This document shows positions 1-64,000 of a stretch of 64,000 nt of DNA, piece by piece. Positions within the stretch are counted from its first letter, which is position 1; each line of letters opens with the position of its first letter. Origin of the DNA: an uncultured bacterium (lineage in GTDB: Bacteria; Babelota; Babeliae; Babelales; Vermiphilaceae); the NCBI GenBank assembly GCA_963701085.1, contig OY969561.1, forward strand, positions 416,001 through 480,000. The letters run 5' to 3'. A model generated the notes under the pieces. It was not told the DNA's origin. It was given only the letters and a program-made list of their open reading frames with translations, and ran no database searches. A program made the translations under genes and the position numbers.

Positions 1-964
1 GCCGTTGTAGCGTTACCACTTAAAGCTGCAGTAATGGTTCCTGCAGAGAAGTTACCTAAGCCATCACGCACAACAATATCACCCGCTATATTAGAACTTG
101 AAATGGTTGCTAAGTTTGCATTGGCAATTGTTGCGTTTGCTATGCTTGCTCCCGTAATTGTTGCAGGAGTAATGTCAGCATTTACAATTAATGAGCTCGT
201 TAATAATCCCGCTGCGCTATTGTGCACTACACCAGCGGTACTGAATGCATCAATGGTAACACCAGAAGAACTGATATTCATACGCTCAACACCACTTGTA
301 TCGAAAGATAAAGTATTTGCAGTTGCAGCTGAAATACCAGTGTTGGTACTTCCGGTGAACTGAATTGATGGAGCAGCCGCAGTACCCGCTGGATGAGTTA
401 ATGTTCCACTCATAGTATCACCAGCCTTGAGAACATTTAATGAAGCACTTCCGGTTACGTTACCAGTGACATTGCCAGTTAAGTTTGCAGTGATTGTGCC
501 GGCAGAGAAATTACCTGATGCATCACGTTTTACAATAGTACTTGCAGTGTTTGCATTTGTTGCAGCATTGGCAAGTACCGTAGCAGCAGCAACATTAGCT
601 GCTGTTTGCCCGCCAACAGTACTGACCACCGTTGCTCCTTGTGTACCCGTAACATCACCAACTAATGATCCAGAAAAGCTTGTAGCGGTAGTTGCCGTTG
701 TTGCATTACCGCTGAGTGCAGCAGTAATAGTACCTGCAGAGAAGTTACCTGAGCCATCACGAACAACAATATCACCCGCAATATTTGAACTCGAAATAGT
801 TGCTAAGTTTGCATTAGCAATTGTTGCGTTTGCTATGCTTGCGCCGGTAATTGTTGCCGCGGTGATATCAGCATTAACAATTAATGAACTTGATAATAAT
901 CCTGCTGCGCTATTGTGAACAACGCCTGCGGTAGCAAATGGTGTAACGGTAAGTGTGCTACTTA

Positions 965-972
<8 letters not shown>
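1..972 (-). CDS. Continuation of the giant fibre gene in the shifted frame; open to the window edge
   Basis: The minus strand reads [35 protein letters not shown]...LKAGDTMSG...[23 protein letters not shown] with no stop, using the same repeats as the upstream ORF. Confidence 0.8.
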
Positions 973-14122
<13,150 letters not shown>

Positions 14123-14314
14123 AAAAAGACCTTTTTTTTAATACAATATTTCTGTTGAAACCATAAAAAAAATCCCCGCATTTAAGCAAGGCTTTTTTTT
14201 ATTTATATAAACAAACAAACTATTGCTTTAACAACAGGTATTTTGTTTGTCTTTATTGATAAGAAAAATATCTGAAACAAAACAATATCGTTTTTTCTCA
14301 AAAAAAGGAGTCTC

Positions 14315-17300
14315 ATGAAGCTTATTCATATGCCGCGCTTTTTTTCCCTTATTATATCCTTTGCCTTATTGGTGGGACCGCTGCCATTATCCGCCATACC
14401 ACAAGAAACCATTGCACAACTTTCAACAATTGAAGCTGATATTATTGATCAAAATACTGATATTGTATACATAGATCTTAGCAAAGAGCACAGCAACATT
14501 GCAGAAATAGTGTCTTTGTTGAGTGATTTGGATGAAAATAATTATTCACCATTGCATGAATTACGCAAGCACATTGAAGATGGATTTTCTTATGCAGAAT
14601 ATAATGCGGTCATTGAAACACTTGAATATGCCGAAACTTTTTTACAAAAAAATTATACCCATTTAGATGATGCATACGCAGAAAAAATAGCGGCTGATCT
14701 TGATGAAGTAATAGACAATGTTAGCAATGGTTCATTAACACGACAACCAACTCAAATCATTCGTACAAACATTAATGTTCTTGGTAAAGCTACATTTCAA
14801 AAACATGTATTAACAAAACAAGGAATACACGCACTTGGTGCATTAAAAGTTAGTAAATCAGCAAAATTTAAAAAAAATGTAAAAATTGATGGCACGCTTT
14901 CTGTAACTGATTTAGCGGTAGCTAGTTGCATGGATAATTTATGCGTAAATAATCTTTCTGTTGTTGATTTGGTAATTAGTGGATCTGTCACTGGCATAAC
15001 CGGCATTGCAGGTTCAACTGGTGCAACTGGTTCAACTGGTGCAACGGGACCTAGTGGTACAGGTACAATCGGCGCAACGGGCCCAAAGGTGCAACGGGTA
15101 GTACGGGAGCAACTGGTGCAATCGGAGCTACTGGTGTAGGAGCAACTGGCGTAACGGGTGCAATGGGTAGTACGGGAGCAGCTGGTGCTATAGGTGCAAC
15201 TGGTAGTATGGGAGCAACTGGTGCAACCGGAGCTACTGGTGTAGGAACAACCGGCGCAGATGGTGCTACAGGTGCAACGGGTAGTACGGGAGCAACTGGT
15301 CTGACTGGTGCAACAGGAGCTACAGGTTCAGTGTCTTCAGTTGTTTCACAATTAACTGCAACCAATTTTTCTGCAACCGATGCAATTATAGGAAATCTTA
15401 CGGTAAGCAATTGCGTTTCAAATTTATGCGTAAGCAGTTTATCAGTTACCAATGAGGTAATTACGGGTGATTTTTCAGTAATTGAAATGACTATTACGGG
15501 TACCGTTACCAATCCAACCGATGCTGCAACAAAAGCATATGTTGATGCCGTAGCTGGCGCTGGCCTTATGCCAAAAACACCAGCAATTGTTATAAGTACA
15601 ACTGATATTGGATCTCCGCCAGCAGGCTTACAAACAATTGATGGTGTTACTCTTGTTGATGGTAATCGCGTACTTCTTAATGGACAAACAAATCCAGCAG
15701 AAAATGGTTTATGGGTTGCACATAGTGGCAATTGGACTCGCCCAGCAGATTTTGCTACGGGAAATCAAGCAGGTGAAGCATATGTTCTTATTCTGGAAGG
15801 AACTGTTTATACCGGTTCAAGTTGGTTGTGCAATACTCCCAATGCGGTGATTGATACCGATCCAATAATATTTACAGAATTTTCTCTTCCTACCAATATA
15901 GTAGGAGCAAACGTTGGTACCGGAACAGGTCAAATCTATCAAGGTAAAACAGGAAACACTCTTAATTTTAAAACGCTTCTTCAAGGTGATGCATATACAA
16001 TTATTACTAACGATGCAAATGACGTATCACTCTCAACAAATGCAACAAGTGCAAATACACCAACTACTATTGTTGCTCGTGATGCTTCAGGTAACTTTGC
16101 TGCACAAAAATCAGTATGACTGATGGTGTTCATAGCGGAAATCTTATCCTAAGCACTGAACCAAGTACATCTTCAGCAGGTAATATCTTAAAAGGTTCAA
16201 GCAGCTTTATTCATGATTTTGGAACGAATAATACATTTGTTGGGATTAGCGCGGGTAACTTTACTACAAGTGGTTCAGGTGCAAATACAGGTATTGGTGC
16301 TAATGCTTTAACAGCAAATGGTACCGGAACAAATAACACCGCTATTGGTTATAATGCATTACTTGTGAACGTAATTGGTTTTTCTAATACCGGAGTTGGT
16401 TATAATGCGCTTGCTGCAAACATAACGAATGGCAGTACCGCTGTTGGTGCACTTGCACTTCAGGCAAACACAACCGGAGTATTTAACACCGCTGTTGGAT
16501 ATAGTGCATTGGCGGTGAACGCAACAGGTGTCAATAATACTGCTATTGGTTATAATGCGCTTGCCAATACAACCGGCGGAGCGGGTGCAAATACCGCCGT
16601 TGGTTCAACTGCACTTCAGGCAAACACAACAGGTATTGATAATACTGCTCTTGGTGCTGGTGCACTTGCATTAAACACAGTGGGTGCTGATAATACTGCT
16701 GTTGGGTGGCTTGCACTTCAAGTAAACACAACAGGTATTAATAATACTGCAATTGGTAGTGCCGCTCTGGGTCACAATACAATTGGTATCTCGAATACTG
16801 CTGTTGGCTTCTCTGCACTGAATGCAAATACTACAGGCAACAGTAATACTGCAATTGGTACTTCATCTCTTGGTGCAAATACCACAGGTCAAAATAATAC
16901 TGCAGTTGGTGATCATGCACTCGCTCTTACTACAACAGGAACTGGCAATACCGCTATTGGTCAAGGCGCATTAGCGGTAAACACAACAGGAATTCAGAAT
17001 ACAGCTCTTGGTAATGGTACATTCGCTGCAGTTACAACAGGAGGTACTAATATTGCGATTGGCCACTTAGCAGGTGGTACACTCACCACAGGAAGTAGTA
17101 ATATTTATATTGGTGTGAGTATGAATGCTCAATCCGCAAGTGAAAGCAATATTACGCGAATTGCTAATATTAGCGGTGTTAACGTTGGTGCTGTTCCGGC
17201 AGTCCTTGTTACTGCAACAGGTCAACTTGGTGTTAATACTTCAACAAGAAAAGTAAAACATGCTATTGAAGATATGAATGATGAATCAGCACGCATTCTT

Positions 17301-17579
17301 GATTTGCGTCCGGTAACATTTGTGTATAATAGCGATGCAACAGAAACAAAACAGTACGGTTTAATTGCAGAAGAAGTTGATGCACTATTCCCTGGGATTG
17401 TAGCAAGAAATAAAGATGGTGAAGTAGAAACAGTTCTGTATCATGTATTGCCAGTGCTTTTATTAAATGAAATGCAAAAGCAATACAATGAATTACTTAA
17501 CCATAAAGCTCTTATTGCTCAACTTGAACAACAAGCACAAAATTTTGCTGAACGCCTTAATGCATTAGAAGTACATTAA
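14315..17579 (+). pseudogene. Paralogous secreted fibre protein (about 1088 aa if repaired), split into ORFs 14315-15139, 15163-16119 and 16116-17579 by two 1-nt deletions; C-terminal Peptidase S74-type intramolecular chaperone
   Basis: First about 230 aa are highly similar to the giant ORF ([23 protein letters not shown]...[13 protein letters not shown]). Collagen-like GATG tract, GLQTIDG tail-fibre domain, 14-aa NTAxGxxAL repeats, and STRKVKHAIEDM...LRPVTFVY...YGLIAEEV followed by a coiled coil. True pseudogene versus sequencing indels cannot be distinguished here. Confidence 0.75.
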
Positions 17580-17594
17580 TATAATTAAACTGCT

Positions 17595-17648
17595 TTATAC
17601 AACGAAATACCAGCTATCTGCTCAGATAGCTGGTATTTCGTTGTATAA
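17595..17648. terminator. Perfect 26-bp inverted repeat between convergent genes; probable bidirectional terminator
   Basis: ttatacaacgaaataccagctatctg-ct-cagatagctggtatttcgttgtataa. Confidence 0.7.
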
Positions 17649-17654
17649 TTTTTT

Positions 17655-18906
17655 CTAAACGCCATAATGCTCGTAAATGACTAAATTGTGATGTAAACAT
17701 GAATCATTAGGTGCTTGCTCTAACGCTTTAAGCACCGCTGCTTTACCTATTGCATACTCTCCCACATAGACAGCACATTGTCCTAAAATATCATAACGCA
17801 AATAATCATAGACTCTGTTTTCCACAAATAATCCATTATTTAATGGATATGGCAATTGAGCAGCACGTATTGCAAACAAATAAGCAATCTGATGTTGATT
17901 GTGACGAATGTAGTAGCACGCAATTCTAAAAAGTGGCTCTGCGCGAAACGGCAACATGGAATAAGCCTTTAAATAATAATCAACCGCATCTTCCTCCGTA
18001 TAGTGCGAAACTACCTTACTTATTATATGACTCAGCTATAATATGCTCAATCGCACAACCTATTCGATACGCCGACAAATATTTTTCTTCACTTACTTCT
18101 CCCATCTCCAGTCTTTTTTGATAATAAAAAATAGCTTGTTCCCAATCATCCATAAATTGACATGTTTGCGCCAGATAAAACGATGTACGCATATTAGTTG
18201 GATCATCTTCTAAACTTTTTTTAAGCAATGCGTAATCACGAGCACAACGATCTTTTGATTTTTCTTGACCATACCGCTGTGGTTTATATTCAAAATAAAC
18301 AGAATCAGAAACAATGCCACTTGCACTATCAGGTATTGATTCATGAACAACGCCCTTATAGCGAACATTATAACCTTGCCGTATAAGTCGAGGTACATAA
18401 TTATTAATATTATCCTGAACCGTCAAAAGGTGCATCAAATAACAACTACCCGTACAATTTGGTGCGATATAATCTTTATGTATTTTACAAAAATCAATTA
18501 ACTCCGAAACATTGTGCGTATACCATTCAGCATCAAGCATTAACAAAAAACTGTTATTAACAAAAATCTGCTCTGCTAAATCCAATGCTCTATTACGCGA
18601 AGTTGCAAAATCTACGAATGGTTCTTCCATAATATATGCGTGCTTAAGATCATGATCATTAAAATATTCACGTATCACCTGTTGTGTTCCATCCGTTGAA
18701 CCAGTATCATACACCAAAAAACTCGTAAGTCCTGCATCAACAAAAGGCTTTAACGTAGGAATAATAACATCAGCTTCATTTTTAACCATGATAACAACGG
18801 TTAAAAGAAATTCATGTTCATCTTTAAAACAGGGATCATGTGCTGCTATACAGGGAAAAATGATAAAGAAACTACCTATGATAAAAAGAGAATTGAACCA
18901 TTTCAT
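17655..18906 (-). pseudogene. Signal-peptide GT2-family glycosyltransferase with TPR tail; frameshifted at about 18016-18036
   Basis: VIMVKNEA, YDTGSTDGT, FVDFATSRNRAL, LMLDAE and YKGVVHE motifs; TPR-like FYLAQT...AIFYYQKR. The +1 frame continues YTEEDAVDYYLKAYSMLPFRAEPL into ORF 17655-17957. Likely start MKWFNSL at 18906 after an aaagagg RBS. Confidence 0.75.
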
Positions 18907-18963
18907 GAAAAAAACCTCTTTTTTGTGAATAAAACAATAAAAGGAGGTTAGCAAAAAAGTCAT

Positions 18964-19008
18964 AAAAAAACCACCGCATTGATAATTAAATCAATGCGGT
19001 GGAAAAAA
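18964..19008 (-). terminator. Intrinsic terminator-like hairpin downstream of recF
   Basis: 13-bp stem ccaccgcattgat/atcaatgcggtgg followed by a T-run on the minus strand. Confidence 0.55.
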
Positions 19009-19224
19009 GGAGAGTAGTAATGAAGCCTAAGTTAAGTTTTGTTTATCTCTGTCAGCCATTATTAATATTAAGAATAACCATTATATTAGAAAAGTCAAAG
19101 CAAATTTAATTAATTTATGTTGTTATCTTCAAAGAAAACAGATTTTATTCTCAATTAATATATATAAAAAAAACTATTCTGTCAAAAAAATCATCAAAAA
19201 CGGACTTAATACCGCCCAAACAAT

Positions 19225-20328
19225 TCACATAGAAATTATTTTATAATCAACAGATGAGGCAATTAAAGCGCTCTCCAGCGCACTATCGCGTCGAGGAGAG
19301 GTAAAAATGAGCTGACAATTAAGTTCAAAAAGGGCGGATAATAGGGCCTTGCCCCTTTCAATATCAAAATCAGTCATAAAATCATCCAAAAGAAAAATAA
19401 TAGGGCCATTTTTTTGGGCAAGTTGCTTAATCTGGGCTATTTTAACCAACAAAACAATCATTTTTTGCTGCCCGCGAGAGGCATAAGCCCGGGACTTTTT
19501 ACCTGCTAAAGTAATAGTAAAATCATCAACATGAGCGCCAAAAAGCGTTCTTTTAAACTGTGCTTCTAACCGCATGAGCTCTGTACTGTTTTTTTGCCAA
19601 AAGATATCAAAAGCGCAGTCGCTACCTTTTTTTGCATGATACACAAAAGAAAGAGATACATGTTCATCTATATACTGATGAAGCATTGTATTAACCTCTA
19701 TCTCAAGCCATGATAAAAGTTGTTTCCGCATCTCTTGTACCTGAGATGTATACTCCCACAGTTTTTTAGTCCAAATGAAATATTCTTCTTGATCTATATG
19801 GTTATGCTGCAACAAAGCATTACGATTTTCTAAAACAACTCGATATTCACGCATTTTAGTAATAAATGTTGCATCATTCAATAATAATGCTTGATCAACA
19901 AAAGACCTTCGCTCTTCAGGACCATCTTGTATAAGCTTAAGATCATCTTCTGTCAGACTAACAACACGATAATAAGATAAAAGATCCTTATAAGATACCG
20001 TTGTTTTATTATCAACTTTAACCAAACGTTTATTGTTTGCAAACCCTATTTGAATCGTATGATCAACAAAATTGTCTTGTAAGCCATCGCGAATCAAAAA
20101 TTTTACAAAAAATGAGTCTTTACCTAAAGCTATTAAATCACGAGAAAGATGCGTTCTGAATGAGCGCAAATAGCATCCATAATAAAGTGCTTCTAGCAAA
20201 GAAGTTTTACCTGTTCCATTAGGGCCACAAATCAAAACAATGCGACTATCAAGATCAATAGTAGTTTGGTCAAAACAGCGAAAATCTTTAAGATAAATAG
20301 TCGCCAACTGTAACTGTTTTAGCCCCAT
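19225..20328 (-). CDS. recF: DNA replication/repair protein RecF
   Basis: LKDFRC, Walker A GPNGTGKTSLLEALY, GPEERR, SRGQQK, LLDD; follows dnaN. Start placed at MGLKQ (20328). Confidence 0.92.
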   Translation of the reverse strand: MGLKQLQLATIYLKDFRCFDQTTIDLDSRIVLICGPNGTGKTSLLEALYYGCYLRSFRTHLSRDLIALGKDSFFVKFLIRDGLQDNFVDHTIQIGFANNKRLVKVDNKTTVSYKDLLSYYRVVSLTEDDLKLIQDGPEERRSFVDQALLLNDATFITKMREYRVVLENRNALLQHNHIDQEEYFIWTKKLWEYTSQVQEMRKQLLSWLEIEVNTMLHQYIDEHVSLSFVYHAKKGSDCAFDIFWQKNSTELMRLEAQFKRTLFGAHVDDFTITLAGKKSRAYASRGQQKMIVLLVKIAQIKQLAQKNGPIIFLLDDFMTDFDIERGKALLSALFELNCQLIFTSPRRDSALESALIASSVDYKIISM

Positions 20329-20397
20329 ACTGCACTTCGCTTCATATGGGGGCCCCAATAAAGAACAATAAATTTAGAAATAAAAAATTGGGTTAAC

Positions 20398-21531
20398 TTA
20401 TTCATGCGTTTGAGCTACTGGCATCACCAAATAAAACATAGTATATTCACTTCCTTCAGTTGTACTTTGGGCATCAAAAATAATAGGCTTTGCTTTACCC
20501 TGTAAATAAAACTGTATTTGCTCACCAGGAAATACCTGTAATCCATTGAGCAAATAGGGAGCATAAAAGCGAATATCACAGTCAGAACCAGTAAAATCAA
20601 AAAGTGGTACTTCTTCTTCTAATGTACCAACTTCCTTATTATGCAAGGAAACTTTCAACTTTTCTGAACCAAATGCAAATGATGTTGCAATAAATTGCCC
20701 TGAAAGAAGACATGATGATCGACGAAGTGTTTTAATAAAATGAGAACGTTCAACACGTGCCGGAACAAAATCTTTTTTATCCAAAATTCCTGAATAAGCA
20801 GGAAATCCATCAACCAATAATTTAGAAAAAAAATTAAATGATTCACCGGAAAACACAAGTTGATTCCCACATAAACCAAGAAAAATAGCGGCATCATTAC
20901 TGCTTTCTAAAATCTTTTTAACTTCAAAGACCGCTCTACGTGGCAACAGCCATTTACTTGATTCTTCTAATGTATAGGTAGGAGTTTGCACTTGAGCAAG
21001 ACAATGCCCATCACTCGCGGTCATTTTTAATTCTGAATCAGATATTTCAAGCAATAACCCATTTAAGGAAGAATTGGCATTGTTTTGTGGGATTAAAAAA
21101 GCAACTTTATTAAAAAGTTCAAGTAAAAATGGCGCACTCAATTGCATTAGATTTTCAATGCGCTCTGGAAATGGTGGAAAGTTTTGAGCATCTTGAATGT
21201 TTAACACAACATTAACAAGTCCTGCTTTTACTACCAAAGATGTGTCGTCTAAAATAAAAGTAATATCACCTTCCAGCTCTTTTACCAAATCAAAAAGACG
21301 ACGCCCTGAAACCAAAAACATACGCGGTTCATTTATATCGCATTCTTTGAGCGCATAACTTGCTTGCAAGCTAATTTCTAAATCAGTACTTTTTAAAACT
21401 AATTCTCTATGCCCTACATGAAACAAGATTGTTGTAGTAGCATCAAGTGTAGTACGTTTGGTGCAAATAGGTTGCATTGAAGATAAAATAGATAGCAATG
21501 GTTTTTGTTCTACGACAAATGTATTTTTCAT
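20398..21531 (-). CDS. dnaN: DNA polymerase III beta sliding clamp
   Basis: STDLEI, ASDGHCLA, LPRRAV, LVDGFPAY and C-terminal LVMPV; 377 aa. Confidence 0.93.
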   Translation of the reverse strand: MKNTFVVEQKPLLSILSSMQPICTKRTTLDATTTILFHVGHRELVLKSTDLEISLQASYALKECDINEPRMFLVSGRRLFDLVKELEGDITFILDDTSLVVKAGLVNVVLNIQDAQNFPPFPERIENLMQLSAPFLLELFNKVAFLIPQNNANSSLNGLLLEISDSELKMTASDGHCLAQVQTPTYTLEESSKWLLPRRAVFEVKKILESSNDAAIFLGLCGNQLVFSGESFNFFSKLLVDGFPAYSGILDKKDFVPARVERSHFIKTLRRSSCLLSGQFIATSFAFGSEKLKVSLHNKEVGTLEEEVPLFDFTGSDCDIRFYAPYLLNGLQVFPGEQIQFYLQGKAKPIIFDAQSTTEGSEYTMFYLVMPVAQTHE

Positions 21532-21705
21532 TATAATCCTTATAAGATAGGCACTTTTTCCAGTATAACCTACGTTGAAAAAATAAAAAGCTTATGATTA
21601 CAAAATCATTAACCCAGCTGAATTTTATGTTCCCAGGCTTGACAGTTATTCCACATCTTCAATGGGGCCCCCAATGAAAACAAAGTGAAAATTGGGGTAA
21701 CAATC

Positions 21706-22614
21706 CTATGATCGAGGATGCTTTTTATCATATATTTTTCTCAATTGTGACGTTTCAACATGAGTATATACCTCTACCGTAGTAATCTCTTCATGTCCAA
21801 GTAAAACTTGTAATGAGCGCAAATCCACACCTTTTTCTAACATATGTGTTGCAAATGAGTGACGTAATTGATGGGGTGAAATCGCTCTCTTTATCCCAGT
21901 ATTCTCGCATATTTTTTTTAAAATTACCCAACATGATTGTCGTGAAATTGGTTTTACTTTTTTTCCGTAGTATATAGGAAATAAATAAACAGAATTTTTC
22001 GTAAAAGTAGAAATGGTAGATGTCTGCATCTGAATATAATTATTCAACAATGTCATAACTGATTGAGGCAATGGTATCATGCGTTGTTTCCCACCTTTTC
22101 CTTCAATGGAAATAAACCGTGTATCAAAATGAATATCTGATATTTTAATACCAACAAGCTCACTAACTCGCATTCCTGATCCATAGAGCAAATAGATCAT
22201 CATTGAATTTCGAATACCCAATGGTGATCTGTCTTTTTCTGAATAAACAAGAATGCGGGTAATTTCCTCTTGCGTAAGATAGGTAGGAAGACGTTTTTCA
22301 ATTTTTGGAATATGTAACTCTTTTGTATTGTTTTTAATATCAAAATGGCTACTAAGATACGAAAAAAAAGTCTTTAATGTTGATATTTTACGCGCAATAC
22401 TCCGCGCAGAAAGCTTAAGTCCATACAGGTGATGAACAAATTGCTTAAGTTCATCACCTGTAAGTTTTTCTAAAAAAATATTATTTTTTTCCAAAAACTC
22501 GATAAATTGATTTATATCTCTTTTATATGAAAAAAATGTGTTGGTTGAAACACGCTGCTCTGTGAGCAAATAAGCTTCAAACTTTGTCTGTATCTGCTTT
22601 GCATCCATACTCAA
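21706..22614 (-). CDS. xerD: Tyrosine recombinase, XerD/XerC type
   Basis: LLYGSGMRVSEL, GKGGKQR, SPHQLRHSFATH, LLGH, catalytic YTHV and HPR end; XerD versus XerC not certain. Confidence 0.8.
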   Translation of the reverse strand: MSMDAKQIQTKFEAYLLTEQRVSTNTFFSYKRDINQFIEFLEKNNIFLEKLTGDELKQFVHHLYGLKLSARSIARKISTLKTFFSYLSSHFDIKNNTKELHIPKIEKRLPTYLTQEEITRILVYSEKDRSPLGIRNSMMIYLLYGSGMRVSELVGIKISDIHFDTRFISIEGKGGKQRMIPLPQSVMTLLNNYIQMQTSTISTFTKNSVYLFPIYYGKKVKPISRQSCWVILKKICENTGIKRAISPHQLRHSFATHMLEKGVDLRSLQVLLGHEEITTVEVYTHVETSQLRKIYDKKHPRS

Positions 22615-22632
22615 TCCTTTTTTATATGAAAA

Positions 22633-24066
22633 TTAATATGAACGAGCAACGAGCACGTCAGTTTTACTTGCTTGCTTACAATTAAAACATGTCTCAAAGG
22701 TACGACCTTCAATAATACAACGAATACTTGCCTTATAATTTTTCAGCTCAGTTTCACATTCAGGTTTTTCACACCAACTAGTTTGATAAAATGTCCCATC
22801 ATTTTCTAATTTTGGTCCAAATTCAGCAAGACTATCACTTGAGTTACGCATGGCATCTACACGGGCTTGCGCTCGTTCAAACAACGTCGTTTGTATAGTT
22901 GTTAATAATGCGATAACTTCATGTGTAATATCTGATAATGGAATAAAGCGCTTACCAAGACCAATGCGGTCAACCACCACAGCCTGACTATTTTCTATAT
23001 CTTTTGGTCCGAGCTCAATACGCACAGGAACCCCTTTAAGTTCCCACTTAAAGAATTTTGACCCAGGAGTTTTTCCTTCTTCATCATCTATGATGACGCG
23101 CACGTCATCTTTTTTAAGATCTTCCAATATTGTTCGCGCTGCCGCAATAATAGTTGAATTATCAATGCCAGCCTTGAAAATAGGAATAATAACCACCTGA
23201 ATTGGTGCTATTTGAGGAGGAAGAACCAACCCTTTTTGATCGCCATGGGTCATTACAAGAGCGCCAATAAGGCGGGTCGTAACTGCCCAGCTCGTAAGAA
23301 ATGGATATGCTTCTTTGCCATCTCTATCTTGGAATTTCATATCAAATGCATGAGCAAAAGTTTGAGAAATTAAATGAGATGTGCCCATTTGTAATGCTTT
23401 TCCATCAGGCATTATGCCTTCTATGGTGGTTGTAATATCGGCTCCGGCAAATCTTTCTTGTGCTGTTTTTGATCCTGCAATAACAGGAACAGCCAAATAA
23501 TTCTGTACAAGTTTTACATATTCGGCAAGCATAGTATGCACTTCGGTCATAGCTTCGTCATGTGTTTCATGGGCGGTATGGCCTTCTTGCCAGAAAAATT
23601 CTGTTGTACGCAAAAAAGGACGCGAACGCATTTCCCAACGAACCACACTGCACCATTGATTAATTTTTAGCGGTAAATCGCGCCATGAATGTAGCCAACG
23701 AGCAAACATATAATGAATCATGGTTTCAGACGTTGGTCTAATTACCAAAGGCTCTTCCAGCTCTTTACCACCCGCATGGGTTACTACTGCCAACTCTGGT
23801 GCAAATCCAGCAACATGTTGCGCTTCACGTTTAAGAAATGATTCTGGAATAAGCAAAGGGAAAGAGGCATTTTGATGTCCGGTAGCTTTAATTCGTTCAT
23901 CAAGAACATTTACAATGCGCTCCCAAATAGCCCAACCGTAGGGACGGACAACCATGCACCCTTTAACTGGAGAATGGTCAACCAATTCAGCATCATAGAT
24001 AACTTCATTATACCAACCAGAGAAATCTTGATTTATATCAGGCAATTTTTTCATAAAAAAGCTCAC
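22633..24066 (-). CDS. proS: Proline--tRNA ligase (archaeal/eukaryote-type, no insertion editing domain)
   Basis: IRPTSET, INQWCSVVRWE, FLRTTEFFWQEGHT, ALQMGTSH, GVPVRIELG and C-terminal ARSY. Confidence 0.95.
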   Translation of the reverse strand: MSFFMKKLPDINQDFSGWYNEVIYDAELVDHSPVKGCMVVRPYGWAIWERIVNVLDERIKATGHQNASFPLLIPESFLKREAQHVAGFAPELAVVTHAGGKELEEPLVIRPTSETMIHYMFARWLHSWRDLPLKINQWCSVVRWEMRSRPFLRTTEFFWQEGHTAHETHDEAMTEVHTMLAEYVKLVQNYLAVPVIAGSKTAQERFAGADITTTIEGIMPDGKALQMGTSHLISQTFAHAFDMKFQDRDGKEAYPFLTSWAVTTRLIGALVMTHGDQKGLVLPPQIAPIQVVIIPIFKAGIDNSTIIAAARTILEDLKKDDVRVIIDDEEGKTPGSKFFKWELKGVPVRIELGPKDIENSQAVVVDRIGLGKRFIPLSDITHEVIALLTTIQTTLFERAQARVDAMRNSSDSLAEFGPKLENDGTFYQTSWCEKPECETELKNYKASIRCIIEGRTFETCFNCKQASKTDVLVARSY

Positions 24067-24199
24067 TTAGCGGTTTAATATTTATTCATTTCATGGTAGA
24101 ATTATATTATATAGGCTAAGACCGGTAAAATCTACCATAGAAATATAAGCGTTTGGTAGCATGTTAAGGCTTATTGCTACAATTAAGGGGGTAATTTCC

Positions 24200-25069
24200 A
24201 TGAATATAAAAAATAATGTTCTTTTTCTTCTTGTGGTGACCTGTGCCTCAACAGACACTTTTGCCATACCTAAAACCATAACCCTATTTTCTCATGGCAT
24301 AGCCGATACATGGAAACAAGTTCATGGATACGTCAAATCATACAAAAAAAATGATACAATATATCGCAATGATCGCTATCTTGTGCATACACCTTTTGTA
24401 ACTTTTAACTATCCAGATGCAACAAATAAGTTCTATCGGGTCAATTATAATGAAACAAGCTTTGGGCAAGAAAATGAAATTGCTCGCCTTAATAAAGCTT
24501 ATGAAGCGGCAATGTCTCGCTATAAAAATTGTGGTATTATCTTGTGTGGACTATCGCGCGGTGCAGCCAACATATTAATTTTTTCAGGATTATACGAACT
24601 TACCAATGTAAAAGCTTTAGTGATTGAATCGCCTTATTTTACCATGGGAGAGGTTATCGAAAGTATAATGATTAAAAAAAATCTTACCTGGCTACCTCTT
24701 TCATATGGTGAAACACTCGCGGAATTTATTTTTAAACGATACACCCGCTATGGTTATAGCCCAGCAAATTGTATCGAAAACATCTCAAAAGAGATCCCTA
24801 TTTTCATCATTTGCTCCAAGCAAGACCGTCTTGTTCCCTTTTCAAGCTCAATTAATGTATACAAAAAATTAGTTGAATCTGGACATAAACATACCTATAT
24901 TTTTATTGCCGATCATGGAAGGCATGCCGCAATATTACAAGGACCCGATGGCGAACAATACCAATGGGTTGTTAATGCATTTTATAAGAAATATAATCTT
25001 CCCCATTGCGCTGCTAGCGCTGCAAAAGGAAAATCTCTTCTTGCTCTTTGTCAACCAAAAATTGACTAA
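24200..25069 (+). CDS. Secreted alpha/beta-hydrolase-fold protein
   Basis: Signal peptide, FSHG, nucleophile elbow GLSRG, D in SKQDRLVP and H in GRHA. Confidence 0.7.
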   Translation: MNIKNNVLFLLVVTCASTDTFAIPKTITLFSHGIADTWKQVHGYVKSYKKNDTIYRNDRYLVHTPFVTFNYPDATNKFYRVNYNETSFGQENEIARLNKAYEAAMSRYKNCGIILCGLSRGAANILIFSGLYELTNVKALVIESPYFTMGEVIESIMIKKNLTWLPLSYGETLAEFIFKRYTRYGYSPANCIENISKEIPIFIICSKQDRLVPFSSSINVYKKLVESGHKHTYIFIADHGRHAAILQGPDGEQYQWVVNAFYKKYNLPHCAASAAKGKSLLALCQPKID

Positions 25070-25220
25070 AAAAAACAATCTCTTTTCTCTCTGTTTTTTT
25101 AAAATTTTTCGACTTTAAAAAAAATATTTATTCATTCTGTTGATTTTACAAAGTAGTTTTTTGTACAATTGAAATTGAAGTAAGTATAGGGTTTTAGTCC
25201 AAACAAAAAAAGGAGTCGCT

Positions 25221-25673
25221 ATGGTAGTCAAGAAGGCGAAAAAAGCTGTAGCCAAAAAAGCTACTGCTAAACGTAAACCAGCTGTGAAAAAAGCTGCTGC
25301 TAAACGTAAACCAGCTGCTAAAAAAGCTGCTGCTAAACGTAAACCAGCTGCTAAAAAAGCTGCTGCTAAACGTAAACCAGCTGCTAAAAAAGCTGCCGCT
25401 AAACGTAAACCGGCTGCGAAAAAAGCTGCTGCTAAACGTAAACCAGCTAAAAAAGCTGCTGCTAAACGTCGTAAACCAGCTGCTAAAAAAGCTGCTGCTA
25501 AGCGCAAACCAGCTAAAAAAGCCGCTGCTAAACGTCGTAAACCAGCTGCTAAAAAAGCTGCTGCACATCACGCAGGACACGTTGCTCACGCTGGTGCAGA
25601 ACACGCAATGAAAAAACCTGCTAAACGTAGAATGACTGTAAGAAGATCTGTTGCGGCTAAAAAGCCTGAGTAA
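25221..25673 (+). CDS. Histone H1-like Lys/Ala/Pro-rich DNA-binding protein
   Basis: Repeated KPAAKKAAAKR, strong RBS (aaggag) and a downstream terminator hairpin. Confidence 0.85.
   Translation: MVVKKAKKAVAKKATAKRKPAVKKAAAKRKPAAKKAAAKRKPAAKKAAAKRKPAAKKAAAKRKPAAKKAAAKRKPAKKAAAKRRKPAAKKAAAKRKPAKKAAAKRRKPAAKKAAAHHAGHVAHAGAEHAMKKPAKRRMTVRRSVAAKKPE
25255..25563 (+). repeat. Coding tandem repeat of about 33 bp (aaaaaagctgctgctaaacgtaaaccagctgct), about 9 units with 30-bp and 36-bp variants
   Basis: Read directly from the sequence. Confidence 0.85.
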
Positions 25674-25702
25674 TAGTTCTTTTTTATAGAATAATTCTTA
25701 AC

Positions 25703-25738
25703 AAAATAGGTCTTACCTTCCGGCAAGACCTATTTTTT
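25703..25738. terminator. Bidirectional terminator between the H1-like gene and FKBP
   Basis: aaaataggtctt...aagacctatttt inverted repeat. Confidence 0.65.
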
Positions 25739-25755
25739 ATATTTTTGTGTATATT

Positions 25756-26232
25756 TTATGAAATTTGAAGTAATTCAACATCAAAAATAAGATTAGCGTT
25801 TGCTGGAATAACTGCTCCAGCACCACGTGCACCATATCCCAAGTTTGATGGAATAAAAAGGCGACGTTTTTCACCAATTTTCATGGTCATAACACCTTCA
25901 TCCCATCCTTGAATAACATGACCAATGCCGATATTAAAACTGAATGGTTTGCCACGATCAACACTGCTATCGAACTTTTTACCTGGCTCACCATTATTAT
26001 TCAGCCAACCAGTATAATGAACGGTTACTAATTTGCCAACGCTTGGATTGGCGCCTGATCCTTCCTGCAAAATCTCATATTCTAAACCAGAAGCGGTTCT
26101 TGTATGTGTCATCTTTCTATTTCCTGACTGTGCTGCTTTGTTATTATTATCATTGTTTTTGATGTTAGTACAACTTACCAGTACAACAGCCGTTGCTGCC
26201 ACCAATGAACAAACTACTACTAATTTCTTCAT
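25756..26232 (-). CDS. FKBP-type peptidyl-prolyl isomerase, probable lipoprotein
   Basis: VHYTGWL, KFDSSVDRG, VIQGWDEG, LGYGARG, LIFDVELL; lipobox-like LVSC. Confidence 0.92.
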   Translation of the reverse strand: MKKLVVVCSLVAATAVVLVSCTNIKNNDNNNKAAQSGNRKMTHTRTASGLEYEILQEGSGANPSVGKLVTVHYTGWLNNNGEPGKKFDSSVDRGKPFSFNIGIGHVIQGWDEGVMTMKIGEKRRLFIPSNLGYGARGAGAVIPANANLIFDVELLQIS

Positions 26233-26337
26233 ATCTTCTCCTTTTAAAAAACTTAATTGTAGGTAATTATAACAGGAGTTTTGATAGATTCAAAGTCCAC
26301 GTTTTTTCCACCATTCATCAAAAAATTGCTGTATTAA

Positions 26338-26371
26338 GAAAATAAGGTCCTTCAAAAAGACCTTATTTTCT
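26338..26371 (-). terminator. Terminator hairpin after the ankyrin gene
   Basis: gaaaataaggtc...gaccttattttc. Confidence 0.6.
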
Positions 26372-26399
26372 TTAATTAAAACTAATTTAACTATTTTTA

Positions 26400-26963
26400 C
26401 TATTTTTTAGCACCATGCTTAATGAGCAAATTAACTATTGCATTGTCTCCTTGTTTACGAGCTAACATTAATGGAGTCATTTCTTCACCAGGCTTACCTG
26501 CATCTGCCATAGCAGATGGCCATTCGTATGCTAAAGCATTAGGATTAGCGTTATATTTTTCAAGTAATGTCTTTACTGCTAAAGCATTTCCTTGTTTTAC
26601 TGCAACATAGAGTAATGGATAATCAAAGTTATAAGTTCTATACTCATTAACGTCAATAATCCCACGCATTGAATTAAGAATATTAAAAATTACTGGCCAA
26701 TTAACTATAATTGGATCTTCTATTAACATTTCTCTTCCTGGCTCACCTCCATATCTCCGTACTCCTTCTTCAATTGCAACATCAATCAGTTTGTACACGT
26801 CAGGACGTTCTAATTCTCTTTGGCGCTCAATTTTTTTCCATTGCACAGCTTCTATTTTTCTGGCTTGCTCTCCTGTTATTCCTCCTGGATATGCAACGTC
26901 CGCATTAATGCTTGCAACAGCACTAAACACTATCATTCCTGATAGTAAATGTAACTTCTTCAT
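26400..26963 (-). CDS. Secreted ankyrin-repeat protein
   Basis: Signal peptide; PLLYVAVKQGNALAVKTLLEKYNANPNA and TPLMLARKQGDNAIVNLLIKHGA. Confidence 0.85.
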   Translation of the reverse strand: MKKLHLLSGMIVFSAVASINADVAYPGGITGEQARKIEAVQWKKIERQRELERPDVYKLIDVAIEEGVRRYGGEPGREMLIEDPIIVNWPVIFNILNSMRGIIDVNEYRTYNFDYPLLYVAVKQGNALAVKTLLEKYNANPNALAYEWPSAMADAGKPGEEMTPLMLARKQGDNAIVNLLIKHGAKK

Positions 26964-27305
26964 AGAATTCTCCTCTTTTTGAACATTGAAGATATATTAT
27001 TACAATTATAATAATAATTGACGGGGGGGGTAAAAAGCAATAGTCTTATATATATTTTTATTTTTTTAATATTTTACAATAGTATTTAAGCTTGTTAAAT
27101 ATAATGGATTACACTTATTGATCGTTCTTTCAATGTCAAAAGGGTCACCCCAGCCTTTTACAAAAAAAAAGTAAAATAACGGTAACTAGCAACTTTTTAA
27201 ATTTAGACTACGCCTTTAATGCAAAATTATTGCTTCTGCAATATTACTTTTTATAGGCTAAAAAAAGTTTAAAATCCCAAACCAAATAATGGTATAAAGA
27301 TACGT

Positions 27306-28493
27306 ATGAAACTAAAATTTTTATTAAACATACTTATATTCTTGGTAGTTCAAACAAGCACCATGCAATCTACATTGACAATGGAAAATCAATCTCAATG
27401 CTATCAATGGGCGATTGTTGGCGCTGGATTGGCAGGAATTACTGCATTGGCAGTCTTAATTGATTCGGGAGTTGATCCTGCAACTATCGCTTGGATTGAC
27501 CCTGAATTTAATGTTGGTAGAGTTGGAAAATATTACCGCAATGTTCCGGGTAATATAGCAACAAGTCGTATGATATTATACGTAAATAATTGTCCTTATT
27601 TTAAAGAAATTGCTTCTGCTTCTATAGACGCACTTTATGCATATAATCCCGAAGAATACCCACCCTTATACATAATTGCTGATCCTTTAAAGGATTTAAC
27701 TACCTATTTGGCCAAAAAGGTTACACCAATAACAGACAGCATTACTTCACTTAATTATGATAATAACCATTGGGTTCTACAGGGCACTGATTACACAATA
27801 AATGCTCAAAAAGTTATTTTAGCCACTGGTGCGCATCCAAGACAACTCAATTATGATATATCAGAAATTCCTCTTGATGATGCAATCGACCAAAATAAAT
27901 TAGCAACATATGTATCTTCTCGTGATCGTGTCGCAGTTTTTGGTGGTATGCACTCAGCAATTCTTATTTTAAAATATTTATCTGAATCCTCAGTTAAACA
28001 AATTATAAATTTCTATATAGATCCCTATTTTTATGACGCACCAGGTTTAGAAGGTACCACGGCACTGTGGGCAAAAAATGTACTTGAACAAGATCCACCA
28101 GGCAATCTTATTCGCATATTGAATACACCTGAAAACAGAAAAACCTTGTTACCTCTGTGCACCAAAGCTATTTATGCAATTGGATATGAACCAAACCCAA
28201 TCCTTGTAAATGGATCATTAGATTTATCATTTGATGAAAACAGTGGCGTAATTGCGCAAGATTTATATGGAATTGGCATAGCTTTTCCACCTACAGGTAT
28301 TATTAATGGTCACAAAATAGCTAAAAATGGCCTCCATGCCTATCTTGGTTACGCAAAAAGAGTAATACCGCAATGGATAGCCAATGAAAGAGGTTATGAT
28401 AAGAATGCGATTGATGCTATAGACCCTTCTCTTCAAACTCAATTGGTTGTTTCTCATGAAAAAGATACAAACCAAGAATTACCATGGATATAG
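27306..28493 (+). CDS. FAD/NAD(P)-dependent oxidoreductase with an N-terminal signal-like segment
   Basis: WAIVGAGLAG, VILATG, VAVFGGMHSA, YAIGY. Confidence 0.75.
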   Translation: MKLKFLLNILIFLVVQTSTMQSTLTMENQSQCYQWAIVGAGLAGITALAVLIDSGVDPATIAWIDPEFNVGRVGKYYRNVPGNIATSRMILYVNNCPYFKEIASASIDALYAYNPEEYPPLYIIADPLKDLTTYLAKKVTPITDSITSLNYDNNHWVLQGTDYTINAQKVILATGAHPRQLNYDISEIPLDDAIDQNKLATYVSSRDRVAVFGGMHSAILILKYLSESSVKQIINFYIDPYFYDAPGLEGTTALWAKNVLEQDPPGNLIRILNTPENRKTLLPLCTKAIYAIGYEPNPILVNGSLDLSFDENSGVIAQDLYGIGIAFPPTGIINGHKIAKNGLHAYLGYAKRVIPQWIANERGYDKNAIDAIDPSLQTQLVVSHEKDTNQELPWI

Positions 28494-29370
28494 TTGCAAA
28501 GAAGTGCCACGTAACTTGCTCACCAAGAAAAACCCACCCAAGTAGTGCCGCAAATAATGGTGTCATGAAACCGGCAAATGATAAAAACGTTGGTGAATAG
28601 CGAGATAATAGATAGCCATATAAATTATAACAGATGATATTGGCGATAAGAATGAGCGCCATGCTATAGACCCCAAGCATTATTAAACTTTCACCAAATG
28701 TTCCGTAGTACGCAACCAATGTCTCACTGGTTACGGAAACATCTTTTATCATAGGCAACCCTTCTTTGCATAATGAAAGAATAAGAGCACAGATACCTCC
28801 TCCCAGCATTCCAATACCATTGATCATGATAAATGAGTATCCTTTATGAATAAGATCTTTCATTACTATCCAACCGTAAGCACTGGAGGTAACTGAGCCG
28901 ATCAAAGCCACTTCATAGCAGGAAAGAAAACCAACATGCCATGCAAAAGCTTCTAATGGCGTTTGTGCAATCAAAATAGGGATAAATGCCAAAAATCCTA
29001 TCGCAAGTCCGCATAGTTGACGATATGACAGTCGTTCTGCAAACAAAAAATAAGAAAAAAGAGCTGTAATAAACGGTGATAAATTATATAAAAGACATGC
29101 TTTTGCTGAAGTTACCTGCTCTAAAGCCCAAAACTCAAGGCAGTAGGAACAAAAAATATGAAATATGATAATAGAGAGAAAACTCGAATAATCTTTTGGG
29201 TTAATAGATAATCGCTTTTTTGCAAACATGGTGTAATACCAAAGCAGTAAACTGCCTCCAAGTATCATACGCACCCCGATGAACAAAAATGGCGGTACAT
29301 ATAACAGCGCCGCTTTACCAAGTGTAAAAGTACTCGCAAAAAGAAAATAAAGAAAAATAACAAGAACCAT
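28417..29370 (-). CDS. DMT/EamA-family transporter
   Basis: About 10 hydrophobic helices; LSPFITALFSYFLFAERL and PLFAALLGWVFLGE. Confidence 0.85.
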   Translation of the reverse strand: MVLVIFLYFLFASTFTLGKAALLYVPPFLFIGVRMILGGSLLLWYYTMFAKKRLSINPKDYSSFLSIIIFHIFCSYCLEFWALEQVTSAKACLLYNLSPFITALFSYFLFAERLSYRQLCGLAIGFLAFIPILIAQTPLEAFAWHVGFLSCYEVALIGSVTSSAYGWIVMKDLIHKGYSFIMINGIGMLGGGICALILSLCKEGLPMIKDVSVTSETLVAYYGTFGESLIMLGVYSMALILIANIICYNLYGYLLSRYSPTFLSFAGFMTPLFAALLGWVFLGEQVTWHFFATISMVILGLYLFHEKQPIEFEEKGL

Positions 29371-29515
29371 AATTTTTATGCTCTTAAAGTATAAATAAAC
29401 AATTACTAAAACGGTGTTATTATATCACATCTGTTGCTTTTTTTAAATAAACTCTGCGATAGTGAATATGATTATGCGTATCTGTATTTAAAAAAACATA
29501 GTGAGAGAGAACGAT

Positions 29516-31612
29516 ATGAATAATTTAAAGAACATTTTTATAACGGCTATCTTGCTCAGTATTAGCCCAATTTTTAGCGCTCAAATAGCATATACGCAAG
29601 AGCCGACAACCATCACAGAACCACTTACAACAACTGATTCCATTGCAACTGCACCTCAAGACGAAGCTACTCCGATTACTTCCCCTGCTGCACAGGAGAA
29701 GGCTGTAATAGAAAAAACTGATCTCCAAAAGTGGAATGATCACCTGGATAAACTCAAAATTGCAACTGAACAATGGAATACCAACGATAATGTACCGCAA
29801 AGTGACTGGACAACAGAAGCAATTACCTATGCCAAAAATGCTCTTGAGTACGATAAAACAGTTGCTGAAACGTTAAAATCTGCTTTCTTTGATGCCATTA
29901 ATGCAAAAATTGATCTTGAAAAAGGAAAATTTAGTGAAAAAACATTTGCGTTAATTACTGAATTTAATGAAGCCATTGAGGCAAAATTAAAAGCAATGGA
30001 AGATGCTGCAGTAGCAAAAGAAGCGGCAAAAAAAGCTGTACTTGAAGAACCAAAACCTGAACCAGTTGTTGAACAAGCTCCAGCGCCAGTAGAAACGTCT
30101 CCTGCGCCAGCAGCTGAAGAAATAACTCAATCACAAACAACTGCATCAACAAACGAACCCTCTCAGGACCTGCGTACAGAATGGGATAACCAACTTTATA
30201 AAATAGAAACTGAAGGAACAACGCTGAGCGATACTCAAAAGTTGTTGGGCAAAGCATATGAACTAGCGAGACAATTACTATCATCACAACTAAGTTACCC
30301 AGAAAATCTACAATTTGATTTTGAGGATGCTCTTACTGAACGAGCTTTTAATAAACGAGGAAGATATCCCAATTTATTTACAATCAATTTTAGTGATGCA
30401 ATGGAAGTTTTTGCTGAAGCAACCGGTATTCCAATGCCAACATATGATCAACAAATTGATCAATTTGACCAAGAACAGCAACGCACAGCTGCAGAACGAC
30501 AAGAAGTAGCGAAAAAAGAAAGAGAAAAAGAATTAAAAATTATAGCAGGTTTACAAAAGGCAGATATAACAGAAAGTAAAATGCAAGAGCTTAATCGGTT
30601 ATTACAACAAAAAATAGCTGCTGCTGAACTGCAAACTCAGACTGAGGCAGCAAGAACTAAAGCTGAAACCGACGCAAAAATAGAACAACTGCGACAAGAA
30701 TTAAAAATAGCCAAAGCGCACAAGGCTCCTGAAGCTCCACAAGGCATATTGGGAACTGCTATCGGAGCTGTGAAAAATGTTGCAAGTGCCGCAAGCACAT
30801 GGTGGTACGGATCAAACACAGCTGAAGAGGATCAAAATCGACTGACAAAACTGAGAGAGATTCTTGCTGCTATGGCTTTAACAGATAAGGAAAAACAAAA
30901 AATAGAAATTGCTTGGAAAAATTTTATAGATAATTTACGTTCCGCTCCTCAATTATCGGATACAACTCATGCAGCATCCAATAACCAATGGATAATGACT
31001 ATAGGGCAGGCATTGGAAATTCTCATCACGCAGTACCATATACTATCACTGAAAGATGCTCGTGATATTATAGAAAATATTGTTCAGCCATCTGATAACC
31101 GCACCCAAATTATAAAAGAAATGAGAAGATACCTCAAAGAAAAAGAGCAAAAAAATATTTCTGAAAAGCAACAACAAAAAGCAGGCATTTTAAAAGAAGA
31201 GCAACAAAAAAGAGAAACAAAAGAACAAAAATTACGTGCGCAACAACGCATTAAAGATGAAGAAAGTCGTAGAGAACAAGAAAAACAAAAACACTTATCA
31301 GCTATTAATTCTTATAATCAAGAAGAAAAACAATGGCATATATTTCTTACTCAGTTAGCTCAGAATAAACATGCAACAGCTCAAGAAAATAAGGTATCTA
31401 CCACCGAGGCTATTAAAAAATCACAATCATTACTTAACCTTGCACATATCATTGCCCCAAAAGATAAAAAAAATAAATCTGCTTTAGCTCAAAAACTAAA
31501 ATCAGAATTTACGAACGCTCTTTTAAAGCAACAAGAAAGTAACGAACCTGCAATAAACGTTCATCAGAATATGGACCATTTTAATAACGCAATTAATAAA
31601 ATGATGGAATAA
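29516..31612 (+). CDS. Secreted coiled-coil hypothetical protein
   Basis: Signal peptide, Pro/Ala/Thr-rich linkers and long E/K/Q-rich heptad segments. Confidence 0.7.
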   Translation: MNNLKNIFITAILLSISPIFSAQIAYTQEPTTITEPLTTTDSIATAPQDEATPITSPAAQEKAVIEKTDLQKWNDHLDKLKIATEQWNTNDNVPQSDWTTEAITYAKNALEYDKTVAETLKSAFFDAINAKIDLEKGKFSEKTFALITEFNEAIEAKLKAMEDAAVAKEAAKKAVLEEPKPEPVVEQAPAPVETSPAPAAEEITQSQTTASTNEPSQDLRTEWDNQLYKIETEGTTLSDTQKLLGKAYELARQLLSSQLSYPENLQFDFEDALTERAFNKRGRYPNLFTINFSDAMEVFAEATGIPMPTYDQQIDQFDQEQQRTAAERQEVAKKEREKELKIIAGLQKADITESKMQELNRLLQQKIAAAELQTQTEAARTKAETDAKIEQLRQELKIAKAHKAPEAPQGILGTAIGAVKNVASAASTWWYGSNTAEEDQNRLTKLREILAAMALTDKEKQKIEIAWKNFIDNLRSAPQLSDTTHAASNNQWIMTIGQALEILITQYHILSLKDARDIIENIVQPSDNRTQIIKEMRRYLKEKEQKNISEKQQQKAGILKEEQQKRETKEQKLRAQQRIKDEESRREQEKQKHLSAINSYNQEEKQWHIFLTQLAQNKHATAQENKVSTTEAIKKSQSLLNLAHIIAPKDKKNKSALAQKLKSEFTNALLKQQESNEPAINVHQNMDHFNNAINKMME

Positions 31613-31728
31613 CCCTTCGATACGTTTTTTAAGACAAAAACACTCAGGGCGAGCGGAAGAAATTTGCTTTCCCCCGATCGTCCTGAGTGTTCTTCGTAGC
31701 TTTTAGCGAAGAAGAATGTATCGAAGGA
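31613..31728. repeat. REP/MITE-like multi-stem palindrome filling the gap between convergent stop codons
   Basis: Outer arms ccttcgatac/gtatcgaagg; inner arms aacactcagggcgagcgg/ccgatcgtcctgagtgtt; extra hairpin ttcttcgtagc..gcgaagaa. Confidence 0.75.
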
Positions 31729-32550
31729 TTAATCATCTTCGCTACCAACCTGCAATTCATTATCAATAATCATAACCCGTTGAATTTTAAGCGCTTTACC
31801 GCTTTGTGTATCAATTTCTATCCATGCACCACTCATCACAATGGGAACGGCTGTATCGGGAACAAATTTTACCGGCAAAGCGGTGAGAAAATTATGAATA
31901 ATTGATTCTTTTTTCATACCAAGCATTGAATTGAATGATCCAGTCATACCAAGATCAGTAATATGCGCGGTTCCACCAGGCAGAATGCGTTCATCAGCGG
32001 TTTGAACATGCGTATGGGTACCAACAACGCCACTCACGCGACCATCAAGAAAAAATGACATCGCCATTTTTTCCGAAGTTGCCTCCGCATGAAAATCAAC
32101 AAGAATAATATTTGTTTTTTCTCGTAGCGTTTCAACAATTGCATCCGCTTTGTAAAACGGACAATCGATTAACTCTTTCATAAACACACGGCCCTGTAAA
32201 TTCACCACACCAATGCGGTGACCTTCCACCATAAATGATGTTACTCCAACGCCGGGGGTTGCTGCGGGAAAGTTTGCAGGACGCAATAGATCACTGTTTT
32301 CATCAAGGTAAGGGTAAATTTCTTTGTGTCTCCAAATATGATTACCGCTGGTGATAACATCAACGCCATTGTGTTTAAAAAAGCGCACATTTTTTGTGGT
32401 AATACCTCGACCATGTGCGCAATTTTCACCATTAACAATAACCGCATTAATGTTATGCGTTTTTTTTATCTTATCAATATGCTTTTGGAATATTGCGCGC
32501 CCAGCTGCACCAACAACATCTCCAATCATAAGTACTCGTAATGTATCCAT
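31729..32550 (-). CDS. ymdB: YmdB-family metallophosphoesterase
   Basis: IGDVVG, VNGEN, SGNHIW, LRPAN, DFHAEATSEK, GTHTHV; directly downstream of rny. Confidence 0.93.
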   Translation of the reverse strand: MDTLRVLMIGDVVGAAGRAIFQKHIDKIKKTHNINAVIVNGENCAHGRGITTKNVRFFKHNGVDVITSGNHIWRHKEIYPYLDENSDLLRPANFPAATPGVGVTSFMVEGHRIGVVNLQGRVFMKELIDCPFYKADAIVETLREKTNIILVDFHAEATSEKMAMSFFLDGRVSGVVGTHTHVQTADERILPGGTAHITDLGMTGSFNSMLGMKKESIIHNFLTALPVKFVPDTAVPIVMSGAWIEIDTQSGKALKIQRVMIIDNELQVGSEDD

Positions 32551-32552
32551 AC

Positions 32553-34118
32553 TTACCTTGCATACTCAATTGAACGTTTTTCACGAATGACATTAACCTT
32601 TATTTGACCAGGGAAGGTCATCTCTTGCTCGATTCTGCGAGCAAGATTATGAGCAAGTAAATTTGCTTGTTCATCATTAAGGCAATCTTCTTGAACAATA
32701 ACACGTAATTCTCGGCCAGCTTGAACAGCGTAGGCTTTTTTTACACCGTCAAATGTTGCTGCTATTTCTTCAAGTTTTTCTAATCGCTTGATATACGCGG
32801 TTAATGTTTCTCTACGCGCACCAGGACGCGATGCTGAAATAGTATCAGCTATAACAACTATAATTGCATAAATTGATGCGAATGGAACTTCTTCATGATG
32901 GGCAGCAATAGCATTAACAACAATAGCATTTTCACCACAACGTTTTGCTATATCACCACCAATTGAAGCATGAGGGCCTTCTACTTCAGCGGTAACCGCT
33001 TTGCCAATATCATGTAATAAACCTGCACGTAAGGCCAATGAGCCATCGAGCCCCATTTCTTCTGCTATCATGCGAGCAAATACGCCTACTTCCTTACAAT
33101 GCACTAAAACATTTTGGGAATAACTGGTTCTAAAATGAAGCTTTCCAAGTAACGTAATAATTTCTGGATGAATGCCCTGTAAATTGAATTCAAGTACCGT
33201 ATTTTTACCATATTCTTGAATAATTTCTTCAATATCTTTTTCGCACTGAACAACAGTTTCTTCAATACGTGTTGGATTAATTCTACCGTCAACAATAAGC
33301 TTTTCCAAGGTACGAACAGCAACTTCACGGCGTATCGGATTAAAGCCAGATACGGTTATATCTGAAGATTCTCCAATAATGAACTCCATTCCGGTAGCCA
33401 TTTCCAAAGATTTAATATTTCTACCTTCTTTTCCAATAATTCTTCCCTTCATCTCTTCATTAGGAAGATGAACTATCCCGGATAAATAAGGAGCAACAAG
33501 ATCTGCTGTATATCGCTGCATAGCACTTACGACGATGCTAGTAGCTTTTTCTTTTGCTGTTTGACGCGCTTCTTCTTCAACTTTTTGTACATATTTCTGA
33601 CTAGCAAGACGAACTTCAGATTCAATGGTGCCAAACAATGCATTTTTTGCATCATCTTTTGACATACCACTAATTTGTTCCAGCTTTATAATAAGATCGC
33701 TGTAAAGTGTCTTTACCTTGGTATCATTTATGCGAACAGCATCTTCAAGACGAGATAAATTGCGCTCTTTTTGCTGCAACTCAATACGTAAATCATCGAG
33801 TTGGACTTCACGTTTTTCTAAATGTTCAGATTTGGTATTTAATTTTGTTTGAAGACGATCAATTTCTATGCGTTCACGCTTGAGTTCTAATTCAAACTCT
33901 TTTCTTTTGTGATACATTTCATCTTTAATTTTTATTAAAGCTGCTTGCTTTTCAGCATCAATATCACGTTTTGAATTTTTCAAACGATCTTTAGAATCAT
34001 TGAGTAAAAGTGAGGCTACTGCACTTTTTTTATATGCAAGCAACAAAAAAACCAGCGCAACAACAAAAGTTGCTACACTAGCACCTATAAAAAGAATAGA
34101 CATGTCTATCATGGGCAT
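32553..34118 (-). CDS. rny: Ribonuclease Y
   Basis: N-terminal TM, coiled coil, KH domain (MKGRIIGKEGRNI), HD domain (LLHDIGK), ISASRPGARRE. Confidence 0.96.
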   Translation of the reverse strand: MPMIDMSILFIGASVATFVVALVFLLLAYKKSAVASLLLNDSKDRLKNSKRDIDAEKQAALIKIKDEMYHKRKEFELELKRERIEIDRLQTKLNTKSEHLEKREVQLDDLRIELQQKERNLSRLEDAVRINDTKVKTLYSDLIIKLEQISGMSKDDAKNALFGTIESEVRLASQKYVQKVEEEARQTAKEKATSIVVSAMQRYTADLVAPYLSGIVHLPNEEMKGRIIGKEGRNIKSLEMATGMEFIIGESSDITVSGFNPIRREVAVRTLEKLIVDGRINPTRIEETVVQCEKDIEEIIQEYGKNTVLEFNLQGIHPEIITLLGKLHFRTSYSQNVLVHCKEVGVFARMIAEEMGLDGSLALRAGLLHDIGKAVTAEVEGPHASIGGDIAKRCGENAIVVNAIAAHHEEVPFASIYAIIVVIADTISASRPGARRETLTAYIKRLEKLEEIAATFDGVKKAYAVQAGRELRVIVQEDCLNDEQANLLAHNLARRIEQEMTFPGQIKVNVIREKRSIEYAR

Positions 34119-34121
34119 TCC

Positions 34122-34279
34122 TAATGCTAAACAGGCATAACACCTGTAGCTTAATTAACAATAATAAAATTAGTGTCGCAAGCAGAATATGTTAGCTTAC
34201 ACTAATGGAATGCACACAACAAGGAGATTGGTTCAAACTAACATTGCTACATTCATTACACAAGCAGTTACCTACGTAA
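34122..34279 (-). ncRNA. ssrS: Candidate 6S RNA
   Basis: ORF-free 163-bp gap between zapA and rny, a known syntenic position for ssrS. The minus strand has TTTGAACCAA and complementary segments ATGTTAGTTT/AAGCTAACAT and TGTAGC/GCTACA. Ends are approximate. Confidence 0.4.
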
Positions 34280-34281
34280 TA

Positions 34282-34572
34282 TTATAAATTTAACAATGAT
34301 AGTTCTTGTTCAATATAATTTTTGAGAGCGACAACTTTCTGTTCGTTCTTACTATGTTCACGTTCGCAATGTAATAATCTGTCCGCGATACGTAATGCTG
34401 CCAGCACCGCTATCTTTTTTGCATCAGTAAGCGCAAAATGGTGACTAATTTCTTTCATAGAAGCATCTACCATTTCTGCTGCCTTCACTACCAATGCTTC
34501 AGATTGATCACTTGAAAGAACATAGTGCTCTTCAAAAATTTGTACCTTATAACTCTTTTTTTCATTCATCAT
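34282..34572 (-). CDS. zapA: Cell division protein ZapA
   Basis: VQIFEEHY...AAEMVDASM...IAVLAALRIADRL; upstream of rny. Confidence 0.85.
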   Translation of the reverse strand: MMNEKKSYKVQIFEEHYVLSSDQSEALVVKAAEMVDASMKEISHHFALTDAKKIAVLAALRIADRLLHCEREHSKNEQKVVALKNYIEQELSLLNL

Positions 34573-34886
34573 AGTTGATTTTCATTCTCAACAATTGAAT
34601 CAATACTTTTTATTAAATCATCAAGAACTGAACGAGTCATAGAGCGCTCTTCTGTAAGCTCTTGAACATGGCCAGTTTCTTTTTGGATTGATTTTTCTAT
34701 TGCATTTAATTGGAAAGTTAATTGTGCATTACCTTCAAAAAGCGTATCATTTTCTGCTTTCAACCCAGCGAAATCGCTTTTTAATGAATCATACTTTGAT
34801 TGTAAGGTAGCAAGTTGCTCTTTTGCATTTTTAACCGTTACAATCAAAGTTTTTATTTTTTCTTCTAAAACTAACACTGCTTCCAT
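34569..34886 (-). CDS. ZapB-like coiled-coil protein
   Basis: LEEKIKTLI start, continuous heptads, overlaps the zapA start. Confidence 0.6.
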   Translation of the reverse strand: MEAVLVLEEKIKTLIVTVKNAKEQLATLQSKYDSLKSDFAGLKAENDTLFEGNAQLTFQLNAIEKSIQKETGHVQELTEERSMTRSVLDDLIKSIDSIVENENQL

Positions 34887-34955
34887 AAGTCTCCCCTTTT
34901 AAAACTTCATTCTTGGAAGTAGTCTAATGATTCACGTAAAGCATTGTCAAGAAAA

Positions 34956-35303
34956 CTATTGTTTAGTTATCTCAACAATTTTAGAAAAGGCATTTGGCTC
35001 AAAAATTGATAATTGGCTGAGCATTTTTCTATTAAGCGCAACATTAGCAACTTTTAATCCATGTATAAACTTACTGTATGATGTTCCATGCGGACGTACA
35101 GACGCTGTAATACGAGAAATAAAAAGAGAGCGCATATCACGTTTGTACAGTTTTCTGCTTTTAAAAGCAAAAGCCCATGCACGCAACAGTGTTTCGTGTG
35201 CTCTTTTGAAAATATTTTTACGCTGGCCCCAAAAACCTTTGGCTTGACTAAGTAAGCGTTTGTGTCTTTTTTTCGTCGCCATCCCGCGTTTAACTCGTGA
35301 CAT
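34956..35303 (-). CDS. rplT: 50S ribosomal protein L20
   Basis: MSRVKRG...AKGFWG...LNRKMLS. Confidence 0.97.
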   Translation of the reverse strand: MSRVKRGMATKKRHKRLLSQAKGFWGQRKNIFKRAHETLLRAWAFAFKSRKLYKRDMRSLFISRITASVRPHGTSYSKFIHGLKVANVALNRKMLSQLSIFEPNAFSKIVEITKQ

Positions 35304-35337
35304 CGTTAATTCCTAATTTAATTGTTATTTAAATATA

Positions 35338-35553
35338 TTAATTTGGTAATAAAAGTTTAATTCTTGGCAAATCTGCCGCAGAAAAATACGTTGCTTGACG
35401 CAATTGTCTATTTGTTTTTGCACTAGCTCTTGTCATCAAGTGACGTCTATAAGCTTTGCCACGTTTAATTCTAACAACTTTTCCGCCTGTTTTTGAAAAA
35501 CGTTTTTTTGCAGAAGAGTTAGTTTTCATTTTAATTTTGGTCATTTTTGCCAT
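35338..35553 (-). CDS. rpmI: 50S ribosomal protein L35
   Basis: KMKTNSSAKKRF...RHLM; between infC and rplT. Confidence 0.93.
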   Translation of the reverse strand: MAKMTKIKMKTNSSAKKRFSKTGGKVVRIKRGKAYRRHLMTRASAKTNRQLRQATYFSAADLPRIKLLLPN

Positions 35554-35573
35554 TGTTCATCCCTATATTGTGC

Positions 35574-36116
35574 TTATTTTAAATAATAAATACGCGACCA
35601 CATTTTACCCATTTTTGAGTCTTGCTCTTGAACCAAATTATTCGCCCAATCATATTCCGCAAAACTGCTTTGTATTTTAGCAAAAAGTTCTGATCCACGC
35701 GTTTCTTTAGTTGTCATTTCCCGACCTCTAAAGGAAAGCGTTATTTTTACTCGCTTACCAGAGGTTAAAAACTGTACAGCTTGCTTGATTTTTGTTTGAT
35801 AATCATGCTCGCCAATCTTGGGACTCATTTTTATTTCTTTTACTTGAATAACCTTTTGATGCTTTTTAGCTTCAATAGTTTTCTTTTTCTTTTCATAAAG
35901 CACTTTGCCAAAATCCATGATTTTAACAACAGGTATACCGTCTTTACCTGTTTGTGCTATTAATACGAGATCAAGTCCCGACTCTTCTGCTTGACGCAAC
36001 GCCTGACTTCTACTTATAGTGCCGATATTTTCGCCATCTTGCGTTATAAGTTGAACATTTTCAGCACGAATTTGCTGATTAATTAACGGAGCGCCTTCTC
36101 TTTTGTCTTTCAACAT
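35574..36116 (-). CDS. infC: Translation initiation factor IF-3 (ATG start)
   Basis: INQQIRA, GLDLV, VKIMDFGK, VKEIK, FRGRE. Confidence 0.95.
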   Translation of the reverse strand: MLKDKREGAPLINQQIRAENVQLITQDGENIGTISRSQALRQAEESGLDLVLIAQTGKDGIPVVKIMDFGKVLYEKKKKTIEAKKHQKVIQVKEIKMSPKIGEHDYQTKIKQAVQFLTSGKRVKITLSFRGREMTTKETRGSELFAKIQSSFAEYDWANNLVQEQDSKMGKMWSRIYYLK

Positions 36117-36140
36117 ATACCTTTTTTACCAATCAATGAG

Positions 36141-37256
36141 TTACTCAAATTCTGTAGTACTTTCTTTTATTTGAACATCAAATTCTGGAGCAGCAACCAA
36201 AACATGTTTTTCTGCATCAATTGCTTCCATAACTTTTACATAAACCACATCAAAGGCTTGAGGATTTTTCAAATACTGCAATACCTGATCCCTACCTTGA
36301 GCAATTTTTGTATCGTTAAATGCAAACCATGAACCAGACTGAATAATAATTTTAAAGTGTAAAGCTGCATCAAGAAGATCAAGTTCTCGACTAATACCTT
36401 CACTAAACAATAAGTCTAATTCAACTTGCTTAAATGGTGGAGCCACCTTGTTTTTTACAACACGAACTCTCACGCGATTACCAATATTTACATCATTTTT
36501 TTTAAGACTCGCTATTCTGCGAACATCAAGTCGTACTGATGCATAAAATTTTAATGCATTACCACCAGTTGTTGTTTCTTTATTTGCAAACGGCATAGCA
36601 CCAATATTTTGGCGAATTTGATTAATAAAAATAAGTACGGTTTTTGATTTATGAATCACAGGGGTTAATTTACGTAAAGCTTGAGACATAAGTCTTGCTT
36701 GTAAGCCCATATGAGAATCACCCATGTCGCCTTCAAGTTCTGCCTTTGGTACAAGCGCAGCAACTGAATCAATAACAATAACATCAATAGCGCCTGATCG
36801 GATAAGCATTTCTGTAATATCAAGGGCTTGCTCACCATAATCAGGCTGGGAAATAATTAACTCATCGGCATTAATACCCAAGTTTTTTGCATAGGTAACA
36901 TCTAACGCATGCTCAGCATCTATAAATGCACAAATACCGCCACGTTTTTGCGATTGAGCAATAACATGCATAGCCAATGTTGTCTTACCAGATGCTTCCG
37001 GTCCGAATATTTCAATAATTCTACCAACCGGTAATCCGCCTATTCCAATCGCACGATCAATAAGGATAGATCCTGTTGAAATAGCCTCTATATTATTGTT
37101 ATTGGACTCTCCAAGTTTCATAACAGCACCACTACCATACTGCTTATCTATTTGGGAAAAAGTTACTTCAAGCATCTTTTTCTTCATAGACTGTTCGGTC
37201 TGAGTTTTCTCTTTTGCACGCTCTTCTGGAGCTGCAGGTGTTACTTTTATTTTCAT
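36141..37256 (-). CDS. recA: Recombinase RecA
   Basis: [48 protein letters not shown]. Confidence 0.98.
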
Positions 37257-39178
37257 TCTGAATATTCTTCGCCAGCTATAAGTATTGACTCGTTAGTTTC
37301 TATTGTAGCATTTCTATGCAAAGAAGCAACAAAGCTCTCTACTTGTGCCTTCATACGACTAGGCTCAGCATGAGATTTTACCTCTTTTTGTGCGGCAAGA
37401 AGGTCATTTTGACTGTATTCCTCAATAGTATCCACTTTTATCAAAAAGCTCGTTCTATCGCCATTATGAACCAAAATAGTACCTTTTTTATCAAGGCTAA
37501 GCATTGCTCTCGCCGGGAGGCCCTTTTTGTCGAGCTCTTGCATTTTTTTGCTATCACTTGGCTGAATAAGGCCAATATGATGTAATGTAGCATTGTACTT
37601 CTTAGCAATAGCATCAAAAGAAGTTTCAGTTGCAGCCTCTTGCGCTTCTTGCACCATGTTTATCATTGCTGCATGCGCACGCTCTTGGCAAAGATCTTCC
37701 TTAACTACGTCCTTAATAGAGTTAAACTCTGGGAGATTGCGCTCTGCAATATTTGTTAACAAAACAGCTATACCTGTTTCATTTTCTACAAAAAACGCAT
37801 ATTCTCCTTTTTTTAGTCCAAACAGCTCTTGTGAAAGGAGTGTATCATTTTTAATAATACCCAAAGCAATCTCTTTTTTACCTGCTTTTTGGGCAATAAA
37901 TGATTCTACTTGCCTAGAATCACCTTTGAGAGCCACCGCTTTTAAATCTTTCACAAAGTTTTTCTTAAACTGTTTTTCCATCAAAATATCTTTTATCTCA
38001 TTTTTAACGGAAAGCAACGGTTTATAGGTACGCGGAATACGTTTAACAAGCCGTATAATTACTTTTTCACCCTTTGTATCTATCACTGATGAAATATCGC
38101 CAACATTGTGTAACAGGAATGCCTCTTTTTCAAAAGCTCCTTTTCTTTCACCGCGTGTAAAAGGCTCAACCGATTCCCATTTTTTTGCCCAAGGTGAAGA
38201 TGGATTATTTTCTATCTCTTCCTTTACCATTTCAAGCGATAAATCAGGGTAATTGGATAACTGTTTTTCAGTAATTTGTTGTACATGAATTTTGATAGGA
38301 TCAAGCACGTACTTGCTTACTTTATTATCTTCATAATACTGACTAATGTGTTCTTCAGAAATAGGTGCACCATAATTTTTTGCATTAAACTTCCAAACTA
38401 TTCCATCACGCTTTTCTGCTACCCAATAACGACGACGTTGATTATTTTCTTTGGTATAAAAAGCAAGAGCATCTTCATCGCTGACTCCTTTTTTCTTTTC
38501 TGCTGCTAAAAACGAATCTAATGAAAATGCAAGATATGAAAATTCTTTACCAAGATTTTGCGCTATAAATGTTTGTTCAATATCAAACAAAGGAACATAG
38601 CATGAAGATGCAATAAACTGCATAGCCTGCAATTGAGCGAGGCTCTGCTCTACCTTGCTTTCAAAATCGCGAATAGACATACCTTTATGTTTTAAAAACA
38701 TTTTCAGCTTTTCAGAATCTAATGCACCCGAAACATCAAAAAGAAATGGAGGTAAAATTCTTTGCAAATGACGACGTGCAAACTGTGCATCATTAATACT
38801 TTCAGCAATATAATCGGAATGAATTTCTATTCCCAAAGATTCAACAAACTGACGTAATAATGATGTTTTAACCAATACCTCAAATGCTAATGCTTTTGGA
38901 TCGGTTGGCCAATTCATCGCCTGCATCAAAAGATCTGCATATTGACCGTATTGAGCACGAATTTGCGCAATAAACTCACTTTGTTCAGCAATTTCTTGGG
39001 CAAATTCTTTATATGATACCTTTTCACGATTAACTTTCATTGCCCATGTAGAAATTCCTCCTTCATGCCTCAATAACGAAGGTATCGAAACCATACCAAG
39101 AGCCATAACAAGCACGATAAAAATGGCAATATATCGAAATGTTGATTGTTTAAACTGGTTGCGAATAGTGATAATCAT
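37253..39178 (-). CDS. PpiD/SurA-like membrane-anchored periplasmic chaperone
   Basis: N-terminal TM, SurA_N-like [10 protein letters not shown] segment, degenerate parvulin-like [13 protein letters not shown]; about 640 aa. Confidence 0.65.
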
Positions 39179-39223
39179 ACTGTATACCTTTCTTTGAGAT
39201 CTTTTTTTATTGTTCAAAAAAAT

Positions 39224-39874
39224 TTAACAAACGCGAATACAAGCGTCTTTGATATTTTCTTCTTTTGCAAGTCTATCAACCAAAGCAGATAAATCATCTT
39301 TATTAGAATATTGGGCGGTTACCACCTGATACCAATAAGAAGTATTCCCTTTTACTGTTTTACTCATACGTTTTTTCACATCTGTTTCAATACCTTTTGC
39401 TGCAAGCTTTTTTACAAAGAGCTGCGCTGCTTTTTCTGTTCCAAATCCTATAAGCTGGGCATAATAACGTGTGTCCCCTGTACTATTTAATTGAGAACTA
39501 ACCTCTTGCTGAACAAAAGCAGGCTCATTAAAACTTACTAACTGAGATGGCGCATTGGAATCATCCTCACTGGTTACCAACAACATATCTTTTGTTGGCT
39601 GCTGATCTTCTTGAGGCGTACACAGTACCGTTGTATAAATTTTGTCCGCAAAAGCTTCTTGCTGCAACTTTTCGGTAAATTGCTCAACTGACTTTTTCTT
39701 ACCTAAAAAATATCCTGCCATAAAAACAGAAAATCCCAACAGCAAGCATACAGCTACAACAATGCTCAGTTGTCTGTTAGGTACAAAAAGTCCTTCATTA
39801 TCTAAACAATGACACATTTTACTGCCATTATTTTCGACTAATGTTTTTTTAAAAGAATCTTCCCATTTACTCAT
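39224..39874 (-). CDS. SPOR-domain membrane protein
   Basis: Single TM; C-terminal YYAQLIGFGTEKAA...WYQVV. Confidence 0.7.
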   Translation of the reverse strand: MSKWEDSFKKTLVENNGSKMCHCLDNEGLFVPNRQLSIVVAVCLLLGFSVFMAGYFLGKKKSVEQFTEKLQQEAFADKIYTTVLCTPQEDQQPTKDMLLVTSEDDSNAPSQLVSFNEPAFVQQEVSSQLNSTGDTRYYAQLIGFGTEKAAQLFVKKLAAKGIETDVKKRMSKTVKGNTSYWYQVVTAQYSNKDDLSALVDRLAKEENIKDACIRVC

Positions 39875-40851
39875 ATTTTTTTACCTATTATAGGTGACAA
39901 TCGTTTTAATAGTTCATTAATATATAAATGAATTTCTACATTCGTCAAGTTCACTGTTTCAAGACACCCAATGCAGCTACCAGTATACTGATTTTCTTTT
40001 TTTATTTCACGTTCTAACTTGCGCCAAAAAGTAAATTGTCTTTTTGCATATTGCCTTGTTTGCCCGCTTATCTTATCGACCATAGCTAAAAACGTTTCGT
40101 CAGTTTTTTCACCTGATAAATAATCAAAAATTTCACTATACCCAATAATGTTTTTATGTTGAATAAATTGTTTCCAGGGAGTGTGCTCAAGAGCTTTTGT
40201 CTCCTCAACCCATCCGCACGCAAACATTTCAAGAACACGCTGATTGATACGCTCTTTTAACTCTTGGCGATCTCGCTCCAAAAACATTATTAAAAAATCT
40301 GCTTCAGGTTTATAAACAGGAACATATGAAGAAGGCAATTTTCCTGTTGCATGCCAAATACTCAATGCACGTTTAATGCGATACTCATCAGCCTTATCAA
40401 TGCGTAACGCTCTTTGAGGATCAAGCTTATAAAGCTCTTGCCACAAATCAGTCTTTGATTTATAAAATGGTGTTATATCAACATCTTTTATAGCAGCTTG
40501 TGGTGGAAATAACAGTGAATGAACATAAAACCCGCTCCCTCCAACCAGAACAGGAAGGCGCCCGCGTTGCGTGATTTCTTCTACTTTTTTATACAATATT
40601 GTTCGATACTCAGCAGCCGTATAATTGACAGGTGTATCAATGATATCAAAAAGATGATGAGGAACAGGACTGTTTTTCCAATCAGGTTTAGCAGTGCCAA
40701 TAGAGAGGGGGGTATAAAATTGACCAATATCCATGTTAATGATTTCAGCAGGAACTATGTCAGCAATAGCAAGCGCTATATCTGTTTTGCCAACACCTGT
40801 TGGGCCGTAGAGAATTAACATAAATGGTTGTTTTTTTAATCTGTTCTTCAT
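39871..40851 (-). CDS. miaA: tRNA dimethylallyltransferase
   Basis: GPTGVGKT, SIGTAKP, PHHL, VGGSGFY, TRQYAKRQFTF; start approximate. Confidence 0.93.
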   Translation of the reverse strand: MKNRLKKQPFMLILYGPTGVGKTDIALAIADIVPAEIINMDIGQFYTPLSIGTAKPDWKNSPVPHHLFDIIDTPVNYTAAEYRTILYKKVEEITQRGRLPVLVGGSGFYVHSLLFPPQAAIKDVDITPFYKSKTDLWQELYKLDPQRALRIDKADEYRIKRALSIWHATGKLPSSYVPVYKPEADFLIMFLERDRQELKERINQRVLEMFACGWVEETKALEHTPWKQFIQHKNIIGYSEIFDYLSGEKTDETFLAMVDKISGQTRQYAKRQFTFWRKLEREIKKENQYTGSCIGCLETVNLTNVEIHLYINELLKRLSPIIGKKI

Positions 40852-40918
40852 AATACTATAAGCATACACGAAAGTTACTCTCTCGGTAACCTCATATATG
40901 CTTATATACATATTATTT

Positions 40919-41449
40919 CTAACGAACTAAGGCTGATTCGTTGGTTTGTTTTACTTTGTATCCAACTAATTCTTTTAATTGTTGAGCCGCATCGGCAACA
41001 TCTACTTTTGTGACTATTGCAATTTCTTCAATAAGAAGTCTTTCTGTTTGCTGTAATAAGCTTTTTTCACCGAATGAAAGCTCTTTGTTACCTTCGATAT
41101 GCCTAAGATCTCTATAAATTGCACACAATTCCAAGAGATTCCCACTGCGAAGTTTTCCTTGATACTCTTTATTGCGCTTGTTCCAATTACTGACTGCAGC
41201 ATCAAGCTGCTTTGCCATCACCGGTTGCGACAATAATTTAAAAATATCATTTATATATTCAGCGGAACTGAGAGGTCTAATTCCTACAGCGCTTGCATTA
41301 TCTGTCGGAACAAGAATAGTCATGTCTTTATTAAGAAATCGTAACTCAAAAAATTGTAATGATTTGCCTGCGATCTTTTTTTCAATAACACAGCTAATAA
41401 TAGCCACCCCATGACCCGGATAAACAACTTTCTCATTGCGAGCAAACAT
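40919..41449 (-). CDS. carD: CarD-family RNA polymerase-binding regulator
   Basis: VVYPGHGV, ILVP, GIRPL, NWNKR, LSFGE. Confidence 0.9.
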   Translation of the reverse strand: MFARNEKVVYPGHGVAIISCVIEKKIAGKSLQFFELRFLNKDMTILVPTDNASAVGIRPLSSAEYINDIFKLLSQPVMAKQLDAAVSNWNKRNKEYQGKLRSGNLLELCAIYRDLRHIEGNKELSFGEKSLLQQTERLLIEEIAIVTKVDVADAAQQLKELVGYKVKQTNESALVR

Positions 41450-41571
41450 ATTCTACCCTTTCACAAAAAGGTAAAGCTTCTCGCAAGAACAGCTTTTTTA
41501 CACCGATAATAATCGTAACATAAATTCGTAAAACAATTAAGTCCCAATATTTTTATGTTAAAAATAGGTTC

Positions 41572-42618
41572 TTAAGAAATGGTGCAATCAAACAAACGCC
41601 GCACAACATCGTTCTCTTCTTCTCTTTCATTTTCGATTTCTTTGCCAGACCTCGCGCCATAGTTCTCCAACAACAGGACAACTTTATCATATTCAGGATC
41701 TTCTTGCGCTTTATCTAACATTTTATCCAGCAACCTAATGGGTATTATGTTACCGCAATCATCAGTATAACTACCCAACTCATAATTAAGATTATAATGA
41801 TTAGGATTATCCAACAATGCTTCTAACGCTTTAATACTTTTTTTAACACATGCTCGCTCTAAAAGTTTTTCATTAAGTAAAATATTAGCATCATTAAAAT
41901 GAACAATTATTTCAGTAAAATTGGAATCATCATAAATAGCATCAATTAATACTTTCATACATTTTCCGTGATCACAATCAACTGCTATTTTAAGAGCTTT
42001 TTCTACATTTTTTCTATCCGTCTCTCTAGACTCACTCACTATATCGCTGCTTCCTACAAGACAAGCCATAAGCAGCTCTGTAGGCTTACATTGATCGTGA
42101 ACTGAATTTGTAATAGTATATGATTCCAACAATTGCCATAATTGTTCATCACCAGTATGGTCAGTAACACAACACATATCTAATACTTCATGTTGATCTT
42201 GAGAGCTATCAATAGAATAATAAAGATGATGACTTTTAGTGCAGGGCAAACTATTCTTTAAACAACCAAGAATAGTACTCTTCTTTAAAATATTTTCCAC
42301 TCCTGCATAATTCCCAACATAAGCAGCATTCAAAAGAATACGAATCATGCGTGAATGATCAACATGACAAAAATCATTGCTAAAAATATCCGGTGACTTT
42401 ATCGATCCTTTGATATACCAATTTCTGTTTGTTTTTTGAAAGTTATTTTTATTATCTGAATGTTTAAAAACTATGAACTGCGTTTCAGGTATTAATTCAG
42501 TAAAGTAACTAAACGTTACTCCTGATTTTAGAGACGGAAACCAATTCATACCAAAAGATTGCTGACTAAAGAATAAAATACTTACTACAATGCGTGCCGT
42601 TAAAAATGATATTTTCAT
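41572..42618 (-). CDS. Candidate effector: signal peptide, degenerate F-box-like motif, ankyrin-like helices, C-terminal CaaX (CTIS)
   Basis: FTELIPETQFIVF...QKTNRNW; LLNAAYVGN, LLMACLVG, LLERACVKK; ends FDCTIS-stop. Confidence 0.65.
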   Translation of the reverse strand: MKISFLTARIVVSILFFSQQSFGMNWFPSLKSGVTFSYFTELIPETQFIVFKHSDNKNNFQKTNRNWYIKGSIKSPDIFSNDFCHVDHSRMIRILLNAAYVGNYAGVENILKKSTILGCLKNSLPCTKSHHLYYSIDSSQDQHEVLDMCCVTDHTGDEQLWQLLESYTITNSVHDQCKPTELLMACLVGSSDIVSESRETDRKNVEKALKIAVDCDHGKCMKVLIDAIYDDSNFTEIIVHFNDANILLNEKLLERACVKKSIKALEALLDNPNHYNLNYELGSYTDDCGNIIPIRLLDKMLDKAQEDPEYDKVVLLLENYGARSGKEIENEREEENDVVRRLFDCTIS

Positions 42619-42798
42619 ATTATTCCATGTAATAATTATTGCAATGCACATTATGGCTTTTTATAATACCATTTTTCATAAATAATTCAATAAGACAAAT
42701 AAGCTCATTGTCTTTCATGAATACACTCAAAAAAATAGCACATAAAAACAGCGTGAAACAAGAAGATTTAGTTAACTGTCATGCAACAAGTCAAAAAG

Positions 42799-43974
42799 TT
42801 ATATTTTTAAACCAGCAGGCATTTTGACTGTTATTTCTAAAGCTTTAAAACCAAACAGTTCAATTTGGAGCTCTTTTTTTTCAATTTTTTTCAGAGCTGT
42901 CCAAGTAGCATTTACTGCAATCAGAACGCCATAACTCTCTGCATAAAGACAAGGAGACGATATTCCACAATGTGCTACTTCAAAATCTCTAAGCGCGCGT
43001 GATGTATCAGCGGATATTTCTTGAGCAAGTTTAAATTTTGTATATGCAGGATGCAGTTTTATATTTTCTGATTCAATAGTAGTACAAGCCGTTATTCCAT
43101 TAAGAATAGAAGATTCTATAGTAGCGTGTCCTTTGGCCGCATGGGTCATTTCATGATGCATCATATGTTTTATACAGTCCTGGCTTTGGTGAGCAAGACT
43201 TGGATTAAAACCAATAAAACAAGGTTTGTTTTTTTGATAGTCCCATAATTTTTGTGTTGGATTTTTATCAAGTTTATCCATAATGTCAAAATCTGTTAAT
43301 GATTTATCTACCAAGTTAACAATTGATTTGGGAGCCCTCAATTCAGCACTAGCTATTTCCCAATGTTTTTGATCAAGAAACCCAACATTAAAGGCTGTTG
43401 GATTACATTCATTTTCTTGTATTGCATCTGTTAATGCGTTTGCCAAATTTACTGGCAAATCAGGATTCCACGCTGTGGTATTCCATTGCTCCCTCAGTGT
43501 GGCAGTATCAAATTTATTTCTCGTTTCTAGCTCCAACATAAAGAGACGCCATAGTTTTGAATGAGGATCAATACCATACGCTTGTCGCAACTCATTTTGT
43601 GTATTAACTTCATGCGCAACAAGGAGTGCATTAATTTTATTAAATTGATCATGAATGTAGCATTTTGCTCTACCGATCGGTAAGGAACAAAGAATTTCGA
43701 CTATTTTATTGTGCAATAAATTTCTACTGCTTTGTTGTTGAAGATCGGCTGTTTTCAAAATTGCCAATCTTTCATAAATGGGCAACTTCTGTGCATCGCC
43801 ATTGAGAATGTCAATATTTAAAGATGGCATTAATTCATCATAAAATTGATCCAAATCGTTTAACATGGCGATGATTATATCATTTTTTGATTTTATACGT
43901 TTCATGCCAAACGCTAAAAACTGCCATGATAACAAAAATATAATACTTATACCAAGTACGGATTTATGCACCAA
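42799..43974 (-). CDS. Secreted protein with a C-terminal HExxH zinc-peptidase-like domain
   Basis: HEMTH plus downstream QEISAD; paralog of 45488-46672. Confidence 0.6.
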   Translation of the reverse strand: MVHKSVLGISIIFLLSWQFLAFGMKRIKSKNDIIIAMLNDLDQFYDELMPSLNIDILNGDAQKLPIYERLAILKTADLQQQSSRNLLHNKIVEILCSLPIGRAKCYIHDQFNKINALLVAHEVNTQNELRQAYGIDPHSKLWRLFMLELETRNKFDTATLREQWNTTAWNPDLPVNLANALTDAIQENECNPTAFNVGFLDQKHWEIASAELRAPKSIVNLVDKSLTDFDIMDKLDKNPTQKLWDYQKNKPCFIGFNPSLAHQSQDCIKHMMHHEMTHAAKGHATIESSILNGITACTTIESENIKLHPAYTKFKLAQEISADTSRALRDFEVAHCGISSPCLYAESYGVLIAVNATWTALKKIEKKELQIELFGFKALEITVKMPAGLKI

Positions 43975-44090
43975 AATCCTAGCAAGTAATAGTTTGAACT
44001 GAAACTAACAAAAGATTTTTTTCATTACAAGTAATTTATTTTTGTTTTTTTTCAATTTTTTTAAGCACATCAATCATCAGCGTTTTACTA

Positions 44091-45182
44091 TCATTGCAAG
44101 TTACAGGCCTCTGTGGATACTGAAAATGGGTGGCTGAAATCATTATAATCTTCATCTTCATCATACCCCATCTCTTGCAAAGTCTTACCACCAAGTTCTT
44201 TGTATAATGCAATATATTCTGCAATGTTAGGAATATCTGTTTGTTTGCATATTTCATCCAAAGTTGTTGTATTGATACCTCCATATGCACGACCCAAATG
44301 AACATTCTTCAAGCAACCATAAACGTTATTTTGTACCAATGCCTTAAATGCTTGTTTTTTTTGCTTCTTCATCGCCATAAATAATAATTCCAGATGAATC
44401 TCTTGATTAGGTTCTTTTTTATTTTTTAGAAACGATAATACTTTGATACAGTGTGGATTATCGTTGTACATTGCTATATAGAAACAATCAAGTATAAGCG
44501 CATATGTTGTACATAAACGATGCATTTCAACATTATCAACTTTTTCGCTCACAGAGTACTTTAATCGATCATTACTGTATTCAACTACCTTGCCATCAAC
44601 AACTACATCAAGCTCTTGTTTGACTTTATCACTATCACCGTCAAAACAGGCCATAAACAAAGGAAAAAAGACAACCCCATTTTTATGTGCATTCGATGCC
44701 AAATCCAACTCTTCAAATTTCTTAGGAGTTCCCTTTTTCCAATTATTGTTACCCAAATGCAATTTTTGAATAACAAACATATCACTAAGGCGAAAGCTCG
44801 TTTCTTCACTAATATCATAATCAAAATTACGTTGATTAGTACGATTAAGAATATTGCTCATCACCTCAATATTCTCATTCCATGCAGCATGCATCATAAC
44901 ATAAGACCAATCATCTTGACTTGGATGGAATGATTCATCATTGATAAGTTGATACATGTTAGGAGCTTGTTTGGTTCCAATTTTATGCCATGATTTACAA
45001 CTATTTTTTAATTGATTTTTTATAGATGGGCACGCAACAACAAAAATGTGGCGTCGAATATCTTCTGAGAACTTTTGTATATTAAACTGTTCTGTATTGT
45101 GAATCGTTAACATACTAAAAGATATAGTGTTACTCAGCAGTACGAGTGATAGAGCACTTATTTTTAACGCAAATGGTTGCAT
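44091..45182 (-). CDS. Candidate effector: signal peptide, F-box-like motif, ankyrin-like helices, C-terminal CaaX (CNLQ)
   Basis: IQKFSEDIRRHIFVVACPSIKNQLKNSCKSWHKI; PLFMACFDGD, LLFMAMKKQ; ends EACNLQ-stop. Confidence 0.7.
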   Translation of the reverse strand: MQPFALKISALSLVLLSNTISFSMLTIHNTEQFNIQKFSEDIRRHIFVVACPSIKNQLKNSCKSWHKIGTKQAPNMYQLINDESFHPSQDDWSYVMMHAAWNENIEVMSNILNRTNQRNFDYDISEETSFRLSDMFVIQKLHLGNNNWKKGTPKKFEELDLASNAHKNGVVFFPLFMACFDGDSDKVKQELDVVVDGKVVEYSNDRLKYSVSEKVDNVEMHRLCTTYALILDCFYIAMYNDNPHCIKVLSFLKNKKEPNQEIHLELLFMAMKKQKKQAFKALVQNNVYGCLKNVHLGRAYGGINTTTLDEICKQTDIPNIAEYIALYKELGGKTLQEMGYDEDEDYNDFSHPFSVSTEACNLQ

Positions 45183-45223
45183 ACACATTCCCAACTATTA
45201 ACCGTAGTTATAGATTATTTTCT

Positions 45224-45422
45224 CTTAGAGTCTATTCCTAAACTAATTTTTTCCTGCGCTCGCCCTGACCCTTCGACAAGCTCAGGAGTAAACACCCGCC
45301 TGGCCTCCGAAGCCTCGGCGAAGGACGGCTTGAAGGGTTTTCTTCGAGCGCTCAGGGATATCCTTCGACAGGCTCAGGACGAGCGCGGGAAGGAAATTTA
45401 ATATTAGGGATAGGTTCTTAAG
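45224..45422. repeat. Nested REP/MITE-like palindromic element
   Basis: Outer imperfect IR cttagagtctattcctaa/ttagggataggttcttaag; ttcctgcgctcgccctga/tcaggacgagcgcgggaa; two cttcgaca(a/g)gctcagg units; cctccgaagcctcggcgaagg hairpin. Confidence 0.75.
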
Positions 45423-45487
45423 AAGTATGCATTATTTATAAAAGAATTCAATTGGCAAAAGATAGATTAATTGAGAAGCTCTCAGTA

Positions 45488-46672
45488 TTATAACAACAAA
45501 AACGCTTTAGAATTTTGTTGTTCTCTTTTCTCAATCTCTGCAAGCAGTTCGAAATTAGTGTTAATCATACGTAAAGCGCCATAGCTATCGGGATAAAGAC
45601 TATCAACTCCCATTATACACTGAGCTGCTTTTATATCTTTTAAGGCAGGCAATACATCGGCAGCATTTTCATGCGTTTTTACATATTGTGCATAAGCCGG
45701 ATGTAACATTATCTGGTCAATAGTAACGTTCGGGTTATTCCTGATTATACTTCCTACAAGAGACTTTCTTTTCCCATCATCTCCCTCTACAGCATGCCTT
45801 ACTTCGTGCTTTACTGTCTGCAACAAATACGCATCATCTTTATCAGCAAGTATTGGGTGATAACTGAAGCGAGCTGGAGCATCTTTTTTATATCCAAACA
45901 CTGTTTTTGCTGGATTTTTTTTAGATTCTTCAAGACTTATCGATCTATCCACCGAAATACATAGTGATTGAGGAGCACAAAAAGTAGCATCAGCTACATT
46001 TAAATATTTATCCTGAAGAATTTTTACATCAAATGCCGTCGACTCTAGTCCATTTTCTTGCATCTCATCTCTTAACAACTGAGCAAATTTTATGGGCACA
46101 TGAGAACACCATGTTGTATCATTCCTTGGCTGGCGCATTGATTCCAGATCAAACGCAGCTTTATCGTTTATTTGCTTCTCTTGCATGTACCATTGGTTTG
46201 AATAAGGATCAATATTATAAGCTTGTAACAATTGATTTTGTGCATCAATTTTATCCTGACGAAGTTGTGCGCATATTTTGTTATGCTCAGCTTCAATCCA
46301 ACGCTTAGCTTCATCGCTTGTCATCATGTGATTTTTAAGAATTATTGATCTTTTTGCCTGTACTTCATCTATATTTTTTAGTTTTGGCTGAATAATTTTA
46401 TTAAATAGAGCAAATTTACTCAGTACCGGAAGCTGATCAACGGTAACGTTTGGTATTGTTACTTTGTTAAGCATTTCTGTTAAATTTAAGGATGGCATTG
46501 AATATGCGAATGCTTCATCCAAATATTTCTGAGTATAATTTATAGTAGGCCTTACGTTTCTACGTATACTGAATGCCTCAACAGCTTCTCTTGTACGCTT
46601 CATACCAAACAACACAGTATTACTGAACAATACAAGCGATATAACACTTATTTTTACAATTAATTGATACAT
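45488..46672 (-). CDS. Secreted protein with a C-terminal HExxH zinc-peptidase-like domain
   Basis: HEVRH plus HENAAD; shares MPSLN, QAYxIDP, TAFxV, LHPAY and LYxxSYG with 42799-43974. Confidence 0.6.
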   Translation of the reverse strand: MYQLIVKISVISLVLFSNTVLFGMKRTREAVEAFSIRRNVRPTINYTQKYLDEAFAYSMPSLNLTEMLNKVTIPNVTVDQLPVLSKFALFNKIIQPKLKNIDEVQAKRSIILKNHMMTSDEAKRWIEAEHNKICAQLRQDKIDAQNQLLQAYNIDPYSNQWYMQEKQINDKAAFDLESMRQPRNDTTWCSHVPIKFAQLLRDEMQENGLESTAFDVKILQDKYLNVADATFCAPQSLCISVDRSISLEESKKNPAKTVFGYKKDAPARFSYHPILADKDDAYLLQTVKHEVRHAVEGDDGKRKSLVGSIIRNNPNVTIDQIMLHPAYAQYVKTHENAADVLPALKDIKAAQCIMGVDSLYPDSYGALRMINTNFELLAEIEKREQQNSKAFLLL

Positions 46673-46692
46673 AACATCTCCTTTGTAGTTAC

Positions 46693-48261
46693 TCAAGTCC
46701 TTGAGAAGGATAGATTTGCAAAACGACGCACACGAATTTCTTCATCATCTGTCAATCTAATATCTCGCCGAGGGAGTTTCTTCAAAATATCTCCAATGGA
46801 ATCCATCTTATGTAATTCTTCAGTCGTCATTCCACCATTATCTCTATAAACTCTCATATTATCTTTATCAAAATTTTTATCTTTAATCATTCGATCTAAG
46901 TTGGTGCGGGTCTGAACCTCAGGCTCATGTTGATATTTCCACTTAAGCATATTGCATTTACAAGGATCTATTTGAGATATAAGCTCAAAAGCTTCTTTGT
47001 TATTTGCAGCCAAAGATAATAACTCATAAGAAAGAACAATTACTTCATCCTGAGCAATACCCCCTTGCTGTCGTAATAAATTCAACTTTAGCAATAAACA
47101 TTCAAGAGCATTATTTTTTTTATGGGGAGAACTTATAGAAGCCATAATAGATATACAAACATCTATATGCTCGGAAATAGACATACAAACATCTCTATGT
47201 TCGGAACTATTTTCCAACTCTTTTGATACATCTTCATCATCACCAAACAGCGTTGCATTCATGAGAGGGCTTTTAAAATTGTATATACTAAATTCAGGTA
47301 TAACTCTTAGTTTTAGTCGCATCTTGGGATTTGATTTTAATCGCTTCTGGAAAAATTCATTATGAGCACTATCAAATCTTCTGTTTCCAAGTTCTTCTAT
47401 TTCTTTTTCATTACCAATAAATTGCACATCAGGGTTTGCGTAAAAATATTTCTTATAAGGACTTACGATAAGAAGGTCAATTATTCTATCTTCCTCTATA
47501 AAAACAGGTGACATATCAACCACAATTACTGGTACATAGTGGGAGCGTAAAAAATTCAACACAAATTGTGGATCTTGATTTTTATAAAGAATTTCTAGAT
47601 TACGTCTACCAACTTCTTCAATAGTCATTCCACCATTCTTTTTATAAATTTTAATATTTTCTTGATCAAAAAAGAAATCTTCAGTCATATTATCTAAAAG
47701 AGTAAAGCTTCGACCCAGACCCATTTCCAACACAAGGTCATGAGTAGTAAAAGGATCTACTTGTGATACCAACTCAAAACTGTTTCTATCTTTAGTTGAC
47801 CTAAAATACATCTGATATGATAAGAATGATCGGATATTAGGCGGAACAGTCGAGAATTGTAATGATTGCTTTAGCCCTAACAATGACCGAGAAAGATCAT
47901 TATAATCCTTTTTTGCTATAGCAACCATAAGATTCTCAAATAGGGGTCGTTGCTCAGAATCGAGACCTTCTCTTACCTTTACACAACCAAACAGATCTCT
48001 AAGATATTCTTCATCACTATCTTTTAATGCTGATGACAATTTAGGAACTATTGTCATTTTTGATTTTAACTTTTTATCTTCTTCTACTAACTTTAACACT
48101 TCATCAACAGTCATGGGATAGATGGGTTCTTGCTTAACTGACGCCTGCAACTGCTTTTTATCTTCTTGATTTTTATAACGTACAATCATCCCAAAAGAAA
48201 TAGAGTTGCCAACCAACAACAGCATAACGCTTATTTTTAAAAGAGATCGATACATATTCAT
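46693..48261 (-). CDS. Secreted hypothetical protein with ankyrin-like helices and an internally duplicated module
   Basis: MNMYRSLLKIS...FGMIVRYK; PLMNATLFGD; FEL(V/I)SQ(V/I)DP...NGGMT occurs twice. Confidence 0.65.
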   Translation of the reverse strand: MNMYRSLLKISVMLLLVGNSISFGMIVRYKNQEDKKQLQASVKQEPIYPMTVDEVLKLVEEDKKLKSKMTIVPKLSSALKDSDEEYLRDLFGCVKVREGLDSEQRPLFENLMVAIAKKDYNDLSRSLLGLKQSLQFSTVPPNIRSFLSYQMYFRSTKDRNSFELVSQVDPFTTHDLVLEMGLGRSFTLLDNMTEDFFFDQENIKIYKKNGGMTIEEVGRRNLEILYKNQDPQFVLNFLRSHYVPVIVVDMSPVFIEEDRIIDLLIVSPYKKYFYANPDVQFIGNEKEIEELGNRRFDSAHNEFFQKRLKSNPKMRLKLRVIPEFSIYNFKSPLMNATLFGDDEDVSKELENSSEHRDVCMSISEHIDVCISIMASISSPHKKNNALECLLLKLNLLRQQGGIAQDEVIVLSYELLSLAANNKEAFELISQIDPCKCNMLKWKYQHEPEVQTRTNLDRMIKDKNFDKDNMRVYRDNGGMTTEELHKMDSIGDILKKLPRRDIRLTDDEEIRVRRFANLSFSRT

Positions 48262-48307
48262 AGACGCATCCCTATCAAAAGGAAAACAGTTATTTTTATA
48301 TTTTAGC

Positions 48308-49504
48308 TTAATCAACACCATACTCAGTCACCTCGACAGTATTAAGTTGTTGATTACGTTCCATTTCTCTTTGTCTTAGACCGTTATACACTAGTCTGTC
48401 GAAATAATCGCTCGCCATTCTTTCTTCAGGTGTCATCGAATATCTTCGGTTAGGCAAATGTTGAATAATATTACCAACATATTCCATTCTTTTTAATGTT
48501 TTAGCTGTACATCCACCATTATCTATGAAAGTCTGAATATTTTCTTCTCCAAAATATTTTTTATCTCTGATCATCAAATCTAAGGTGGTATATTGTTTAT
48601 GATCGTCAGGATTATAAACCTTAATCATGTTGGCATTATACGGATCTTTTCGAGCTATAAGCTTAAAAACTTTTTTATTATCAGCAGATGCACCTAAAAA
48701 CTTATAAGATAGACCTACTCTCGTCTCTTCGTCGGATTCACTATTTTCCCCAAAAAATTGCTTACCTCTTTGCTTTATTTTTGCCAAAAGCAATTCAAGG
48801 GCATTATTTTTTTTATTAGGATAATTTATAGAAGCCAAAACCGCATAATGCATATCAACCCCATAATCATCATTAAGATCAACGGGTTCTGCACCATTAG
48901 GATTACTTCTTCTGAGTTCTTTTTGTATATCTTCATCGTTTCCAAAAAGAGATGCCATCACAAGAGGAAAATTTCGATTTTCAGAGTAAGTTATCTTATA
49001 TACACTTGGATTTTTATTAATACAATTAATGCGTTTTTTCTTAAACGCTTTTCGAAATCTTTCTTCACCAATCTTACGAATTTTTTCATTAGAATTTGAG
49101 AAAAACGATTCACAATAAGGAAAGTAAAACGATTCAAGGTAAGGATTAATCTCAAAAAAATCCAGATTAATTTCTTTTTTCGAATCTGTATAAACATTGT
49201 CATGAACCAACATCACTGGCACATAATTATCTTTATCACTTAAAAACTTCTGCACAAATTCTGACTTATGACGATTCCTATAAAGCTTTTCTAGATTATA
49301 CTGACCTTGTTCTTCTAAAGACAAAGTCTTAACTTTCTCTTTTTCTTTTTCATATATAGGTTTTAAGCAAGATGAAATAGATGCTTGTATAGCTTTTTTA
49401 CTTTGTTCATCTTTATATCTTACAATCATCCCAAGGGAAACTGCATTACTTATCATTGCAAGCACTATAACGCTTATTTTTAAAAAAGATCGATACATAT
49501 TCAT
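48308..49504 (-). CDS. Paralog of 46693-48261
   Basis: Near-identical RBS and first codons; shared NLExLYxN, YVPV, PL.MA.LFG.DED, KKNNALE and NGGxT motifs. Confidence 0.65.
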   Translation of the reverse strand: MNMYRSFLKISVIVLAMISNAVSLGMIVRYKDEQSKKAIQASISSCLKPIYEKEKEKVKTLSLEEQGQYNLEKLYRNRHKSEFVQKFLSDKDNYVPVMLVHDNVYTDSKKEINLDFFEINPYLESFYFPYCESFFSNSNEKIRKIGEERFRKAFKKKRINCINKNPSVYKITYSENRNFPLVMASLFGNDEDIQKELRRSNPNGAEPVDLNDDYGVDMHYAVLASINYPNKKNNALELLLAKIKQRGKQFFGENSESDEETRVGLSYKFLGASADNKKVFKLIARKDPYNANMIKVYNPDDHKQYTTLDLMIRDKKYFGEENIQTFIDNGGCTAKTLKRMEYVGNIIQHLPNRRYSMTPEERMASDYFDRLVYNGLRQREMERNQQLNTVEVTEYGVD

Positions 49505-49959
49505 AGATGCATCCCTAAATCATACTAATAGAAACTTATAATATCATTATCCCTAGACACAATAATGATACACTATTTATAAAATAGTTCAAATGGTCAA
49601 AAGAAACGCTGGCTGGGAGCGGGTAATATAGTATAATAAATGCTTGTAAACCTTTGCCTATTCATAAACATAGTACAGAGCACAAAGAGCCGCACCTTCC
49701 CCTTTAAGGAAGTTTTGGTCTTTTGAAAGAAAAAAAAGAGTGATTTTCAAAAACGAATAGTTATAGCTAACTAATTTTTGATTAACTTTTGATTTTTATA
49801 CAGAATTTTTATGTAACTTTAGATCGCAAGAACGTGTATTGGAACTGGTCGCTTTTGCCTAGCTTTACGTTACGTGCGATTGGTAATTGATCTTATGTAC
49901 GCATACGGTTGCCACCTTTTACTTACTTCTACTTTTATAATCCTTAGTCTTGATTCCCT

Positions 49960-50350
49960 TATACTTATATACGTACATAGTAACTGTCTATACCTATACA
50001 CATACATATACACATACATATATAATATAGTCTTTATTCTTATTCTTATTTTCATTCTTATTCTTATTCTCTTACGAAGAATCAACCTTTTTAAGCAACA
50101 AACTTCGTAGCAATCCATTCTATGCCTAATATTCCTACTATACTCCTCTATACCCTTATACTCTTATACTCGTTGTCCCCATACTCTTCTTTATCCTCCT
50201 TCTTTCTTCGCCCTTCTTTCCGACCCCCCTTCTCATCCAACTTCTAATCTGATAATCCGATAATCCGATAATCTGATTAATTCTCCTCTTGATTCCAATT
50301 GGTTCCAATCAATTCTCTTCTTAACTCAAAATCCAATCAATTCCCCTCTT
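49960..50350. repeat. Low-complexity, G-poor tract with microsatellite-like runs
   Basis: tatacacataca-type repeats at about 49989-50024, (ttattc)n at 50034-50070, gataatc(c/t) with 8-bp period at 50245-50277. Confidence 0.7.
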
Positions 50351-50353
50351 ATA

Positions 50354-50510
50354 ACGGAGTCTTCTGCCCCCGCCTCCCATTATGTCCCCAGGGAAAAGGC
50401 GGCGGGCAGGATGACGGAGTTGGGCTCGAACGCGCGCGCATTTTGCCAAAACCTGCGGACGGTAGTGCAAGGAGACTTGAAAAACCCAAGCGGCCAGCCC
50501 CACTCCGTCA
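50354..50510. other. GC-rich structured non-coding element (possible ncRNA); strand unknown
   Basis: Stem 50359-50375/50397-50415 and stem tgacggagttgggct (50412-50426)/agccccactccgtca (50496-50510) with internal hairpins. Confidence 0.4.
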
Positions 50511-50634
50511 ATTATCCGACATACATAATAAAAACGTAACATTCGCCGCTGCAGCACGGCATAAACCCGCTTAAAAAACAAGGGGAAATAATTAAAGTCT
50601 TAGCGTAACCCACTAATATTTTATGAGTTAACCG

Positions 50635-50662
50635 TTGACAGGCCATTTTTTTTTGTTATTCT
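50635..50662 (+). promoter_or_regulatory. Sigma70-type promoter for dnaK
   Basis: TTGACA-N16-TATTCT with an extended -10 TG. Confidence 0.55.
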
Positions 50663-50745
50663 ATAAAAAGAGCTAGAAATTAGCTCAATAACATGGCACT
50701 TGAGTAGCAAGCCGCAGGTTTGGACTACAAAAACCGCCATAACTT

Positions 50746-50850
50746 GCCCTTCCCTTCGAGCCGTCCTTCGCCGAGGCTTCGGAGGCCAATCGGGCGTTTA
50801 CTACTGAGCCTGACGAAGTATCAGGATAAACTCCGCTTGCGAAGTAGGGG
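50746..50850. repeat. REP-like palindrome in the dnaK leader; inverted copy of 45269-45337
   Basis: 50752-50820 matches the reverse complement of 45269-45337 at 60/69 nt (hand alignment). Confidence 0.8.
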
Positions 50851-50896
50851 ATTAGTAGAAAAAATAGAGCATAAACAATAAACCAAAAGGATCGAG

Positions 50897-52774
50897 ATGG
50901 CAAAAATAATTGGTATCGATTTAGGTACAACAAACTCGGTAGTAGCTTTCATGGAAGGCGGACAACCAAAAGTTATACCTAATAAAGAAGGTGCAAACAC
51001 AACCCCTTCAATCGTTGCGTATACAAAAGATGGCAGCCGTTTAGTGGGTATTCTCGCAAAGCGTCAAGCAGTAACAAACCCAGAAAACACTATAGCATCA
51101 GTAAAACGTTTTATTGGCGCTAAGTATGAAACAGCAATAAAACAAGCTAAAAACGTACCGTACAAGTTAGTACGCGGCGACAATGGCGAAGTTTCTATAG
51201 AAGTACAAAACAAAAAATTCACACCACAAGAAATCTCAGCGGCAGTATTAAGCTACCTCAAGCAAACAGCAGAAGATTACCTTGGACAAAAAGTAACTGA
51301 AGCGGTTATTACCGTTCCTGCATACTTTAACGATGCTCAACGTCAAGCAACAAAAGATGCTGGTCGTATTGCAGGTCTTGATGTTAAACGTATCATCAAC
51401 GAACCTACAGCTGCTGCATTAGCTTATGGCGCTGACAAAAAAGGCAACTCAACTATTGCGGTGTTTGACTTTGGTGGCGGTACATTTGACGTTTCAATCT
51501 TAGAAATCGCTGGCGGTGTTATTGAAGTTAAATCAACCAATGGTGATACCATGCTTGGTGGTGATGACCTTGATCACAAACTTATTGATTACTTAGTTGA
51601 AGAGTTCAAAAAAGAACAAGGCATTGATTTAAGTGCTGACAAAATGGCATTACAACGCCTTAAAGAAGCTGCTGAAAAAGCGAAAATTGAACTTTCATCA
51701 GTATTAGAAACAGAAATCAATTTACCGTATATTACTGCAGATGCTTCTGGGCCTAAACATTTCAACACAAAAATATCACGCGCAAAATTTGAATCACTCT
51801 GTGCTGATGTCTTTAACCGTTTGATTAAACCATGCACACAAGCCCTTTCTGATGCTAAGTTAACAACAAAAGATATCCAAGAAGTTATTCTTGTTGGTGG
51901 TTCAACACGTATCCCTAAAGTACAACAAATTGTAAAAGAAACATTTAACAGAGAACCAAACAAATCAGTTAACCCTGATGAAGTTGTAGCTCTTGGTGCA
52001 GCATTACAAGGTGGTATTTTAGCTGGTGACGTAACTGATGTCTTACTATTAGACGTAACACCACTTTCTCTTGGTATTGAAACACTTGGCGGAATCGCAA
52101 CCAAACTTATTACCAGAAACACCACAATCCCTACGCGTAAGTCTCAAGTCTTTTCAACAGCAGAAGATGGACAAACAGCAGTAGATATCCGTGTAGTACA
52201 AGGTGAACGTGAATTTGCTAAAGACAACAAAATGCTTGGCCAATTCATGCTTGATGGCATTCCAACAGCACCACGTGGCACACCTCAAATTGAAGTAACA
52301 TTTGATATTGATGCTAACGGTATCGTCAGTGTTTCTGCTAAAGATAAAGCGACCGGTAAAGAACAAAAAATTGCTATCACCAACAGCAGTGGCTTATCTA
52401 AAGAAGAAATCGAACGCATGGTTGAAGATGCAAAAGCTCACGAAGATGAAGACAAACAAGCTCGTGAAGCAGTTGAAAAACGTAATCAGCTTGATAGCAC
52501 AATTCTAGAAGTTGAAAAAACTGTCAGAGAAAACAGCGCGAAACTTTCTGCAGAAGAAATCTCTGCAGTGAACACCGCTATTGATAAAGCAAAAGCAGCT
52601 CTTGTTGAACATGCTAATCACGCAGCTGGATTGCAAAGAGCAACTGATGAGTTAACACAAGCTTCATACAAGATTGCTGAAACTCTTTACAAGCAACAAC
52701 CATCTGGTGATAATTCATCTCAAAAAGCTCCTGAACAAGATGAGCCAATTGACGCTGAAATCAATCAGCAATAA
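50897..52774 (+). CDS. dnaK: Chaperone DnaK (Hsp70)
   Basis: [45 protein letters not shown]. Confidence 0.99.
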
Positions 52775-52836
52775 AAACAATATAACCTGCCCTTCGAAGC
52801 TCGGCAGAGCGTAGTAGGGTTCAACACGAATGACTC

Positions 52837-52869
52837 AAAAATCCCCCGGACCAAACTGGGGGATTTTTT
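52837..52869 (+). terminator. dnaK terminator; related hairpin-plus-promoter units recur at about 53661-53758 and 54417-54511
   Basis: aaaaatccccc...gggggattttt. Confidence 0.7.
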
Positions 52870-52936
52870 ATGGCGTTAAAAACATTGGCGTGATATTCTA
52901 GATGAATAACAATCAACAAGAAAGGCCTACAACACA

Positions 52937-53656
52937 ATGATTTATGCACGTCTTTTCATCTGTACTATTTTAATGACAAGCTCATTAAATTCTATGGAGA
53001 TTGTTAAAAAACATACCCAACACAGTCAGAGTTTTAAAAGATATCTCCTTACTCAAAAGATATGTAAAAAGGAGAGCTTTCCTAAAGAAATTGGTTATTA
53101 CATAATACACTACTACTTAGCTCTCAAAAATAATCATTTATTAGGCTTATTAAAAAAGGAAGATCTTTTTATGGTCGCATGGGATAATGTTCATATCCCA
53201 ATCAACTACTATCACCTACTCACCTACATACAAATCGAGTTAATAAAAGAACTTCTTTCCTATCGACCACCTTGCGTACAATACTGCCATAAATGTGACA
53301 AATACAAATTAGACAAGCGAGATTATCGTCTCTGCGAAAAAGATTATTTTCTAGAATCAAAAAAAGATTACCAACTTTTTTTAACACTACCAATAGAACT
53401 AAGAAAATGCTTGGCACAAGCACCAAAATCATTGATAAGTTGGGCAATTGAACTACAAGAAGATCCTAGCTACAACTACAAAAACATCATCATTCCCAAA
53501 GCAATTAATGCTTTCCAAGTGATACAGGTAAAAAGTAAATCCACCGTAATCAAACACGATCTACTACAAAAACTCGGTGCACCTATCAAAGCACACTATC
53601 CTGGCTATACACCACGATTAATTGTTCCAGAAGAAAAGCAACTCTCACTGAAATAA
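52937..53656 (+). CDS. Secreted hypothetical protein, LPxE family copy 1
   Basis: Signal peptide ending SLNS|ME; FPKEI, FLTLPIELRKCL, LIVPEE. Confidence 0.65.
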   Translation: MIYARLFICTILMTSSLNSMEIVKKHTQHSQSFKRYLLTQKICKKESFPKEIGYYIIHYYLALKNNHLLGLLKKEDLFMVAWDNVHIPINYYHLLTYIQIELIKELLSYRPPCVQYCHKCDKYKLDKRDYRLCEKDYFLESKKDYQLFLTLPIELRKCLAQAPKSLISWAIELQEDPSYNYKNIIIPKAINAFQVIQVKSKSTVIKHDLLQKLGAPIKAHYPGYTPRLIVPEEKQLSLK

Positions 53657-53758
53657 CTCTCCCCCGGGCTTGATAAACCGGGGGATTTTTTATGGCATTA
53701 AAAATAGTCTGATGATATCTTAAGTGGCAAACAACATTAAAAAAAAAGGTTTAAAAAA

Positions 53759-54409
53759 ATGCTTTATGCACGTCTTTTCATCTGTACTATTTTTATTACC
53801 AGCTCATTAAGCTCTATGGAAATTATTAAAAACAACAAAAACAAAAAAGTTCATACGGAAAAAAACTGTTGGGGCAATGATATCGTAACACAATTAATTC
53901 TCACCCAAAGAGTATGCGACAAAAACAAACTTCCTCAAGAGATTATCACTCAAATACACGCATACAACTTATTACTAAAGCACAAACATTTCGAAAATAA
54001 TTTTACTTGCATAAATCAATGGAATGATTTTCTTATTCCAATAAAATATCACTATCTTCTATCACCACAACAAATAAATATCCTAGAGACTTTATTCAAA
54101 ACCAAACCTTGCATATTTGATAGCTGGGACGGGTACGGGGTATCAGGGTATATGTATTTTTTACCATCAAAAAAAGATTATAAAAAGTTTTTAACACTAC
54201 CAATAGAACTGAGAAAATGCTTAGTCAAATTACCACAATCAAAAATAAAAAATAAACTCACTGATCACTATATCAATACTAACAAAGCTATAGGTATTAT
54301 AACCTGGCGAACCAGAGGACTCTCTATGTATGCCACACAACAAAGCATCGAGCAAAAATTGATTGTTCCAGAAGACAAAGAGGATAAAATCTACCACAAA
54401 AGACTCTAA
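53759..54409 (+). CDS. Secreted hypothetical protein, LPxE family copy 2
   Basis: SLSS|ME; LPQEI, FLTLPIELRKCL, LIVPED. Confidence 0.65.
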   Translation: MLYARLFICTIFITSSLSSMEIIKNNKNKKVHTEKNCWGNDIVTQLILTQRVCDKNKLPQEIITQIHAYNLLLKHKHFENNFTCINQWNDFLIPIKYHYLLSPQQINILETLFKTKPCIFDSWDGYGVSGYMYFLPSKKDYKKFLTLPIELRKCLVKLPQSKIKNKLTDHYINTNKAIGIITWRTRGLSMYATQQSIEQKLIVPEDKEDKIYHKRL

Positions 54410-54511
54410 TACGCCTTCTCTCGCTCCAATAAGTCGAGGGATTTTTTATGGCGTTAAAAACATTGATATGATATTTTATGGTGAATAACAATCAACAAAA
54501 AAGGATAAAAA

Positions 54512-55150
54512 ATGTTTTATGTATTTCTTTTAATAAGCACTATTTTGATGACAAATTCATTAAACTCTATGGAAATTATTAAAAAGAATAAAGCTCAAAA
54601 AAAACATACCCTTGATGATTCAATCAATAAAGAATTACTTTTTGTTCACGCAATAACCAATAAAGAAGTTCTACCGAGTGAAATTACTAAAAAAATTATA
54701 TTACCTTACTGCGCAGCATTAAAAAATAAAGAATTTGAAAACAATTCTAACACATTCAAAGAAACTTGGTTTAAAAACAGCCTTATCACCCGCGATTATT
54801 ATTTTTTGACATCGCAACAAAAAGAATTAATGTACAAAATAATTACAACAAAATTTGAAGGCTTAACTCGAATAGAGTATTGTTTAGATTCCACCAAAGA
54901 ATACAAATTATTTTTAAAATTACCAATCGAGCTCAGGAAAAACTTAACATTAGTACCCAACAGTATAAAATTCCGCCAAATCTTACTACCAGGATCTTCT
55001 CTCTATATTAATCCAGACAAAACAATACAAGTCAGAACAACAGGCCAAAAAATCATGGTCATGGTCACCGTAAATCATCATTATTGTGATAACAGCATTC
55101 CAAAACCAATTATTCCTGAAGAAAACGAGAAAAAGAATCATAAAAAATAA
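54512..55150 (+). CDS. Secreted hypothetical protein, LPxE family copy 3
   Basis: SLNS|ME; LPSEI, FLKLPIELRKNL, IIPEE. Confidence 0.65.
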   Translation: MFYVFLLISTILMTNSLNSMEIIKKNKAQKKHTLDDSINKELLFVHAITNKEVLPSEITKKIILPYCAALKNKEFENNSNTFKETWFKNSLITRDYYFLTSQQKELMYKIITTKFEGLTRIEYCLDSTKEYKLFLKLPIELRKNLTLVPNSIKFRQILLPGSSLYINPDKTIQVRTTGQKIMVMVTVNHHYCDNSIPKPIIPEENEKKNHKK

Positions 55151-55219
55151 CTGTTGAAAACATTATCCACTCCTGCAGTATGCTAGATACCAACAAAAGT
55201 ATCTGTTCAAAAGAAGGAG

Positions 55220-64000: not shown

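Follow-up and report, generated by a model that had tools for sequence, protein, structure and literature searches.

Two diverged Dependentiae proteins with Sec-type leaders, F-box-like and ankyrin-like regions and C-terminal CaaX boxes as candidate host-prenylated effectors

The stretch of 64,000 nucleotides analysed here (the window), part of a 1.2 Mb Dependentiae (Babeliales) chromosome, encodes two proteins, ORF A and ORF B, that share an architecture of hydrophobic leader, F-box-like stretch, ankyrin-like body and C-terminal CaaX box. Their family is homologous to F-box and ankyrin proteins, it conserves the CaaX box in a position-specific manner, and the genome has no bacterial prenyltransferase domains. 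A and B are best explained as two divergent representatives of a family of Dependentiae adaptors that are secreted and mimic eukaryotic proteins. Together, the secretion signal, F-box, ankyrin region and conserved lipid-attachment tail suggest action inside the host, and we favor, as somewhat more probable than its rivals combined, a reading of both proteins as effectors that are exported by Sec and a type II system, farnesylated by the host, anchored to membranes and able to recruit an SCF ubiquitin ligase. Of that reading we observe the architecture, from which we infer that the proteins are prenylated, bind Skp1 and enter the host cytosol.

Two paralogous genes and their shared layout

The features of the two genes are as follows.

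41572..42618, minus strand: ORF A, 348 amino acids from the ATG at 42618, laid out as B and ending CTIS
42547..42618, minus strand: leader of A, MKISFLTARIVVSILFFSQQSFGM, placed from the sequence and the family alignment
42370..42516, minus strand: F-box-like stretch of A, TFSYFTELIPETQFIVFKHSDNKNNFQKTNRNWYIKGSIKSPDIF, aligned to B here by BLASTP (E 0.003)
41791..42072, minus strand: ankyrin-like region of A, residues 194-287 of the 359-amino-acid reading (Pfam Ank_2, E 0.012)
41575..41586, minus strand: CaaX box of A, CTIS, preceded by an acidic linker
44091..45182, minus strand: ORF B, 363 amino acids from the ATG, with leader, F-box, ankyrin-like repeats, acidic tail and CNLQ
45111..45182, minus strand: leader of B, residues 1-24, MQPFALKISALSLVLLSNTISFSM, with the n-h-c layout of the Sec type as judged from sequence
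44967..45086, minus strand: F-box-like domain of B, residues 33-72, FNIQKFSEDIRRHIFVVACPSIKNQLKNSCKSWHKIG..., aligning with the Pfam-positive F-box of an in-genome paralog, L001
44154..44681, minus strand: ankyrin-like helical repeats of B, residues 168-343, with fold matches to ankyrin-repeat proteins
44094..44153, minus strand: disordered acidic tail of B (residues 344-359) and CaaX box (CNLQ, 44094-44105)

Both genes have longer readings. ORF A extends to 359 amino acids from 42651 (41572-42651), with the ATG at 42618 starting MKISFLT..., and ORF B to 367 amino acids from a first TTG at 45194 (44091-45194); read from its ATG (44091-45182), B is identical to the public protein P0001. The sequence-only reading had quoted the two C-termini as CNLQ-stop and CTIS-stop, and both were recovered on translation, B ending in ...DYNDFSHPFSVSTEACNLQ and A in ...NEREEENDVVRRLFDCTIS before the stop. 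At the other end of the proteins, the B leader divides into MQPFALK, ISALSLVLL and SNTISFS followed by M, with a predicted cut between S23 and M24. Directly after this hydrophobic leader, which ends SFSM, B carries the string IQKFSEDIRRHIF...LKNSCKSW, and A carries FTELIPETQFIVF...QKTNRNW directly after a hydrophobic leader ending SFGM.

The two proteins belong to one diverged family (685 matches at E<=1e-3). They align to each other by BLASTP at E 0.003 with 23% identity across the F-box region and at 21-22% identity in family alignments, confirming a sequence relationship between paralogs that is weak but real. The shared layout proposed earlier was likewise recovered, with a hydrophobic leader first in each protein, then an F-box-like stretch and a body of helical repeats, and an acidic, disordered tail at the end; in B this tail is predicted as coil with pLDDT 50-55 by AF2 with a deep alignment, and is disordered in both models. 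At the level of sequence, all elements of the sequence-only reading are supported, with the qualifications given below for the F-box and for the genome-wide distribution of the CaaX box.

Conservation of the C-terminal CaaX box

A CaaX box requires a cysteine at position -4, an aliphatic a2 and an X residue that specifies the prenyltransferase; X = Q or S specifies farnesyltransferase, and an aliphatic a2 with X = Q, S or F reflects the preferences of eukaryotic prenyltransferase substrates. Judged as motifs, CNLQ and CTIS both have this form. Loss of the -4 cysteine from homologs had been set beforehand as a possible refutation of the sequence-only reading, and the cysteine was found to be kept. 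The 10 outside homologs of B all terminate in C-x-x-x, despite a linker before the cysteine that varies in length and sequence, and the cysteine is present in 12/12 sequences of the alignment that we call A1. Among 74 non-seed family members matched through to the C-terminus, 43 have Cys at -4, and each of the other eleven of the last 12 positions holds only 0-2 cysteines. With seeds included, the count is 55 of the 88 members reaching the C-terminus. The residues around the cysteine in these 55 CaaX members are similarly restricted, with a2 being I (31), L (11), V (10), M (1) or T (2), so that I/L/V/M account for 53/55, and X being Q (25), S (20), F (9) or C (1), so that Q/S/F account for 54/55. 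In the family tree, the box is found to either side of the midpoint root and in all major clades but is clustered, its presence requiring 13 state changes compared to a mean of 26.7 in shuffles (0/500 shuffles as low). These results indicate that selection keeps the motif at exactly the -4 position. The box is absent in 33/88 members reaching the C-terminus, in the syntenic A orthologs of two sister genomes (G253 and G257) and in the sole outside homolog of A returned by a word search.

A genome-wide excess of Cys at -4 was not seen, the residue occurring there in 28/1132 crude ORFs compared to 10-25 at neighbouring positions; within the leader proteins of the genome it was found in 7/182, not above other positions. 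Among leader proteins, the canonical CaaX pattern is only modestly enriched (5/264 with leader vs 3/868, Fisher p 0.02). The box recurs among F-box proteins: 4/8 own-genome proteins matching the family F-box profile end in CaaX, as do 4/4 members of a second F-box family (CAIL, CTIL, CTIL, CYIQ), and in two other Dependentiae families with a Pfam-strength F-box and a leader, 3/12 complete ORFs end CQIL, CQIL and CAIQ.

The F-box-like and ankyrin-like regions

The F-box assignment stands for the family and not for A and B singly, neither of which has a Pfam F-box match (PF00646 or PF12937) at E<=1. At the stretch homologous to that of B, the in-genome paralog L001 (G000:C1:290753-292174) matches PF00646 with 25.6 bits (cut-off 20.5), and at E<=0.01 PF00646 is found in 10/117 and PF12937 in 5/117 members of a larger alignment (A3). 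A profile of the N-terminal stretch (A4; 25 members, 55 positions), searched against the sequences of solved structures, matched FBXO4 (E 3.7e-5), TIR1 (0.0021), FBXW7 (0.0073), Skp2 (0.018), FBH1 (0.02) and further F-box proteins, every match being aligned at that protein's own F-box. A matches this profile but is itself one of its 25 sequences. These results support homology of the stretch, at family level, to bona fide F-box proteins. PF01466 (Skp1) matched in 0/261 Dependentiae genomes, in a search whose control also matched nowhere.

Read one by one, the proteins leave room for a different account, in which A and B are secreted and prenylated by the host but have a degenerate F-box that does not recruit SCF, so that as membrane-tethered ankyrin binders they would sequester or relocate a host protein. 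The missing single-sequence Pfam matches are in line with such decay, as is the lack of the proline of the LP motif in B, which has FS at the family-consensus LP (S replaces P in 3/11 B-type sequences, B included), and a model from a shallow alignment gives the B F-box region a pLDDT of only 38-56. The deep alignment, in contrast, yields three B helices (40-49, 52-61 and 63-69) with pLDDT 93-95, solved F-box proteins are matched at the F-box itself by the family profile (best E value as above), and the stretch is conserved among members sharing only ~20% identity. On this balance we regard a degenerate F-box as unlikely, if the most plausible of the alternatives considered here, and retain a functional F-box in the favored reading. 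Foldseek on the whole B model returned no match at E<=0.001, and the matches of whole-model fold searches were taken up by ankyrin proteins.

For the body, Pfam Ank_2 matched B with 18.5 bits and A with 16.6 bits (E 0.012), both under the 27.3-bit cut-off, and was found in 11/12 members of A1 at E<=1 (best E 4.4e-6) and in 45/117 members of A3 at E<=0.01. In structural comparison with VIA-align, the best 50 matches were mostly ankyrin-repeat proteins, natural or designed, and covered model residues 168-343; the best was Legionella AnkC (5vrq_A; Z 8.5 with the first model and 8.1 with the second), with Z at rank 50 being 6.1-6.5. As Z values of this size are middling by VIA-align's own notes, the assignment draws on the ankyrin majority of the matches together with the Pfam matches. 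In its models, B has a stacked helix-turn-helix repeat fold of the ankyrin type, with helical repeats that probably start near residue 89. The earlier claim of an ankyrin-like body agrees with both Ank_2 in relatives and fold matches at Z of about 8.

Export, lipidation and relation to known effectors

The leader is conserved in the family, with Met at its end in the majority consensus. Genome-wide, counting from where the h-region starts, Met peaks at offsets 15-17 (47-51/582), and the residue preceding it is A, G or S in 178/335 cases. A Sec leader alone delivers a protein only to the periplasm. The genome encodes two secretins, and no CagE/TrbE/VirB4 domain was found in it with a model that may miss a type IVB ATPase. 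A Sec-initiated route, as proposed from the sequence, fits the available literature on the phylum. In the portions consulted, PMC4378268 describes signal peptides on 79/126 Babela massiliensis ankyrin proteins, proposes their secretion into the amoeba cytoplasm and reports finding no secretion system other than type II, and PMC6561590 describes signal peptides on 78% of 98 ankyrin proteins of Chromulinavorax destructans, as well as relatives that sit in the host cytoplasm and release outer-membrane vesicles. As the sequence-only reading had assumed, the bacterium appears to have no CaaX prenyltransferase of its own: a search of the genome yielded no PF00432, PF01239 or PF03135 match, and with PF00432 and PF01239 missing, any prenylation would need to be performed by the host.

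In the favored reading, the leader would route each protein via Sec to the periplasm, with a cut probably falling between a small residue and the conserved Met, and release into the protist cytosol would follow, by way of the type II secretin system or of outer-membrane vesicles, as the literature on relatives suggests. There, host farnesyltransferase may lipidate the CaaX cysteine, X being of the farnesyl type (Q or S) in a conserved motif. The flexible acidic tail would present the box, tethering the protein to host endomembranes on their cytosolic side, where the F-box could bind host Skp1 and hence an SCF ubiquitin ligase, and the degenerate ankyrin repeats, going by their domain identity, would choose the target.

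Two further accounts place the C-terminal cysteine in the bacterium. It could be a bacterial sorting tag that is lipidated after Sec export by a bacterial enzyme, trimmed by a CPBP protease and displayed on the surface through type II, for which MYXO-CTERM provides a precedent: PMC11980579 describes its passage through Sec, lipidation at the Cys, cleavage by CPBP and export by type II. The likeness extends to the Sec leader, the invariant cysteine in a C-terminal motif, a type II link (here the two secretins) and a CPBP protease in the genome, where one CPBP/Rce1-like domain (47.8 bits) lies in a 1137-amino-acid polytopic membrane ORF (G000:C1:88319-91732), so that bacterial processing of a C-terminal Cys tag may occur; some family members also have a hydrophobic helix and basic residues at the C-terminus. 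MYXO-CTERM tags, however, are tripartite (Cys motif, transmembrane helix, Arg-rich end), and A and B end three residues past the cysteine and lack both a transmembrane helix and a basic cluster, which means that they have no such tag. CPBP proteases are common, being found in 11/14 control genomes, so that a single copy says little, and scanning the genome's own ORFs brought up no family of C-terminal tags of this kind. The aliphatic a2 and the Q, S or F at X instead match eukaryotic prenyltransferase substrates, and we hold a sorting tag to be improbable. Less probable still, to the point that we give it very little weight, is that A and B stay in the periplasm or envelope, with the cysteine serving in a disulfide, in metal binding or as a degradation signal and the CaaX likeness being coincidental. 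A Sec-type leader alone would predict a periplasmic location, and the genome has no overall Cys excess at -4; against this, the cysteine keeps to exactly position -4, with an aliphatic a2 after it in 53/55, the disordered, variable tail poorly suits a structural disulfide or metal site, and no partners are known for F-box or ankyrin domains in the bacterial periplasm.

Host prenylation, as favored here, bears on a wider question. Dependentiae are widespread obligate parasites of protists with hundreds of signal-peptide proteins that carry eukaryote-like domains, and they are not known to have injection machinery; that their signal-peptide proteins reach the host cytosol has so far been an assumption. 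As a protein gains from a CaaX box only where it encounters a prenyltransferase of a eukaryote, the strict, position-specific conservation of the box in an F-box/ankyrin family with leaders is sequence evidence for arrival there. If true, host-prenylation mimicry would no longer be confined to Legionella and Salmonella but would include a distant phylum and a Sec/type II route, with convergence on the AnkB design. We put forward only tentatively, as a speculation we would not yet bet on, that CaaX on Sec-leader proteins is an evolutionary reporter that Sec/type II exports routinely reach the host cytosol, and that the leader junction seen across the phylum (A, G or S, then Met-Glu) is part of the same adaptation. 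The signal-peptidase cut would in that case leave a eukaryote-like Met-Glu/Asp start that evades N-degron recognition, and Dependentiae, for want of injection systems, would disguise their effectors at both ends, by a eukaryote-like N-terminus and a host-lipidated C-terminus.

Among known systems, poxvirus and Orientia tsutsugamushi ankyrin/F-box proteins resemble A and B as pathogen-encoded combinations of ankyrin repeats and F-box that engage host SCF1. Unlike in A and B, their F-box-like (PRANC) domain lies at the C-terminus, and they are not known to carry a CaaX. The Orientia proteins are reported as substrates of type I secretion (PMC4315096). The signal-peptide ankyrin proteins of Babela massiliensis and Chromulinavorax destructans belong to the same phylum and the same putative effector class; for Babela, the text of PMC4378268 differs from our findings in reporting one F-box protein and no CaaX. 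The word 'caax' has 0 occurrences in the main texts of PMC6561590 and PMC4378268, and our literature search found no paper connecting CaaX or prenylation to Dependentiae.

The closest parallel is Legionella pneumophila AnkB, which shares the order of N-terminal F-box, ankyrin repeats, flexible end and farnesyl-type CaaX (PMC2916131, PMC5506055, as far as excerpted) and requires farnesylation of its CaaX by the host (PMC2916131, same portion). The proposed logic is also alike: farnesylation by the host fixes an SCF adaptor to host membranes on their cytosolic side. AnkB, however, has no Sec leader and reaches the host by Dot/Icm type IV injection, whereas A and B have a cleavable-looking leader in a genome with two secretins and no VirB4-type ATPase found; A and B are also ~2x the length implied for AnkB by Cys169 (PMC2916131, same portion), and their host is a protist, not a macrophage. 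When the sequences of solved structures were searched with family profiles, AnkB was not among the matches; only domain types are seen to be shared, and the resemblance appears to be convergent. As AnkB alleles end in either CaaX or di-lysine, the A/B family swaps its C-terminal anchor, with CaaX in most members, hydrophobic tails in some and neither in some. Some relatives combine a leader with a C-terminal hydrophobic helix, and in the bacterium such proteins would be held in the inner membrane.

Two leader-bearing paralogs and their gene cluster

Both open reading frames of the sequence-only reading were present as described. In each, a hydrophobic leader (ending SFSM or SFGM) precedes an F-box-like string, a body of helices and an acidic tail. 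ORF B ends in ...STEACNLQ-stop and ORF A in ...RRLFDCTIS-stop, and they are remote paralogs, sharing 21-23% identity (BLASTP E 0.003 in the N-terminal part). The genome is a single contig of 1,198,634 bp with 37% G+C and a stated completeness of 92.6%, in which the window corresponds to bases 416001-480000. One source assigns a homolog of B to Candidatus Babeliales, and this puts the genome in the phylum Dependentiae (TM6). Both genes lie in a run of six consecutive leader-bearing genes, from 49504 to 41572 on the minus strand, that consists of three paralog pairs, the third formed by B and A.

48308-49504 and 46693-48321, minus strand: paralog pair, 34% identity
45488-46696 (M2) and 42799-43974 (M1), minus strand: paralog pair, 29% identity, E 6e-54, HExxH motif in both
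44091-45194 from the first TTG, minus strand: ORF B, 363 aa from the ATG at 45182, public protein P0001
41572-42651, minus strand: ORF A, with an ATG at 42618 giving MKISFLT...

The cluster order, X2, X1, M2, B, M1, A and then carD and miaA-like genes, suggests a duplicated two-gene module composed of a putative protease and an F-box protein. M1 and M2 may be metalloproteases, as judged from the HExxH motif and a weak SprT-like match. The same kind of cluster adjoins carD in two sister genomes (G253 and G257).

The sole expression evidence is one 176-base contig in a soil metatranscriptome run (X20), which is identical to 42594-42769 (the 5' end of ORF A and the upstream spacer) and does not prove transcription of ORF A; this single RNA run otherwise yielded 30-base scraps. 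Near-identical DNA fragments were detected at low depth and share in lake, freshwater and soil metagenomes, where uncovered parts carry no meaning.

Conservation of the C-terminal CaaX box

C-x-x-x endings (CSLQ, CNIQ, CVIS, CIIF, CSLQ, CVVQ, CSVQ, CSIQ, CSVQ and CSVQ) are present in every one of the ten outside homologs of B, which are 46-63% identical to it, and the linker before the cysteine varies among them in both length and sequence. A 13-sequence profile searched against 1.84 billion representatives matched 685 proteins with E<=1e-3, of which 115 pass E<=1e-10. The best 150, combined with the earlier proteins, gave 117 members of at most 520 aa, 88 of which align through to the profile's C-terminus. 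The cysteine at position -4 was found in 55 of these 88 members and the box was missing in 33. With the 14 seeds and earlier proteins removed, the cysteine was retained at -4 in 43/74; in the same 74 members, the remaining eleven terminal positions held 0-2 cysteines apiece. These counts bear out the expectation that the cysteine is conserved in homologs, and a chance origin of the two cysteines in A and B was rejected on them.

Among the 55 members with a box, the a2 position is occupied by I (31), L (11), V (10), T (2) or M (1), and the X position by Q (25), S (20), F (9) or C (1). Eukaryotic farnesyltransferase shows these same preferences at a2 and X, and geranylgeranyltransferase I shares those for F and L. 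In a midpoint-rooted FastTree tree built with the last 12 residues removed, the box occurs in all major clades and on either side of the root. The CaaX state requires 13 changes on this tree, 8 or more of which well-supported branches make unavoidable, compared to a mean of 26.7 after shuffling (0/500 shuffles as low); therefore, the box was inherited, and was lost or replaced several times. On these sequence comparisons, the CaaX box is kept by selection.

A hydrophobic helix with basic residues stands in place of the box in three separate clades (public proteins P0013/P0020, P0032/P0081 and P0072/P0083), and one clade ends in ...FPF[LY]T, similar to the ends of the box-less syntenic A-type orthologs in G253 and G257. 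An ORF of the same genome (contig 201398-202285) likewise has a C-terminal hydrophobic helix with basic residues, and these relatives all keep a Sec-type leader. A leader together with such a helix would give a bacterial inner-membrane anchor, which does not fit simple secretion; in a host, the helix would resemble a tail anchor.

Some counts weigh against the reading. Besides the 33 members without the box, an overall excess of cysteine at -4 was absent from the genome (28 of 1132 ORFs, 7 of 182 leader proteins), and the canonical CaaX pattern showed just a modest enrichment in leader proteins (5/264 versus 3/868, p 0.02).

F-box and ankyrin homology at the family level

The proposed ankyrin repeats held up for the family rather than for the two proteins taken singly. 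Pfam Ank_2 fell below cut-off in A and B, but matched 11 of the 12 sequences of a small alignment at E<=1 and 45 of the 117 family members at E<=0.01. A Foldseek search of both models of B against the PDB returned nothing at E<=0.001. Most of the chains listed by VIA-align, out of 48,161 compared, were natural or designed ankyrin-repeat proteins that aligned across model residues 168-343, led by Legionella AnkC (5vrq_A; Z 8.5 and 8.1 for the two models, rmsd 4.7 over 134 residues) and falling to Z 6.1-6.5 at rank 50, values that are middling by the tool's notes. The ankyrin assignment is made because of this ankyrin majority among the VIA-align matches and the Pfam matches. The last 20 residues of B are coil in both models (pLDDT 33-55), and a predicted tail of this kind is consistent with a flexible stretch that presents the CaaX box.

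The F-box claim fared similarly, in that the Pfam F-box gave no match at E<=1 on A or B alone, but the homology holds at the family level as judged from profile comparisons. A paralog in the same genome (contig 290753-292174), which phmmer relates to B (E 7e-13), matches PF00646 at 25.6 bits (cut-off 20.5) exactly where the FNIQKFSEDIRRHIF...CKSW stretch of B aligns. Across the 117 family members, PF00646 matches 10 and PF12937 matches 5 (E<=0.01). Twenty-five members each contributed one N-terminal stretch to a further profile (consensus F..LP.E....IF.......N....T.K.W...GS...P). Compared with all solved-structure sequences, it matched F-box proteins almost exclusively, and the alignment fell on the F-box in each case: FBXO4 (E 3.7e-5), TIR1 (0.0021), FBXW7 (0.0073), Skp2 (0.018) and FBH1 (0.02), with weaker matches at E > 0.1 to FBXO31, FBXL5 and Cdc4. 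AlphaFold2 with the 117-sequence alignment modeled B at pLDDT 86.9 and pTM 0.82, with helices at 40-49, 52-61 and 63-69 (pLDDT 93-95) in the F-box region, which had reached pLDDT 38-56 in the model from 12 sequences only.

The architecture recurs beyond A and B. The family F-box profile matched 8 ORFs in the genome, and 4 of the 8 have a CaaX end: A (CTIS), B (CNLQ) and the following two.

contig 216484-217683, minus strand: CAIL end, Pfam F-box about at cut-off
contig 217665-218558, minus strand: CTIL end, family F-box profile match

These two genes, outside the window, form a second tandem pair of leader and F-box proteins. A box with L at the X position is of the geranylgeranyl type. The two outside homologs of the 217665-218558 protein end in CTIL and CYIQ. 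Outside the F-box family, a leader-bearing ankyrin protein (contig 789900-790844, plus strand) ends in CIIL and its closest orthologs in CTIQ and CIVQ, and a leader protein at contig 321879-322415 ends in CIIS, with a neighboring paralog ending in CILF and an ortholog ending in CIVS (locus 321879-323542, minus strand).

Across the phylum, PF00646 at E<=1e-6 matched 12 of 261 genomes, all of other genera. Fourteen ORFs were recovered for these matches, 12 of them complete, and three of these complete ORFs, belonging to two other families, carry a leader and end in CQIL, CQIL and CAIQ. The A/B family itself was detected with the 13-sequence profile (E<=1e-10) in 6/261 genomes, this one included and all of the same genus, in a search that scores few candidates per genome, so that absence elsewhere is not shown.

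Leader, proposed export route and readings of the C-terminal motif

In the leaders, a short n-region is followed by a hydrophobic core, and the c-region closes with [A/G/S]-Met. Among 582 ORFs of the genome with an N-terminal hydrophobic region, methionine counts rise to 47-51 at offsets 15-17, measured from where that region begins, against a background frequency of 2.45%. Of the 335 ORFs with such a methionine, 178 have A, G or S immediately before it and 88 have Glu immediately after it. F-box proteins from other families of Dependentiae share this junction. From this pattern, the leader is probably cleaved before the methionine, and mature proteins would start Met-Glu if signal peptidase cuts there. 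Some 180-260 ORFs of the genome have [A/G/S]-Met leader ends, as do loci L040, L043, L044, L051 and L052.

The genome encodes two secretins, and a CagE/TrbE/VirB4 domain was not found in it (92.6% complete). Published work on Dependentiae relatives agrees with a Sec/type II route: two gspD copies are reported in all seven TM6 genomes examined (PMC4776705), and in Chromulinavorax destructans 44% of the CDS are reported to carry signal peptides, with the bacterium described as lying in a mass in the host cytoplasm and shedding outer-membrane vesicles (PMC6561590). In keeping with the claim that bacteria lack CaaX prenyltransferases, prenyltransferase beta and alpha-repeat domains were not found in this genome, at the same completeness.

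The closest known system is Legionella AnkB, described as an F-box and ankyrin-repeat protein with a host-farnesylated CaaX box that is injected by Dot/Icm (PMC2916131), and among whose alleles a di-lysine end is reported to replace the CaaX (PMC5506055). The A/B family has the same design. In contrast to AnkB, it carries a Sec-type leader, and no sequence homology between the two was demonstrated. No paper joining Dependentiae with prenylation was found, and CaaX did not occur in any of the matches listed for the phylum and its members, although supplementary tables may list such proteins uncommented. Among the matches listed for CaaX with F-box or ankyrin proteins and amoebae or symbionts, mentions of CaaX mostly concerned Legionella, the others being a toxin-systems review and a single passage on prenyltransferase domains in a chlamydial preprint. 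The matches listed for prenylated CaaX effectors with signal peptides and type II secretion likewise included no such case.

The observed basis for a reading of these proteins is their architecture, the selected farnesyl-type CaaX box, the family-level F-box and ankyrin homology and the lack of bacterial prenyltransferase domains. The proteins would be exported by Sec, with cleavage of the leader, and released, by a type II system or in vesicles, to the cytosol of the host, where host enzymes would farnesylate, trim and methylate the C-terminus. They would then be anchored on host endomembranes, with the F-box recruiting Skp1/SCF and the ankyrin repeats serving as the substrate-binding part. 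We regard this whole chain as reasonably probable, and the prenylation step alone seems likelier than the chain.

A membrane-tethered binder that does not recruit SCF is a rather unlikely account of A and B. The LP position of the F-box is FS in B, with S for P in 3 of 11 B-type sequences, B included. The Skp1 model PF01466 matched in none of the 261 Dependentiae genomes, a result of little weight as the control matched nowhere either. It is quite improbable that the C-terminal cysteine motif is instead a bacterial sorting tag, resembling MYXO-CTERM, that feeds the type II system. Such a route from a C-terminal cysteine tag to type II secretion is known in bacteria (PMC11980579), and the genome does contain one Rce1-like domain (CPBP, 'CaaX protease'; 47.8 bits), its only one, in a 1137-aa polytopic membrane ORF (contig 88319-91732, minus strand). 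Against this, neither A nor B has the helix or the basic end of MYXO-CTERM-type tags, and no family of tripartite C-terminal tags is evident in the genome's own ORFs.

Other leader-bearing genes were observed in and near the window. A 4385-aa ORF (965-14122, minus strand) carries a leader whose last residues are ...AVAKAM, with ADRS next, and a similar leader is found on a 1271-aa ORF just upstream of the window (contig 405505-409320). Finally, three tandem genes of ~212-239 aa (52937-55150, plus strand) share near-identical leaders (M.YARLFICTI.MTSSLNSM, then EI), as if a small family of secreted proteins had expanded locally.
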